DNA from: an archaeon
Lineage (GTDB): Archaea; Nanobdellota; Nanobdellia; Woesearchaeales; GW2011-AR9
DNA length: 64,000 bases
Direction: 5' to 3'
Assembly: GCA_018670085.1 (NCBI GenBank)
Contig: JABHRS010000007.1
Coordinates: 272-64,271 of the forward strand
This document shows, one piece after another, positions 1-64,000 of the stretch. Both the position numbers and the translations under genes were made by a program. The first letter of the stretch is position 1. Each line of letters begins with the position of its first letter. The notes under the pieces were generated by a model. The model ran no database searches. It was not told the DNA's origin and saw only the letters and a list, made by a program, of their open reading frames with translations.

Positions 1-1
1 A

Positions 2-736
2 ATAACACTTGGTAGAAAATTAACTCAGTCTGATTTTTTAGCATCTGAATCCTCTTTAAGATCTTATACAAATCTTTTAGATTCTGGATCTGATGTTTCC
101 TACGCTGTACTTGTTAACAATATTGGATTTTCTGATACTTTGGCAAAATATGGATCTGGTGGAGTTGCAGAACTTGTGGATGAAATTTCTGAGCGACGTG
201 ATGATTGCAATGCTGAAGGACGTTTATGTCAGATTGTACAAATGCCAGAAGAATGATTTGAAGCAGAGTTGTTTGATAAAGATTTATTATCTTATTCTTT
301 GGACTTAGCTGATGGTAATTATCAAGGAGAATTTTTACGAGCGAACGTTGAGCCTGAACTGTTAAAGAGATATATTAGTCAACTTGGTTTGCCAGATTCG
401 TCTGTTTTGTTTTCAGAAACTAAGGCTAAAAATCTTGTTAATAAAAGAATTAAACAGTCTTGGAGAGGCATTGTTCAAAAGGTAGAGGGTTCAAATTCCG
501 CTTATATTGGGACTCAACAGATTCGAAGTCGCAAGGCTGTACCAATGTGCCGAGGAATTATGCTGGCATTTTATGAGCGACTTGTGATGCAAGGTTATGA
601 AAAAGGAGAATTTTTTTTAAATAAAAAAGAGAATATTGCTTTTGAGGAAAGTTTTGCTCTATATCGAAGAATTGCTCACTTGTTGCCAAATACTGCAGAA
701 AAACCAGTACTTGAAATAAAAACTCATTTTTTCTAA
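2..736 (+). pseudogene. 5'-truncated hypothetical gene with one in-frame TGA at 254-256
   Basis: Frame 2 is open from the window edge to 253 and continues in frame after TGA into the 269..736 ORF. Confidence 0.55.
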
Positions 737-741
737 TTTAA

Positions 742-1215
742 TTAATACTCACTCATGCCTTGAGTCACCTGTGCTTTATTATAAGAAATCAACCTCTGCA
801 AATAACTATGTAAATCAACAGATATTGGAATAGCATCTATCTTTAGTTTTTTGCCAAGTTGTAAAGTGTAAGTGTCGAACTTTTTATCAAGAAAATTTTG
901 TTTTCTTTCTAACTCAGGGATTGTTATATATTTGATTTTTCGATGGCCAATTTCTAAATGATCACTAAAGAATTTAACTCCATGTTTTACTTTGTTGCTG
1001 TTTAGAAAAATTCCTAAGATAATTAGTAAAAAAATAATCCCTGCTGCAGAAAATTTGATGATTCCTTCAGTACTTTTGTCTAAATCTAATAAAGAAATGT
1101 TAACTAAAATAGCTAAAAAGAATAATGTAGATAGGATAACTAGTGAAATTGTTTTTGGAATTAAGATTCGTGACTTGTGAAGTGGTAGTTGGTACAAAGG
1201 TTTCTGTGCTTGCAT
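742..1215 (-). CDS. Hypothetical membrane protein (2 TM plus small soluble, possibly PH-like domain)
   Basis: 157-aa ORF with two hydrophobic helices. Confidence 0.6.
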   Translation of the reverse strand: MQAQKPLYQLPLHKSRILIPKTISLVILSTLFFLAILVNISLLDLDKSTEGIIKFSAAGIIFLLIILGIFLNSNKVKHGVKFFSDHLEIGHRKIKYITIPELERKQNFLDKKFDTYTLQLGKKLKIDAIPISVDLHSYLQRLISYNKAQVTQGMSEY

Positions 1216-1289
1216 GAAAAAATAGAATGTATTTGTGGTTATAATAGTTTCTTTATTAATGTGGTATAGAAAAGTTTATAACTAGCTCA

Positions 1290-1772
1290 TTGACTAGTAG
1301 TAACATGAACCAATATAACATGATGATTTTAGAAGATGGACCAATTGTAGGATTACACATATTACAAACAAGCGCCTATGTTACAATGATTAGAGAAAAT
1401 CCAGGACTTTTACATGAAAATGTGGGGGATTTTTATTCAAATACAGCAGTTGAAGATTTGGGAACTGTAATCCTGGCTACCGATGTGGAACATCAGGGAG
1501 CTTCACTTATGGATGATGTGGTGTTAGTTAATGCAAGTGAAGTTGATTCTTTGGATTGTAATACATCTACAGATTATGTGATTCAAGGGGAAACTGGGGT
1601 TAGACTCTATTCACCAGATGCACAGCTATCTGGAAAGTCAGATGAAATTAGAACTATGTACAGTATGATATCATTGCCAGTTTTGGAAGCTTTATCAATT
1701 GATATGGAACGCGGATCAGTTCCACCACAATTAAAAAAAATGGAAGCTACACTTGCTAGATTACTGAAGTAG
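1290..1772 (+). CDS. Hypothetical protein
   Basis: 160-aa ORF; TTTATAA box upstream; true start may be a downstream ATG. Confidence 0.6.
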   Translation: MTSSNMNQYNMMILEDGPIVGLHILQTSAYVTMIRENPGLLHENVGDFYSNTAVEDLGTVILATDVEHQGASLMDDVVLVNASEVDSLDCNTSTDYVIQGETGVRLYSPDAQLSGKSDEIRTMYSMISLPVLEALSIDMERGSVPPQLKKMEATLARLLK

Positions 1773-1879
1773 GAAAACTTTTTTTATTTTAATATTAACA
1801 GCTATTCTTGAAAAACACTAACATCTCATCTATTTTTTAATATAGTTATCTTTTTAAAATAATTTTGTAATTTGAACTT

Positions 1880-2830
1880 ATGACAAATTCAAATGAAAAA
1901 TATGGTAAACACTTGCCAATAATTAGACTTCTTTCAATTCTGATTGTCGGAATAATTGTTCTTTCCGGAACTACTCATGCAAGATTTGCAGTACCAGGAG
2001 CAGATAGTGATTCAGATGGATTATCTAACCTTGAAGAACGATTTTTGTATGGAACTGACCCATATGATTGGGACACTGACAATGATCATTTAAGCGATGG
2101 TGATGAGTTAAACATTTATTTTACAGATCCTCTTGATCAAGATATGGATTCAGATAGATTGTATGATTATGAAATTTTACAGTATGGGACTTCTCCATTT
2201 AAGGCGGACACAGATTATGATGGGTTATCTGATTATGAAGAAGTAACTCGTTATAACACTGATCCTAATTTGGCTGATACTGATAGTGACTTGTTTAATG
2301 ATAGAGATGAGTTAATCTTGTATATGACAGATCCATTGGATGTAAATGATTTTCCAATGCCAGATTTAGTAGTAAATAATTTTTTGGTAGAATTTTTTGA
2401 AAATGAAACCAGTGAACTAAAAGGAGAATACCCACAAACAGTTGGAGTTACTGCTATAATAGAAAACCAAGGAAATTATCGGACTAATATTTGGCCTAAT
2501 AGATTGTTGATGGATTATTATATAGAATATACAGATTATGATTCTCAATTAGTTAGTTTTAGAGGAACTAGAACTATCTCTTTAACTGATGCAATTATTC
2601 CAGGAGAAATGCAAGTAGGGGAAGTGATTACTATCTCAGAATTTTTAGTAACCTCTTTTGATGAAGCTACTTATGATGCGTTAGTATCTGGAAGTTTTTT
2701 GATTGTGTTTGATGTGGAATTTGAACTTGATTCAAGTTATATGGTAATTGAAAGCGATGAACTGAATAATGAGTATACTGGGTCTTATTCGTTTTCTCCG
2801 AGAGGAGTTCCAACAATTTCAATGAGTTAA
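1880..2830 (+). CDS. Secreted protein with Ca-binding DxDxDGL (thrombospondin type-3-like) repeats and CARDB-like C-terminal domain
   Basis: Signal peptide; repeats DSDSDGLSNLEE, DTDNDHLSDGDE, DTDYDGLSDYEE; PDLVV...ENQG...ESDELNN. Confidence 0.75.
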   Translation: MTNSNEKYGKHLPIIRLLSILIVGIIVLSGTTHARFAVPGADSDSDGLSNLEERFLYGTDPYDWDTDNDHLSDGDELNIYFTDPLDQDMDSDRLYDYEILQYGTSPFKADTDYDGLSDYEEVTRYNTDPNLADTDSDLFNDRDELILYMTDPLDVNDFPMPDLVVNNFLVEFFENETSELKGEYPQTVGVTAIIENQGNYRTNIWPNRLLMDYYIEYTDYDSQLVSFRGTRTISLTDAIIPGEMQVGEVITISEFLVTSFDEATYDALVSGSFLIVFDVEFELDSSYMVIESDELNNEYTGSYSFSPRGVPTISMS

Positions 2831-2925
2831 TTTTTTTTATTTTTTATTTTTATCTTAATTTTTGTGTTATTTTTTGTTTTTATCAATTACAAACATTTAA
2901 CTAGTCAAATTTGTTAGTTGTAATT

Positions 2926-4065
2926 ATGCCACACTCAGATTTACATTTACCACACACTTGGAAATATTTTATGCATTCAGAACTTAATCAACTAAATATT
3001 TCTTTGGCAATTCGAGGATTTGCTTTTTCGATTTTATCATTATTTGTTCCTGCTTACTTACACAGTGAACTTGGTTACGCTGTTTCTGAAGTGTTATGGT
3101 TTTTTGTTTACTTTGCATTAGTACTTGCAATATCGTCTCCATTTTTGGTATTAATTTCATCAAAAATTGGGTTTAAACATATGATGATTCTTAGTATGCC
3201 TTTGCAATTAATATATCTATTTTCATTACATTTACTATCAACACATACATTCTCATTGTTTTATGTGGCATTGGCGTTAGGTCTTGGTATTGCAAGTTTT
3301 AACATTGGTGTGCATTTAGAATTTCAATCAATAAGTCACGCTAAAAGTCGAGGAAAAGAAGTTGGTTCAAGGCAAGCAGCACGATTACTTGGTTTATTAT
3401 TTGGTCCACTTCTTGGTGGAGGATTAATTCATTATTTTGGTTTTATTATTGTGTTTTGTATTGTTGCTGTGTTGGTTGCAATTTCATCATTATTTTTATT
3501 CATGAGTAAAGAGCACCATGGGAAATTAAACGTATCTTGGAAAAGATTGGGTAAAGCATTTGATGTTAAATTGGCACTATATTATCTTTATCGTGGGTCT
3601 TGGATTATTGCAACCGGGGTACTTTGGCCTTTATTTATTTTTTTACAGCTTGGAAGTTATTTGGCGCTTGGAGTAATTGGAACATTGATGTCATTAATCA
3701 CAGTGTTCTTAGTTTTTTACATGGGAAAGAAAAGTGATAAAATTGGAAAACATAAAATTGTTCATTTTTCAGCAGTCCCTGAAGCAATAGTTTGGATTTT
3801 TAGAGGATTTTTTGCAAGTTTAGGTGGAATTGTCGGAATGTCAATATTTCAATCTTTAACAAGCAGTTCATTGATGGCACCACTTTTGGCAATTGAATAC
3901 AACAAAGCTAAGAAAACTGGTACTGTTTTAGAGTATTATATCTGGAGACAATTATTTATTGGCCTTGGAAGAGCATTAATACTAGGGTTTACTTTAATTG
4001 TTGGAAGTTTTGTTGCTAGTTTTGCTTTTGTTGGTTTAGGAACTTTCTTTGTATTTTTACTTTAG
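2926..4065 (+). CDS. MFS transporter
   Basis: About 12 hydrophobic segments; GKKSDKIGKH loop motif; ATG 2926 chosen over TTG 2911. Confidence 0.85.
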   Translation: MPHSDLHLPHTWKYFMHSELNQLNISLAIRGFAFSILSLFVPAYLHSELGYAVSEVLWFFVYFALVLAISSPFLVLISSKIGFKHMMILSMPLQLIYLFSLHLLSTHTFSLFYVALALGLGIASFNIGVHLEFQSISHAKSRGKEVGSRQAARLLGLLFGPLLGGGLIHYFGFIIVFCIVAVLVAISSLFLFMSKEHHGKLNVSWKRLGKAFDVKLALYYLYRGSWIIATGVLWPLFIFLQLGSYLALGVIGTLMSLITVFLVFYMGKKSDKIGKHKIVHFSAVPEAIVWIFRGFFASLGGIVGMSIFQSLTSSSLMAPLLAIEYNKAKKTGTVLEYYIWRQLFIGLGRALILGFTLIVGSFVASFAFVGLGTFFVFLL

Positions 4066-4095
4066 ATTTCTTTTTATATTAGCTTTCTAATTAAA

Positions 4096-4743
4096 GTGAT
4101 TATGATTAATGAATTCGAAGATAAACTGCTGATACAACTATTAGAACTGCAACATGGGGCAATTGAGATTTCGGAATTAAAAGAGACTTGCAGTCAGGTT
4201 GATTGGGCTAAAGGTTTTCCAGAATCAAAGGAGGCCTTTTGGAATTGTGCAGCTTTTATGTGGCAGCGAAAAATAAAGAAAGATAAGAGGGAGATGATTA
4301 AATTAGAGATTCAAAATTTATTAGGAACAAGTAAACATAAGAACATTGATATTGGGAGTGGAAGCTATTCTTACATCCCATCTGTTGCATTTGATTGTTC
4401 CAAAAAGATGTTGGATTTTAATGATTCTGTTTTGGAAAAAGTGCAAGGAGATATTGAGGCTAAGTGGCCGTTTGAAAATGAATCTTTTGAAACTGTGACT
4501 GCCGTGTTTGTTCTGAACTATTTGAAAAATTTAGATTTAGTATTCTCTGAAATTAAACGAGTATTAAATCAAAATGGGAAACTCATAGCTGTGATCTCAG
4601 CTACTGGGGTAACTGGACTTCATAAGGCACAAGAGAAACAACAAAGAAGCTTTGAATCTTGGAAGGAATTATTTAGTAATTATTTTGCGGTGGAAAAAAG
4701 TTATAAGAAGGATGGGCTGTGGTTTTTTTGTTTGGAATTATAA
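4096..4743 (+). CDS. Class I SAM-dependent methyltransferase
   Basis: IDIGSGS motif I, WPFENESFE, EIKRVLNQNGKL. Confidence 0.8.
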   Translation: MIMINEFEDKLLIQLLELQHGAIEISELKETCSQVDWAKGFPESKEAFWNCAAFMWQRKIKKDKREMIKLEIQNLLGTSKHKNIDIGSGSYSYIPSVAFDCSKKMLDFNDSVLEKVQGDIEAKWPFENESFETVTAVFVLNYLKNLDLVFSEIKRVLNQNGKLIAVISATGVTGLHKAQEKQQRSFESWKELFSNYFAVEKSYKKDGLWFFCLEL

Positions 4744-4756
4744 TAAACTGAGAACA

Positions 4757-5440
4757 TTAACGATACAAATCTGACTGAGAATTATCTTTACTTGCAACAT
4801 ACATTGCACTAACTTTATCCTTTAGAGCCAAAGATACACTAGCTGCTTTTGCAACCCGATCACTTTCGAATTGATAGTTACCCGCCTTTACATCAGCTAA
4901 TTTGCGCTCAATTGCACTTTGTAATTCTACTGCTTGTTCAGCTGAGTTGGCTGCAACATAACCCTTAGCTACACTAGTGTCATAAATATTTTTCATCTGG
5001 TCATAAAGTTGAGTGATTGGCTCTTGACTCATTTGAAGAATTTGTTGTTGATACTGCATAGATAATGTATTTTCATGGGGGATATGACCTGGTATTCCAA
5101 AAGTCTCATCAGCAACAGTAGCTTCTAAAGAATTATCTTTTTTTGATTTAGTTTTTTCTTCAAGAGATTTTTTTTCTTGGTCTTTTTCTTCTTCTTTTTC
5201 AGTAGAAGATCCTCTATGAGCTTCAAAGATTTCTTTCTCAGCTGCACTCATTCCTTCAGAGGATGTAGCTGTAACTTGATCGATTGGAACTTTTTCTTCT
5301 AGTTCCTGTTCATCACGTAGATTTTTCTCAGCAGATTTTATTTTTGCTTTTAGTTTTTCAAGTTCTAATTTTTTTTTAAGCTGTTCTGCTTCTAATTTTT
5401 TCAAATCTTTTAGTGCTTGATTTGCGTCTTCAGTTGACAT
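4757..5440 (-). CDS. Hypothetical coiled-coil protein
   Basis: 227-aa K/E-rich ORF. Confidence 0.7.
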   Translation of the reverse strand: MSTEDANQALKDLKKLEAEQLKKKLELEKLKAKIKSAEKNLRDEQELEEKVPIDQVTATSSEGMSAAEKEIFEAHRGSSTEKEEEKDQEKKSLEEKTKSKKDNSLEATVADETFGIPGHIPHENTLSMQYQQQILQMSQEPITQLYDQMKNIYDTSVAKGYVAANSAEQAVELQSAIERKLADVKAGNYQFESDRVAKAASVSLALKDKVSAMYVASKDNSQSDLYR

Positions 5441-5482
5441 ACTATTTAGAAGGAGAGGAACTTTAAAAGAACTTTGTTAAGT

Positions 5483-6886
5483 TTACCAAGTTACCATTCG
5501 GTGAGCTTTCTTAAAATAATGATAAGATGCCCAGCAAACTCCATGCGCCATTCCAGCACCATTACCTAATTTTTTGCTTTTTGTGGAAGAAGATTTATTC
5601 TTCTTTTTAGGTGGGTTTAAAAAATCACCAAAAAGTCGATGTAATAAAGGAAGTTGTTCCTTTTCTTTTCTGGAATTTTTGTTCTTGTTAAAAGGACTGC
5701 TATCAGAATATTTTCCTTTGATATCTAAGCCACAAGCCTCTTGATAGTATCTTTCAAGTTCACTCCCAAGCCCATGCATAGCAGTTAAAACTGATTGAGA
5801 AACATTACCAAGTAATTCCATATTCTCGTCGTTTTTCATTTTTTTGTATTTTGCGATAGTCTCTTTATCCCAATCATAAACCCGGTATTCCATATTTAAT
5901 TCTCCAACATGGACAGGACCCCTTTGATAACCATCTTGAACAAATTTCATATGAGGACGAGTTCGATATTGAAAAGTAATTAACACGCAATGTGATAAAT
6001 CTGGATGATGAGCTACAATCTCAATATCAATCATAGCACTTTCGAAAGCTGAAATTAATGATACAGAATCTTGATGGGAACCCTTCATCTGTAGACGTTG
6101 AACTGTTTTCAAATAAGGTTTGATCCAAGTTACATACATTTGAATGATATCAAAATGTTGACGAAGATATTTTAACTGAAATTCACGTCTATTTTCATGT
6201 TCTTTCCATGTACGCTTTTTCCATTCGATAAAGTGTCTTAAATGTCTAAGCAATACTCTTCTAACTGACATGTTAAAGTCAGTTAACCCATCAACGTAAT
6301 CTTCCATCTCTTTTGGATCTTTGAATGGTGGTGCATCAAAAAATAGATCTGGAAGTGCAACGAATTCTAACTGTGCTGCCATTCCAAACACACTACTTGG
6401 ACTTTTTCCACCACCTTGAACTAAATCAACAAACATTCCTTTAAGTGTGATTTCATCTGAGTTTTTTCTATCCTTCATAGCTTTACCTTCTTGAGCTCGG
6501 CTTCCACGATAGTATTCTCTTCTTTCATCAATAATTCTAAGTTCTCGAACCATTTGAAATAATTCTTTCACCATTTTTCCGATAGTTGCTAAATATTGGC
6601 CTACTTTATCTTGTTGAACTCCAAGACGTTGTTGTGTTACACCAAAAAAAGCGGAATTTTCACTAGCTGAAAAACTGTCTTCAATTTTTTCAATTAAAGG
6701 ATAACTGTGTTTGAGCAAATCTAAAACCCAATAATAAGGTTCTTCAACGCTTAAATCTCCAATTTCATATCGAAGTTGGTAACGTTTTTCTGATTTTGGA
6801 AAACCAGTTTTTAGAAATTGGCCATTAATAATTTCATAGATTTCTTCTTCAAAACCAAATTCCTCTAGAAGTTTGCTACTAACCAT
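5483..6886 (-). CDS. Hypothetical protein, helical
   Basis: 467-aa ORF with GAGGT SD-like site upstream; no family recognised. Confidence 0.8.
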   Translation of the reverse strand: MVSSKLLEEFGFEEEIYEIINGQFLKTGFPKSEKRYQLRYEIGDLSVEEPYYWVLDLLKHSYPLIEKIEDSFSASENSAFFGVTQQRLGVQQDKVGQYLATIGKMVKELFQMVRELRIIDERREYYRGSRAQEGKAMKDRKNSDEITLKGMFVDLVQGGGKSPSSVFGMAAQLEFVALPDLFFDAPPFKDPKEMEDYVDGLTDFNMSVRRVLLRHLRHFIEWKKRTWKEHENRREFQLKYLRQHFDIIQMYVTWIKPYLKTVQRLQMKGSHQDSVSLISAFESAMIDIEIVAHHPDLSHCVLITFQYRTRPHMKFVQDGYQRGPVHVGELNMEYRVYDWDKETIAKYKKMKNDENMELLGNVSQSVLTAMHGLGSELERYYQEACGLDIKGKYSDSSPFNKNKNSRKEKEQLPLLHRLFGDFLNPPKKKNKSSSTKSKKLGNGAGMAHGVCWASYHYFKKAHRMVTW

Positions 6887-7049
6887 TTATACCTCAATGA
6901 ATAATAAAGCAGTTTGCCTTTAAATCTCTTTCTAATATGAACTTGCTTTGAAAGAAAATTCTTATATAGTTGTTTGAGTTATTTAATCAAGTTTTGTAAT
7001 ATTTATCATTCAAAATTAACTTTATTGAAAATTAACTGGTGAAATAAAA

Positions 7050-9233
7050 ATGGTGGAAATAGGTTCTGGATCTGGGTTTACAACAGGGTATCTTTCTGCT
7101 ATGGATCGTGATAGTGGAGGGTCTGATCATGGCCCTAACAGTGGTGGAGGACATCATTGCGGTGAAGATCATGGAACTGGTGGATCAACTGGTGATTTAG
7201 GAATTAAAGCCGGAGATTTTGGAATGAGTTTTTTGATGGGAATTGGATCAACTTCTACTGTGCCAGGAATTTTAGCAAAAATAAGAACAGGGGCTAAAAC
7301 ACTTGAGCTTGGACTTGGAAATCGTCCAGGTGGAAAAGGTGGACAAGGTGGACATAGTGCAGGAATGTATGGAAAAAAACAACGTCAAGCATTAAGAGAA
7401 GCTGCTAAAGCAAACAGAGTTGATTTTACATTACACACTTCAGTTGGAGTTCAAGGTTTAGCAGGACAAGGACAACAAGGTTTTTCTCGTGAAACTAAAG
7501 AGATGAGTATCCAAGAAATTAAACGGGCATTAGAATTTGCAGCAGATGTTGGAGAAGGTGGACCAGTTGTTGTACACACCGGTGAATATCAACGTCCAAT
7601 GAAAAGTGCTAAATGGAATGAAGATGGAGAATGGAAAGATAAATTTGAGTGGTATGATAACGAAGATCAACGTGGAAGTTACCAAGTTGTAGATACTAGA
7701 ACAGGGCAAGTGATAACTGAGGCTAGACGAGGAAGAACTATTACAAGGCCAGTTTGGAAAAGATTTAATGAAAAAGATAAACTTTGGGCTGAGAAAGAAG
7801 GAAGAAGTTATACAGATTCTAACGGTACCAAAGTTGAAGAGGGAGATTACATTGATTATTGGGGTAATAAAGTTGAGAGGGCAACCAGAGTACCTGTATG
7901 GAATGAAAACAAACAGGAGTTCGAAACTAATCAACTAACTTGGGATAAACTAACTGAAGAAGCTGGAGATTTAACTTTTGAAGCGAAGGAATTTTGGAGA
8001 GAGAATCGTAATGCAGGTGATAAAGTCTGGGATAAATCAATTTGGAAGAGATTTAAAGATGTGAAAGATGTGAATGAAATTAATGTGTATGAAGAAGAAG
8101 CGCATGTAATTAGTTCACTAGAAACACAAGCAGCAAGTTCTAGAGCTTTTGCACAGCAGTATGTGCAGGATTTTAATGAAAATATTAATGATCTTGAAAA
8201 ACTAAAGAAGACTATGGAGATCTACAAAGAGATTGAAGAGACAACTGATGAAGATGAGAAATGGAGATTGTTAAAAGAAGTTCAAGTTGATAGATATGGT
8301 TTTGTTCCAAGAGATAAAAAATTACCAACAGAACTTTTACTCCAAGACATTAAAAGTAAAGAAAGTAGAATTAGACAAGCAAGAGATTCAGCTGCAGGAC
8401 AATTTTCTCAAGCACAAGATCAGATGGAGACTTTAAAACATATTCAAAGTGCTCAAACTTACGCATTAAGTGAAGCTTATGACAGTTATGCAAGGGGTGG
8501 AGTTTACGCTTGGGAAAAATCAAAAGAGCTTGAGAGAAAAGGTAAGTTAAAGAAACACCTAAATCTTGCTATGGAAAATTTATTTCCTGAAGCGTATGGT
8601 GCGCACCCTGATGAGATTATTGATCTTGTAAAGAGTTCTAGGGATCGAATGCAGACTTTGATGATGCAGAAAGGATATAACGAAAAAGAAGCGAAGGATG
8701 CTGCTAAAAAAAGTTTGTCAATGACCTTTGATACTGGGCATATGAATATGTGGCGAAAATATTGGAAAGGAGACCCTAGCAAAGATCCAGCACAAAATGA
8801 TAAAGATTTTGATAAATGGGCTTTGCAGATGACTGGAAAAATGGTGAAAGCAGGTGTTGTAGGGCACGTGCATTTAGATGATAATTATGGGTATCAAGAT
8901 GAACATTTGGCACCAGGTGAAGGCAATGCACCAATTAAAGATATGGTTAGAATTTTAAAAGAAAATGGTTATGAAGGTGAATTAATTGTAGAACCAGGAG
9001 CAGATTTTACAACTGATAATGGAGGGTTTCAATCAGTTATGAAAACTTGGAAACATTTTGATACTCCAATTAAAGGAACTGGAAGCAATTTTGGTCGAGC
9101 TACAGCACAAGGAAAAAGCTGGGGTAATATTCAGTATGGATTTTTTGGGCAGAATGCACCTCCATATTTTACCTTTGGTGGATATTCACCATCAGAAGAT
9201 TGGACACTTTGGACTGGAGTTCCTTTGGAATAG
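7050..9233 (+). CDS. AP endonuclease family 2 / xylose-isomerase-like TIM barrel with large insertion
   Basis: Metal-ligand motifs LHT, VVHTGE, MENL, FDTGH, HVHLDDN, DEHL, VEPG. Confidence 0.75.
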   Translation: MVEIGSGSGFTTGYLSAMDRDSGGSDHGPNSGGGHHCGEDHGTGGSTGDLGIKAGDFGMSFLMGIGSTSTVPGILAKIRTGAKTLELGLGNRPGGKGGQGGHSAGMYGKKQRQALREAAKANRVDFTLHTSVGVQGLAGQGQQGFSRETKEMSIQEIKRALEFAADVGEGGPVVVHTGEYQRPMKSAKWNEDGEWKDKFEWYDNEDQRGSYQVVDTRTGQVITEARRGRTITRPVWKRFNEKDKLWAEKEGRSYTDSNGTKVEEGDYIDYWGNKVERATRVPVWNENKQEFETNQLTWDKLTEEAGDLTFEAKEFWRENRNAGDKVWDKSIWKRFKDVKDVNEINVYEEEAHVISSLETQAASSRAFAQQYVQDFNENINDLEKLKKTMEIYKEIEETTDEDEKWRLLKEVQVDRYGFVPRDKKLPTELLLQDIKSKESRIRQARDSAAGQFSQAQDQMETLKHIQSAQTYALSEAYDSYARGGVYAWEKSKELERKGKLKKHLNLAMENLFPEAYGAHPDEIIDLVKSSRDRMQTLMMQKGYNEKEAKDAAKKSLSMTFDTGHMNMWRKYWKGDPSKDPAQNDKDFDKWALQMTGKMVKAGVVGHVHLDDNYGYQDEHLAPGEGNAPIKDMVRILKENGYEGELIVEPGADFTTDNGGFQSVMKTWKHFDTPIKGTGSNFGRATAQGKSWGNIQYGFFGQNAPPYFTFGGYSPSEDWTLWTGVPLE

Positions 9234-9383
9234 AACTAGATTATTTTTTTCGCTTGTTTTTCTGAACTCTTTTTGTTGATTTAATAAATAATGGGACTTG
9301 TTAACCTGGTTTTAAATTTTAGTTATTTTACTTTTAACTAGTATATATTTATAAAGTTTTAATGTCCGTAAATATTCATAAAC

Positions 9384-11408
9384 ATGGTAGAAACTATTGA
9401 AAAGCGAGATGGCAGAACTGTTCCTTTTTCACAGAGTAAAGTGACCACGGCTATTTGTAAAGCGTTTGCTAGTGTTGGGAAGGAAGATGCTCAAATTTGT
9501 CAATTATTAAGCGATATGATTGTTGATTATGTAGAACTAGCTGGAAACGAACCAACTCATATTGAAGATATTCAAGATTTAATTGAAAAGGCCTTGATGG
9601 AAGAAGGTCACACTGATGTTGCTCGAAATTTTATACTGTACAGATATCAACGAAAACAATTTCGCGAAGCAAAAGCTCATGCGGGCGTAACTGATGATTG
9701 TAAACTGGGACTTAATGCAATTAGAATTTTAGAATCAAGATATTTGCATCGAAATGAAAAAGGAGATGTTACCGAAACACCTCGGCAATTATTTGAACGG
9801 GTTGCAAGACATGTAGCACTTGCTGAGCGTAAGTTAAACGGAGATGAAGGAAAATATCGTGAATTATTTTTACAGATGATGCTCAATTTGGAATTTTTAC
9901 CAAACTCTCCAATGTTTATGAATGCAGGTAAACGTGGAGGATTGTTAAGTAGTTGTTATGTTCTGCCACTTGAAGACAGTACCGAAGGAATTTTTACAAC
10001 TCTTAAAGACGCAGTTATTATTCATAAACGAGGAGCTGGAACTGGTTTTAGTTTTTCTTCTATTCGACCAAAACGTGATAGTGTTCGTGGAATGCCAGGA
10101 CTTGCTTCAGGGCCAATCTCTTTTTTGAAGATATTTGATAGAGCAACTTCGGAAATAAAACAAGGAGCACGTCGTGCTGGTGGAAATATGGCTATTCTCA
10201 GAGTTGATCATCCAGACATTATTGATTTTATCACAATAAAGGATGAAAGAGATACAGTTTCAAATTATAACTTGTCAGTTGGAATTACAACAGAGTTTAT
10301 GCATGCGTTAAAACGTCGTAGCGATTATAATTTATATGATCCAAGGACAGGTGAAGTTTGTGGAACACTTAATTCTAAACGTATTTTTGATCTAATTGGT
10401 TTGATGGCTTGGAAAAATGGAGATCCAGGAATTGTATTTTTGGATCGAATGAATAATGAGCGAAGTAATCCAACTCCAAACCTTGGTGTTTGTGAAACTA
10501 CAAGCCCTTGTGGTGAATATCCACTTTTAGCTTATGAATCTGTAATCTTAGGTTCAGTTAATTTGTCAAAACATTTAAAGGGAGAAGGGTCTGCGCGTGA
10601 AGTAGACTTTGAAAAATTAGGACGCACTGTGCATTTGGCAGTCAGATTCTTAGACGATGCAACTGAATTAAACGGATTTCCATTAAGGCAAACACGTGAA
10701 ATTGTTTCTGGAAATAGAAAGATTGGGCTTTCTATAATGGGATTTGCAGATTTATTATTTATGCTTCGAATTCCATATAACTCCAGAAAGGCTTTGAATT
10801 TAGCTGAAAAAATAATGGAATATATCCAAACTGAAGCTAGGGCTTCTTCAAGAGAACTTGCTAAAGAAAGAGGAGTGTTTTTGAATTTTGATGAATCTTT
10901 ACTCAAGGATAAAGGGGCTGAGTATAAACAAAGGAATGCAACTCTCACAGCTATTTCACCAACTGGAACAATTTCACTAGTTGCATCATGTAGCCCATCA
11001 ATTGAACCAATTTATGGAATTTCTTTTTTGCGTAAGACTGCTCGTTTTGAATTTTTAGAAGTGAACCCTTATTTTGAGGAAGTAGCTAAAGAGCAAGGAT
11101 TTTATTCAGAAGAAATGTTTAGGAGAATTGCTGGACGATCATCCATTCAAGAGGTACAAGGAATTCCAGATGACGTAAAAAAAGTGTTTGTAACAGCAAT
11201 GGATTTATCTCCAGATGATCATGTTAAAATGCAAGCTGCTTTTCAAAAACATTTAGACTGTGCTGTTTCTAAAACAGTGAATTTTCCAAATAGTGCTTCA
11301 GTTGATGAAATTCAAAGAGTGTTTATGCTTGCATATGAACTTGGATGTAAGGGGATTACAGTTTATCGAGATGGAAGCCGAGATGTGCAGGTTTTGAACA
11401 GTAGGTAA
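9384..11408 (+). CDS. nrdJ: Adenosylcobalamin-dependent (class II) ribonucleotide reductase with N-terminal ATP cone; active site atypical
   Basis: KRDGR ATP cone, FLPNSP, SSCYV, SPCGE, ISPTGTIS, SKTVN, GCKGITVYRDGSR; cobO adjacent. Confidence 0.9.
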   Translation: MVETIEKRDGRTVPFSQSKVTTAICKAFASVGKEDAQICQLLSDMIVDYVELAGNEPTHIEDIQDLIEKALMEEGHTDVARNFILYRYQRKQFREAKAHAGVTDDCKLGLNAIRILESRYLHRNEKGDVTETPRQLFERVARHVALAERKLNGDEGKYRELFLQMMLNLEFLPNSPMFMNAGKRGGLLSSCYVLPLEDSTEGIFTTLKDAVIIHKRGAGTGFSFSSIRPKRDSVRGMPGLASGPISFLKIFDRATSEIKQGARRAGGNMAILRVDHPDIIDFITIKDERDTVSNYNLSVGITTEFMHALKRRSDYNLYDPRTGEVCGTLNSKRIFDLIGLMAWKNGDPGIVFLDRMNNERSNPTPNLGVCETTSPCGEYPLLAYESVILGSVNLSKHLKGEGSAREVDFEKLGRTVHLAVRFLDDATELNGFPLRQTREIVSGNRKIGLSIMGFADLLFMLRIPYNSRKALNLAEKIMEYIQTEARASSRELAKERGVFLNFDESLLKDKGAEYKQRNATLTAISPTGTISLVASCSPSIEPIYGISFLRKTARFEFLEVNPYFEEVAKEQGFYSEEMFRRIAGRSSIQEVQGIPDDVKKVFVTAMDLSPDDHVKMQAAFQKHLDCAVSKTVNFPNSASVDEIQRVFMLAYELGCKGITVYRDGSRDVQVLNSR

Positions 11409-11443
11409 TTTTTGTTTATAATAAAAATAATCATAATAATAAA

Positions 11444-12079
11444 ATGGAAAGAGTAGGAAAAGTTCAGGTTTATACAGGAGATGGGAAGGGTAAAACTACA
11501 GCTTCACTAGGTCTTGCTATGCGTGCCATTGGTCAAGGATTCAAAGTTTTTATGATTCAATTTATGAAAGGTGGCTCTTACACTGGTGAGTATGTAGCAG
11601 CTTCTAATTATTTGCCAAATTTTTCGATTGTTCAATACGGTAGGCATTGTATTAAACAACAAAAGCAAATGAAAATGAAAGGATTTTTTGATTTGACTAA
11701 AGTTGAGCAGAAAAGTAAATTGTTTGATTATATTCGTGATGATATTGAATGTGGAAGTTGCAGATTTTGTTTTCTAAATGATGATATTCAAAAGGATTAT
11801 TGTGAGGAAGCTTTGAAGCATGCGATGGAAGTTGTAGAAAGTGGTGAACATCATTTGGTGATTCTTGATGAAATTAATGTGGCCCTGCAACTTGGAATGA
11901 TTAAAGAATCACATGTTTTGGATTTGATTTCAAAAAAACCAGAACATGTAGAATTAATATTAACTGGCCGAGGAGTTCCTGATTCAATAAAGGAAGCAGC
12001 TGACTTGGTGACTGAGATGAAATTGCATAAACATTATTTTAATGATGGTGTTAATGCAAGGCGCGGGATAGAGTATTGA
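11444..12079 (+). CDS. cobO: Cob(I)alamin adenosyltransferase (CobO/BtuR/CobA)
   Basis: YTGDGKGKTTA, IQFMKG, ILDEI, ELILTGR, ARRGIEY. Confidence 0.92.
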   Translation: MERVGKVQVYTGDGKGKTTASLGLAMRAIGQGFKVFMIQFMKGGSYTGEYVAASNYLPNFSIVQYGRHCIKQQKQMKMKGFFDLTKVEQKSKLFDYIRDDIECGSCRFCFLNDDIQKDYCEEALKHAMEVVESGEHHLVILDEINVALQLGMIKESHVLDLISKKPEHVELILTGRGVPDSIKEAADLVTEMKLHKHYFNDGVNARRGIEY

Positions 12080-12519
12080 GAATGGTTTCTTTAGTTAATT
12101 TTAAAGATGATTTAGGATCAATTTTGTCTGGTGCAAGAAGACTTAGTTTGGCAGTTTCTACTGGAGATGCTATGCCTCAAGTTTCATTGATGCAATTTGT
12201 TGTTGGTTCTGAATTTAGAATTTTTATGAAATTTTTTAGTAGTTCTAGGAAATTTTCTGTCTTGAAAGAGAATAAAAGTGCTGCAATTTGTGTTTATGAT
12301 AATCCTAAATATACTCAAATGGAAGGCACTGTTGATTTTATTGATTCAGTTGAGGTTATAGACGCTGTGAAGAATTTATTTTTAGAAAAGTATGGTGATT
12401 CTGAGCAAATGAAATTGTATCTTGCAGACAAATCTTTAGTGTTTGTGGAATTTGTTCCGAAAGCAGCAAAATGCAGGTTGAGGGAAAGTTATCCGTTTGG
12501 ATCAAAAGTATTATTTTAG
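12076..12519 (+). CDS. Pyridoxamine 5'-phosphate oxidase-like FMN-binding split-barrel protein
   Basis: LAVST..PQVS, SRKFSVLKENKSA, QMEG pattern. Confidence 0.7.
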   Translation: MRMVSLVNFKDDLGSILSGARRLSLAVSTGDAMPQVSLMQFVVGSEFRIFMKFFSSSRKFSVLKENKSAAICVYDNPKYTQMEGTVDFIDSVEVIDAVKNLFLEKYGDSEQMKLYLADKSLVFVEFVPKAAKCRLRESYPFGSKVLF

Positions 12520-12529
12520 GTGAAGGAAG

Positions 12530-12973
12530 ATGAAAAAAGGAATAGATTACCCCGGAGTTACTGTAGTGTTTATGTGCCACGATGGTGCTGGTAACTTTCT
12601 TTTGAATAAAAGGTCAGTTAATTGTCGTGATGAACATGGGAAATGGGATGCTGGCGGTGGTGGTGTAGATTTAGGAGAAGGTGTTATTGAAACTTTAACC
12701 AAAGAAATCACTGAAGAATATGGGACTGAAATTTTAGATCATGAGTTTTTAGGATATCGTGATTGTCATCGGGTACATAATGAAAATAAGACTCATTGGA
12801 TTGCATTGGACTTTTTGGTACATGTAGATCGTAGCAAAGTTGTAAATAATGAACCTCATAAATTTGATGAAATTGGGTGGTTTAAGTGGGGAGAGTTCCC
12901 TGAACCTCGACATTCATTGTTTCCTCTGTTTTTTGATACACACAAAGAACAGTTGAGTCGGTTTGAGAAATGA
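12530..12973 (+). CDS. NUDIX hydrolase
   Basis: Nudix box GGGVDLGEGVIETLTKEITEEYG. Confidence 0.88.
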   Translation: MKKGIDYPGVTVVFMCHDGAGNFLLNKRSVNCRDEHGKWDAGGGGVDLGEGVIETLTKEITEEYGTEILDHEFLGYRDCHRVHNENKTHWIALDFLVHVDRSKVVNNEPHKFDEIGWFKWGEFPEPRHSLFPLFFDTHKEQLSRFEK

Positions 12974-13077
12974 TCGTGCTTATTTTATTCTTTTGAGTAA
13001 ATTATATAAACGAATTTTACTTTCTTTTATTATTAGTTTTGTAATATTAAAAATAATAACACTTAATCAAATAATAA

Positions 13078-14265
13078 CTAAAACTCTTCAATCTCAAGCT
13101 TTCCTTTCTTACTCTTAATCACATAATTTTCAAGTTCGGAAAAACCTGTCATCTCAGTAACTAATTTTGGTAAGATAATTCTTTCACCTTTAAACTGTAA
13201 ATTTGTAATTAATTCACTCTTATTAGCTTCTTTATTTTTCATCTCTTTAATCACAGCCTGTTTGTGCATATCAGCTTCAGTACTTAAATTTGCAATTGTT
13301 TGTTGGTACATATGTTTTGCAATTTCTCTTGCGACATTAATTCCAGAAGCTGCTGTGATCCCTTGCAGACCAGGGGAGATATTTGCTTCAATTACAACTG
13401 AACCAAGTGGTCCTTCTAAAATATCAACTCCACAAATATCTGCACCTAATGCTCTGGCGGTCTTAATTGCAAGAGTTTTTGTTTCGCGATTAACAGCAAC
13501 TAATTGTCCTGATCCACCTGCATGAATATTTGCACGCTTTTCATCAGTTGTTGCTTTTCGCTCCATTCCAGCAATAGCTCTGTCACCAATTACAATTACT
13601 CGCAAATCAGTTCCACCAGTTTCGACGTACTCTTGGATGATAAATGGTTGATTTAATGCACCTAGTGCATCTAGTAATGAAGATGCTGAAGAAATACTGT
13701 CTGCAAACATCACGCCTTTTCCTTGTGTACCTTCTGGAAATTTCATTACAATAGGATAATTTACTTTTTTTAGAAGTTTTTTTGCGGATTCAATATTAGG
13801 TGATACATATGTTTTTGGCATTGGAATATCATGTTGTTGAAGTGCCAAATGCGTTAGAAGCTTATTATGAACAATTGTAAAAGATGCTGCTGGCAGAGGG
13901 ATAAATGGTACTTTCCCTTCTAGCATACTAGTTATTGATCTGAGTAAATGTTTGTAGCGAAATGAACCTTTAATGTATAGACAATCATAGTATGGTAGAT
14001 TTTTTCCCTGATAGAATACTCCTGCGTTTTTTCCGAGAATAACTTCCATCTCCTTTAGTTGGATCATATCAACTTGTTCAAAGAATTCACCAAGTGCTTC
14101 AGCTGTCATTTTTGAACTTTTGGAACCAAGAGAAATAACTCCTGCTTTTAATCCATTTTGAATTTGAGGGGCAGCAGTTTTTTTCTCAGAATTTTTTGAT
14201 GCTTCTAACTCTTTAGCATCATGTGCCCTTGCTTCTTCTACTAGTTGCTCTGTTGAAAGTCCCAT
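13078..14265 (-). CDS. RimK/LysX-family ATP-grasp ligase with C-terminal AbrB-like extension
   Basis: KFPEGTQGKGV, IIQEYV, DLRV, RANIHAGG, GVDIL, IEANISPG. Confidence 0.88.
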   Translation of the reverse strand: MGLSTEQLVEEARAHDAKELEASKNSEKKTAAPQIQNGLKAGVISLGSKSSKMTAEALGEFFEQVDMIQLKEMEVILGKNAGVFYQGKNLPYYDCLYIKGSFRYKHLLRSITSMLEGKVPFIPLPAASFTIVHNKLLTHLALQQHDIPMPKTYVSPNIESAKKLLKKVNYPIVMKFPEGTQGKGVMFADSISSASSLLDALGALNQPFIIQEYVETGGTDLRVIVIGDRAIAGMERKATTDEKRANIHAGGSGQLVAVNRETKTLAIKTARALGADICGVDILEGPLGSVVIEANISPGLQGITAASGINVAREIAKHMYQQTIANLSTEADMHKQAVIKEMKNKEANKSELITNLQFKGERIILPKLVTEMTGFSELENYVIKSKKGKLEIEEF

Positions 14266-14330
14266 ATTTTTTCTCGTTATTTTTCTGGTGAAATTTTTAT
14301 TTTTTTATTTTTATTTTTTTAAATGTTTTA

Positions 14331-14687
14331 TTAATCAATTAATGGATCAACTAAAAATGTTCCTTGTTTTAGATGATTCTGGCCGATTAGTACAGGATAC
14401 TTCATCGCTTTTCTGTCTGCTAATGAAAATTCTCCTTCAATATTATTCCCTTGAATCTTGGCAATTGCTCTAACTACTGGTCTGCGTTTTTTTCCACTAG
14501 CACTTTTGACTAATTTTTCTCTAATAATTGGACCAATTTGAAGTTTTCCAGCCAAATCAATATCAATTGAGGAAATAGTAGCCCCAGTATCAATTCTTGC
14601 GATAACTGTTTTTGTTGGAGCGTCTTTTTTATTGCTTGCAAAGATAGTAATCTCTGCTGTAAGGCCTAGGATTGGTCTTTTTGTCAT
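14331..14687 (-). CDS. RimK-associated retropepsin-like protease
   Basis: ARIDTGATISSID and LADRKAMKYPVLIG motifs. Confidence 0.85.
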   Translation of the reverse strand: MTKRPILGLTAEITIFASNKKDAPTKTVIARIDTGATISSIDIDLAGKLQIGPIIREKLVKSASGKKRRPVVRAIAKIQGNNIEGEFSLADRKAMKYPVLIGQNHLKQGTFLVDPLID

Positions 14688-14794
14688 CTTAGCTTATCTT
14701 TTGCTTATAGCTATTTAAGGATTTTGTCTATATCATAAATATATCTGCATTTTGTAGTAATGTTTTTTAAAGAATACTGAATTTTGAGTTAAAT

Positions 14795-15052
14795 ATGGCA
14801 GAACTTGAAATGAACTTGGAGATGGAGCAGCTTTATGATTCGATAGAATCTGAGGGGCATCAGAAAATTATGATCCAATTGCCAGATGGTTTGAAACCAA
14901 AAGCAAAAGAGATTCAAATTGACTTGTTATCTAGGTTTCCAGAGTTAAAGATTACTTTTTGGGCAGGAGATTGTTATGGTGCTTGTGATACACCTCAGGT
15001 TACTGGATTTGATCTGTTTGTAGCTTTTGGGCATTCTAAATGGAAGTATTGA
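14795..15052 (+). CDS. dph2: Diphthamide synthesis Dph2, N-terminal domain only
   Basis: IQLPDGLK, CYGACD, FGHS; only 85 aa. Confidence 0.8.
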   Translation: MAELEMNLEMEQLYDSIESEGHQKIMIQLPDGLKPKAKEIQIDLLSRFPELKITFWAGDCYGACDTPQVTGFDLFVAFGHSKWKY

Positions 15053-15153
15053 TTGGATTTTTTTGATGATTTCTTTGTGTTCTATAGTTGATTAAAAAGA
15101 AATCTAATTAAATAATATCTGTAGAAGAAAATAATCAATAAAAAAAATAATAA

Positions 15154-15468
15154 TTATACATTAACCATTTCAATCTCAATGTTAAGACCTTCTGGAATAA
15201 GAACTCTCATAATAAGACGTAATGTTCTCTCGTCTGCTGAAACATCAATTAGACGTTTATGAATGTTCATAGAATATCGCTCCCAACTTGCTCTTCCTTC
15301 ACCATCAGGTGATTTACGAGTGGTTACTTTAAGTTTCTTTGTTGGAAGTGGAATAGGTCCGCGCATATCAACGCCAGTCTTTTCCACTATCTCTTGGATA
15401 GAAGAGGTTACTTGATTAATTTTTGCAATCTCTGCAGATGTTAATTTTATTCGTGCTCTTGATGCCAT
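15154..15468 (-). CDS. rps10: Ribosomal protein uS10
   Basis: GPIPLPTKKLKVTTRKSPDGEG, HKRLID. Confidence 0.97.
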   Translation of the reverse strand: MASRARIKLTSAEIAKINQVTSSIQEIVEKTGVDMRGPIPLPTKKLKVTTRKSPDGEGRASWERYSMNIHKRLIDVSADERTLRLIMRVLIPEGLNIEIEMVNV

Positions 15469-15618
15469 TATGCGTTTTCCTCTGTCACTTGTATTTAAAC
15501 CTTACTGTTTAACCTTTGTTTTTGGTTAATTTTTGATCTAAATACGTATTTTGTTTTGTAATTTTGTTTGTTTTGATATTATAAAAAAATAAATAAAAAA
15601 ATAAAAAGGTAAAAAACC

Positions 15619-16923
15619 TTATTTTGCATTAAGATCTTTTTTAACAAGATCAATACACATACCAGCTGCTACAGTTGTTCCGGAATCACGAATAGCGAAT
15701 CTTGACATCTGTGGGATTTCTCCTTGCTTCTCAATTACTACTGCCTGAACAGGTCGTAATCTAACAATAGCTGCGTCTCCGTTACGTAGGATATCTTTTC
15801 CTTCAGTAACTTCTTGACCAGTAGCTGGGTTTAACTTTTTCACAATCTCAACAAATTGACAAGCAACTTGTGCGGTGTGAATGTGGAAAACCGGTGTGTA
15901 TCCAACAGTTACAACAGTTGGGTGGTTCATGATAACGATTTGTGCAGTGAACTCAGTTACTACAGATGGTACATTATCTGCGTGTCCAAGAACGTCTCCA
16001 CGGGCGATATCTTTTTTACCTACTCCACGTACGTTGAAACCGACATTGTCTCCAGGACCAGCTTCGCTGTGTTGTTCGTGGTGCATTTCAATTGTTTTAA
16101 CTTCACCAGAAACTCCTTTACCTTCACGGCCAGGAACGATGATAACTTTGTCACCAATTTTCATTAGTCCAGTTTCAATACGTCCTACAGGAACTACTCC
16201 AATTCCAGTAATGTTATACACATCTTGGATTGCAAGTCTTAAAGGTAAGTTAGTTGGTTTACCAGGTACTTCAAATTTGTCAACAGCTTGTAATAAAGTG
16301 TCTCCAGTCCACCATGGCATGTTCGCTTCATCGTTTTTAGTGATGTTTGAACCAGGTAAAGATGCGATTGGTAAAAATCGAAGTTTGTCTACAGGCCATC
16401 CTGCAACTTTTGCTTCATTTTTAACTTGTTCAACAACTTCGTTGTATCTTTTCTCACTCCAGTCTACTCCTGAAATGTCCATCTTGTTAACAGCAACTAC
16501 TAATTGTCCAACTCCGAAGATTCTGGATAATTTTAAGTGCTCTTTAGTTTGTGAGTTAACACCGTCGTTAGCTGCAACTACAATAACTGCACAGTCTGCT
16601 TGGGAAGCTCCAGTAATCATATTTTTAATGAAGTCCTTGTGGCCAGGTGCGTCGATAATTGTAAAGTAATATTTGTCAGTATGGAACTTTTTGTGAGCAA
16701 GATCGATGGTTACTCCACGTTCTTGTTCTTCTTTTAAGTTATCCATTACGAATGCGAATTCGAAACCTTTTTTACCTAATTGCTCTGCTTTATCTTTTAA
16801 TTTACGCATAGCTTGTTCGTCAACGTTTCCTGTATCAAACAGTAATCGTCCAACAGTTGTTGATTTTCCATGATCTACATGACCGATGAAAACCAAGTTA
16901 ATATGTTCTTTTTCTTTTGCCAT
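15619..16923 (-). CDS. tuf: Translation elongation factor EF-1 alpha
   Basis: [18 protein letters not shown]; start MAKEKEH at 16923 after GGAGG. Confidence 0.98.
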
Positions 16924-17318
16924 TTTATTCTTATTTCCTCCAAAATCGGGTTGGTTGTTTATTTTATTATACATAAAAACGGTTTGAGCCGTTTTTGGTA
17001 TGCTAAAAATCTTTGATTTTTAACATGATTATTATTGTAACCCCTTTCTAACTCGGTTAATACCAGAAAAAATACGAATTTTGTGCATAATTTCTATATA
17101 ATTTGAGTATAGGCGGTTGGGCTTGGGATGGTTTATAAAGGTTTCTAACAATTCCGTATAAAATGGTGATTTTAGAACCTCAAAATTTTTGTAATTTTTG
17201 TAGGTTTCTCTTGTTTTGAGTGGTTTTTATGGGAGAATGTTTGGTTTTTAATGATTCAAAATGATTGTATGAAGATTCTAGAAATTTGAATAAAATAAAA
17301 AAAATAAAAAAAGAAAGC

Positions 17319-17936
17319 TTACTCTTCTACAAAGTCCGCAATTTCATAATTTTCAAGCTCTTGGTCACCACGAAGGATTCCATTTGCTCGTAAATATTCA
17401 CGGGTTATAATATACAGTAATAATCCAATTGATTTTTTTCCTTTGTTGTTTGCAGGAATGATCAAATCTGAATTATTTGGTTCGTTGTTAGTGTCACAGA
17501 AAGAAACTACTGGGATTCCTGCTTTACTAGCATCGACTACTGCGTTTTTATCTGGCCAAGGATCACAAACAATCATCACTTTTGGTTCGAAAAATGTTTC
17601 TAAATTTGTGTTGGTTAAGATTCCCGGCGGATATCTGCCAGTAATAATATTGATTCCAGTTAACTTTTTTAGAATTCTAAGTCCTTTCCAACCGTTTTCA
17701 CGACGGGAAACTATTAAAATTTCTTCTGGTTTGTAGTTGCTTAAAAATTTACAAGCAACTCTCATTCTTTCATCAATTTTTTTAAGGTTTAATACACTTA
17801 AACCGTCAGGTCTAGTTTTGTAAATAAACTCTTTCATATATCTAGTTTTAAACTTGGTCCCGATATGAACTCCTGCTTTGAGGTATTCATTGGTATCGAC
17901 AAGCAAGTTCTCTTCTTGTTGTGGTTGGTCTGTCAT
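17319..17936 (-). CDS. rps2: Ribosomal protein uS2
   Basis: YLKAGVHIGTK, GRYPPGILTN, PANNKG. Confidence 0.97.
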   Translation of the reverse strand: MTDQPQQEENLLVDTNEYLKAGVHIGTKFKTRYMKEFIYKTRPDGLSVLNLKKIDERMRVACKFLSNYKPEEILIVSRRENGWKGLRILKKLTGINIITGRYPPGILTNTNLETFFEPKVMIVCDPWPDKNAVVDASKAGIPVVSFCDTNNEPNNSDLIIPANNKGKKSIGLLLYIITREYLRANGILRGDQELENYEIADFVEE

Positions 17937-17964
17937 TTTTTGTTTACCTTTTTTGTTTTTATTT

Positions 17965-18240
17965 AAGAGTTGTATAGGCGCTGGCCAAGACCGGACTATT
18001 TCATTCGACTACACAAAGATTTTGATATGCTTTGCGTAATCAAAATGTTTGTCGAAAATCGTTGGATTTTTTTGATTTTCCGGTGAGGAGGCGAGCGCGC
18101 CTACAACTCTTGATATTAGTGTGCAAAAGATGCTTAAGAATTAGGTAACGATTGTCACTTAGTTCTCTGCAGTTTCTTTTGCCTCATGCAGCAGTGTAAA
18201 TCAGCAATTTAGATTTACGTTGGCTATGATGTGGCTAGAA
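17965..18240. ncRNA. Unidentified structured RNA or element upstream of rps2
   Basis: Nested inverted repeats (AAGAGTTG..TAGGCGC/GCGCCTACAACTCTT, ACCGGA/TCCGGT, ATTTTGAT/ATCAAAAT, GCAAAAGA/TCTTTTGC); no ORF. Confidence 0.5.
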
Positions 18241-18277
18241 TCAGTTTGATTTAAAAATGTTGTGTTAGAAATAAGAG

Positions 18278-19162
18278 TTAAATTTTTGCTAATAAATTTT
18301 CAATGTTTTCATTAGCAGATCCAATTTCGATTCTTTCAATAATTTTAGCATTGCTTCCAAATTTGTTCACACCAACAACTACTCGAATATGAACTGGGCT
18401 GTTATCAATTTGGTTGTGTAAATCTGAGAGATAATATTCAACATTAATTTTTTGATTTGTTCTGATTATTATAATAGGAGCGAGTATTGCCATTAACAAT
18501 AACGAAACGATGATCCAAAACTGAGGACGAATATTTTGGGTGTTTGTTGCCCAAGCATTTCCAACAAGGTTCTTTGTAAAAGAAAATGCTCCGTCTTCGC
18601 CAATAATTTTTCCATTAGCAAGTAATCCTAACAATGTATCACCACAGATTTTTGATTCAACATTCACTGCATCACTACATGCATTAGCATCATAACAGGT
18701 TCGTTGAATTGTTTCTCCTTGTATACAATCTTCTGGTGTCCAGCTAGTACATTCAATATCACTAGTACATCCAATTAAAGTTTCTTTAATTTGATCCACC
18801 AATGTCTCTGATTCTTCAGAACTGCTGTCATCTGACTCAGATATTTCTTCTTCTTCCTCCTCCTCTTCTTCTTCTTCTTCACCTTCTTCTACAGTTGGGT
18901 AACTGGATGCTCCACGTCCACCACTAACTTCTGGAACATCACTATCTGCACAGGCACCGCAATCTTCACTACAAATAGAACAAGTTTCATTATTATTACA
19001 AATAGCATCTCCACAATAAATACCCACTGAAATAGACGCTGTACCTGCAACAGCACTAGTTGGATCTTGATTTAATTCATAAATTATTGTTCCTGCAACA
19101 TTGAACACTGTGAGTGATAAAACTAATAATATTAACACAGAAACTAAATTTGTTGACTTCAC
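18278..19162 (-). CDS. Cell-surface protein with N- and C-terminal TM segments, Cys-rich modules and acidic linker
   Basis: CGDAIC..ETCSICSEDCGAC, poly-E, CTSWTPEDC. Confidence 0.7.
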   Translation of the reverse strand: MKSTNLVSVLILLVLSLTVFNVAGTIIYELNQDPTSAVAGTASISVGIYCGDAICNNNETCSICSEDCGACADSDVPEVSGGRGASSYPTVEEGEEEEEEEEEEEEISESDDSSSEESETLVDQIKETLIGCTSDIECTSWTPEDCIQGETIQRTCYDANACSDAVNVESKICGDTLLGLLANGKIIGEDGAFSFTKNLVGNAWATNTQNIRPQFWIIVSLLLMAILAPIIIIRTNQKINVEYYLSDLHNQIDNSPVHIRVVVGVNKFGSNAKIIERIEIGSANENIENLLAKI

Positions 19163-19295
19163 CTCGTTAATCCACCAATAAAAATTCTTTTTTATGTTTA
19201 TATATAATTATTGTTTTTTAGAAGGTAAAATATACAAATATCAAATAATAGATAAACAAGGTAATGGACAAATTAATTAAAAATAAAAAATTTGA

Positions 19296-20576
19296 TTAAT
19301 CAACATAATCAATACCAAGTTCTTTTCCCATTCCCTCACGGCGCCTGGAAAAATAACTACTTTCAGGACCAAATATTTGAGATGAGTGAACTCCTGTTAT
19401 GATTACCATTGTTCTAATTGTGTTTTCTAAATCTGGATAAATTTGAGCTCCCCAGATAATCTTTGCTTTATCATGAAGTTTATCGGAAACAGTTTCTACA
19501 ATTTTGCGACTATCTTCAAGAGTTAAAGTTTCACCACCAGAGATATTTACTAAAGCTCCAGTTGCATTCCCAATATCAACATCAATTAAAGGATTTTCAA
19601 GTGCTTTATCTACTGATTCAATTGCTCTGTTTTCAGTATCACTTTCTCCAACACCAATTAAAGCAACTCCACCTTCACCCATGATTGTTTTAATGTCAGC
19701 AAAATCTAAGTTTACAAGTCCAGTTTTGGTAACTAATTCTGCAATACCCTTTACTGAGTTAGTTAAAATCTCATCTGAAACTTTAAAAGCTGTATGGAGT
19801 GGTAAATTAGGGGCTAAATCCAATAATTTTTCGTTTGGAATTACAATTAAAGTATTAACAGCTTGTTCTAATTTTTCTAAACCAACAACTGCGTTTTCAA
19901 ATCGGTGATTTCCTTCCATCTGAAAAGGCATTGTTACAATTGCAACTGTTAAGATACCCATTTTTTTTGCAAGATTAGCTACAAATGGAGCTGAGCCTGT
20001 CCCTGTTCCACCACCAAGACCACATGTGATAAAAACAATATCTGAGTTTAGAAGAAATTTTTTGATGTCGTGCTCGTTTTCACGAGCTGATTCTTCACCA
20101 ATTTTTGGATTTGATCCAGCACCTAAACCTTTAGTTAGTTCTTTACCAATTAGAAGTTTCTTTTCAGCATTACAATACAAAAGATCTTGAGCGTCAGTAT
20201 TAATTGCGATGGTTTGAACTCCTGCGATTCCAACTTCGTTGATTCTAGTTACAGTGTTATTCCCACCACCACCACAACCAATTACTTTAATTCTTGTCTT
20301 ATTCAAAGCAATCATTTCTTCTAACTCTTGATCAATATTAGAATTTGCTTCTTTGTGAGAAATTTCTTTCAGCGTAAACTCTTTACTGGTTCCTTGAAGA
20401 GTGGAAACTTCATCTGATTGCGATGAGTATGTGCTTTGCGGTTGAATTTGAGCAGCTTTATCTGAATTTTGTTTGGAATGTTGTGACTGCTGTTGCTGAT
20501 TGTTCTGTTGATTTTGTGGTGATTGATTCTGATTATTTTGTCCTGAATTAATGTATGTATCCATAGTGTTCACCAT
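19296..20576 (-). CDS. ftsZ: Cell division protein FtsZ with Q/N-rich N-terminal extension
   Basis: GCGGGGNN, GLGGGTGTG, NLDFAD. Confidence 0.97.
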   Translation of the reverse strand: MVNTMDTYINSGQNNQNQSPQNQQNNQQQQSQHSKQNSDKAAQIQPQSTYSSQSDEVSTLQGTSKEFTLKEISHKEANSNIDQELEEMIALNKTRIKVIGCGGGGNNTVTRINEVGIAGVQTIAINTDAQDLLYCNAEKKLLIGKELTKGLGAGSNPKIGEESARENEHDIKKFLLNSDIVFITCGLGGGTGTGSAPFVANLAKKMGILTVAIVTMPFQMEGNHRFENAVVGLEKLEQAVNTLIVIPNEKLLDLAPNLPLHTAFKVSDEILTNSVKGIAELVTKTGLVNLDFADIKTIMGEGGVALIGVGESDTENRAIESVDKALENPLIDVDIGNATGALVNISGGETLTLEDSRKIVETVSDKLHDKAKIIWGAQIYPDLENTIRTMVIITGVHSSQIFGPESSYFSRRREGMGKELGIDYVD

Positions 20577-20730
20577 AATATAATAAATTGAAGAAAAAAG
20601 AGACCCTCAAAACCACTTCTTTCCTCTTTGGATTTAGGCATCTTTTGCGTATTTAAAGTTTATTGTACTGTAGGCACTTAAGAAATCACTTAAGAAATTC
20701 TAATCTATTTGCAAGAAGGATTGTATTCAT

Positions 20731-21462
20731 CTAATGATGACAATTTGGTCCATGAGTATGTTCGCCCTTTAAAGTAGTTGGATTTTCTTTTGATAAATCA
20801 ACTAATTTTTTAGTGAACTCCACTTTTTCAATGTCACTTAGAACTTTTTGAAACTTTTCAGTCATAGCTTCACGAAAAGAATCAGGTAAATCAAAAGGAA
20901 GACAAAGTACTAATGTTTTATCTTTTACAGAAATATCTAAATGTTCTGGTTTAATTGGCATAATATGGCTGATATAAGCTTTAGCTTGTTCAGTTGTATC
21001 TGTAATTTTTTTAAGAACCTCAACATCATAGACTAATTCTTTTCCAGATAATGGATGATTAAAATTAACCATCACTCTGCCACCACTAATTCTTTGAACA
21101 ACTCCAATTTGTCCGTCGAAATCAACTTGTAAACCTTTGAAAGGCTTTACTTTATGTTCATCAAAAGTAGTCATTGGGACTAATTGAACTTTTTTAACAT
21201 CACGTTTTCCAAAACCTAACTCTGCTGGAATGTTTAGAGTAAATTTTTGTCCTAACTCTTTGCCATTTAAAGATTGATCAATACCTTCTAGAATTTGGTG
21301 TTCTCCAACACAAATTTTTACTGGATCATATTTTTGTTTTGCTGAAAAGATTTTTTTCTCTTTTGCAATAGCTTCAACATTAGTATCAAAAGTTACACCA
21401 TCATTGGTTGAACCAGTGTAAATCACTTCTATAAAATCTCCAGTATTAATTGTGTTTGACAT
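20731..21462 (-). CDS. FKBP-type peptidyl-prolyl isomerase (long archaeal SlyD-like)
   Basis: TFDTN, GFGKRD, VNFNHPLSGKEL; His/Cys tail HTHGPNCHH. Confidence 0.9.
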   Translation of the reverse strand: MSNTINTGDFIEVIYTGSTNDGVTFDTNVEAIAKEKKIFSAKQKYDPVKICVGEHQILEGIDQSLNGKELGQKFTLNIPAELGFGKRDVKKVQLVPMTTFDEHKVKPFKGLQVDFDGQIGVVQRISGGRVMVNFNHPLSGKELVYDVEVLKKITDTTEQAKAYISHIMPIKPEHLDISVKDKTLVLCLPFDLPDSFREAMTEKFQKVLSDIEKVEFTKKLVDLSKENPTTLKGEHTHGPNCHH

Positions 21463-21524
21463 TTGTAATAAGATATTTGTGATGAATAGTTTATAAGTTT
21501 TACTGATCTATTAGTGGGTATTAA

Positions 21525-22100
21525 TTATCCATTGTTGGCATTTAGAAATTCTAACACTTTATCTGTTGCTTGATCTGCTGTAATATTCTCAGTATCAAGA
21601 ACGAAGTTGTAGTGAGATAGGTTAGTATCATCAACGCCATAATATTTAACGTATCTTTTTGTGTCTTGGGCTGTTCTAATTTTGATATGAGCTGCTAGCT
21701 CCTCAACAGAGTTGTACTGATTTTCATTTCTGGATTCTTTGGCTACTTGATTTTTTGTTTCTTCAAAGATTCTTTTGGCTGCAATCATCGGATCAACTGT
21801 GATGTATAATTTAACTGAATTTGGTAAAAAATGAAATTGGATTCGACCTTCAACAACAACTGTCTGCCCTTGTTTTTCAAGATCTAGTGCATGTTTTGCT
21901 GCTGCTTTATCAACATCAACATCGGTTTCAGGATGAGTTTTGGCATATTCATTTAACTCCTCAATTGTCATCCCTTTTTCTCTTGCAAGCTCCCGACGAA
22001 TTCCACCAACATAAATTCTTTTTGCGTTTAATATTTTGATAAGATTTCTTGCAATGGTTGATTTTCCAGACCCTGCAGTTCCAGCTATTGTGATAATCAT
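21525..22100 (-). CDS. cmk: Cytidylate kinase (archaeal type)
   Basis: GTAGSGKST, RELAREKGM, VVEGR, RYVKYYGVD. Confidence 0.88.
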   Translation of the reverse strand: MIITIAGTAGSGKSTIARNLIKILNAKRIYVGGIRRELAREKGMTIEELNEYAKTHPETDVDVDKAAAKHALDLEKQGQTVVVEGRIQFHFLPNSVKLYITVDPMIAAKRIFEETKNQVAKESRNENQYNSVEELAAHIKIRTAQDTKRYVKYYGVDDTNLSHYNFVLDTENITADQATDKVLEFLNANNG

Positions 22101-22200
22101 ATTTAGTAAGTAGAATATAATGATTATAAATATTTGTATTAAAAATTTGTGTTTAAGATACTAAAGAAATAAATACTACTAACATGGCTTTACCTATATT

Positions 22201-22926
22201 ATGATGAATCGAAAATATAACAGTGTTGAGATTTCAGTGATAATTCCAGCTTTAAATGAGGAAAATTACATTTTGAAGACTCTGCAAAGTTTGGCTCATC
22301 AAAGTTTTAAAAAATTTGAAATTATTGTTGTTTTATCCGCTTGCACTGATCGAACTGAGCAAGTTGTGCAAAGGTTCATTAAATTGCGACCGGAGCTGCA
22401 AATTTCTTTAATCACAGAACATGATATTGGAGTTTCTCGTGCTCGGAATAGGGGAGCAAAATTTGCTAAAGGAAATTTACTATTCTTCTTAGATGCCGAT
22501 ACTACTCTTGACCATAATTGTTTGTTTAAAGCTAGTCGATACATGACAGAAAAAAACTCTGTAGGAACTTGTCATAGTAAACCAGAACCTTGGAGCCTAA
22601 TGTTTTCAATGTTAATTGGATTTAAGAATATGTTTCATCGGACTGGTTTAGTTAAAGGAGTACATGGAACTTTGCTTTGCTGGCGAGGTCATTTTGAAAC
22701 TGTGCAGGGTTTTAATGAATCTCTAATCGTAATGGAACATTATGATTTAATCAAGCGATTGCTTGAGCATGGAGCTTATATCTGGATTCCAACTGCGTTT
22801 GCGAAAACTTCTATGCGAAGATGGCAGCATAAAGGAATATTTGCCTTGTTTTATTTTTGGTTAGTTCAAGGATTAAAGAAATTTATGGGTAAAGATACTT
22901 TGAAGTATTATGAAGCTGTTCGTTAG
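22201..22926 (+). CDS. Glycosyltransferase family 2
   Basis: SVIIPALNEE, ARNRGA, FLDAD, TSMRR. Confidence 0.9.
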   Translation: MMNRKYNSVEISVIIPALNEENYILKTLQSLAHQSFKKFEIIVVLSACTDRTEQVVQRFIKLRPELQISLITEHDIGVSRARNRGAKFAKGNLLFFLDADTTLDHNCLFKASRYMTEKNSVGTCHSKPEPWSLMFSMLIGFKNMFHRTGLVKGVHGTLLCWRGHFETVQGFNESLIVMEHYDLIKRLLEHGAYIWIPTAFAKTSMRRWQHKGIFALFYFWLVQGLKKFMGKDTLKYYEAVR

Positions 22927-23249
22927 TATGGTATCACACTAGAATCAAATTCGCGCCAAGCTAAAATCCCAGCAATAAGATTCTTGACATTTTTGAAACC
23001 TTGTTCGGTTAGAAAATCTGTAGCAATTTTACTTCTGCCACCAGTTCTGCAATAAACCACAATTTCTAGGTCTTTAAATTTTTCAATTTCTTTGAATCTT
23101 TTTTTTATCTCAGGGAGTGGGATGAGAATTGACTTTTTTGTGATTCTACCATATTGTAATTCGTTTTCATTTCTAACATCAATTAGAATAGGAGCGTTAC
23201 CTGAATCGATGAGTTGCTTTAGTTCGTTGCTTGTGATTGTGGCTGTCAT
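22923..23249 (-). CDS. Rhodanese-like protein
   Basis: LIDVR, YCRTGGRS, NLIAGILAW. Confidence 0.9.
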   Translation of the reverse strand: MTATITSNELKQLIDSGNAPILIDVRNENELQYGRITKKSILIPLPEIKKRFKEIEKFKDLEIVVYCRTGGRSKIATDFLTEQGFKNVKNLIAGILAWREFDSSVIPY

Positions 23250-23287
23250 GTTGTTTATTTTTTTAAGATTTTAATTAACAAAAAAAG

Positions 23288-23512
23288 CGGGCCTGGGGAG
23301 ACTTTCAGGATTCAAGATTTAATCTATATCTTGGATCTTTTGAACTCCCGGTCTACAGCTCTCTCGCAGTATCTCCGATAACTCTCTTAATGCCATAGTG
23401 GCAATATTTCAAGACTCGTCACTGATACTATAGGAGGCTGTCGCCCTATATACCTTACAGCAAATTCGTTAAATTTTGTGAATTTGAAGTATCCAGGCTA
23501 GGCTACAGGCCC
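23288..23512 (-). tRNA. tRNA-Arg(CCT) with three introns (D-loop about 23447-23489, 37/38 at 23361-23430, 59/60 at 23302-23338)
   Basis: Splices to a 75-nt cloverleaf GGGCCTG TA GCCT AGCCTGGATA GGGC G ACAGC CTCCTAA GCTGT AGACC GGGAG TTCAAAT CTCCC CAGGCCC G. Confidence 0.88.
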
Positions 23513-23800
23513 GCAAGGTTAGAAATGTGGGTTTCTTTTTTAGTGTTTTGTGTATTTTAAATTTAATCTAATTAAAAAGACATATAAAAAGTGAATAATT
23601 ACAATGATATTTAGAAAAAAGTTAAAACGATTGTACTTGATTGAACTGATTTGACCAGGCTGAAGGAATTGATTGATAGACTTATGGTTATTGATTCAAG
23701 TGAAGCTTTGGCAGCTGGATTAGTCAAGAAGTATTTGGAATAAGAAATAATCAAAATTGATAAGATAAGTTTTTATATTAAATAATATGAGGAAATAACA

Positions 23801-25108
23801 ATGGTAAAGACAGAATATATCACAGTACAAGACGCAATTACTAAGGGCAGTGGAGAAGTATCACTACATGGATGGGTTCACAGAGAACGTGGTTCAAAAA
23901 AACTTAAATTCATAGTTTTAAGAGATTCAAGTGAAATTATTCAATGTATCTTAAAGCGAGATGATTTTGATGAAAAAACTTGGGATAGTATTGATAAAAT
24001 TCAAGTTGAAGCATCAGTTGAATTAACTGGAACAATTGCAAAAGATGAAAGAGCACCAACTGGCTATGAATTAAAGGTTAGCAAGTTCACATTAGTTGGA
24101 GAGAGTCATGAATTTCCAATTCAAAAAGATGCAAGCAAAGAGCATTTAGCGGATCACCGTCACCTTCACTTAAGGTCACGTAAAATGACTGCAATTCTAA
24201 AAATCCGAAGTACTATCTTCGGTGCAATTGACCAATATTTTAGGGGAGTTGGATTTTATGAGTATCATTCACCAACTTTGCAAGCAGTTCAGTGTGAAGG
24301 AGGATCAGATTTATTTGATGTAGATTATTTTGGAAAAAAAGGAGTGTTCTTAGCACAAACTTGGCAATTGTACGCAGAACCTGCAGTATTTGCACTTGAA
24401 AAAATATATACTATTGCTCCAAGCTTTCGAGCAGAAAAATCAAAAACTTCAAGGCACTTAACAGAATATTGGCATGCTGAAATGGAAATGGCATGGTCAA
24501 ATTTTGATGATATTATTGGGCATGGTGAGGCGCTTTTGAAACATGTGGTTGCAGCAGTATTAGCAAAACACAATAAGGAATTGGAAATTTTAGGTCGAGA
24601 TCCTGCAAAACTCCAACCAACTGTAGATAAACCATTTGTTAGAATGACCTACACTGAAGCACTTAAAATCTTGAAGGAAAAATGTGATATGGAAATTGAA
24701 TGGGGTAAAGATCTTAGAACAATTGAAGAAGATAAACTCTCTAAATTGTATGATGTACCAATAATTTGTACACATTACCCTAAGAAAGTAAAAGCATTTT
24801 ACATGATGGAAGATCCTGATGATCCAAGAACTGTACAAGGTGTTGATTTTATTGGAACCGAAGGATATGGAGAACTCATTGGTGGAAGTCACCGAGAACA
24901 TGACATTGAAAAAGTAAAAGCAGCTTTGATCGAAGACGGAGAAGATCCAAGTGAGTATGAATTTTATTTAGATACTCGTCGCTATGGGACTGTTCCACAT
25001 GGTGGGTTTGGAATGGGTGTTGAGAGAATCATCTCATGGATTTGTGGTTTAGAAACTATCAAAGATGCAATTCCATTTCCAAGAACAATGGAACGATATA
25101 AACCATAG
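23801..25108 (+). CDS. asnS: Asparaginyl-tRNA synthetase
   Basis: OB fold GWVHRER, RHLHLRS, FRAEKSKTSRHLTEYW, YGTVPHGGFGMGVER. Confidence 0.88.
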   Translation: MVKTEYITVQDAITKGSGEVSLHGWVHRERGSKKLKFIVLRDSSEIIQCILKRDDFDEKTWDSIDKIQVEASVELTGTIAKDERAPTGYELKVSKFTLVGESHEFPIQKDASKEHLADHRHLHLRSRKMTAILKIRSTIFGAIDQYFRGVGFYEYHSPTLQAVQCEGGSDLFDVDYFGKKGVFLAQTWQLYAEPAVFALEKIYTIAPSFRAEKSKTSRHLTEYWHAEMEMAWSNFDDIIGHGEALLKHVVAAVLAKHNKELEILGRDPAKLQPTVDKPFVRMTYTEALKILKEKCDMEIEWGKDLRTIEEDKLSKLYDVPIICTHYPKKVKAFYMMEDPDDPRTVQGVDFIGTEGYGELIGGSHREHDIEKVKAALIEDGEDPSEYEFYLDTRRYGTVPHGGFGMGVERIISWICGLETIKDAIPFPRTMERYKP

Positions 25109-25152
25109 AAGCAAAATTCTTTTAAATTCTTTTTTCTTATTTTTTAATTATA

Positions 25153-25662
25153 ATGGTACTTGATTTTACACGAATTCTCAATGATTCGTTGTTGACTATT
25201 GGTTCAACTAAAGAAACTGCGGAGTTTGTAATATTTGACATGGATCAACCATGTTCGCCAGAAGAGATTCAAATTCGATATAGTAAAGCTCTTTGGACAG
25301 TAGTAGAAGTGATTAATGGTCGTTATGCTTCTAAATTACCATTTGAATTCAATTTGTACAACTGGATAGAACATAATCATAAAGATGAACTGGCATATTT
25401 CTTAAATGAGGCAAGTAGTAATTGTATGAACTATTCTGATTATAAATCATCATATAAATTTGTAATACATTTTGGAGAGAAAGGATTCATTGTTGGAGTT
25501 TTACAGCAAGGGAAGGGATTTAATGCAGAATTGATTTTTGTGAATAAAGTAAAGAGTAATGAAGGCGCAGGTTTTAGGTTTTATTCTGATTGTCCATCTA
25601 CTGTGTTTTTTGATGATGCCAAAAATGCTACTGGATTGTATTTTGAATATTTGTTTAGGTAA
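25153..25662 (+). CDS. Hypothetical protein, possible GHKL/HATPase-like fold
   Basis: NEASSN (N-box-like), QGKGF and EGAGF (G-box-like). Confidence 0.55.
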   Translation: MVLDFTRILNDSLLTIGSTKETAEFVIFDMDQPCSPEEIQIRYSKALWTVVEVINGRYASKLPFEFNLYNWIEHNHKDELAYFLNEASSNCMNYSDYKSSYKFVIHFGEKGFIVGVLQQGKGFNAELIFVNKVKSNEGAGFRFYSDCPSTVFFDDAKNATGLYFEYLFR

Positions 25663-25693
25663 TTTTAATAATGGGCTGTCAATTGAATTATTT

Positions 25694-26758
25694 ATGTATA
25701 AATTAAAGCAAATTCCTTCGGATTTCATAGTAGATGAGATTGCTGATTTTGAAGTGGAATCACTAAATCAAAAATCTGGAAAATATATCTATCTCAAATT
25801 GAACAAAGAAAACTGGAATACAATCTCTGTTGTTCGTGAGATGGCAAAGCTGCTAGGTATTGATGCAAAAGACATTAATTTTGCTGGGACTAAAGATAAA
25901 AATGCAATTACTTCTCAATTTGTATCGATTAAGACAAGTGGTAGAAATTTACTTGATAAATTACCTTTAAATTTGCCCAAGGGAATTTCTTTGCGATTTG
26001 TTGGATTTGCAGACTCGCCGCTTTCTCTTGGAAAATTGCTTGGAAATAAATTTGGAATTACAGTTCGTGGATTGGATGCAAATGAATCATTTATTGATCG
26101 AAAATTTTTTGTAAATTATTTTGATGAACAACGATTTTCAACTAGTAATGTAGCAATTGGTAGGGCGATTATTAAGAAAGATTTCAAAAAAGCAGCAGAA
26201 TTAATTAATGATTTTAAAGTACAAGGACAATTGAAGGATAGTCCAAATCAACCACTAAAGGCATTGTTAAAATTGCCTCGTAAATTGTTGATGTTGTACA
26301 TTCATGCTTATCAAAGTTATTTATGGAATGAAACTGTTAGTGAATATTTGTCTATTAAGTATGGCGAAAATTTACCTATTATCAATTATAGTCAAGGAAA
26401 ATTAATAATTTGTTCTGATTCACAATTAACAGATTTGGTTGATTTCCAAATACCTTTAGTTGGTGCATTGCCATTATCAAATACTTTAAATTCTGAAATT
26501 AAAAAAATTGTAGAGACTTTAATGTATAAAGAAAATATTGATAGGTATGATTTTGTGATCAGACAATTGCCAAACATGACTCCAGAAGGAGGAATGCGAG
26601 ATGTGGTTGCTAAGATTCAGAACTTGAGTGTTGGTGAGAAAGAAGTAGATGAGCTGAACAAAGAACTGATGAAAATGACAGTGTCATTTGAACTTGGAAG
26701 GGGATCTTATGCAACTATGTTAGTAAAATTTCTATTGGATAACAAGAATGTTGACTAA
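25694..26758 (+). CDS. truD: tRNA pseudouridine(13) synthase TruD
   Basis: KQIPSDFIVDE, FAGTKDKNAITSQ, NYFDEQRF, HAYQSYLWN, GSYAT; start reassigned to ATG 25694. Confidence 0.92.
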   Translation: MYKLKQIPSDFIVDEIADFEVESLNQKSGKYIYLKLNKENWNTISVVREMAKLLGIDAKDINFAGTKDKNAITSQFVSIKTSGRNLLDKLPLNLPKGISLRFVGFADSPLSLGKLLGNKFGITVRGLDANESFIDRKFFVNYFDEQRFSTSNVAIGRAIIKKDFKKAAELINDFKVQGQLKDSPNQPLKALLKLPRKLLMLYIHAYQSYLWNETVSEYLSIKYGENLPIINYSQGKLIICSDSQLTDLVDFQIPLVGALPLSNTLNSEIKKIVETLMYKENIDRYDFVIRQLPNMTPEGGMRDVVAKIQNLSVGEKEVDELNKELMKMTVSFELGRGSYATMLVKFLLDNKNVD

Positions 26759-26828
26759 TTAAAAAATAATTAAAACAAAAAGAATTAATTAAAATAAATT
26801 AAAATTAATAAAAAAAAACCAGAAAAAA

Positions 26829-27323
26829 TTAAAAATCTGGAGAGATAATTAGACTATTTATTGGGTATCTGACTCCTTGATATCCAACAGTAACCACTCC
26901 ATCTTCTTTGAAATTTCCACTTGCAGTTCCAGTCACTTCGTTTCCTTTTATATCATAAAAAATTAGTGCCCAGGTGCTAGTTGAAAGACTATTAATTTTA
27001 ACATTTTTAATTTTTAAATCTTCTACTACACTGTTAACATATGCACATCCGCCTGGTGATTGACAGGATGTGAGTGATAACCTACTGATGTCTTTTTGAT
27101 CTTGTAGCTCTAAATTAATCTGATATGCTTGACCTTGTGCTGGAAAATCTTGACTGGTCCAAACAACAAACCCAATTATAATAATTGAGATTATTGCAGT
27201 AATAATCATCTTTTCGTTATATTTATGAGCAGAAGTTTTTCTGGGACTAATCATTGATGCTTTTGATCTGGATGATTTTTTAGATCTACTTGTTTTTTTG
27301 TTTGTTGTTTTGCGTTTTGCCAT
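26829..27323 (-). CDS. Hypothetical single-TM protein with basic N-tail
   Basis: K/R/S-rich N-terminus followed by one TM helix. Confidence 0.65.
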   Translation of the reverse strand: MAKRKTTNKKTSRSKKSSRSKASMISPRKTSAHKYNEKMIITAIISIIIIGFVVWTSQDFPAQGQAYQINLELQDQKDISRLSLTSCQSPGGCAYVNSVVEDLKIKNVKINSLSTSTWALIFYDIKGNEVTGTASGNFKEDGVVTVGYQGVRYPINSLIISPDF

Positions 27324-27424
27324 TGATACACCTCTTTGATCAATTCAAAAATTTGAACTGAGTAATAGCCTCTTTATGTTATTGATAATTATGAAGTATT
27401 GAGAGTATTTTAATGTTACTAAAA

Positions 27425-28099
27425 TTATCTCTTGCTTTTACTTTGATTTTTGCCTTTGCTAATCTTGTTTAATTTTTTGATAACTTCTTTAATCACTTCT
27501 TTTGGATTTTTACTAGCATCAACTGTGTATAAAATATTCTGATCTGAATAATGTTTGATCAATGGTGCAGTTTTTTGATGATATACTCTAAACCTCTCTT
27601 TAATTATTTTTGGATTGTCATCATTTCGTCTGATGATTTTAGTTTTACATTTGTCACAAATATTTTTATTTTTTGGTGCAAAGAATTTAAGGTGATACTG
27701 AGTTCTACAATTTGGACAAACTCTTCTTAAACTTAAACGTTTGATAACTTCAGACTCTGGAACTTCAAGCATTAATACACAGTTGATATTTATTTTCATA
27801 TCTTGAATGTACTCTGCTTGTTGTACTGTTCTTGGAAATCCATCTAACATAAACTTGGTTTTTTTGTGTACAATTAAATATATCAAATCTGAAACAAAAT
27901 TTCCTGGGACTAATTCTCCTTTGTTTAGGTATTTGGCAATTTCTTTTCCTACAATGGTATCTTTTTTAATCTCATCTCGTAGTATTTGACCCATATAAAC
28001 ATCTTGCAGGGAATATTTTTTTGAGATCTGTTCAGCAACTGTGCTCTTGCCAGAACCAGGTGGACCCAATAAAACTAATTTTAGTGATTTTGCCATCAA
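27425..28099 (-). CDS. adk: Adenylate kinase (bacterial type, Zn lid)
   Basis: GPPGSGKST, LDGFPRT, CPNC...CDKC, RNDD. Confidence 0.92.
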   Translation of the reverse strand: MMAKSLKLVLLGPPGSGKSTVAEQISKKYSLQDVYMGQILRDEIKKDTIVGKEIAKYLNKGELVPGNFVSDLIYLIVHKKTKFMLDGFPRTVQQAEYIQDMKININCVLMLEVPESEVIKRLSLRRVCPNCRTQYHLKFFAPKNKNICDKCKTKIIRRNDDNPKIIKERFRVYHQKTAPLIKHYSDQNILYTVDASKNPKEVIKEVIKKLNKISKGKNQSKSKR

Positions 28100-28201
28100 T
28101 TACAATGTAGTGTTTAAGATTTAAATAATTGTTGATTTTTGTTGATATTTTTAGATTTATATTCAGAAAGGTTTATAATAGACTAATTTTCCCATAATAA
28201 T

Positions 28202-28777
28202 ATGGGATTCTACGGTGGAAGACATGATAAACGAAATGCTCGTCCAAAAACTGCGAAAGAATTGCAAAAAGATATAGATGCTCTTGATTTTCGATTGGAA
28301 ACTGAGGCACTTAAATTCTCTGAAGAAAAAAAACTTCGTGGAACAATTCGTGATTTAAAGAAACAAAAAGTATTAACTTTAAAGAAAGTTAAACTGGCAG
28401 TTGAATCAAGAAACGCTAGTAGACCAAATTCTTTGGTAGGCGGAAGGGTTTCAAGACAGGCTCCAGAACAAGTATTGTCAAAAGATTTTTCTAATAAGTT
28501 GAAATCTGCAAGGATTGCAAAAGGTCAAACTCAAGAGGAGTTTTCTGCATTTTTGAATGAGCGTGAGAGTGTAGTCTCTAAATGGGAAAACGGGAGTTTG
28601 AAACCATCAATTGTAACTGCTAAAAAATTAGAAAAAATTCTGAAAATCACTATCGTTGTTGAAGCTGGAGTTGAGGCTGCTGATGCAAATGATATTTTGA
28701 AAAGTTTGAACCCAGCTAAAGGAAATAAGACTGCAACTCTTGGTGATTTAGTGAAAGTAAAAGTTAGAAATCGCTAA
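28202..28777 (+). CDS. MBF1-like XRE-HTH protein lacking the N-terminal Zn ribbon
   Basis: ARIAKGQTQEE..LNERESVVSKWENG.LKP..AKKLEKIL and TLGD tail. Confidence 0.8.
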   Translation: MGFYGGRHDKRNARPKTAKELQKDIDALDFRLETEALKFSEEKKLRGTIRDLKKQKVLTLKKVKLAVESRNASRPNSLVGGRVSRQAPEQVLSKDFSNKLKSARIAKGQTQEEFSAFLNERESVVSKWENGSLKPSIVTAKKLEKILKITIVVEAGVEAADANDILKSLNPAKGNKTATLGDLVKVKVRNR

Positions 28778-28832
28778 TTTTTTTTTTTAATAGTAATTAC
28801 ACTTCAGATTATAATTCAGATTATAACATCAT

Positions 28833-29294
28833 TCAAATAATTCTGTTAATAATTAAGAAAGTAATAGTGCCAAGTGTGATCCCTGCTAAGATGTCAGGAA
28901 TGTCATGACGTCTTAAATAAATTCTAGAATAACAAACTGCTAAAGCTGAAACTGTTAGAAGAATTGAAACCCCTATTATTTGATAATATGTTCCAAAAAT
29001 TAATGCCAAAAAAATAGCTCTGGCAGCGTGAATACTTGGAAAACTACTAGCTTCAATCCTTTCGATCCATGTTTTGTGAGGTAATTCTTTTGGTCTTGCT
29101 TTGTAATAAAATGTTCTGATTAAGACAGCTATAAAAACAATGATAATCAGACCAAGTATTAACTCTATCACTAAACTGATTTGCTGAATTAATAATAAAA
29201 AAATGACCAGTGCAGCATAAAATGGGGAACCACCAAAGGTTGTAATATCACGGACCACACTTCCATAAAATGATTTGAATAATTGTTTGCTCAT
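28833..29294 (-). CDS. PAP2-family phosphatase
   Basis: KARP, SFPSIH, SRIYLRRH...D. Confidence 0.88.
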   Translation of the reverse strand: MSKQLFKSFYGSVVRDITTFGGSPFYAALVIFLLLIQQISLVIELILGLIIIVFIAVLIRTFYYKARPKELPHKTWIERIEASSFPSIHAARAIFLALIFGTYYQIIGVSILLTVSALAVCYSRIYLRRHDIPDILAGITLGTITFLIINRII

Positions 29295-29453
29295 AAGCTT
29301 AGAAAAGTTTAATCAACTAAAAAGCTTTTGCATATCTATTGGAATTCTTAATGAGTACCTTACTTCATTTGACACATTTAAGGTGATTCTGAAATATTTG
29401 TCCTATTTTTGTCACATAGTTTATATACCATTTTAGTCTTTGTTATTATTGAA

Positions 29454-29744
29454 ATGTCTATAGAATATATACTGGGAAATACAGATGGTTGTGTAGAGGT
29501 ACCTGTACCTTGGGGAAGAATAGGAATTGAATGGAAACCTAATTACCATGTACCGTCGCCTCCTGAAATTGGACAGTCTACTCCTGTAGATAAAAGTGAA
29601 GGTGAGTATGCTCCTTTAGGAATTGGTCAAAATGATCCAAGAAAGGAAGCATGGGACAAGTATCAATGGGAAGAAGCCCAAAGGAATAGGGATGAAGCAA
29701 ATATTGATGGTTATGTAAATAATCAAATTAATTTTGAGATTTAA
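29454..29744 (+). CDS. Hypothetical protein
   Basis: ORF with TTTATATA about 25 nt upstream of ATG 29454. Confidence 0.5.
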   Translation: MSIEYILGNTDGCVEVPVPWGRIGIEWKPNYHVPSPPEIGQSTPVDKSEGEYAPLGIGQNDPRKEAWDKYQWEEAQRNRDEANIDGYVNNQINFEI

Positions 29745-29756
29745 TTTTTTTTGTGA

Positions 29757-30389
29757 TTATTTTTTTAAACTAATCATTGCTTTATGAGCGGCTAACAGAT
29801 CGGATTCATTGACATAAAGTAGAATTTCAGGAATAGATTCAATAATTCCTTGGATATTTACACCTTCTAAACTAAGCTCTAATCCAATTCTTGCGAGAAG
29901 CCCAACAACCTCTTTATTTTCTTTTGGAAAAGTTAAACGAATTTCAGCTAAGTTTTCTATACTACTCTTGATATTTTTTGCTTGAAATATTTTCTTTTTA
30001 GCATCATAATCTTTTTGATTCATGAAAATTTTAATCTGCTCTTTACCTTTAATTAATCTAAAATTTTTTTTAAGAATATTTTTTGACAAATAATCTTTAC
30101 AAATAGATAAAAACTCTGCATCCTTTAACTCAATCAGTAAAATATTATTTTTAGTTGTAATGATCATGGATTGAAGATATTTTTTTAAATTTTTTTCTTC
30201 AAAATTATTGTTTTTTTGATTTTCAAATCTTCGAATTGCACTAATAATTGCATCAATTGTACCATCTACTCCTTGATCTTGTAAATATCTAGCTAAAGCC
30301 CTAGAATTAATTAGATCTCTTTGAAGATTTTTTTGAATAGCTCTATCACTTGTTAGAATTGTGTGAACTTGATGATGGATGTTTGTCAT
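29757..30389 (-). CDS. Archaeal ACT-domain regulator-like protein
   Basis: LINSRALARYL..AIISAIRR N-terminus; GLLARIGLELSLEGVNI ACT motif. Confidence 0.75.
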   Translation of the reverse strand: MTNIHHQVHTILTSDRAIQKNLQRDLINSRALARYLQDQGVDGTIDAIISAIRRFENQKNNNFEEKNLKKYLQSMIITTKNNILLIELKDAEFLSICKDYLSKNILKKNFRLIKGKEQIKIFMNQKDYDAKKKIFQAKNIKSSIENLAEIRLTFPKENKEVVGLLARIGLELSLEGVNIQGIIESIPEILLYVNESDLLAAHKAMISLKK

Positions 30390-30430
30390 ATAAGTAGGTA
30401 GACTGAATTAGTATTTTAGTGTTTTGGAAA

Positions 30431-32002
30431 TTATGATAATTTATAATTACCAATGGAATAAAATGACAAAATACAGATATTTCTTTTAAAATTATATTCT
30501 ACTTGTTGAAGAAGATTATTTTCATTATCTATTCTGTTTAGAAATTTTTCTTTTTCTTCTTTACACTCTGTATCTGAACTATGGCAAACATAATCACAAT
30601 CCCTAACTAAGATATAACTATAATCTCCAGCCTTTCTTTCATAAACAGCATTGGCAAGAGAAATGTCAGCAGTTGGGTAAATCAAATTATCCACATGTTC
30701 TATGATGTAGGGACTTGAAGATAATATTGGTTCAGTAATTTTATTTTCAATAATATAATCACCTAATAATTCAATTTCTGAATCGTAGACAGTAGTTGTA
30801 TAACTGATATTAGCAGCTGGAAAAACTTGAGCACCAATGATTGCAGTAATTATAATCACTACAGCCAGAAATGGTTGAAACTTTTGAAAAATTGATTTCT
30901 GAGTATTTGATTTTTTTTCTGAAGGATCTAACTTATCATTCTGAAATAATAACTGAGATATTCTGGTTTCAACTTTTGCAATGATGTCTGAGATTAAAAT
31001 TATCCAAAAAGGGTATAACATGATTAAATATCTAATCTCTTTTCTTGGAACAATTAACCAGAAATATAAAAATAATAACGTGCTACTGGTAACTATTAAT
31101 GTTTTGGATTCATTTTTGTAATCTTTATTTATAATAAATAATATTATTGCAAATGGAATAATTGCAAACAGTTGATAAACAGGGAAAAAGTCTGTAAAAT
31201 AAAACCAAAAATTAGTATCATACTGCCAAAGAAAGGTTCCAACAATCCAAGACCCACTTGTAAATGGGAGTAGTGGGTCAGAATATAGAATATAATTTAA
31301 AATCAGATATGGGATAAATGGAATTGAAAATCCAAATAATAAGAAAATACTCTCCTTTAATTGTTTTATTATCTGATGTTTAGTAATAACTTGTTTCCTT
31401 GCAATAATTTGTCTTGCAATTAAAGTTGAAAAAAAGATCATTGCTAATGGAAATTTTGTTAATGCAGCGATGGCAAAAATTGTTCCAATCATTAAATTTT
31501 TGTATTTATTTTTCCATGATGGAAGAATTGTCTCTCTATTAATGAATAGATAAACTGCAGCTAAACAAAGAGTTAAAGCTAATGGTTCGGTTAAAATCAA
31601 ACCTGTGAACATAATGGAAAGTGGTGCGATTGCTAAAATAAAAGCAGTATAATATGCAGCTTTTTTTGAATATACTCTCTTGGCAATTTTGTATGAAAGG
31701 ATGATTGTGGTTAATGAAAAAATTAAATCTAAAAATTTTCCAACCCACACAACATTAGCGCCAATTTTCCAAAAAAATCCAAGTAATATTGGATGAATCA
31801 ATGGACGATATGGTTCCCAAATTCCACTTGACCCTAAGGTGTAAATATATTTTGAGACTCCTAAATAAATTGAGGAATCCCACCACAAATTGAAATTTTG
31901 ATTCAGATGTACTAAACGAAATACCAAAGCTATAATTAATATGGATATGATGATCCAATTATTTTTAACAGTTTTAAACATAGAACTAATTTTTGAATCC
32001 AT
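30431..32002 (-). CDS. GT-C (ArnT/PMT, GT39-like) membrane glycosyltransferase
   Basis: WWDSSIY, RPLIHP, ILTEP, LTKF, KEIRY; many TM segments. Confidence 0.85.
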   Translation of the reverse strand: MDSKISSMFKTVKNNWIIISILIIALVFRLVHLNQNFNLWWDSSIYLGVSKYIYTLGSSGIWEPYRPLIHPILLGFFWKIGANVVWVGKFLDLIFSLTTIILSYKIAKRVYSKKAAYYTAFILAIAPLSIMFTGLILTEPLALTLCLAAVYLFINRETILPSWKNKYKNLMIGTIFAIAALTKFPLAMIFFSTLIARQIIARKQVITKHQIIKQLKESIFLLFGFSIPFIPYLILNYILYSDPLLPFTSGSWIVGTFLWQYDTNFWFYFTDFFPVYQLFAIIPFAIILFIINKDYKNESKTLIVTSSTLLFLYFWLIVPRKEIRYLIMLYPFWIILISDIIAKVETRISQLLFQNDKLDPSEKKSNTQKSIFQKFQPFLAVVIIITAIIGAQVFPAANISYTTTVYDSEIELLGDYIIENKITEPILSSSPYIIEHVDNLIYPTADISLANAVYERKAGDYSYILVRDCDYVCHSSDTECKEEKEKFLNRIDNENNLLQQVEYNFKRNICILSFYSIGNYKLS

Positions 32003-32151
32003 TTTTAATGTTGATTTGTTGTAATTGTTTTTTTATTTTTATTGATTTTTTTAAATTTTTTATTTTTATCTTAAGCTGGGTAATAATTGTTTTATAATAA
32101 TTGTCATTTTTGTCATGTTAATTATTATTATATTAATTTTAACCATGTGGT

Positions 32152-32985
32152 TCATGAACAAATACTGAGATTTTCTTGTTCACTGCAAAATAACTCTTTT
32201 AATTCATCTTTATTAACATATCCTATATGGGTTGTGTCACCAATAACTACGCTTGGGAATTCTTCTATCTCATATAGTGAAAATAATATCTGGGCTAATG
32301 GTTCTTCACTTGCTAAAGCTTGATCTATTGGAAATACTAAAAGTGAATCTTCTAATATTGCTTTATAATAACTAAGAACTGTTCCTTGACTTGGACAATC
32401 TGGACATCCCTCATAATAAAAATAAAGAACCGTAACAAAATCTTTTTCACATTTTTCGGCTGCTTGTTTTGCTAGCATCCAATATCTAATATTATCAAGG
32501 GTGTATCTTCTTTTGAGTAAAATAAATTCTTCATCTGGTAAGGTGTTCTCTTCTTCATATTCAACTATCTTAGCAAGAGAATCAGATAAATCATTGACTG
32601 AATCTTGTAGAGAAGTAGTTAGAATTGTGCAACTATCTTTATTTGGAGTGTTTGAATCTAAAACAGTTGTTAAAAACAAATATTGTAACTGAAGGGACAA
32701 GTATTCAACATCTTGAGCTTGATTAATGTCTTCTGCCCAGTTATATCTCTCATCTTCTAAAATTATCCCAAGAGTTAATCCTAAACTAAATATCAGAAAA
32801 GTTAAAATTGCTGCAATAATATACTTGTCTGTGCTAATTTTTCGAAAATTTCTTGACTTTTGTTGATCTTTTTGATTGTTCATATTATCTTGTTTATTAT
32901 AATGCTGATTGGGAGAATTATTATTTACTACAGCTGAACTGTTTGATTTATCATTCTCTGAGTTAATTTTGTGAATTGATGTCAT
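32152..32985 (-). CDS. Membrane-anchored thioredoxin-fold protein
   Basis: TM, coiled coil, then LYFYYEGCPDC and FPSVVI cis-Pro motif. Confidence 0.75.
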   Translation of the reverse strand: MTSIHKINSENDKSNSSAVVNNNSPNQHYNKQDNMNNQKDQQKSRNFRKISTDKYIIAAILTFLIFSLGLTLGIILEDERYNWAEDINQAQDVEYLSLQLQYLFLTTVLDSNTPNKDSCTILTTSLQDSVNDLSDSLAKIVEYEEENTLPDEEFILLKRRYTLDNIRYWMLAKQAAEKCEKDFVTVLYFYYEGCPDCPSQGTVLSYYKAILEDSLLVFPIDQALASEEPLAQILFSLYEIEEFPSVVIGDTTHIGYVNKDELKELFCSEQENLSICS

Positions 32986-33350
32986 ATAGAATTGTTGATT
33001 CTTTACTATTTATAAGGGTAGTGGAAATGAAGATAATACTCAAAATAACAAATTAGTATAAACTATTATCAGAACTATATAATCTAAAATATGGTCTAAA
33101 CATTATCTAATCAAAATCTTTGTTTTATCATTGGATCTAACCTATTAAATTATAAAAATTTATCATCTCTTATTTTTTTATTTTTTATGATTTATTTTTA
33201 TTTGTATGATCATAGATTATTTGTTTGTTTATCACGAAAAAATCTTTTTTTTGTATGCGATATTACGAAAAATATATAAAGCAAAAATGCTTTGTAAACA
33301 GAATAGAGGAATTGAGATTAATTAAAATCTTAAACAAATGAGGTGAGTGA

Positions 33351-33602
33351 ATGGTTAAATCACAAGAAGTAAGTAATAAAACATTGTTGATTCTAATAGT
33401 TGCAGTAACAGTTGTAACAATTGTAAGTACATGGTTTATAGTAGATTCTGTTTTTGATACTAAAGTATCAGTAGGAGAACCAGTTGGAAGTGCAGAAGTG
33501 TCATTAATAATTGAAGATCCTAACACAGAAGTTGTAGTTGAAGAAGAAGAGGAATCAGATTCTGAAGCTGAAGTTTCTTTAACAATAGAGGAATCAGAAT
33601 AA
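33351..33602 (+). CDS. Small membrane-anchored acidic protein with duplicated AEVSL[IT]IE motif
   Basis: GAGGTGA SD; TM then GSAEVSLIIE and SEAEVSLTIEE. Confidence 0.7.
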   Translation: MVKSQEVSNKTLLILIVAVTVVTIVSTWFIVDSVFDTKVSVGEPVGSAEVSLIIEDPNTEVVVEEEEESDSEAEVSLTIEESE

Positions 33603-33633
33603 AAAATAGTTATAATAAGAGGTATGGAAAAAA

Positions 33634-34347
33634 ATGGAAGAACATAAATTATTAACAGGAATGCTACTTGTTGCTTTAGTGGTTTCAATTGTTGGAACTG
33701 TAATCACAGTAGATAGATTAGGTGCACTTGGTGGAGGAACAGACAGTTCATTTACTGGTGCAATTACAGGAAGTGCGAATTTAACAATTACTGTAGATAC
33801 TACAATTAGTTTACCAAGTTCAGAAGTAACTCTTGGTAGTGGGAATGTAGCAGCTAATGCATCATTTGCAACAATTGACACTTCACTTCCTTTAAGTGTT
33901 GATGATGGGACATGGGCGAATCAATCTTATAACATCACAGTTAGAAATGATGGGAATGTAAAAGTTAATGTTACTATTCAGTCAAATGTGACTAGAGGAA
34001 ATGGAACTGGAATTGTGCCAGATTCATGGAGTTTTGCTTGTTCTGGAACAACAGAGAACACTTGTGGGCTTGGTTTTAATAATGAATCAGGAGAGGAATT
34101 AGAGTTTGCGTATAAAGGAGCTGATAATGAAGGGAATTCTTGTAATCCAAATCATCTTAGCACTGAATATCAATCTTTTAATAATTCTCTAGTAGAATAT
34201 CCATTATGTGGATGTCTTGACTATGCTTCACAGGTTGACGAGGTTCTAACTTACTTAAAAATAGGAATTCCTGGTGATACTACTGGACTTAAAGAGGCAA
34301 CAATAACATTTACTGCAGTTCAACCTGGGCCAACATGTCCGAGTTAA
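33634..34347 (+). CDS. Secreted beta-rich surface protein, paralog 1 (candidate filament subunit)
   Basis: N-terminal TM, TGAITGSANLTIT, six Cys, many NxS/T sequons, KEATITFTAV end. Confidence 0.8.
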   Translation: MEEHKLLTGMLLVALVVSIVGTVITVDRLGALGGGTDSSFTGAITGSANLTITVDTTISLPSSEVTLGSGNVAANASFATIDTSLPLSVDDGTWANQSYNITVRNDGNVKVNVTIQSNVTRGNGTGIVPDSWSFACSGTTENTCGLGFNNESGEELEFAYKGADNEGNSCNPNHLSTEYQSFNNSLVEYPLCGCLDYASQVDEVLTYLKIGIPGDTTGLKEATITFTAVQPGPTCPS

Positions 34348-34530
34348 TTAGTTAATTAATTTTTTTTTTTTCTTTTTCTTTTTTCATAATTTCTTTTTCT
34401 GGATTTAATTGTGTTCAAATTAATTTGAGTTTTGGTAGTTCTAAAATAAAAACGAAAATTTAATAAGCTAATTTTATTTACTTAAGATATAATTAATTTT
34501 TTGAATAATTAAATTATTGGGTGGATAAAG

Positions 34531-35229
34531 ATGGATGAACATAAATTGTTAACAGGGATGTTATTGATAGCTTTAGTAGTTACTGTTGTAGGTACATTAG
34601 TTACAGTAGATAGGTTAAGTGTAATTGATGGTGGTAGTGTTTTAACTGGAGCAATATCTGGATCAGCAAACTTGTCCATTACTGAAGATATTACAATTAG
34701 CTTACCTTCAAGTTTGGTTGAGATTGGTTCTGGGAAAGTAGCAGCTAATGCAACTTTTGCGGTAGTTGATACTAGTAGTACAGTTGGAGTAGAAGACGGG
34801 ACTTGGGCAAACAGTTCTTATAATATCACATTTAGAAATGATGGGAATGAAGGAGTAAATGTTACTGTTCAGTCCAATGTGACTCGAGGAAATGCATCTG
34901 GGGAAGATGGACTTACCTACAGCTTTGCTTGTTCTGGTGATACTGATGATTGTGGAAATGCGTTTACTAACAATACTGGGGATGAACTGGATTTTGCGTT
35001 TAAAGCATCTAACAATGAAGATGGGTCTTGTGCTGCAAGTTTTTTAACTAGTGCATTTCAATCATTTCACTCTGCAGACTTGGATTACAAACTTTGTGGA
35101 TGTTTATCAGCTGATAACAGTAACGATGAAGTTGCAACTTTTTTTAAGATGGGTGTGCCTGACGACACTACAGGATTAAAAGAAGCCACATTAACATTTA
35201 CTGCAGTATCCTCAGATGAGACTTGTTGA
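34531..35229 (+). CDS. Secreted beta-rich surface protein, paralog 2
   Basis: Colinear with 33634..34347 (HKLLTGMLL, DGTWAN, RNDGN, QSNVTRGN, LCGCL, DTTGLKEAT). Confidence 0.8.
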   Translation: MDEHKLLTGMLLIALVVTVVGTLVTVDRLSVIDGGSVLTGAISGSANLSITEDITISLPSSLVEIGSGKVAANATFAVVDTSSTVGVEDGTWANSSYNITFRNDGNEGVNVTVQSNVTRGNASGEDGLTYSFACSGDTDDCGNAFTNNTGDELDFAFKASNNEDGSCAASFLTSAFQSFHSADLDYKLCGCLSADNSNDEVATFFKMGVPDDTTGLKEATLTFTAVSSDETC

Positions 35230-35464
35230 TTAATGTAGTTGTATTTTTTTTATTTATTTATTTTTTATTTTATTTATTTTCTGTTTGATATTTTTTAAAT
35301 GATGATATTTTTTTTTTTTTTTAAAGTTATTCTCTGATAATTAGAAATTCTTGTTAAAAAGACACTGGAATATACTTATTTAAAACAAAAATTTTATAAG
35401 TAAGTTTTGAACTGATAATGTAGATAATGTTAATCCGATCATTTTGTTTTTATAGAGGTGGAAA

Positions 35465-36652
35465 ATGAGAAAAATACTGAGTAAATTAATTTTAATAGTA
35501 ATCATGGTTTCTATTATTTCTGTTAGTGTCACAGCAATTGGTTTACAAGGTAGTCAACTATTTCTTAAAGGAATGTATGAAAGTGGAGTAACGTATTCTT
35601 ACACTTATACAGTTAATTTTGCTGGAACTGATGATCAGTCTTTTGTAGAAGTTACAACTGAAGGAGATTTAGCAGATTACTTACACACATCAGTGACTGA
35701 GATTTATCCATTGCAAGGTGATAGTTTGGAATTTTCTGTTGATTTTATCATGACAGATGATTTACCTGAAGCTGGAAACAGGATGGGAAGGGTTTGTGTG
35801 TTAGAAGCTAGTACTGGTAGTGGAGTTAGTGCTAGAACAAAGTCATGTGCTGTTTTTGAAATGTTTGTTTTACATAATGGAATACATCCTGCTATTTCAT
35901 TTAGTGCTGTAGAAGGTGGTTCTGAAGTGGATTTTTCTTTAGAAGTTACAAACCTTGGACAAGAAGATATTAGTTCTAGCTCAGCTATAATTGAGATTTA
36001 TTCTCCTGATGAAGAGTTAATTGAAACTTTGAGTATAAATGGAGATGCAATTAGTTCTTCTGATGTGGTCACTTTATCAGCATCTTATAACAGTGTTGGT
36101 CTAGTTGCAGGTGATTATTCTGCTAAAGCATATGTAGACACTGATGCTGAGTCAACTGAATCCTTAACTAATTTTAAGATTGGAACTGAAGATGTTTCAG
36201 TTGTTAGCTTTACGGAAACAGTTGAAGTTAATGGAATTCAAAAATTTGAGGTACTAGTATCTAATGAATGGGCTGGTTCTCAAGATGTAATGTTAAAATT
36301 AAATGTTGGATCTCAAACAGTAGATAGTGATGAGAAAACAATTGGTAAATGGAGTGAAGAGAATTTTTTATTTTATTTAGAGACAGATGATTTTGATTAT
36401 GGTGAACAATCTGCATTTCTGACAATATTTTTTGCAGATTCTGAACAGCGAGAAGAAGAATTACCAATTACAATTGTTGAAAAATCTACTGACAACTTAG
36501 TTGTTCTTGAAAATGATGGTTCTAATAGTTTGATATTAAATAATCCGTTGTTTTTAATTTTAGGAGTAATTGTAGTAATTTTAGTATTGCTAGGGACGTT
36601 TTTTGTGATAAAAAAGAAGTCTGATGCAGAAGAAAAAGAAGAAATGTTTTAA
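35465..36652 (+). CDS. Multi-Ig-like surface protein with C-terminal TM anchor
   Basis: Signal peptide, VTNLG and GDYSAKAYV beta motifs, C-terminal TM plus KKK. Confidence 0.75.
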   Translation: MRKILSKLILIVIMVSIISVSVTAIGLQGSQLFLKGMYESGVTYSYTYTVNFAGTDDQSFVEVTTEGDLADYLHTSVTEIYPLQGDSLEFSVDFIMTDDLPEAGNRMGRVCVLEASTGSGVSARTKSCAVFEMFVLHNGIHPAISFSAVEGGSEVDFSLEVTNLGQEDISSSSAIIEIYSPDEELIETLSINGDAISSSDVVTLSASYNSVGLVAGDYSAKAYVDTDAESTESLTNFKIGTEDVSVVSFTETVEVNGIQKFEVLVSNEWAGSQDVMLKLNVGSQTVDSDEKTIGKWSEENFLFYLETDDFDYGEQSAFLTIFFADSEQREEELPITIVEKSTDNLVVLENDGSNSLILNNPLFLILGVIVVILVLLGTFFVIKKKSDAEEKEEMF

Positions 36653-36676
36653 TTATTGTTTGGGGGTAGAATTTTG

Positions 36677-37108
36677 ATGAAAGAAAATATAAAATATCTG
36701 GTACTTGTTATAATGTTATTGTTGATATCTGTTGGATTAACAATAACAGCTTATTCAGTAATAGTAATTAAAGATGTGATTTATTTAGATACTTTTGTGA
36801 ATGTAGAAGATGTCGTTGGTTTTAATATTGAAACTGATAAATTAAATTTTGGTACAATGCCAGCACATAATTTATCATCAGGAGATAGAAAAACAGTTTT
36901 CCATAACCCTTATGATCATTCAGTTAAATTAACTGATAAATCCTATGGAGAAATGGAAGGTTGGGTTACAATGAATAACCCAGATAGAATATTCTTGCCT
37001 GGCGAAACAGATTATATTTATTTTACAATTCGTTTGAATGATGAAATTGAAGAGAATAGAAATTATACTGGGTATACTAAGGTATTTGTAAGAAGAGTAT
37101 TTTCATAG
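36677..37108 (+). CDS. Small membrane-anchored Ig-like protein
   Basis: N-terminal TM, LNFG, NYTGYTKV end. Confidence 0.7.
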   Translation: MKENIKYLVLVIMLLLISVGLTITAYSVIVIKDVIYLDTFVNVEDVVGFNIETDKLNFGTMPAHNLSSGDRKTVFHNPYDHSVKLTDKSYGEMEGWVTMNNPDRIFLPGETDYIYFTIRLNDEIEENRNYTGYTKVFVRRVFS

Positions 37109-37207
37109 AATTTATTGATCTTTTTTAATTTTTTTAATTTAAATTTTTTTTTTTTTCTCTGTTTAATTTGTTATCTTCTGTTGTCATATTTTGCAATAAT
37201 TGGATAT

Positions 37208-37684
37208 TTAAATTAAATTCCAAATTTTATCTCCAATAAAATGAACATTCTTTAGAGATTTACCAGTTTGCTTTGATTGCATTTCTTGCGTATCTAAAAG
37301 AGCTTTACCTAAACAAATAGCTGTGCCATGGGTTTCATCAACTATTGCAACAATCTGATCTTTAGTTATATCTTGGTCTATTTTTTTGATACCTGGACGC
37401 ATAATATCAGCACCACCCGCTACAAATTTAATTGCACCCATATCAACTGTTACTTTTTTTAGTAGATTTGGATATTTTTGTAAAAATTTTAATGTTGGGA
37501 TTAATTTTTCAGAGTAGTAGAAAAAAGCGATCTGATTGTTTATTTTGATGATTTTAACCTGTTGATCTTTATCTTCACAAACAATAATTGAATCTTTTTT
37601 GGAGATAGAAATCTGCTCTTCACTGTAGCCTGCAGCTTGAAGTTCTTGTTTAAACTGTTTGGATTTAATCCTTGTTTGTTTCAT
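37208..37684 (-). CDS. PUA-domain RNA-binding protein (MCT-1/DUF1947-like)
   Basis: IPTLK, VDMGAIKFVAGGADIMRPGI, HFIGDKIW. Confidence 0.9.
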   Translation of the reverse strand: MKQTRIKSKQFKQELQAAGYSEEQISISKKDSIIVCEDKDQQVKIIKINNQIAFFYYSEKLIPTLKFLQKYPNLLKKVTVDMGAIKFVAGGADIMRPGIKKIDQDITKDQIVAIVDETHGTAICLGKALLDTQEMQSKQTGKSLKNVHFIGDKIWNLI

Positions 37685-37704
37685 AGTAACGATTAAGGTA
37701 ATGA

Positions 37705-39891
<2,187 letters not shown>

Positions 39892-39978
39892 TTATCGTCG
39901 ATAAATCACTTTTATTTGTAGAATTTAGGGCTTTATAAAGATGTTGTTTTTGTAGACCAAATATTGTTAATTTTATCA

Positions 39979-40527
39979 CTAATTATCGTACTCAAATATT
40001 CCAAAAGTCAAACCATCATAAACTGTGATCTCATCTTCTTTAGTGAACCTGAATCCATCGAATAGTTTTAATGAATCTTTGTTTTTGTGAGGTGAGAGAG
40101 CTGCTGCTGCAATAATGGTGTTTTTCTTTGTATCATCTAAAAATGAAAGCATGAGCATTCTGCCATATTGTTTACCTTGTTGTTCTTTACTAACTACTAA
40201 AATGTCTGTGTAAACAAAATCATACTGGATATTTTTTAATAAGTGTTGAACAATTTTGTCGCTGTTGAATTCTTTGTTTGAGAGAAATTTTTTGTGATAG
40301 CCAATCATAACTCCAATAAGTTTACCTGCTTTTGATCCTTGGTCTTCTGTTGCTTCACCTTCAAGAACACTGATGTAGCCATCTTTACTTTCAATTGTTT
40401 TTTTGATCAGATTAGGATCTTCTCTGTTTTTGTGATTTTTATTCTCAGAATTATTTTGTTGAATCAGAGAAATAATTGCATCAATATCATCAACTGTAGC
40501 ACCACGCATCTTCATAATGTTCACCAT
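39979..40527 (-). CDS. GNAT acetyltransferase
   Basis: VVSKEQQGKQYG motif A; N..SLKLFDGFRF. Confidence 0.8.
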   Translation of the reverse strand: MVNIMKMRGATVDDIDAIISLIQQNNSENKNHKNREDPNLIKKTIESKDGYISVLEGEATEDQGSKAGKLIGVMIGYHKKFLSNKEFNSDKIVQHLLKNIQYDFVYTDILVVSKEQQGKQYGRMLMLSFLDDTKKNTIIAAAALSPHKNKDSLKLFDGFRFTKEDEITVYDGLTFGIFEYDN

Positions 40528-40825
40528 TAATTTTTTTTTTTTAATTGATGTATTCTATAAATGTTAAAATATTTAAATAGATTTGGTTTTTGAAGTACTA
40601 TGGATATCGCAGTTGTATTAAAAATCGTAAAAAATCAGGGGCAGTTGGTTTATTTACAAAGTGGCGAGTAGATCGAAAGGAATATGTAAAGCAAGCTTTA
40701 ATCATGGTATTAATTGGCGTTGAGAATAACTATTAAATTTCCTTGTAGTTTTTTTTACACTTATTGTATTTGAGTAAACATATCTTTAAAAGCTCAAATT
40801 TGAAATTATTCTTTGGTGATTTATA

Positions 40826-41296
40826 ATGAATATAGGAGATAGGTTAAGAACAATTAGTAAATATTTAGCAGCAAATGCTGATGAACTTGCAGGAACAATG
40901 TCAAATGAAGGATATTTTTCAGTTAAACCGGCAGAAACTGGAAATGGACGTTCAGGCAATTATTTAATTCATGGAAATCCAGTTGCTATTCTTGAACATC
41001 TAATTGATCAAAGGAGTTTTTTCGGAGCTTATGTCACAGAAAGTCCTGATTTTGTATCAAATTGTAACAATGCAAACATATCTAAATTAGATCCTTCAGG
41101 ACCTTTGAAATTTAGTGGAGACTATAAAGTAATGTTAAATGATTCCAATGAATTGGTTTTAGATGTTCCAAGAATTAAACTGCTAGAACCAACTGCTAGT
41201 ATGTACACAACTGAAGAAAATTTTGTTCAGAATGCAAGAATGTCTGGAGTAGTAGGTGACTTGGCAGCAATTGCAAAAAAATTGTATCAGAGATAA
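40826..41296 (+). CDS. Hypothetical protein
   Basis: 156-aa ORF with GGTGAT SD. Confidence 0.6.
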   Translation: MNIGDRLRTISKYLAANADELAGTMSNEGYFSVKPAETGNGRSGNYLIHGNPVAILEHLIDQRSFFGAYVTESPDFVSNCNNANISKLDPSGPLKFSGDYKVMLNDSNELVLDVPRIKLLEPTASMYTTEENFVQNARMSGVVGDLAAIAKKLYQR

Positions 41297-41361
41297 TTGT
41301 AGTTTTTTTAATTTTTTTTTAATTTTAATTTTATAACATTCATGTAAGATCACATTGTTAA

Positions 41362-42441
41362 TCACACTTCATCAGTACGCCACTTACAATTAACTTCCAT
41401 CTCTGGATGATTGTCTTTTCTTAAGAAACCTTCCCAGGCAATCATTGCACCTTGATCACCAGCTAAATCTATTGGGACATTGTAAAAAGTTGCATTTCGT
41501 TCTTTGCACATTGTGTTTAACATTTCACAAAATCTTTTATTTGCTCCAACACCACCAACTAAAATTAGTTCGTTTTTATTGCATCCAGCCATCGCACGTT
41601 CAGCAATTTCAGTCGCTGCTGCAAATGCAGTTTCTTGAAGTGAGTAACAAATATCTTCCTTTCTAATATGTTCTTGTTTTCGCCATAATTTTTGATTGGA
41701 AGGAACTGTTTTGTCATCAAATTTTTTATCAAAGATGATCATTTTATTTGGATATAATTTTCCCCATTCTGGTTTTCTCTCCCATAATTGTTGGCATTTT
41801 GTTAGAAGTCCTGAAAAACTAATATCCATTCCTTTCACTGAATATGGAAGTTCAATAAATTCTCCTCCTTTAGCTAACTTTTCAATGCCAGGACCTGCAG
41901 GAAAACCTAAACCTAAGATTCGACCAAGTTTGTCAAGCATGTTTCCCATTCCATTATCTAAAGTTTCCCCAAGAATTCGATATTTGTTATCTTCTTGAAC
42001 AATAACTTGAGTGTTAACGCCAGAAACATAAAGGTAACAAGGATCTTTGGCATTGTTAATAATTTTTCCAATGCTTAAATGAGCTGCACAGTGATTAACA
42101 GGAATTAATGGTTTCTGATGTTCTTCTGCTAAGGCTTTAGCATATTTTTGCCCTACCCAGAGAATTGGATCAATTCCAGGCCCTGCACTGTAGGAAATAG
42201 CATCTATTTGCTTCCATGTGACCTTTGCAGCCGATAGAGCGTCATTTAAGACCTGTTCTTTGCATTCATGATGGTGAGCTACAATCTCTTCAGGAACCAT
42301 CCCATGTTCTTTGTTACTGTATCTATCATAAACATTAGCTAGAACTTCACAGTTATCATTTGAAGCACTTACAACCCCAACACCAAAAGTGTGTGCTGTA
42401 GATTCTATCCCAAGGATTATCATTGAATTAGTTGTAGTCAT
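41362..42441 (-). CDS. kae1: tRNA t6A synthase Kae1
   Basis: LGIESTAHTFG, VNHCAAH, LYVSGVNTQ, GETLD, DQGAMIAW, WRTDEV. Confidence 0.95.
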   Translation of the reverse strand: MTTTNSMIILGIESTAHTFGVGVVSASNDNCEVLANVYDRYSNKEHGMVPEEIVAHHHECKEQVLNDALSAAKVTWKQIDAISYSAGPGIDPILWVGQKYAKALAEEHQKPLIPVNHCAAHLSIGKIINNAKDPCYLYVSGVNTQVIVQEDNKYRILGETLDNGMGNMLDKLGRILGLGFPAGPGIEKLAKGGEFIELPYSVKGMDISFSGLLTKCQQLWERKPEWGKLYPNKMIIFDKKFDDKTVPSNQKLWRKQEHIRKEDICYSLQETAFAAATEIAERAMAGCNKNELILVGGVGANKRFCEMLNTMCKERNATFYNVPIDLAGDQGAMIAWEGFLRKDNHPEMEVNCKWRTDEV

Positions 42442-42491
42442 TGTTGCTGTGTAGATTACTGTGCTTTAAAAAATTATTGAGAAAGAAAGTG

Positions 42492-42914
42492 TTAATTACA
42501 TTGATATTGATTTTCTGCTTCTTGGAATATCTCATTGATTGCTTTTGGTGCTTCTCCAACTCGTTCCCAGATTGTTGGATGAAGAGTTCCTGAGGTCCAA
42601 TAATCAGCTACTAGAGATTGCAGTTCGAGAAATGCTCCATATAGATCATTTACTGTTTTTTCTTGCGCAGTTGTTACTTCGTTTCCTGATTTATTGAAGT
42701 TTGTCCATTTGAGATTCCAGTTATCACCTTCACTGTAGATATGAATTTTTATAAATGGGTCTTCATAAAAAATTCCTGATGCTGATTGCTCGACATAAGG
42801 ATGGATAGACCAGCGCTCATCTGGGGTGTCCTGTATTCTTGCTTCTAATTGAGTTTCTGATCTAGAAAATGCGTTTATTACTTGATCTTTGATGCTTTTT
42901 TTTTTGGGAGACAT
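42492..42914 (-). CDS. Hypothetical protein
   Basis: 140-aa ORF directly after rps7. Confidence 0.6.
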   Translation of the reverse strand: MSPKKKSIKDQVINAFSRSETQLEARIQDTPDERWSIHPYVEQSASGIFYEDPFIKIHIYSEGDNWNLKWTNFNKSGNEVTTAQEKTVNDLYGAFLELQSLVADYWTSGTLHPTIWERVGEAPKAINEIFQEAENQYQCN

Positions 42915-42955
42915 GTTAAAATTTTAATTAAAAATAAGAAAAATAAAGAAAAAGT

Positions 42956-43558
42956 TTATTTTGAACTTGCTGCTTGACGTTCTAAATCTCGCTTCTTTGC
43001 GATACTTACACTTCGAACATTGTTGTCAAAAGCCATCATAATTTCGTCAGCTAAAGCAGCTGCAATTGAAACTTTTTTGTTAAAAGACTTCTGATAAGCA
43101 CCTTGGGTCATATGACGTAAAGCTAAATCTACACGACGCTGTGGAGCTACTTCAACTGCTTTTGGATATCTTGCTCCACCATATTCAATTGCGATAACTT
43201 CTTCACGAGGAGCCGCATTCTCAACAGCTTTAACTAAAACTGAGATGGGATTGATATTTTTTTTAGCTTCAATGGTCTCAAGAGCTTTTTCAACAATTCT
43301 TAAAACTGAGTTCTTTTTTCCAGTGTTGTGGCCGGAACTCATTAAGTGCTTTTTACTTTTATGTCCAGAACACATTAACTTCGCAGCTAACCTTTCAACA
43401 ATAGAAGTATTAGACTTGTGAAACCTGTTTCCAGCATATCTCGCACCTGTTTTTGGCATAAGCCTTGGACTAGTTGTGATATACTTCACAAGCCCAGGGT
43501 CAGCTACAATTGCTGTTTTTGTGTCCCATCGATTGAAAAATTTAATTTCGCTTTCCAT
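42956..43558 (-). CDS. rps7: Ribosomal protein uS7
   Basis: ENAAPREE, PQRRVDLALR, ERQAASSK. Confidence 0.97.
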   Translation of the reverse strand: MESEIKFFNRWDTKTAIVADPGLVKYITTSPRLMPKTGARYAGNRFHKSNTSIVERLAAKLMCSGHKSKKHLMSSGHNTGKKNSVLRIVEKALETIEAKKNINPISVLVKAVENAAPREEVIAIEYGGARYPKAVEVAPQRRVDLALRHMTQGAYQKSFNKKVSIAAALADEIMMAFDNNVRSVSIAKKRDLERQAASSK

Positions 43559-43592
43559 TTTTTCTTCCTATTATTGTTTAATTTTGATATCT

Positions 43593-44015
43593 CTATCTTC
43601 TAGCCTTTTCTAATTTACCGCCAAGTAAAGCAGGTAGACTTTGATCATTAACTTTGAGTACTTGCCATCTAACTCCAGGAATATCTCCTTTAGCACGGCC
43701 CATTTTTCCACCAATACATTCAATCACAACTTCGTCGTGTTCGTTAATTAGTTTCTGAGCACCGTCACCTGGCATGAAAGCTGTTACTTGCTTTCCATTC
43801 TTTACAAGTTGGACTCTAGCACACTTTCGCATAGCTGAATTAGGTTGTTTAGCTTCAATTTGAACTTTCTCTAACACAATTCCTTTAGCTTGAGATGATC
43901 CTGCTAATGGGTCATGTTTTTTCTTTAAATGAGCTGTTTTCTTAACCGGTTTTGATGCATTTCGGCGTTTTTGCAATTTATTTGCTGCTCTTAGTCCACG
44001 TGTTTTTTTTGCCAT
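43593..44015 (-). CDS. rps12: Ribosomal protein uS12
   Basis: [20 protein letters not shown]. Confidence 0.98.
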
Positions 44016-44076
44016 TTGAGTTTCCTGTATATTGTTATTTTTTGTTTTTTTTAGTAATTATTATTGTTTTCTGTGT

Positions 44077-44511
44077 TTATTGAATTTCCAGTGTTTTTTG
44101 AAAAAACCTTTCAATTATACTATTTAATTGTCTTAGTTTGCTCCCGCCAGGGCCTATTAATAAACTTTTTGTTTTTTTAGAAGAATCTGAGACTTTAACG
44201 CCCTTTTCAAACACTGAAATGGTCTCAACTTGAAGAGGAGAAATCAGATTTTTAATGAAAATTTTTATATTTGGATGGAATTCAACTATCTTAATTCGTA
44301 GGTTCTGGTGTTGAGAATTTTTACTTGAAAGAGTGGATTGAAGTTTTTTGATGTTTTCAGCACCTTTTCCAATAGCTTTTCCTGCTTTACCCATAGGTAC
44401 AATGAAAATCCACTCTGTGGAACTTTGTTGAAGCCCTTTGCATCGAACTTTACAAATACGTTCAAACAACTGCTCGTAAGCTAAAGAATCTAAATCTATT
44501 TTTATTCGCAT
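44077..44511 (-). CDS. nusA: Archaeal NusA (two KH domains)
   Basis: KAIGKGAENI and LIGPGG; conserved position in operon. Confidence 0.85.
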   Translation of the reverse strand: MRIKIDLDSLAYEQLFERICKVRCKGLQQSSTEWIFIVPMGKAGKAIGKGAENIKKLQSTLSSKNSQHQNLRIKIVEFHPNIKIFIKNLISPLQVETISVFEKGVKVSDSSKKTKSLLIGPGGSKLRQLNSIIERFFQKTLEIQ

Positions 44512-44701
44512 TGTTAATCTTTTGTTATTGTTTACTCATCTATTATATAAATTTTTAGAGAATTATGTTTTTTTTTTAATTTTCTTATGTTTTTTTTATT
44601 TTAATTTAAAAATTATATAAAAATAGTAAAACCTCTTTTGTTTTTTTAATTTTTGTTTATCTCTATAAATGAAAATGATGAATTAAATTATCATAAACTA
44701 A

Positions 44702-44986
44702 TTATGCAGTAACACCAATTATTGCAATAAAAAAGTTCTTTTTACAAATAATTCCAAGTTCTTCATTGTCTTGTTCAAGGACTTCTACTTCTACATCGCG
44801 TAACTTTGCATAATATTTAGCGTCAGAAAGTAGTTCTGCAGGTGCATTTTTTGCAACTAATATTTTGTTAATGGATCCATCTTTTAGACCACTAAGTACT
44901 TTGTTTTTCCCGATAATTGCATTTCCTGCTGCAATTAATTCTTTGATTTGTTGAATTTGTTTGACTGCGTCTTGTTTTGTTGCCAT
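44702..44986 (-). CDS. rpl30e: Ribosomal protein eL30
   Basis: IIG..V...LK, ELGIICKKNF; operon position. Confidence 0.9.
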   Translation of the reverse strand: MATKQDAVKQIQQIKELIAAGNAIIGKNKVLSGLKDGSINKILVAKNAPAELLSDAKYYAKLRDVEVEVLEQDNEELGIICKKNFFIAIIGVTA

Positions 44987-45066
44987 GTTTAATCTCCTTT
45001 CTTTAACTTTTAATGTTATTTTTAAGTGTTTGTGTGACTTTTGTTATTTTGAAGGTTGTACGAACC

Positions 45067-46230
45067 CTATTTCATTTTGGTAATTAAACTTGGAAGCCCA
45101 GTTCCAAGAGGTACAGGTTGGTTAATCATTACATTTTCAACAACTGATTGCAAACGATCAATTTCTCCTGACATTGCTGCTGTAAAAATATGTTTTACCG
45201 GTGTCTCGAAACTTGCTCTAGCTAAAACTGAAGATTTGTCTTTAACTACTCCAAACCTGGTGATTCCTTTTAACTGTCCACTAGCACACATAATGTCTGC
45301 TACAAGCATGATATGACGAATGTCAATGTTTAACCCTTGTGCTTCAATTACCTTAACGGTTTCTTCAATCACAGCGGATCTAGCTGCTTCAATTCCAAGC
45401 ACAGCTTCGATTTCATACAAATCATTACTGGTTGTTTTCATTGAATCAACATCATCCATTGCAAGGATTTCCTTTAAGTTAGATCCAGAGGTTAAAATAA
45501 CGTATTCGCCATTTCTTTCTACAGGAAGAACTTGTTTAACTCCTTTCATTCCATGAATTTTGATCTTCTTGAGTTTAACTTTAATATTATGTAATTCTTT
45601 CAAATTTTCAGACTTACTAGATTTCATACTTAATTCAATCTTATCTGTTTCTTCTCCTTGAACAACTGAAAATGTTTTTAATTTTGTTTTCAAAATCTTT
45701 GCGATTTCTTTTGTATCAAGACTATAATCAGCAGCTGCGTTAGGATCAATTTCAATAATTACTTTTTGATCTAAAATATCAATTGTAACATCCTTTAGAA
45801 CTTCTGGAAGCAGAGTCTCTTTGATGAATTTTGCAAATTGTTTAATCTGTTCTAAAGAGGATTTTCCCTCTTTTAGATAAACTTCCATCATTGGTGTTTT
45901 AATGGTTTTACGAGCATCAAAGATTTCAATTAAACGTGGAAGACCAACTGTTACATTCATCTCAGCAACTCCTGCGAAATGAAATGTGTTTAAGGTCATC
46001 TGAGTACCTGGTTCTCCAATACTTTCAGCACTAACTAAACCAACACATTCACCAGGACTTACAGTAGCTACAACTGCAGATGCCACTAGAGTATCCATGA
46101 TTTGAGTTGCTTGTTTTTTTGTTACAGAGTCAGGAATTTCTTGAGTAGCTTTTTCAATTAAGAAAGGGCTAAGTTTATCTGCATAACTTTGAATGATTGA
46201 TTCAATTTCTTTTTTCATAGTCTTCACCAA
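45067..46230 (-). CDS. rpoA2: RNA polymerase subunit A''
   Basis: SIGEPGTQMTLNTFH, RHIMLVAD, ARASFE. Confidence 0.97.
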   Translation of the reverse strand: MVKTMKKEIESIIQSYADKLSPFLIEKATQEIPDSVTKKQATQIMDTLVASAVVATVSPGECVGLVSAESIGEPGTQMTLNTFHFAGVAEMNVTVGLPRLIEIFDARKTIKTPMMEVYLKEGKSSLEQIKQFAKFIKETLLPEVLKDVTIDILDQKVIIEIDPNAAADYSLDTKEIAKILKTKLKTFSVVQGEETDKIELSMKSSKSENLKELHNIKVKLKKIKIHGMKGVKQVLPVERNGEYVILTSGSNLKEILAMDDVDSMKTTSNDLYEIEAVLGIEAARSAVIEETVKVIEAQGLNIDIRHIMLVADIMCASGQLKGITRFGVVKDKSSVLARASFETPVKHIFTAAMSGEIDRLQSVVENVMINQPVPLGTGLPSLITKMK

Positions 46231-46259
46231 TGTTTAATATTTTAATTCATTAATTGTTA

Positions 46260-48836
46260 TTATTGTTTCTCACCAATAACTGCTTGAACAATTTCTTTTA
46301 CATCAATTGAACCTGCTTTGGTTTTTGATACATCAAAACCATCTTCACCATACTTGAATTGTACAATTCTACCACTTGCATCACGCACAGTGTGATCGTA
46401 TTCAACTTTCAAATCTTGCATAGCATTTGATAATCTTCGATATAAGTATCCTGATTTAGGAGTACGTAGAGCAGTATCCATCAGAGCGTCACGACCTGTC
46501 ATAGCTCCAAAAAAGAACTCAGCTGGGTCTAATCCACTCTTGAAAGAATTTTTAATAAATCCACGAGCAGCAGGAGAGATATCATGTTTCTTAAAATAAG
46601 AAAGAGTTCTATCAGTAAAACCTTTATCGATTCTTCGACCACGTAGAGCTTGTTGCCCTGTGATAGCTGACATCTGAGCAATGTTTAAAATGTTTCCACG
46701 TGCTCCTGATCTTGCCATTACTAAAGCTGCATTTTCTTTAATTTGTTTCATTGCAACTTCACCGCTTTTATTACGAGCTTTGTTTAATACTTCAAGTAAT
46801 CTTAATTCAAGAGTCTCTTGAACAGTACGACCTGCTAACGCTGGTAATTTACCTGCCTCATATTTTTCAATAATGTCAAATGCTTTTTGCTCACTATCGT
46901 TGATACTTTGTTTAACAAGTTCTGCTGTTTTTGGCATTAAATCAAGGTCTCCAATTCCAATTGAAAATCCTCGTCTTAATAAAACTGCAATCCCTAGCTT
47001 CGAAATTTTCCCAAGTAGGTCTGCTGTAAAAGCTGCGCCATATTGGGAATATAAATTCCGAAGTAATAGTCCACTCTCTTCTCCGAGGTTTGCCTTATCC
47101 ATCAAACCGCTTTTGAGTTTACCATTGATAATTTTTACTTCATTTCCACTTTTATCTTTACCAAAGAATGTGAAATCAGTTGGGAGTAAAGCTGAAAATA
47201 CTTCTTTTCCATCTAGTTTCTCTTTTTTAGCTAAATTAGATAAATCACTAACACCACAACTGTATAATAAATCAACAGACTCTGGGTATGATAAAATTAA
47301 TTCTTTAGTTAGCAAATAGTTACCAGTGATTGCGTCGTGAATACTTCCAACTACACTTAAACCGTCACGTGGACTAATTAATTGTGTTTGTACAAGCATT
47401 AAAACTTCAGCTTCACTTCTTGCTTCTTCAGTTTGAGGAACGTGTAAGTTCATCTCATCACCATCAAAGTCTGCGTTATAAGGGTGACAAACTGATGGGT
47501 TTAATCTGAATGTTTTACCAGGAAGAACACGTACCTTGTGTGCCATCATTGACATTCTGTGTAGGGATGGTTGACGGTTGAAAAGTGCGATATCTCCATC
47601 TAAAAGATGACGTTCAACGATGTAACCTTCAGTTAATTCTTCAGTAATTTCATCCATTGTAAAATCTGCAATTGCTTTACGTTTTCCATCTGGACGAATA
47701 ATGTAATTTGCACCAGGGTAAACTTTTGGACCACGGTTAACAAATTCTAACAAATATGCTTTATTCCATTCAGTAATTCTTTCTGGAATTGTTAAGTGCA
47801 TTGCCATTTTCTTTGGCACACCAACTTCATTAAGACTAATTAATGGGTCTGGACTGATAACTGTTCTTGCTGAAAAGTCAGTTCTTTTACCAGCTAAATT
47901 GTGACGAATACGTCCTTCTTTACTTTTAATTCTCTTTGTAAGAGTTTTTAGAACTTGTCCACCACGGTGACGTGCTGGAGGAAGCTGTGCTACTGTATTA
48001 TCAAAATAAGTAGTTACATGATATTGTAATAAGTCCCACAGATCTTCAATAATAATCTCTGGTGCTCCTGCGTTAATGTTTTCGAATAGACGCTGGTTAA
48101 TTCTTACTACATCTCCTAACTTGTGAGTTAGGTCATCTTCACTACGTTCTCCACTTTCAAGAGTGATACTTGGACGCATAGTTACTGGTGGAATTTGAAG
48201 AACAGTTAGGATCATCCATTCTGGACGGATAGCAACTGCATTCATACCAAATAATTCTAAATCTTCATCAGGAATTCTCTCAAGCCATGCTCGTAATTCA
48301 ATTGGTGAGAGTTTACGATCTTCTTCATGGAAGGTGTATGGTTTTTCAAGTTTTATTTTTCCTTGTTTTGATGCACAATGAGGACATTTACCTTTCCCTT
48401 TGTATTTAGTTACAATCTCTCTAACTTGACGTCTTTGAGCTTGAACACTTTGATCTTCACCGATTTCTTGTAAGGTGTCGGAATATCTTTTGATATCTTT
48501 TTGTGGGATTAAAACTCTTCCACAACTGTTACAAGTACATTTTAGAAAATCATACACTTGACGTACAAATTTAATATGAACTGTAGGCCTTGCAAGTTCA
48601 ATATAACCAAAATGACCAAGAGTATCTTTTAGACGAAGACCGTCTGTTCGACAAACAAGCCCAGGATCAATTACACCAAGTCTTGTGTCCATAAGTCCAC
48701 CATCTACAGGGTATCCTTCTCGATCGTAAAGTTCTGGAGTTACAATTTTAGCTGCAGCCATTGCTTTAATCATTTTTGGAGAGAGGACTCTAAATTGAAT
48801 TGATCCTACTTTTTTGGAGATAAATTGTGGTCTCAT
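46260..48836 (-). CDS. rpoA1: RNA polymerase subunit A'
   Basis: YNADFDGDEMN, FNRQPSLH, DTALRT.KSGY. Confidence 0.98.
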   Translation of the reverse strand: MRPQFISKKVGSIQFRVLSPKMIKAMAAAKIVTPELYDREGYPVDGGLMDTRLGVIDPGLVCRTDGLRLKDTLGHFGYIELARPTVHIKFVRQVYDFLKCTCNSCGRVLIPQKDIKRYSDTLQEIGEDQSVQAQRRQVREIVTKYKGKGKCPHCASKQGKIKLEKPYTFHEEDRKLSPIELRAWLERIPDEDLELFGMNAVAIRPEWMILTVLQIPPVTMRPSITLESGERSEDDLTHKLGDVVRINQRLFENINAGAPEIIIEDLWDLLQYHVTTYFDNTVAQLPPARHRGGQVLKTLTKRIKSKEGRIRHNLAGKRTDFSARTVISPDPLISLNEVGVPKKMAMHLTIPERITEWNKAYLLEFVNRGPKVYPGANYIIRPDGKRKAIADFTMDEITEELTEGYIVERHLLDGDIALFNRQPSLHRMSMMAHKVRVLPGKTFRLNPSVCHPYNADFDGDEMNLHVPQTEEARSEAEVLMLVQTQLISPRDGLSVVGSIHDAITGNYLLTKELILSYPESVDLLYSCGVSDLSNLAKKEKLDGKEVFSALLPTDFTFFGKDKSGNEVKIINGKLKSGLMDKANLGEESGLLLRNLYSQYGAAFTADLLGKISKLGIAVLLRRGFSIGIGDLDLMPKTAELVKQSINDSEQKAFDIIEKYEAGKLPALAGRTVQETLELRLLEVLNKARNKSGEVAMKQIKENAALVMARSGARGNILNIAQMSAITGQQALRGRRIDKGFTDRTLSYFKKHDISPAARGFIKNSFKSGLDPAEFFFGAMTGRDALMDTALRTPKSGYLYRRLSNAMQDLKVEYDHTVRDASGRIVQFKYGEDGFDVSKTKAGSIDVKEIVQAVIGEKQ

Positions 48837-48932
48837 GGTTTTTTCCTCGGTATGTTATGTGTATATTGTTATTGAATTTTTTGTTTGTTCTTTCTTTTTT
48901 TGTTTTTATTTGTTAAAATTGTAATAAAAAAA

Positions 48933-50738
48933 TTAAAACTTATCTTTCAAAGTTATATGTGGATATATTCCAAGTGAAAGTAACTCGTTTAATAATAGTT
49001 TAAACGCGTAACTCATCTCAACGTATGCCATATCTGAGTCGTCACCATAAATTGGACTCTTTAACTGTTTAGTTCGTCCGTCAAAGTACCCAATTAAACC
49101 TGATTTCATACAAACAGGAACAGAGACTTTATCGGAATCGAATCTTTCTTTTAACAGTAAAGTTGCACCATGAGCTACGAATGTATCTTTCTCCATCTCT
49201 CCTAGTCTAAGTCCACCTTCACGAGCTTTACCTTCAGTTGGTTGACGAGTTAAAAGTTGAATTGGTCCACGTGCACGTGATTGCATTTTGTTAGCTACCA
49301 TATGTCTTAGACGTAAATAGTACATGTTACCAACATAGATTCTAGCAACCATTCTTTTTCCTGAGATACCATCATACATAACTTCGGTTCCATCTTCTTT
49401 AAATCCTAATCTGGAAAGTTCATCTCTTAGATCAACTTCTTTTTCAGAATCAAATAATGATGCATCAACATGACGAGCAGCAAGTGCTCCAACTTTTGCA
49501 CCAATTAGTTCTAATAAATGTGAAACTGTCATTCTTGAAGATACTCCGTGCGGTGTGAAAATTAAATCTGGAGTAACTCCTGATTGTGTGAAAGGTAAAT
49601 CAGCACTTGGAATTAAAATACCAACAACTCCTTTCTGACCATGACGGGAAGTAAATTTATCACCAATCTCTGGGATTCTTTCTTCACGAAGTCTTACTTG
49701 GATTAATTTGTTTCCTTCTTCACTTTCAGTTAAAGTAATGAAATCTGCAATACCACGTTCACCGTGTTTTAGAGCAACTGAACTTTCACGACGTACACCA
49801 ACTGATAAATTGTATTCATCTAAACTGTTAAGAAATCTTGGAGGTGAAGTTCTTCCAATAACAACATCGCCTTCATTAAGCTTTGCTTCTGGGTAAATGA
49901 TTCCGTCTTCTTCTAAAAATTTATATTCAGCTTCAGTTCGGTATCCTTTGGTTTCTTTATCAGGAATTTCTAATTCATCTGTTAATCCACCACTGTATCT
50001 TAATAATTCAGCACTAACCGGTCTAAAATAACTACTTCTAGCTAGACCTCTTTGGACACTACTCTTGTTTAGGATAACTCCATCTTCCATGTTATATCCT
50101 TTATAGGACATGATAGCAACTACAATGTTTTGACCTGCTGGATGTTCAGCGTAATTTGTAACGTCGTGTAATTGTGTTTTAATAATTGGATATTGTGGGT
50201 AATGCATTAGGTTAGAATCCATATCCATTCGAATATGATAGTTAGCTGCATAAAATCCGATTGCCTGTTTTTGGTTTTTACTACCAATAATTAAACGAGA
50301 TGATGGGTTAAAGTTTCCAAAAGGTACAAGTGCAGTAGTAATCCCAACAATTGAACCTTGAGTGATCTCTACATGTGTATGGTTCTCTGTGATTTGGTCT
50401 TCAATAAATGCAACAAGTGCATTTTCTTCTTCACCAGCATCAAGATATTCAATAACTCCTTGTTTAGTTAAATCGTCCCAAGTAATTTCTCCTGCAGTTA
50501 ATTGTTCAATATGTTTTTCAGTTAACAGAGATTTTCCGCCTTTCACAATAATTAAAGGACGAAGGCTACGACCTTTTTGTGAAGAAATGTGGATCTCATT
50601 GGTAATTGTGTTGTGATAAACATTTGCTTGGATCTCAACTTGACCTTTACGTCTTTGATCTTTGAAATCCTCGATGAATAGTGCAGCATTATCTACAGTA
50701 CCTAGATATTTTTGATTTACATATACTTCTGTTGCCAT
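48933..50738 (-). CDS. rpoB1: RNA polymerase subunit B'
   Basis: GDKFTSRHGQKG, GGLRLGEME. Confidence 0.97.
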   Translation of the reverse strand: MATEVYVNQKYLGTVDNAALFIEDFKDQRRKGQVEIQANVYHNTITNEIHISSQKGRSLRPLIIVKGGKSLLTEKHIEQLTAGEITWDDLTKQGVIEYLDAGEEENALVAFIEDQITENHTHVEITQGSIVGITTALVPFGNFNPSSRLIIGSKNQKQAIGFYAANYHIRMDMDSNLMHYPQYPIIKTQLHDVTNYAEHPAGQNIVVAIMSYKGYNMEDGVILNKSSVQRGLARSSYFRPVSAELLRYSGGLTDELEIPDKETKGYRTEAEYKFLEEDGIIYPEAKLNEGDVVIGRTSPPRFLNSLDEYNLSVGVRRESSVALKHGERGIADFITLTESEEGNKLIQVRLREERIPEIGDKFTSRHGQKGVVGILIPSADLPFTQSGVTPDLIFTPHGVSSRMTVSHLLELIGAKVGALAARHVDASLFDSEKEVDLRDELSRLGFKEDGTEVMYDGISGKRMVARIYVGNMYYLRLRHMVANKMQSRARGPIQLLTRQPTEGKAREGGLRLGEMEKDTFVAHGATLLLKERFDSDKVSVPVCMKSGLIGYFDGRTKQLKSPIYGDDSDMAYVEMSYAFKLLLNELLSLGIYPHITLKDKF

Positions 50739-50793
50739 TGTTTTTTGCCTTTATTTTTTTAATTATTATGTTCAGTAATTATCTATATGTTAA

Positions 50794-52275
50794 TTATTGT
50801 ACTTCTTTTACTCCAAGTTCTTTTACTTGTTCAAGTAACTTAGTATCATCCATACTTTGGGAAATACTACAAAGCATTGCCATGTTTTTTCTAAGACCAA
50901 TGTTTGTTCCTTCTGGAGTTTCAATTGGACAAAGTCTTCCAATATGAGTACAGTGCAGAGCACGAGCTTCGAAGTTTTCTTGTGAACTGGAAAGTGGTGA
51001 GTTAACCTTTTGAAGGTGTGAAACCATTCCTAAAAAGTTAGCACGATCAATTCTTTGGGAAATACCTTGACGTCCGCCAACCCATTCTCCAGTTGCCATA
51101 GAGGAATAGATTCTAGACGTTAATAACTTATCACGAATTATAACTCTAATTGATGGGAGTTTACCACGTTTAATGATTCTTTGAAAGTTGTAAAGAATAT
51201 CATTAATTAGTAATTTGAAATTTGCACGGAATAAATCAAGTAATAAATCACCTGATAATCTTAGTCTCTTATTCATATAATGATCTTTGTCATTGAATGG
51301 AATTTCTCCCAGTTTTGCTCTAATTAATTTTTTGAACATTTTACACAAGTTTTTAGCTTTAACTGCTCGACTCGCTTTATCTCTCCCAATATGTGGTAAG
51401 AAATATTTGTCAATCATATCACGTGCTCTCTCAACTCTTACTTCTTTTGTTTGAGTGAACCCGCTTTTACGAGCTAAAGTATCAAATGCATCTTCTTGAT
51501 CTCGAACATCTGCGAATTCAAATAAGTTAATTAGAACATCTTCATAACTTTCATTGCCACAAATTTCTTTCATGATTTGTTCATCTTTTAACATACCAAG
51601 AGCTTTTAGAAGTACTACAATTGGAACTTCTTTCATTCTAGTAAAGGAGATTTGAGCAATTCCATCTTTCTTGTTAAAACTTAATAAATGAGGGATTTTA
51701 TATGATCCTTCAGCTGAAAAGATTCTTCCAGTTGGAGACATTGTTTTTTGATCTTGTTCGATTACAAAGTTATTCTCTGCTAGATCTTCAATGGTAACTA
51801 GAACTCTTTCTGTTCCATTAATAATAAAGTATCCACCAGGGTCGTTAGGGTCTTCACCTTTAACAATTAATTCTTCTCGGTTTAGATCTTTAAGATTACA
51901 ATAATCACTTCTTAGCATAATAGGTAATTTTCCAACTTCTGCTTGAAAGTTTTCTCTTTGAACATCGTTAATGTATGATGAAATCTCAAGAAAGATTGGT
52001 GCTGAGTAAGAAATTTTTCTAAGGCGAGCTTCACTTGGGAAAATTGCACGGCGTGAACCATCTGCTTCAATAATTTGAGGTTTACCAACAGTAATTTTTC
52101 CAAAACGGATTTTAAATGATTCAATATTATGAGGGATAATGTTTGGTTCAGCTTCTTTATTTTCTTCAATAACCTCTTTGAGTCCTTGGTTTATGAAATT
52201 GTTAAATGACCGAATACTACTTTCAACGAATTTTTTTTCTTCGAAATATTTCTTGATTAAGATGGATTTGTCCAT
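50794..52275 (-). CDS. rpoB2: RNA polymerase subunit B''
   Basis: DPGGYFIINGTE, CPIETPEG. Confidence 0.97.
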   Translation of the reverse strand: MDKSILIKKYFEEKKFVESSIRSFNNFINQGLKEVIEENKEAEPNIIPHNIESFKIRFGKITVGKPQIIEADGSRRAIFPSEARLRKISYSAPIFLEISSYINDVQRENFQAEVGKLPIMLRSDYCNLKDLNREELIVKGEDPNDPGGYFIINGTERVLVTIEDLAENNFVIEQDQKTMSPTGRIFSAEGSYKIPHLLSFNKKDGIAQISFTRMKEVPIVVLLKALGMLKDEQIMKEICGNESYEDVLINLFEFADVRDQEDAFDTLARKSGFTQTKEVRVERARDMIDKYFLPHIGRDKASRAVKAKNLCKMFKKLIRAKLGEIPFNDKDHYMNKRLRLSGDLLLDLFRANFKLLINDILYNFQRIIKRGKLPSIRVIIRDKLLTSRIYSSMATGEWVGGRQGISQRIDRANFLGMVSHLQKVNSPLSSSQENFEARALHCTHIGRLCPIETPEGTNIGLRKNMAMLCSISQSMDDTKLLEQVKELGVKEVQ

Positions 52276-52347
52276 TGTGGTTGCCTCATGATTATTTTGA
52301 ATATTTTGTTGGTTTTTGATTAAATAATTTTAATTGGTATTTGATAA

Positions 52348-52578
52348 TTATTTATTAATTATAACTCGATAATATGTACTCACTCCTGCGCTTCTACTTT
52401 CTCGAGTAATTTTTACAATATCTCCTTGGTTCGGTTCTAAATCTTTAACTGCAGCATCAGTTGCTAAGATTTTTGGGAGTTCTCTAATAGAGATATGATA
52501 ACTTGCTAGAATTTCAGCTTTTTGTTTATCATTAAGTAAAGTATGTTCTGGGATAAAACTGTGGTTTTGGGTTGGCAT
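52348..52578 (-). CDS. rpoH: RNA polymerase subunit H
   Basis: HSFIPEH, LPKI...D, GDIVKITRES, YYR; start MPTQ at 52578 after GGAG. Confidence 0.95.
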   Translation of the reverse strand: MPTQNHSFIPEHTLLNDKQKAEILASYHISIRELPKILATDAAVKDLEPNQGDIVKITRESRSAGVSTYYRVIINK

Positions 52579-52638
52579 TGTTAATCTCCTGTGATTGTTG
52601 GTTGATGATTTTCTTTGAATTGTTTTGAATGAAAAAAA

Positions 52639-52761
52639 TGGCGGGCCGGACGGGATTTGAACCCGCGACCACTTGATATCTTCACAATAAAAAAGATAAA
52701 TCTCTCTTATCATTATACTTGACTAAAAGTCAAGTGCTCTACCAAGCTGAGCTACCAGCCC
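52639..52761 (-). tRNA. tRNA-Lys(TTT), 46-nt intron at 37/38 (52678-52723), CCA encoded
   Basis: GGGCTGG..CTTGA CTTTTA^A TCAAG..GCGGG TTCAAAT CCCGT CCGGCCC G CCA; BHB helix CTTT/GAAG. Confidence 0.93.
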
Positions 52762-52805
52762 GCAATGATTTGGATTTTCTCGCTTCTTTACTTTTTAGTA
52801 AAAAA

Positions 52806-52853
52806 GCACCCTGGCCGGATAACAACAATTCGCTGTGCAAATTCTTGAACCCG
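52806..52853 (-). repeat. Degenerate second copy of the tRNA-Asp T-arm/acceptor 3' end with a hairpin insertion
   Basis: gcaccctggccgg (52806-52818) vs gcgccctggccgg (52888-52900), 12/13; gaacccg at 52847-52853. Confidence 0.65.
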
Positions 52854-52888
52854 TCCAACTCATATCTCCTAACCATAAGATTAGGAAG

Positions 52889-53002
52889 CGCCCTGGCCGG
52901 GGATCGAACCCGGATCGGGGCCTTTCTTTGGAAGAGCTGAAATTTTGATTTTAACACCACTTCCTCGACAGGGCCCCATGATAACCATTACACTACCAAG
53001 GC
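52889..53002 (-). tRNA. tRNA-Asp(GTC), 42-nt intron at 37/38 (52924-52965)
   Basis: GCCTTGG..GGGCC CTGTCG^A GGCCC..CCGGG TTCGATC CCCGG CCAGGGC G. Confidence 0.92.
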
Positions 53003-53176
53003 ATTATTTTGATTATGAGTTTTCCTGATATTTTTGTTTGAATTTTACTAAAGCGCTATCTCTACATTAAATCAATGATTTGTATAGAAGAATGCGCCAC
53101 ATTAAGTATGCATGCAAAGTGGCTCTTTATAAATCTTTCTGTGAAAGAGGAGTATATTTGGCTTTTTGGCATGTTT

Positions 53177-53623
53177 TCAGGGTTTTTGGGGTGGATTTTG
53201 TTGCTTATTTTTTAGGTTTTTTTCGATAATATTTTTTATTTTTTCTCGCAATGCATTAGGAATTGAAAATGTTTTGTCATAAGGTGCATAATTTTTACTC
53301 CATCTCTCATCTGTGAATTTAGTATTTAAAAAAGATCTATCTTTTTGATATCTAGGGATTATGTGGATATGTAAATGATTTGTTCGATTACCAAGGGAAG
53401 CATAGTTCATTCTGTCAGGCTGCCACAATTCTGTTAGAGTGTTGTTAAGGTCTTTTGTTATTTTAAAAAATTCTTCTCTTTCTTTGGATGTGGTTTCTAT
53501 AAAATCATCTGCATCTTTTCTTTTGCACCATAAAATGCATCTTCCTAGGTGACATTGGTTTGGATGGAGCATAATATCCCAGAATTGATATTTTTTGATG
53601 ATTAGTTGTTCAACATCTTCCAT
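53177..53623 (-). CDS. HIT-family hydrolase
   Basis: MNYASLGN..HLHIHIIPRY. Confidence 0.9.
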   Translation of the reverse strand: MEDVEQLIIKKYQFWDIMLHPNQCHLGRCILWCKRKDADDFIETTSKEREEFFKITKDLNNTLTELWQPDRMNYASLGNRTNHLHIHIIPRYQKDRSFLNTKFTDERWSKNYAPYDKTFSIPNALREKIKNIIEKNLKNKQQNPPQKP

Positions 53624-53715
53624 CTGGCATTGGAAATGTGTTGAGTTATTAATTATTTCTATTTATTGTTAAGATTGTTAAGAAAGTTTATAACCTCATT
53701 CTTTATGGTAGTTTT

Positions 53716-54324
53716 ATGATTAAAGTAATTATTTTTGATCTTTGGGAAACCTTGGGTACTAAGAATGTAGGAATCTCTAGTACTTTGTTGAATCATTTTG
53801 GTTTCACAAAGAATCATGACTTGCTGGTAAAATATGAAAATGCTATCCAACTGAAAAAATTTTCAACAGTTGAAGATTTGGCAACTTCTTTTTTGAGTGA
53901 TTTTGAACTTGATCAGAGTCAAGAGAATATTAAATTCGTGGTGGATACTCTTCAGGCTGGAGTTACAAAAGCTACAATATTTGATGGAATTTATGAACTG
54001 CTTGAAGAATTAGCTGTTAATTATAGGTTGGGTTTGGTATCAAATACTACTGTCTTTGAATCAAAGTTGATTTTTGATTGGAAAATTGATCATTTTTTCG
54101 ATGTTAAAATTTTCTCATGGGAAATTGGGCTGATTAAACCAGATCCTAAAGTTTTTGGATTAATTTGTTCTAAGCTGGATGCTCAATCATCTGATGTTCT
54201 GTTTATCGACGATGGATCGAAGAATGTGGTGGCTGCGCGGAAACTTGGGATGCAGGCGATTCGATTTGAATCAGTTGGTCAGTTGAAGCAAGAGTTGGGT
54301 GTTTTGTTGAAAAAAAGGTTATAG
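53716..54324 (+). CDS. HAD-superfamily hydrolase
   Basis: IFDLWETL, LVSN, KPDP, FIDD...N. Confidence 0.9.
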   Translation: MIKVIIFDLWETLGTKNVGISSTLLNHFGFTKNHDLLVKYENAIQLKKFSTVEDLATSFLSDFELDQSQENIKFVVDTLQAGVTKATIFDGIYELLEELAVNYRLGLVSNTTVFESKLIFDWKIDHFFDVKIFSWEIGLIKPDPKVFGLICSKLDAQSSDVLFIDDGSKNVVAARKLGMQAIRFESVGQLKQELGVLLKKRL

Positions 54325-55158
54325 TTACTTCCTCTCTTCTACTAAATATCCAATATTGTTATACAACATTTCCATTAGGCTATAGACTAGTCCATCTAAA
54401 TATGTTCTTTTTGGATATTTTTTGATCGCAGGTTTGAGTAGTAGATATAGGTTGTCAAAATCTTTAGCAAATATCAAATCTACATATTTTTGAACTAAAT
54501 CAGAGATTGCTTTTGCAACTTTTCTGTTTTTTTTGATATTTTTAGCAATATATCTTAGTTGATCTCCTACAGACTCAAAAGTTGCAAGTAATAAAAATTG
54601 ACGATAACTTGCCTCATTTGATTGATACTTGTTTAGATATCTCATACAGTATAGGATGTGTTGATCTAAAATTCGTTCTTGGCTTTGATATTCCTTCTCA
54701 GTAATTTGATTTGATACAACTAGTTGGATGTCTTCTGCTTGTTTAACCAATTGGTGTCCTGCTCTACGAAGAATAACTTCAAAATTATCCTCTGGAACTG
54801 CAACAATGTTGCGAAAAATTGTTTTTGTGCTACTATGTTTGGATATGGCAAAACCCATCATGTGAGGAACAATCTGATTCATTAGTTCCGGGGATCTGTG
54901 GACAATTTCTATCACATCATATCCATCCATATATTTGCCGAGCAGAATGTGAAAAAACATACTGCGACGTTTACAATGACGAAGATCAAGGGAAGTTTTT
55001 TTTGTCGTCCTTTGTTTGCTGCTTTGAATGACTAGTCTATCGTTGCCTTCTGTGACTTCTATAACTTGGCCTGCTGTTAATTTTCTTTCCTTGAGCCATT
55101 TACTCGGCAGTGTGACTGTGAGTGCTCCACGTCCTTGTTTGACTAGTTTTCGTTGCAT
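54325..55158 (-). CDS. AbrB-PhoU phosphate-uptake regulator-like protein
   Basis: MQRKLVKQGRGALTVTLPSKW, YMDGYDVI, ESVGD; start reassigned to 55158. Confidence 0.82.
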   Translation of the reverse strand: MQRKLVKQGRGALTVTLPSKWLKERKLTAGQVIEVTEGNDRLVIQSSKQRTTKKTSLDLRHCKRRSMFFHILLGKYMDGYDVIEIVHRSPELMNQIVPHMMGFAISKHSSTKTIFRNIVAVPEDNFEVILRRAGHQLVKQAEDIQLVVSNQITEKEYQSQERILDQHILYCMRYLNKYQSNEASYRQFLLLATFESVGDQLRYIAKNIKKNRKVAKAISDLVQKYVDLIFAKDFDNLYLLLKPAIKKYPKRTYLDGLVYSLMEMLYNNIGYLVEERK

Positions 55159-55242
55159 TTTGTTTCTTAAATCCTGGCAGTTATATTTGTTATATAACAA
55201 ATAGAAGTTGAATATAAATGTTTGTTTTTCTTGGATATTAGT

Positions 55243-55710
55243 ATGGCAAATGGTAAAGATTTGAGGACGAGAATAGGGGAGTACTTGGATGAACACAGTC
55301 CAGGTGGGAAAATCTATCAGAAACGAAGAAGTTTGGAACAAAAAGCTGCGTATGATTTTGCAAAACCAATTGCGGAATTATTTAACAGTGAAGAAATGAG
55401 TGCTTTGCTTGATCATAGACCTGGTTTGGAAGTTCAACTTTTCTCTCATTATACCAGCTCAATGGGTGCTGCTATGGGTGGATCCCCTCCAAGTTATGAA
55501 ATTCTGGTCGACAAATCAGGGCTTTGTGTAAAACGCGATGGTGAAGTTTCAGAGAGGCATGTTTTGCCTGCAATATTGGACACTTGGGTTGAGGTAGTTC
55601 CATATGGTGGACAGTTTCACGATTCGTCTTCTGGTGATTATGAATTCAAACCAAGTTCTGAGAAATTTATGGATTATATTACGCGACAAATGGGGGAATA
55701 TCTAAAATGA
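55243..55710 (+). CDS. Hypothetical protein
   Basis: ORF with TATAAA upstream; ATG 55243; overlaps next start. Confidence 0.6.
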   Translation: MANGKDLRTRIGEYLDEHSPGGKIYQKRRSLEQKAAYDFAKPIAELFNSEEMSALLDHRPGLEVQLFSHYTSSMGAAMGGSPPSYEILVDKSGLCVKRDGEVSERHVLPAILDTWVEVVPYGGQFHDSSSGDYEFKPSSEKFMDYITRQMGEYLK

Positions 55711-56513
55711 ATAATCTAAAAAAAATTGATTTAGAACAACTATTAATAGACGCTAGTTTGAGTGCTGGAAAACATCTGCGTGACCATGCATTTGATCCTG
55801 GAACAATTAAATGGAAAGGACCAGATGATCCAGTAACTGTTAGAGACGTAGAGGCTGAAGGAATCATTGTGGATACTTTTTGTGAATATCTGGATCTGAA
55901 AATTATCGGTGAAGAATCTGGAAAAAGTAAAAGTTGCAGTGGTGATAGTCGTTACACTGCAATTATTGATCCACTTGATGGAACAAAATCATACTTGCGC
56001 CGCGATTTTGATTCAACGGTGAGTGTTGGTCTTGAAGAAGATGGCGTCTTGATTGGCGGAGTAGTTTATGATTTTATGCGAGACATTATGTATGTTGGTT
56101 TTAGAGGAGAAACATATCTGATGAATGCAGGATCCAAACATGACTTTGGATCGGTGATCGCAAACTCCAATCTTGGAATCTTAACAAACTCTGATCCCAA
56201 AAAAGTTAGCCCTGAAAATGCTTTAAAAATCGAAGCTATGAGGGTTAATCCAGACTTTTATATCTCAGGTCGCCGTGGATCGATTGCTCTTGGAATGGCC
56301 CAAACTGCGTTTGGTATTCATGATGCAATGATACATTTTAAACAGGGTAATGGGGGAAACATTTGGGATGTCGCTGCTGGTGCTTATCTTCTGCAATGTG
56401 AAGGCTTTACAATGCTTGATGGGAGAGGAGATGCTTATGATTACAAAAATCCAGGGAAGGGAATTGTAGTGTATAAGGAGAATGATTTGCAGACACTAAT
56501 GGAGTATGTATGA
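55707..56513 (+). CDS. Inositol monophosphatase family protein
   Basis: IGEE, IIDPLDGT, WDVAAG. Confidence 0.9.
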   Translation: MNNLKKIDLEQLLIDASLSAGKHLRDHAFDPGTIKWKGPDDPVTVRDVEAEGIIVDTFCEYLDLKIIGEESGKSKSCSGDSRYTAIIDPLDGTKSYLRRDFDSTVSVGLEEDGVLIGGVVYDFMRDIMYVGFRGETYLMNAGSKHDFGSVIANSNLGILTNSDPKKVSPENALKIEAMRVNPDFYISGRRGSIALGMAQTAFGIHDAMIHFKQGNGGNIWDVAAGAYLLQCEGFTMLDGRGDAYDYKNPGKGIVVYKENDLQTLMEYV

Positions 56514-56597
56514 TTTTTTTTTTTTAATCTTTTTTTAAAAATAACTTGATATTTTTAACTAGATAAGTTTATATTATCAATTTTATTAAGAATCATC

Positions 56598-57113
56598 ATG
56601 ATTCAGGAATTGCTAGATGTTGTAGACTCCAAAGATAATGTTCTAAAACAAGTTGGGAGAAAAGATTGGTACTCACACAGCGCATGTGCAGGAGAATTTA
56701 TTCGCTATGTTAATGCTTTTATTTTTGATCCAGAAGGTTATTTGTTGTTGCCTATTAGGTCTGATAGTGCGTATTTATTTCCTGGCGCATTTGATTTTTC
56801 TTGTGCTGAGCATATGAGATCTGGTGAAAGCTATAATATTGCAATGATGCGTGGTTTAGAGGAAGAGAATGGCCTTGTTGGTTTGACTCCTGGTATGATC
56901 GGAGTCGTGAATCCATCATTAGGAGTCAGTGGATTCATTGGGTTGTATGAATTAGTTGTTTCTGATAGGAGCGATGTTGTTCTTGATGCAGATGAGTTTA
57001 AAGAGTGTGAGTGGAAAACAATAGAAGAAGTTCAGTCAATGCTGAAGGATGGTTCTAGTAGGTTTAAGAGTGATTTTCCAAAGGTGTTAGAGTTTTATTT
57101 GTCGAAGAAGTAA
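56598..57113 (+). CDS. NUDIX hydrolase (IDI-like)
   Basis: DVVD, FPGAFD, SGESY..AMMRGLEEENG. Confidence 0.8.
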   Translation: MIQELLDVVDSKDNVLKQVGRKDWYSHSACAGEFIRYVNAFIFDPEGYLLLPIRSDSAYLFPGAFDFSCAEHMRSGESYNIAMMRGLEEENGLVGLTPGMIGVVNPSLGVSGFIGLYELVVSDRSDVVLDADEFKECEWKTIEEVQSMLKDGSSRFKSDFPKVLEFYLSKK

Positions 57114-57138
57114 TTATTTTAGTCTTAAAAGAAAAAAG

Positions 57139-57267
57139 TGGTCCCCCCTCCCGGATTCGAACCGGGGATCTTCCCGTAACTACTGAGCTTTTATCATCAA
57201 AGCCAAACTTTGGCATATCAAAAAGCTGTCTACAGCGGGATGTTCTAAACCGCTGAACTAAGGGGGG
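57139..57267 (-). tRNA. tRNA-Tyr(GTA), 52-nt intron at 37/38 (57178-57229), CCA encoded
   Basis: C1:G72; TCCCG CTGTAG^A CGGGA; CCCGG TTCGAAT CCGGG; A73 then CCA. Confidence 0.94.
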
Positions 57268-57359
57268 ATCAGGTTATCTACGGTTTCAATTTGTTATATA
57301 AAGTTTCTGGTGTTTTTAGAATAGATTAGGAAAAAGAAAATAATCTTTCATTTGTGTGA

Positions 57360-57818
57360 TTATTCTGAGATCGAAGGTTGATTACGATAATTTTGGTTTA
57401 CAACTCCAACTAAAGTTTTAACATCAGCATAAATTTTGTGGCCACTATGTACTCTACTATCAAAAGAATCCGGCCAAGCAGGAAATGGGTTAAAATCTTC
57501 TTTGAAATAATCCCAATCTTTTTGCAAGCCTGGAAATAATTTATTAGTAATTTTTCCAATAGTTCCATTCAAATACCATGGTGATTCAGGCGGGCTTCTT
57601 GGTTCAAGACATCCACCTTCTCCAGTTTCAAAATCAAACCAGTTACCTAAATTTTGGTCGTAAAAAAATGAAGGTTGTCGATGAAAATGATGGGTTTGGT
57701 TTGTAAGTGATGTACTTCCTGCATTAGCAAGACCACGATCATCGATTCCATTTCCTCTGAATGATAAATATGGCAATGTATCAAAAAAGTTTTCTGTTTG
57801 TGAGAGGTAAAAGTCCAT
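57360..57818 (-). CDS. Hypothetical protein
   Basis: 152-aa ORF. Confidence 0.5.
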   Translation of the reverse strand: MDFYLSQTENFFDTLPYLSFRGNGIDDRGLANAGSTSLTNQTHHFHRQPSFFYDQNLGNWFDFETGEGGCLEPRSPPESPWYLNGTIGKITNKLFPGLQKDWDYFKEDFNPFPAWPDSFDSRVHSGHKIYADVKTLVGVVNQNYRNQPSISE

Positions 57819-57885
57819 TTTTTATTATTTTAATAATTTCTTTTTAAATTTTTGTTTGTTGTAATGCTTTTCAAATAGAAAAATA

Positions 57886-57923
57886 AGCCCCAGCCGAGAG
57901 TTGCCACTAGCCACTGGTCAAGT
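57886..57923 (-). repeat. Degenerate, rearranged mini-copy of tRNA-Thr(TGT)
   Basis: 57886-57903 matches 58735-58752 at 16/18; 57903-57917 matches 58862-58877 (1 gap, 1 mismatch); 57917-57923 matches 58849-58855 at 7/7. Confidence 0.75.
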
Positions 57924-57933
57924 ACGAGTAGGG

Positions 57934-57940
57934 TTTATAT
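57934..57940 (+). promoter_or_regulatory. Putative TATA box of a leaderless LAGLIDADG transcript
   Basis: TTTATAT ending 24 nt before ATG 57964. Confidence 0.5.
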
Positions 57941-57963
57941 CCTGGTTTGTCGACTATAACTGT

Positions 57964-58806
57964 ATGTTGTTGGATAGTTCTTCAATTGAAAAAAGTAGGT
58001 TTGATTTGCGTAAAGAGATTACTTTTCCTGAAGAAATGTCAGTTGAATTAGCTGAAATGATTGGGATTTTAGTTGGGGATGGTCATTTGTCTGTTTTGGA
58101 AAGAATAGATAATAAAGGGAGTAAATTTACTCAATCAACAGTTTTTATTGCTGGAAATTGTAACGAACAGGATTATTTGGAGCATATCCAACGTCTTTTT
58201 TTGAAACTTTTCAATGTTCCTCTCACATATAGAGAAGATAAAAGATCTGATGGAGTATTGCTTGTTTGTTATTCAAAAGGAATTGTGCAATATTTGAGTA
58301 AAGTATGTCAAGTTCCAGTTGGGAGGAAATGTGCTATAGTAAAAGTACCTCAATTAATCTTTGATTCAAAAAGTGTGTTTCAAATGGCTTTTTTAAGAGG
58401 GTTGGCAGATACTGATTTTTCTCTTTGTTTTAAGAATAAAAGTAAAAAAGGTTATGCTTATCCTGTGATAAAGGGGAGTTTTCGAAGTAGATTTTTAATT
58501 CAGGATTTGGAAAGGTTATTCTCTTTTTTTGGGTTTATTCATTGTACTTGTTATGGATTAATAAGAAAAAATAATAAATTTGGATCTGATGTTGTGATGC
58601 ATGCAATCTATCTCAATGGTGTGAAAAATTTGGAACTATGGATTAACATTGTTGGTTTTTCTCAACCTAAATTTCAAAATAAAATCTTGGAATGGAGAGA
58701 AACAGGTCAATCCATACCTAAAAAGAAAAAAAAGAGCCCCGGGCGAGAGTTGAATTCGCGATGTATGGATTCTTCCACACATTCTCGCGACCTCTTGATT
58801 GCTTGA
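57964..58806 (+). CDS. Free-standing two-motif LAGLIDADG homing endonuclease-family protein; C-terminus antisense to tRNA-Thr
   Basis: LAEMIGILVGDG and FLRGLADTDF motifs; no intein splicing ends. Confidence 0.88.
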   Translation: MLLDSSSIEKSRFDLRKEITFPEEMSVELAEMIGILVGDGHLSVLERIDNKGSKFTQSTVFIAGNCNEQDYLEHIQRLFLKLFNVPLTYREDKRSDGVLLVCYSKGIVQYLSKVCQVPVGRKCAIVKVPQLIFDSKSVFQMAFLRGLADTDFSLCFKNKSKKGYAYPVIKGSFRSRFLIQDLERLFSFFGFIHCTCYGLIRKNNKFGSDVVMHAIYLNGVKNLELWINIVGFSQPKFQNKILEWRETGQSIPKKKKKSPGRELNSRCMDSSTHSRDLLIA

Positions 58807-58880
58807 TATGCTTTTGTTTCTTTTGGAAACATACCAGCAAGTGTACAAGTCAAGTGCTATAGCCACTAAGCCACCGGGGC
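58735..58880 (-). tRNA. tRNA-Thr(TGT) with two introns (37/38 at 58800-58843; 53/54 at 58755-58783)
   Basis: Splices to 73 nt: GCCCCGG TG GCTT AGTGGCTA TAGC A CTTGA CTTGTAA TCAAG AGGTC GCGAG TTCAACT CTCGC CCGGGGC T. Confidence 0.9.
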
Positions 58881-59040
58881 AATAAAGTTTGCATGCTTCA
58901 AAGATGTTTATTAAGCTTTCTCTTGATTTGCACTTATTCTCTTAAATTTGGTCCAAACTACTCTATAATAGTAAAATTTATATAAAAACTGTCTTAATTT
59001 AGATAATACAAACAAAGTAAGTTTGTTTTTTTAATTATTT

Positions 59041-59772
59041 ATGGGAGAAAATAAAATGCAAGAAATCAGTGCAGTATATGCAGCAAAGGAATTAGGAAGT
59101 CATTTAGTAGTTACTGTGCCTGAGCAGCCTAAGTATTGGAAAAGTAGGTTGACGACTTCTGTCAATCCTGTAAAATTAGTGGTAGATTTTTTTTTAAGAT
59201 TAGAGGCGCAGATTAGTTTTGGTATGTTGTACCTAACTGATAAAACTGAATATCAAAGAATTACTGCTCACGCAAAAGCTGAAGTAGCCTATGGAATTGA
59301 ACTTGAATCTGCACTTGAAGAGCAAGGTCAAGGTGAAATGGCTGAATTAAGAAGGCTGGGAATTGTTTCTGAAAGACAATTGGATGCATTAGAGATTTTT
59401 AACATGGCAAGTATGGCATTAGATAGTGAGATCAGTTTTGCAGGTAGTCGGGATGGGAATGTCTTTTATTCTGAGAGGGGATCTGTTCAGCGACTTGTTA
59501 CTGATGGTGGAAGACTTGATGACTATATTCGCATTGCTGTAGCTGGTGGTGTTGAATGTTTAAAGGAAAAATATTGGATGCCAACTCCTGGTGTAAAACG
59601 ACCTGAAATTGTGGGTTCTGAATTTGAAGGAATTGCAGCTGCTTGGTTAAGAGATGAACTTGATTCAAATTTGGTTGACAATAAAGAAGTTCTATTGCTT
59701 GAAAGATTGTTAGTTTCAAAACATGCTGATGGTAGATACGATTTGAAGATACATAGAAAAAAGAATTATTAA
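59041..59772 (+). CDS. Hypothetical protein
   Basis: 243-aa ORF, TTTATATAAA upstream. Confidence 0.65.
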   Translation: MGENKMQEISAVYAAKELGSHLVVTVPEQPKYWKSRLTTSVNPVKLVVDFFLRLEAQISFGMLYLTDKTEYQRITAHAKAEVAYGIELESALEEQGQGEMAELRRLGIVSERQLDALEIFNMASMALDSEISFAGSRDGNVFYSERGSVQRLVTDGGRLDDYIRIAVAGGVECLKEKYWMPTPGVKRPEIVGSEFEGIAAAWLRDELDSNLVDNKEVLLLERLLVSKHADGRYDLKIHRKKNY

Positions 59773-59825
59773 TTATTACTTTCAAAGAGTAAAATTTAAA
59801 TAAGAGTTGTCTAAATTAAGACAAT

Positions 59826-60392
59826 GTGGCAAATAATGTTGATTTTTTAGGTTTACTTTCAGATGCAAGTTCAGATAATCTTTTTGCAGGTTACTCTAAA
59901 CAATTAGACGCTGACAATGAATCAATTCTTTACGATCCTAACATTTTTAGAGTGGAGCGGCGAGTAAAATTTGATGGATTGACTAGGATGTTGCCGAATT
60001 TATTATATGAACAATTAAGTGTTGATTCAAATGTTCATAAAACGCAGAAATCTACTGTTCCACATCGTAGGTCATTTGCAAATTTACGAGGACATATTTA
60101 TCGAATTTCTGGTTTAGAACTTTGGGATGATACTGATTTACTCACCTCTAAGACTTTGATGACTGGGCTTGATGCAGGTCAGAAGAATCAATTGCTTGCA
60201 GATTTGAGAATTAGTACTGGGCTTGAAGAATCTGGTGCTGCTTATTTTGATATTTCTTGTAGTGTTTATGATTCAAAACTGGTTGAAGCTATTCATGATG
60301 AATTTTTTCCTAAGGCGCGGCAGGTCGCAAAGGATTTGGATGCTTATATTTTGAGTTTGGATATTGATGATTGTTATTCTGTGAAGAGATGA
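59826..60392 (+). CDS. Hypothetical protein
   Basis: 188-aa ORF, TTTAAATA about 25 nt upstream. Confidence 0.6.
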   Translation: MANNVDFLGLLSDASSDNLFAGYSKQLDADNESILYDPNIFRVERRVKFDGLTRMLPNLLYEQLSVDSNVHKTQKSTVPHRRSFANLRGHIYRISGLELWDDTDLLTSKTLMTGLDAGQKNQLLADLRISTGLEESGAAYFDISCSVYDSKLVEAIHDEFFPKARQVAKDLDAYILSLDIDDCYSVKR

Positions 60393-60472
60393 TAGGTAAA
60401 TGTTGTAAATGTTCTCATCTTTCTTCTTTACACCCTAAATCATTTTAAAGCTAAACTTTCTGATTTCTCTTA

Positions 60473-61267
60473 ATGGCAGAAGAATCAGGGGCAGCAAGTA
60501 TCAATGGACTTAAAGAAGCTATTAAATGTTCAACTGGAAACCAGGATTTGAACTATTATATGGGTGGTGGATATGAAGCTGGGATTATCACAACCATCTT
60601 TGGACCAAGTGGATCAGGGAAAACAAATTTGGCACTGCTTGCAGCTGTTCGAATGGCAGAAACTGGAAAAAAAGTTTTAATCATTGACACCGAAGGCGGA
60701 ATTGCAGCTGAGAGAATTACTCAAATGCTTCAAAATGATTTAATGAAAACAGAAGTTTTGTCAAGGCTATTATTTTTTCAACCGCTGAGTTTCAAAGATC
60801 AAGAAATGGTGTTTCATAGATTTAGTGATATCAATTGGGATGAAATTGGAATGGTGGTTGTGGATTCTATCTCAATGTTGTATCGATTAGAACTTGGACG
60901 AGCGGATGCAATATTTGAAACAAATAATAGTTTAGGTCGTCAGATAGCTTCAGCAGTTGAACTTGCTCGTCGACGTAAAATACCAGTAATTATGACTAAT
61001 CAAGTTTATTCTGATTTTGGTAAAAGTGATGGTGTTAAAATGGTTGGTGGAGACCTATTGAAGTATGGTTCTAAATGTTTAATTGAACTTCAGAAAGGCG
61101 AAGGGGTAAGAGCTTTACTGCTTCGTAAACATCGAAGTTTGATGCGTGAGAATGAATTTGTGTTCAAGATTGTGGGCAAAGGTATTGAGAAAGTGGATGT
61201 TGGTGCTTCAGCTGTTTCAGAGGATGCTTTTGCTTCGAGTGATGCGAAAGATTTGTTTGGTTTGTAA
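60473..61267 (+). CDS. radB: DNA repair protein RadB
   Basis: GPSGSGKTN, IDTEG, VVDS, TNQVY, KHRS RadB motif. Confidence 0.92.
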   Translation: MAEESGAASINGLKEAIKCSTGNQDLNYYMGGGYEAGIITTIFGPSGSGKTNLALLAAVRMAETGKKVLIIDTEGGIAAERITQMLQNDLMKTEVLSRLLFFQPLSFKDQEMVFHRFSDINWDEIGMVVVDSISMLYRLELGRADAIFETNNSLGRQIASAVELARRRKIPVIMTNQVYSDFGKSDGVKMVGGDLLKYGSKCLIELQKGEGVRALLLRKHRSLMRENEFVFKIVGKGIEKVDVGASAVSEDAFASSDAKDLFGL

Positions 61268-61306
61268 TAAAGTAATATTTATATTCTATTAATATATTTT
61301 TCTCCT

Positions 61307-61888
61307 ATGAGTCGATTTACAGGTATGGCTGCAGAGGATGCTGAACAAGTTTTGAATGATTTGCATCTTGGAATTGATGTTGGTAAAAAATTAGTTACAG
61401 CAACTCATCAGCTAGATGATAAATTAGCTTCTTTGTATATCTTGATGAATCATATAACTATGGAGTATCCTGAAGAGATTACAGATTTTCTTGAAAAAAT
61501 TATTGTTGAAAGTCATGATTTTGTTCCTGAGTTAAAAAAATTTGAAAGTGAAGAATTGCATCTGGTATTATTGGAATCTGCAGCTGAAGCTGTGGGACCA
61601 AGGTGGATATTTTCACATCAGGCAAAGGTTGAGGCTGAGTTGAAAGAAGAATCAAAAGTTGTAAAAAAACATTTGCAGCATGTGCATAAATATTTGTTAA
61701 TTATTCAGAAGGAATTTGTTGAGGCCAAACATCTATTTTTGGTTGATATTGAAAAATGCAAAATAACTGAAATGAGAATTGATTTAGTGGGTAAAGAGAA
61801 GGAGTTTGAACATATCATAGAAAATTTATTATTGTTTTTGAAAGTTTATTTGCATTTGTTGGAGTCGAAGTTGAAAGAAATGAAGTGA
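61307..61888 (+). CDS. Hypothetical helical protein
   Basis: 193-aa ORF. Confidence 0.65.
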   Translation: MSRFTGMAAEDAEQVLNDLHLGIDVGKKLVTATHQLDDKLASLYILMNHITMEYPEEITDFLEKIIVESHDFVPELKKFESEELHLVLLESAAEAVGPRWIFSHQAKVEAELKEESKVVKKHLQHVHKYLLIIQKEFVEAKHLFLVDIEKCKITEMRIDLVGKEKEFEHIIENLLLFLKVYLHLLESKLKEMK

Positions 61889-61900
61889 GTTGCTTTTGTT

Positions 61901-62075
61901 AAATTCAGTACGGCTGCAGATTTGCAAAGCAAATCTTTGGCACACGGTCGGGGCTCAGTTCCGTTTCTCCTCGTTCGCAACTAACTTTGTTCGTTTTGCT
62001 CAGGTCGACTTGTTTAGCTCTTACGAATATTATCTGCTTGGCCATGTTGACCCTGTGTGCGCCCGTACTGAATTT
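61901..62075. other. 175-bp palindromic element (MITE/REP-like or ncRNA)
   Basis: 13-bp terminal inverted repeat AAATTCAGTACGG/CCGTACTGAATTT enclosing three further stems. Confidence 0.55.
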
Positions 62076-62086
62076 TTTGGAGAAGA

Positions 62087-62596
62087 TTATACTTCATCCT
62101 TATGATCGCACTTTATCTCATGTTCTAACAAATCAGAATAATCCCAGAATTTGATGATCTGATTTATTGTTGATATTTCATGATCCTTTAAGATGTTTGG
62201 AAACTTCATTCTAATCTCTCGCAGCATCACATAGAAATCTTGAGCGTGTTTAGTTGCCATCACAATGGTAAAATCAAATCTGCCAGTAGTACTTTCTAAA
62301 TAAACAATTGAGGGGTATTTTGCTAAGTATGAGACAAATTGTTTTTCTTTTTTAGCATCAAAACGTTTGATATTAATTTGTACTTTATAGAGGGTGTGAT
62401 AACCAATTTTGTGATAATTAATTTGAGTACTAGTTGATCTAATTATTTTTTGATCTTTGAGTTTTTTAAGACGATATTTGATAGAATCTCTTCTTAGGCC
62501 GGTTTTTCTCGCAATTTTTGAAATCATCGCTCTGCCATCATGATAAATGAAACTCAAAAGGGTTCTGTCTTTTTTGTCGAGGGGACTGTTTTGCAT
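62087..62596 (-). CDS. Lrp/AsnC family transcriptional regulator
   Basis: LDKKDRTLL..DGR..IAR....YRLKKL..II; TTGRFDF. Confidence 0.9.
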   Translation of the reverse strand: MQNSPLDKKDRTLLSFIYHDGRAMISKIARKTGLRRDSIKYRLKKLKDQKIIRSTSTQINYHKIGYHTLYKVQINIKRFDAKKEKQFVSYLAKYPSIVYLESTTGRFDFTIVMATKHAQDFYVMLREIRMKFPNILKDHEISTINQIIKFWDYSDLLEHEIKCDHKDEV

Positions 62597-62752
62597 ATTG
62601 TCTATAATGGTGGTGATTGTATTTAAAACTTACCCAAAATACGTAGTTTTTCTCCGAAATTAACTTATTCTGAGTTTGCTCTGATCTTATCATAGCGAAG
62701 GTCAAATTACGAAAAATCAAAAATGACTTTTGCAAATCGGAGGAAAATAATA

Positions 62753-63175
62753 ATGAACACATATAGTGGTTTGGATAACAGACCAGTTGAAGAAATAATT
62801 AGAGATTGTAAATACCCATATCAAAGAATGGCAAATGATTTGTCGTCAATGGTAGGTAATAGTTTAGATAATAAATATGTTCAAGCAGGATTAGTTGGAA
62901 CTGTTGGAGCTGCTGCTTTAGTAGCTGCAGGTCCAGCGTATGCTGGTGAAGTTGCAGCTGGCGTTGAATATGGGTTTTTTAGTGGAGCATGGGATGGATT
63001 TTTGGTAGGTCCAAACATCATCATGGACTTAGTTGGTTGTGAATCAACTTGGGCTGCAGATGGTGCTGGAGTTAGAAGTACGCCAAACACTGGTCTTGGA
63101 TACTGGATTGGTTTCTACTTGATGGCAGGAACAGAGGGAACCATATTTGGTGTTATCGGTGGTAGCGGAGATTAG
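62753..63175 (+). CDS. Hypothetical Gly/Ala-rich membrane protein
   Basis: GGAGG SD before ATG 62753; YGFFSGAWDG, NTGLGYWIGF. Confidence 0.6.
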   Translation: MNTYSGLDNRPVEEIIRDCKYPYQRMANDLSSMVGNSLDNKYVQAGLVGTVGAAALVAAGPAYAGEVAAGVEYGFFSGAWDGFLVGPNIIMDLVGCESTWAADGAGVRSTPNTGLGYWIGFYLMAGTEGTIFGVIGGSGD

Positions 63176-63226
63176 GTAATCTATTTTTAATTTTTATTTT
63201 TTAGAAATAGTTTTTAATATTTTTTT

Positions 63227-63628
63227 ATGGGGGATAAAATGAGTAATAACAATGAATTAGGAGGGAACTCTATCAAAAATATTTTAGTTGATATTTTGTC
63301 AAACGAATTTGCACCTTTTGCTATGGGTTTAGCTGCTGGTGCATACACTGGATTCAGTGGTGAATCTTATGCATCACCTGTTTTAATGGAAACTATTGTA
63401 ATTGGAACATTTTCAACTGGGGTTGCCAGGATGTTTAGACCACAAGACAGATTTTCAAAAACTTATGGAGAGAATTATGATAATTTGCCAAAATTTAATC
63501 GAGATTTAGTCAATGAAATGGATAGGGCTGAACATCGATATGGTGTAATCACAGGTTTTACTGACGGTACAATCTATAGTATGATTGGTTTTGGAGTTGG
63601 GTATGTTGCCGGGAGAATTGTCAATTAG
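63227..63628 (+). CDS. Hypothetical membrane protein
   Basis: Gly-zipper-like hydrophobic segments. Confidence 0.6.
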   Translation: MGDKMSNNNELGGNSIKNILVDILSNEFAPFAMGLAAGAYTGFSGESYASPVLMETIVIGTFSTGVARMFRPQDRFSKTYGENYDNLPKFNRDLVNEMDRAEHRYGVITGFTDGTIYSMIGFGVGYVAGRIVN

Positions 63629-63720
63629 TGATGAAAAATTGCGAGGGTTGTACTTTGTCGTAATTTTAAAGTGGTAGTTTCAGTAAGTTTTATAAAATAG
63701 AGTGAGAAAATGAAAGTCTA

Positions 63721-64000
63721 ATGGTAAATGTGAAGAAAATAATGGGAGTAGCTGGATTAGTTGGTTTAGGTTATGTAGGCGGTGCGGTTGATTTAGAACA
63801 TAACAATCCTGATAGATTTGGCTATGTAGCATGTGCTCCTGATGATATTCAACAAGCAATGAGAGATGATAATATATCTGCTGTGACTAATTGGGCTGAT
63901 GCAAATGTACCAACTAGGGAATCTTGGTGGTTAGAATATCAAGATTTTGGGCTTAGTTTTCAATTGCCTACTCCACTTATTGTTAGAGTTTCTGATCCAA
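63721..64000 (+). CDS. Hypothetical protein, 3'-truncated by the window
   Basis: Open from ATG 63721 to window end; N-terminal hydrophobic helix. Confidence 0.55.
   Translation, partial: MVNVKKIMGVAGLVGLGYVGGAVDLEHNNPDRFGYVACAPDDIQQAMRDDNISAVTNWADANVPTRESWWLEYQDFGLSFQLPTPLIVRVSDP

What the first reader, a model, noticed from the sequence alone, without database searches (positions are those of the whole stretch)
57886..58880. tRNA-anchored LAGLIDADG element: nuclease reads antisense into tRNA-Thr and is bounded by a broken copy of the same tRNA
Seen: a two-motif LAGLIDADG ORF (57964-58806) lies outside any intein or intron. It has no stop before the tRNA. It translates through the tRNA's T-run terminator (KKKKK), the acceptor and T arm, and the 53/54 intron, and stops at a TGA inside the anticodon intron. 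About 850 bp away, upstream of the ORF, the tRNA 3' end recurs as a direct repeat (16/18). Known: LAGLIDADG enzymes normally home from introns or inteins, and tRNA 3'-end duplications are the usual mark of integrase elements, yet no integrase is present here. Inference: an integrase-free selfish unit that cuts a tRNA gene and spreads with a rebuilt, intron-protected allele, displacing the old 3' end. This could explain how non-canonical tRNA introns are gained in this lineage.
Basis: partly seen in the sequence, partly recalled or inferred. Interest (0 to 1): 0.88.

Follow-up and report, generated by a model that had tools for sequence, protein, structure and literature searches.

The report
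Homing nuclease genes wedged against tRNAs
The window holds one copy of a large family of selfish DNA-cutting enzyme genes in Woesearchaeota, each sitting against a particular tRNA gene and often accompanied by a small unusual intron in it, which suggests one route by which archaeal tRNA genes gain such introns.

Summary
A 280-aa two-motif LAGLIDADG ORF (57964-58806, +) runs 72 nt antisense into a two-intron tRNA-Thr(UGU) gene (58735-58880, -). A 16/18 copy of the tRNA 3' end with its own T-run lies at 57886-57903. No integrase is on this contig.

It is one case of a general pattern. All 9 paralogs in this genome lie within 160 nt of a tRNA, against 16 of 877 other long ORFs. So do 44 of 50 homologs sampled across the order. 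The family occurs in 185 of 301 genomes. Both catalytic Asp residues are kept, and the enzyme clades follow tRNA identity.

A 20-33 nt bulge-helix-bulge intron between tRNA positions 53 and 54 travels with the nuclease. In an unbiased initiator-tRNA sample, 3 of 3 nuclease-adjacent genes have a T-arm-region intron, against 1 of 24 without a nuclease. Congeners show clean empty sites for both tRNA-iMet and tRNA-Thr.

Best reading (0.6): free-standing homing endonucleases aimed at tRNA genes, paired with ORF-less introns that break the target. This resembles phage "collaborative homing". The relic is an insertion scar, and the antisense tail comes from a lost stop codon.

Cleavage is untested. 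Three of four Thr-clade partner tRNAs lack the T-arm intron. Integrase-type scars also occur in this genome.

The parts
57877..57903 (-). Relic of a Thr-type tRNA 3' end (57886-57903: part of the T loop, T-stem 3' strand, acceptor 3' strand, discriminator) followed by its own T-run terminator (57877-57885)
   Evidence: 16/18 to 58735-58752. 0 of 200 shuffles as good. 17/18 plus an identical 9-nt trailer to the genome's tRNA-Thr(CGU) gene on C19. A metagenome contig carries a tRNA-Thr(CGU)-like gene that lays, at a likeness threshold of 85 in 100, on about 27 nt ending at 57903, which covers the relic and part of its trailer.
57904..57940 (+). Promoter of the nuclease gene: motif CCACTAGCCACTGGTCA (57904-57920) and TATA box TTTATAT (57934-57940). 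The ATG lies 53 nt after the start of the core CCACTGGTCA.
   Evidence: The same motif at the same 47-55 nt spacing precedes 8 nuclease paralogs and replication or repair genes in this genome.
57964..58728 (+). Core of the free-standing two-motif LAGLIDADG homing-endonuclease gene (about 255 aa). Motif 1 is ..GILVGDGHL.., motif 2 is ..FLRGLADTDF..
   Evidence: It belongs to the Thr(UGU) clade with L033, L053 and L055 (SH-aLRT 99, best identity 46%).
58729..58806 (+). Read-through tail of about 26 codons: the T-run read as lysines, then the antisense of tRNA nt 146-75, ending at a TGA inside the anticodon intron
   Evidence: Clade relatives end ..CPPGY* 2-5 nt from the tRNA, so the tail follows loss of the usual stop.
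58735..58880 (-). tRNA-Thr(UGU) gene, 146 nt, with two introns
   Evidence: Rfam 40.6 bits. ARAGORN -i. Comparison with congeners.
58800..58843 (-). Canonical 37/38 intron, 44 nt
   Evidence: Boundaries by comparison with tRNA-Thr(UGU) of G001, G002, G004 and G009, which all have a 40-55 nt intron at this place.
58755..58783 (-). Non-canonical intron between positions 53 and 54 (T-stem 5' strand | T loop), 29 nt, with bulge-helix-bulge geometry
   Evidence: Central helix CGCG/CGCG, 3-nt bulges AGA and AAT, inner helix 9 bp, 0 of 500 shuffles as good. Absent from the same gene in four relatives that have no intact nuclease gene.
57360..57818 (-). 152-aa ORF of unknown function, part of the variable insert between tRNA-Thr and tRNA-Tyr
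   Evidence: No Pfam family. Not found in five relatives. In G001 tRNA-Thr and tRNA-Tyr are 17 nt apart.
57139..57267 (-). tRNA-Tyr(GUA) with intron. It marks the far edge of the variable insert.
   Evidence: ARAGORN -i. 95% identical to the tRNA-Tyr of G004.

Best explanation
The ORF is a free-standing, monomeric two-motif LAGLIDADG homing-endonuclease gene. It belongs to a large family in this Woesearchaeota order, and each lineage of the family is tied to one tRNA gene. This copy belongs to the lineage tied to tRNA-Thr(UGU).

Proposed mechanism (steps marked as inferred are not shown):
1. The enzyme cuts the intron-less tRNA gene in or near the T arm, around positions 53/54 (inferred).
2. 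The break is repaired from a nuclease-bearing allele. This copies in the nuclease gene, lodged directly after the tRNA's 3' end, and a short ORF-less bulge-helix-bulge intron at 53/54.
3. The intron splits the presumed target, so the carrier is immune (inferred). The intron is removed from the RNA by the host splicing endonuclease.
4. Nuclease and intron are therefore gained and lost together. This is the archaeal counterpart of phage 'collaborative homing'.

When repair has homology on one side only, the old tRNA 3' end from about the T loop onward, with its terminator, is left beyond the nuclease gene. That is the relic at 57886-57903.

The 72-nt antisense overlap with the tRNA is a by-product of the tight abutment after this copy lost its usual stop codon.

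The gene is driven by a promoter motif shared with DNA replication and repair genes.

Shown: anatomy, family-wide tRNA adjacency, clade-tRNA specificity, conserved catalytic residues, intron-nuclease co-occurrence, empty sites in congeners.

Inferred: cleavage, the position of the cut, immunity through the intron, and the origin of the relic.
For: 1. Adjacency. 9 of 9 paralogs in this genome lie within 160 nt of a tRNA, against 16 of 877 other ORFs of 200 aa or more (Fisher p 2e-15). Of 50 distinct homologs in fetched loci, programs found an adjacent tRNA for 42. Two more were read by eye, giving 44 of 50. 31 are tail-to-tail at 0-54 nt, most of them at 13 nt or less.

2. Nuclease character. 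GDG of motif 1 and D151 of motif 2 are invariant in 20 of 20, and D149 in 19 of 20. The family profile hits I-DmoI at 1.4e-11, PI-PfuI at 2.8e-12 and a V-ATPase intein at 2.6e-19.

3. Patchy distribution. 185 of 301 genomes of the order have a match, with 1 to at least 9 copies each.

4. Specificity. Enzyme clades follow partner tRNA identity: 16 label changes on the tree against a minimum of 22 and a mean of 26.5 in 300 shuffles, with 41 rows labelled. The Thr, Met, Asn and Cys clades have SH-aLRT 96-100.

5. Intron link.
- A 53/54 insertion is present in 16 of 31 tail-to-tail partner tRNAs.
- 15 distinct loci meet the bulge-helix-bulge geometry, with at most 1 of 500 shuffles equal.
- In this genome the 53/54 intron occurs only in two nuclease-adjacent tRNAs. 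The four longest tRNA genes are all nuclease-adjacent (4/10 against 0/20, p 0.008).
- Initiator tRNA found by anticodon-arm pattern: 27 of 30 loci were assessable. 3 of 3 with a nuclease have a T-arm-region intron, against 1 of 24 without (p 0.0014).
- 11 of 12 Met-clade enzymes with an identified tRNA(CAT) partner have the intron.

6. Empty sites in congeners.
- G002 is collinear with this genome on both sides of tRNA-iMet. It lacks exactly the 780-nt nuclease cassette and the 31-nt intron. The last 22 nt of the tRNA are identical.
- G003 and G009 are also intron-less and without a nuclease.
- For tRNA-Thr(UGU), G001 has Thr followed by Tyr after 17 nt.
- G004 keeps only a roughly 45-nt remnant of the nuclease 3' end (tblastn E 3.6e-6).
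- None of G001, G002, G004 or G009 has the T-arm intron.

7. Relics. 7 of 31 tail-to-tail loci have one, each with its own T-run. The left edge is at T54 in 5 of 9 relics examined.

8. No integrase lies near any of the nine loci. A splicing endonuclease gene is present.

9. Precedent. A free-standing endonuclease plus an intron that blocks self-cleavage has been described (passages read in PMC6083498).
Against: - No cleavage, target site or splicing has been measured, and no RNA run was listed.
- The intron is not obligatory. 11 of 31 tail-to-tail partner tRNAs have an intact T arm.
- In the Thr clade, L033 and L055 partner tRNAs have no intron and L053 has only the canonical one.
- tRNA-Cys next to the C18 paralog here is intron-less, while its ortholog's partner in G016 has two introns.
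- Seven of 50 nuclease genes lie head-to-head on the 5' side of the tRNA, and about 7 are in tandem with it. A single 3'-end insertion model does not cover these.
- G004 once had the nuclease (a remnant remains) yet has no T-arm intron.
- The T-arm exons of the working gene are identical in intron-less congeners, so no foreign co-conversion tract is visible.
- Relics bounded in the T loop are also what tyrosine integrases leave (recalled).
- This genome has 4 integrase genes, one right after tRNA-Thr(GGU). It also has 5 tRNAs with 3'-end duplications and no nuclease between tRNA and relic.
- Clade members are at most 46% identical, so no recent transfer is seen. Vertical descent with many losses is not excluded.
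- The genomes are kin, so the Fisher tests overstate.
- This copy has lost its normal C-terminus and may be decaying.
Confidence: 0.6

Rival explanations
1. The unit is the stump of a tRNA-integrating element moved by a tyrosine integrase, supplied in trans or since lost. The working tRNA end and the relic are attL and attR. The nuclease gene is only cargo.
For: - Direct repeats of the tRNA 3' end starting in the T loop are the usual mark of integrase elements (recalled; SSV1 example in passages of PMC3293823).
- The genome has 4 PF00589 genes, one directly after tRNA-Thr(GGU).
- 5 tRNAs here have such repeats with no nuclease between tRNA and relic, some around inserts with inverted ends.
- Sugahara et al. 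proposed intron gain through an intron-bearing attP.
Against: - No integrase lies at any of the 9 loci here.
- Only 7 of 31 tail-to-tail loci have a relic.
- The iMet filled and empty sites differ by a clean replacement with no repeat.
- Relic edges vary: 44, 54, 56, 57 and 61.
- Seven nuclease genes lie head-to-head on the 5' side of tRNAs.
- At least ten different tRNA targets would need many integrase specificities.
- This reading does not explain why the catalytic Asp residues are kept or why the 53/54 intron goes with the nuclease.
Confidence: 0.15
2. An old, vertically inherited and domesticated LAGLIDADG protein with a host role at tRNA genes. Possible roles are DNA repair or replication at tRNA loci, regulation, or a maturase-like helper for oddly placed introns. 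It would not be a mobile element.
For: - Enzyme-tRNA pairs are shared by different GTDB families at only 30-60% identity.
- The promoter motif is shared with Hjc, Hef, UvrB, MgsA, PolB and PolD genes.
- LAGLIDADG maturases and WhiA-type regulators exist (recalled).
Against: - Clean presence and absence between congeners.
- No match at E 1e-10 in 116 of 301 genomes searched, and from 1 to at least 9 copies in those that have it.
- A remnant in G004 and a broken C-terminus here. These are marks of a dispensable, decaying gene.
- Bulge-helix-bulge introns need no maturase (recalled).
Confidence: 0.12
3. tRNA flanks are simply hot spots where any cassette lands. The link with the intron and the relic is coincidence or shared ancestry.
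For: - The Thr-Tyr spacer holds different genes in G000 and G004 and nothing in G001.
- Counts come from related genomes.
Against: - 1.8% of other long ORFs are tRNA-adjacent, against 9/9 and 44/50 for this family.
- Abutment is to the nucleotide. In the iMet lineage the stop codon is the complement of the tRNA's last bases.
- Clade-tRNA specificity.
- Intron co-occurrence across many GTDB families.
Confidence: 0.08

Closest known systems
Collaborative homing: free-standing endonuclease F-CphI beside the intron-containing psbA gene of cyanophage S-PM2 (Zeng, Bonocora and Shub 2009, as described in passages of PMC6083498). Related: T4 mobE with the defunct I-TevIII intron (abstract of PMC2790892 in the listing).
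   Same: A nuclease gene outside the intron, next to an interrupted gene. The intron carries no ORF. Intron and nuclease co-occur. The intron sits at the presumed target.
   Different: Here the enzyme is a LAGLIDADG protein, not Endo VII-like or HNH. The intron is a 20-33 nt protein-spliced bulge-helix-bulge intron, not a group I ribozyme. The host gene is a cellular archaeal tRNA gene, not a phage protein gene. It is a multi-lineage family covering many tRNAs. Cleavage and immunity are untested.
Intron-encoded archaeal LAGLIDADG enzymes such as I-DmoI (rRNA bulge-helix-bulge intron) and intein endonucleases such as PI-PfuI
   Same: Closest solved relatives by sequence profile. Monomeric, with two motifs and both catalytic Asp residues.
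   Different: Those enzymes are encoded inside the intron or intein that they mobilise. These are free-standing, with their own promoter, outside the tRNA.
Phage T4 SegB, a free-standing GIY-YIG endonuclease in the tRNA gene cluster (recalled; abstract of PMC13096335 seen in the listing)
   Same: Free-standing homing endonuclease associated with tRNA genes (intronless homing).
   Different: Different enzyme family, phage rather than cellular genome, no companion intron.
Integrase-mediated disruption of tRNA genes in Caldiarchaeum (Sugahara et al. 2012, PMC3293823, passages read) and the Randau-Soll idea that introns protect att sites (as cited there)
   Same: A mobile element at a tRNA-Thr gene, a tRNA fragment as direct repeat, and intron gain tied to the element and seen as protective.
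   Different: That element encodes a recombinase. Here there is no integrase, and the only gene between the repeats is a LAGLIDADG nuclease.

Membership tests
LAGLIDADG homing endonuclease (two-motif, monomeric) | Two LAGLIDADG motifs, each ending in a catalytic acidic residue | tested here: met
   G38-D39-G40 and D151 are invariant in 20 of 20, and D149 in 19 of 20.
LAGLIDADG homing endonuclease (two-motif, monomeric) | Sequence or fold relationship to solved members | tested here: met
   The family profile against PDB gives I-DmoI 1.4e-11 over both domains, PI-PfuI 2.8e-12 and 2dch 3e-8. Pfam on the single protein is borderline (22.1 against 22.5 bits). No structure was predicted.
LAGLIDADG homing endonuclease (two-motif, monomeric) | Site-specific double-strand cleavage of a long target | not testable with these tools
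   Needs protein and DNA substrates.
LAGLIDADG homing endonuclease (two-motif, monomeric) | Optional, mobile gene: filled and empty sites in relatives | tested here: met
   iMet locus, G000 against G002, G003 and G009. Thr locus, G000 against G001, with a remnant in G004. Found in 185 of 301 genomes.
Collaborative homing (free-standing nuclease plus ORF-less intron) | Nuclease gene adjacent to, not inside, an intron-bearing gene, and the intron has no ORF | tested here: met
Collaborative homing (free-standing nuclease plus ORF-less intron) | Intron and nuclease co-occur across genomes | tested here: met
   iMet: 3/3 against 1/24 in the unbiased sample, and 11/12 in the enzyme-ascertained sample. 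Exceptions are the Thr clade, where 1 of 4 partner tRNAs has the intron.
Collaborative homing (free-standing nuclease plus ORF-less intron) | Nuclease cuts the intron-less allele at the intron insertion site, and the intron blocks self-cleavage | not testable with these tools
   Indirect only: relic edges at T54 in 5 of 9 relics.
Archaeal bulge-helix-bulge intron | Two 3-nt bulges on opposite strands, separated by a 4-bp helix, with splice sites in the bulges | tested here: met
   Window: CGCG/CGCG helix, bulges AGA and AAT, inner helix 9 bp. 15 distinct loci meet the geometry with at most 1 of 500 shuffles equal. That cutting falls after the second bulge base is recalled, not from a call.
Archaeal bulge-helix-bulge intron | Removed from the RNA by the splicing endonuclease | not testable with these tools
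   An EndA gene is present. No RNA run was listed.
Integrase-borne tRNA-integrating element | Tyrosine or serine recombinase gene within the element | tested here: not met
   PF00589 hits lie only on C17, C24, C25 and C14. Serine recombinases were not searched.
Integrase-borne tRNA-integrating element | Direct repeats of the tRNA 3' part at both ends | tested here: met
   16/18 in the window. 7 of 31 loci.

The most novel reading that the evidence does not exclude
Non-canonical tRNA introns in archaea, at least the 53/54 T-arm class, are planted and spread by free-standing LAGLIDADG homing endonucleases that target tRNA genes. Each enzyme lineage is tuned to one tRNA. The intron is the immunity device, and tRNA end-fragments are the debris of one-sided repair. 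The whole family is wired into a DNA replication and repair regulon, so the enzymes would be made when recombination is active. This would be a general DNA-level route of tRNA intron gain.
Probability: 0.4. Interest if true: 0.92.

Novelty: new variant of a known kind. Interest (0 to 1): 0.84.

Why it matters
How archaeal tRNA genes acquire introns at odd positions is unsettled. [quoted passage not shown] The only DNA-level model I found in print invokes an integrase element (PMC3293823).

This family offers a concrete and testable alternative:
- There are hundreds of nuclease genes.
- Each has a known neighbour tRNA, so its target can be guessed.
- Natural filled and empty alleles exist in congeners and can serve directly as substrates.

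It would also extend collaborative homing from phage group I introns to cellular, protein-spliced introns. It would explain some tRNA gene fragments in these small genomes. It would supply a set of natural meganucleases with inferable recognition sites.

Six full-text searches found no paper describing LAGLIDADG genes beside archaeal tRNA genes. Subscription journals and supplementary files were not covered.

Tried and rejected
- ARAGORN in default mode found no tRNA in the window because it ignores introns. Rfam and ARAGORN -i were used instead.
- The D-arm-like look of the sequence beside the relic (CCAGTGGCTAGTGG) first suggested an internally deleted tRNA. It is in fact a genome-wide promoter motif.
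- I considered the motif as a terminal inverted repeat of a transposon, because it flanks the C20 copy on both sides. I dropped this because most copies are single and sit at a fixed distance from start codons.
- The two proteins flanking the window locus gave no match in five relatives, so synteny was traced through the tRNAs instead.
A 3-row alignment gave only 6 loci.
- Rfam at a loose threshold added no tRNA to 8 blank loci. A heuristic of my own (acceptor pairing plus T loop) found 6 of them. L036, L048 and L027 stay blank.
- Contigs of four metagenome runs gave a 'joint' that skips the nuclease (57903 to 58855). It has 29 other letters between the sides and only 27-nt sides. It is a separate tRNA-Thr(CGU)-like gene, not an empty site.
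- No RNA holder was listed, so nothing can be said on expression or splicing.
- The second tRNA-Thr(UGU)-like gene on C11 is not the source of the relic.
- Horizontal against vertical spread was not resolved, because no species tree was built.
- No structure or complex prediction was run.
- Supplementary files of papers were not seen. Those of the Asgard preprint and of PMC3293823 may hold intron or element tables that bear on novelty.

Unpublished genomes: the tallies 185/301 and 160/301 include G144, G206, G268, G231, G155 and G135. Locus L054 (G144) was left out of all counts, and no specific claim rests on these genomes.

Rows dropped before the 50-homolog count: duplicates L029, L031, L032, L035 and L049; identical rows L023 (two) and L024, merged with L003 and L004; non-nuclease loci L021, L022 and L028; and L054.
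Full report
WHAT IS THERE

The window is contig C7 (272-64271) of a 1.48-Mb, 37-contig genome. Close relatives are deposited as Candidatus Woesearchaeota MAGs, and the stretch occurs in marine and seawater metagenomes.

Rfam finds a tRNA at 58735-58880 on the minus strand, at 40.6 bits, with two insertions. ARAGORN with introns calls it Thr(UGU). Reading it against the same gene of four relatives gives a canonical 37/38 intron of 44 nt (58843-58800) and a second insertion of 29 nt between the T-stem 5' strand and the T loop (58783-58755).

On the plus strand an ORF starts at the ATG at 57964 and runs to the TGA at 58804-58806. It passes through the tRNA's T-run, exon 3, the T-arm intron and exon 2, and ends inside the anticodon intron. 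The overlap is 72 nt.

At 57886-57903 the last 18 nt of the tRNA recur at 16 of 18, followed on the tRNA strand by a T-run.

IS THE ORF A LAGLIDADG ENZYME?

Pfam on the single protein is just under threshold. An alignment of 20 family members keeps GDG of motif 1 and the last Asp of motif 2 in all 20. Its profile hits I-DmoI, PI-PfuI and other archaeal intein or intron endonucleases at 1e-8 to 1e-19.

The start at 57964 is supported by promoter geometry. A TATA box ends 24 nt upstream. The motif CCACTGGTCA starts 53 nt upstream, which is the spacing seen at about 20 other genes of the genome.

THE KEY EXTENSION: A tRNA-BOUND FAMILY

- tblastn of the protein against its own genome gave eight further paralogs at 23-33% identity, one of them weak (E 0.09) in that search and confirmed by the family profile at 3.6e-58. 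Every one lies within 160 nt of a tRNA gene.
- Among all other ORFs of 200 aa or more, 16 of 877 do so.
- In a first sample of relatives, all 11 fetched loci had an adjacent tRNA. Seven were found by programs. Four were multi-intron genes read by eye.
- A profile search of 301 genomes of the order found the family in 185, with more than 540 matches.
- Pooling all fetched loci gives 50 distinct homologs after removing duplicates and one unpublished genome. Of these, 42 have a tRNA within 160 nt by ARAGORN or my heuristic, and 44 with the two read by eye.
- The commonest arrangement (31 of 50) is tail-to-tail with the stop codon 0-13 nt from, or inside, the tRNA's 3' end. In the initiator-tRNA lineage the stop codon TAG is the complement of the tRNA's last bases.
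- Seven are head-to-head. About seven are in tandem with the tRNA.

ENZYME LINEAGES FOLLOW tRNA IDENTITY

On a maximum-likelihood tree, partner-tRNA labels change 16 times. Shuffled labels give at least 22 changes and 26.5 on average, with 41 rows labelled.

The window enzyme groups with three others (SH-aLRT 99, at most 46% identity). They come from three other GTDB families, and all are tail-to-tail with tRNA-Thr(UGU). Those three end ..CPPGY* 2-5 nt before the tRNA. The window copy has lost that end and reads on. The antisense tail is therefore incidental.

THE INTRON LINK

An insertion of 20-33 nt at exactly 53/54 is present in 16 of 31 tail-to-tail partner tRNAs of several identities: iMet, Thr, Asn, Arg and others. 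Eleven are intact and four unclear.

In 15 distinct loci, including the window, the insertion has bulge-helix-bulge geometry:
- a 4-bp helix between exon bases -6 to -3 and intron bases -6 to -3;
- 3-nt bulges RGA and AAT;
- an inner helix of 2-11 bp;
- at most 1 of 500 shuffles as good.

In this genome the 53/54 insertion occurs only in the two nuclease-adjacent genes Thr(UGU) and iMet. The four longest tRNA genes are all nuclease-adjacent.

For an unbiased test I located initiator tRNA genes by their anticodon-arm 13-mer. It occurs in 160 of 301 genomes, and 30 loci were fetched. Of these, 27 were assessable.
- The 3 with a nuclease all have an intron in the T arm: two at 53/54 and one at 59/60.
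- Of the 24 without a nuclease, one has the 53/54 intron and 23 do not.
- Eleven of twelve Met-clade enzymes with an identified tRNA(CAT) partner have the intron.
- The iMet introns are visibly alike across families. The single intron without a nuclease (L088) resembles that of L080. That would fit loss of the nuclease with the intron left behind.

EMPTY SITES IN CONGENERS

iMet locus:
- G002, of the same genus, is collinear with this genome on both sides of iMet at 65-88% DNA identity.
- This genome has a 780-nt nuclease cassette in place of 61 nt directly after the tRNA, plus the 31-nt intron 20 nt away.
- The tRNA's last 22 nt are identical.
- G003 and G009 are likewise intron-less and have no nuclease.

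Thr locus of the window:
- G001 has tRNA-Thr and tRNA-Tyr 17 nt apart, followed by Asp and Lys, as in the window.
- G004 has the same Thr and Tyr genes. The Tyr gene is 95% identical and the T-arm exons of the Thr gene are identical. Behind the tRNA it has about 45 nt homologous to the last codons of the nuclease (tblastn E 3.6e-6), then unrelated genes.
- G002's contig ends 39 nt after the tRNA.
- None of the four relatives (G001, G002, G004, G009) has the T-arm intron. All have only the canonical one.

The insert between Thr and Tyr in the window (nuclease, relic and a 152-aa unknown ORF) is therefore variable. The nuclease has been lost at least once in the genus.

THE RELIC

In 7 of 31 tail-to-tail loci, the tRNA's last 16 nt recur with at most 3 mismatches within 400 nt upstream of the nuclease start. 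None of 200 shuffles matched as well, and each copy has its own T-run. L053 has a more divergent one.

The left edge of homology is at T54 in five of nine relics. It is at 56 in the window, at 57 and 61 in two others, and near 44 in L050. L050 keeps a whole intron-less T arm.

The window relic with its trailer matches the 3' end of this genome's tRNA-Thr(CGU) gene at 17/18 plus 9/9. A tRNA-Thr(CGU)-like gene in metagenome contigs lays on the relic and part of its trailer, about 27 nt ending at 57903, at a likeness threshold of 85 in 100. It is a real Thr-type gene end, not chance.

I read relics as the right-hand side of a break in the T arm that was rejoined without homology after the left side copied the intron, tRNA end and nuclease from a donor. 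This is inference.

The same picture can come from integrase att sites, and such events do occur here. There are four integrase genes, one directly after tRNA-Thr(GGU). Five tRNAs have 3'-end repeats and no nuclease between tRNA and relic.

Points against integrases as the general cause:
- None of the nine nuclease loci has an integrase.
- Relics are a minority.
- The iMet insertion is repeat-free.
- The relic edges vary.
- Some enzymes sit on the 5' side of the tRNA.

WEAK POINTS

- Nothing biochemical is known.
- The intron is absent from 11 of 31 partner tRNAs, and from three of four in the window's own clade. For those, insertion of the nuclease gene at the tRNA's very end may itself break the site. 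Alternatively the enzymes may be inactive, or the target may lie elsewhere.
- Identities between clade members are low, so recent transfer is not shown.
- The genomes compared are kin.
- This copy's C-terminus is damaged.

COMPARISON WITH WHAT IS KNOWN

The closest system is collaborative homing. In cyanophage S-PM2 the free-standing F-CphI cuts intron-less psbA, and a group I intron blocks self-cleavage (passages of PMC6083498).

Archaeal LAGLIDADG enzymes are known from inside rRNA bulge-helix-bulge and group I introns and from inteins (passages). They have not been described as free-standing genes at tRNAs in any paper I could find.

An integrase-based model of tRNA-Thr disruption and intron gain exists. 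A recent preprint leaves the route of tRNA intron gain open.

I therefore rate this a new variant of a known kind, with high interest.

Noticed in passing
window 57904-57940; genome-wide (for example G000 C19:11037, C19:54050, C20:5384, C24:12021, C33:89887, C37:17640): The motif CCACT(NN)CCACTGG(T/A)CA, about 13 nt before a TATA box and 47-55 nt before the start codon, occurs at 37 sites in 1.48 Mb where about 3 are expected. It precedes Hjc, a Hef-like ERCC4 helicase, UvrB, MgsA, PolB, PolD DP2, a PD-(D/E)XK nuclease, KilA-N, two Bro-N, RhuM and VapB genes, plus 8 nuclease paralogs. It looks like a replication and repair regulon. The motif is also seen upstream of homologs in other genomes.
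   Followed up: partly
G000 C11:46493-46720, C14:34696-36100, C14:80100-80374, C33:28798-29080, C35:27320-27490: Five tRNAs (Gly-gcc, Arg-gcg with two copies, Ala-tgc, Gly-tcc, Leu-gag) have a direct copy of their last 14-18 nt plus a T-run 70-1400 nt downstream, with no nuclease between tRNA and relic. The Arg-gcg inserts carry ORFs and inverted ends. They may be old integration or excision scars.
   Followed up: partly
G000 C24:29505-30620: A tyrosine-integrase gene (PF00589, 73 bits) starts about 550 nt after tRNA-Thr(GGU). This is probably a classical tRNA-integrated element.
   Followed up: no
G000 C11:16743-16816 (L021): A second, intron-less tRNA-Thr(UGU)-like gene with an encoded CCA and an imperfect acceptor stem. 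It is unlike the window gene and unlike the relic, and may be of foreign origin.
   Followed up: no
G000 C20:80606-81620 (L020): The weakest paralog lies downstream of a 160-nt multi-intron tRNA on the same strand. It is followed by an inverted copy of the promoter motif and a 14-nt exact copy of that tRNA's 3' end plus CCA and a T-run.
   Followed up: partly
L027 (GenBank CAYYWW010000021.1, 8528-14130): Three LAGLIDADG paralogs in tandem with no tRNA detected nearby.
   Followed up: no
whole genome G000: Standard tRNA finders miss many genes here. Rfam listed 25 and ARAGORN -i listed 28, and several multi-intron tRNAs (iMet on C32, C20x, and those in L003, L008, L012) were found only by eye or by heuristic. 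tRNA counts in such genomes are therefore underestimates.
   Followed up: partly
L108 (G004 C20:11770-12980): Between tRNA-Thr and tRNA-Tyr, G004 carries two small ORFs that look by eye like a nucleotidyltransferase/HEPN pair where G000 has the nuclease. The family assignment is recalled and was not tested.
   Followed up: no
window 52642-53002: tRNA-Lys(UUU) and tRNA-Asp(GUC), both with introns, lie in the same order (Thr, Tyr, Asp, Lys) as in G001. This is a conserved tRNA cluster with variable spacers.
   Followed up: partly
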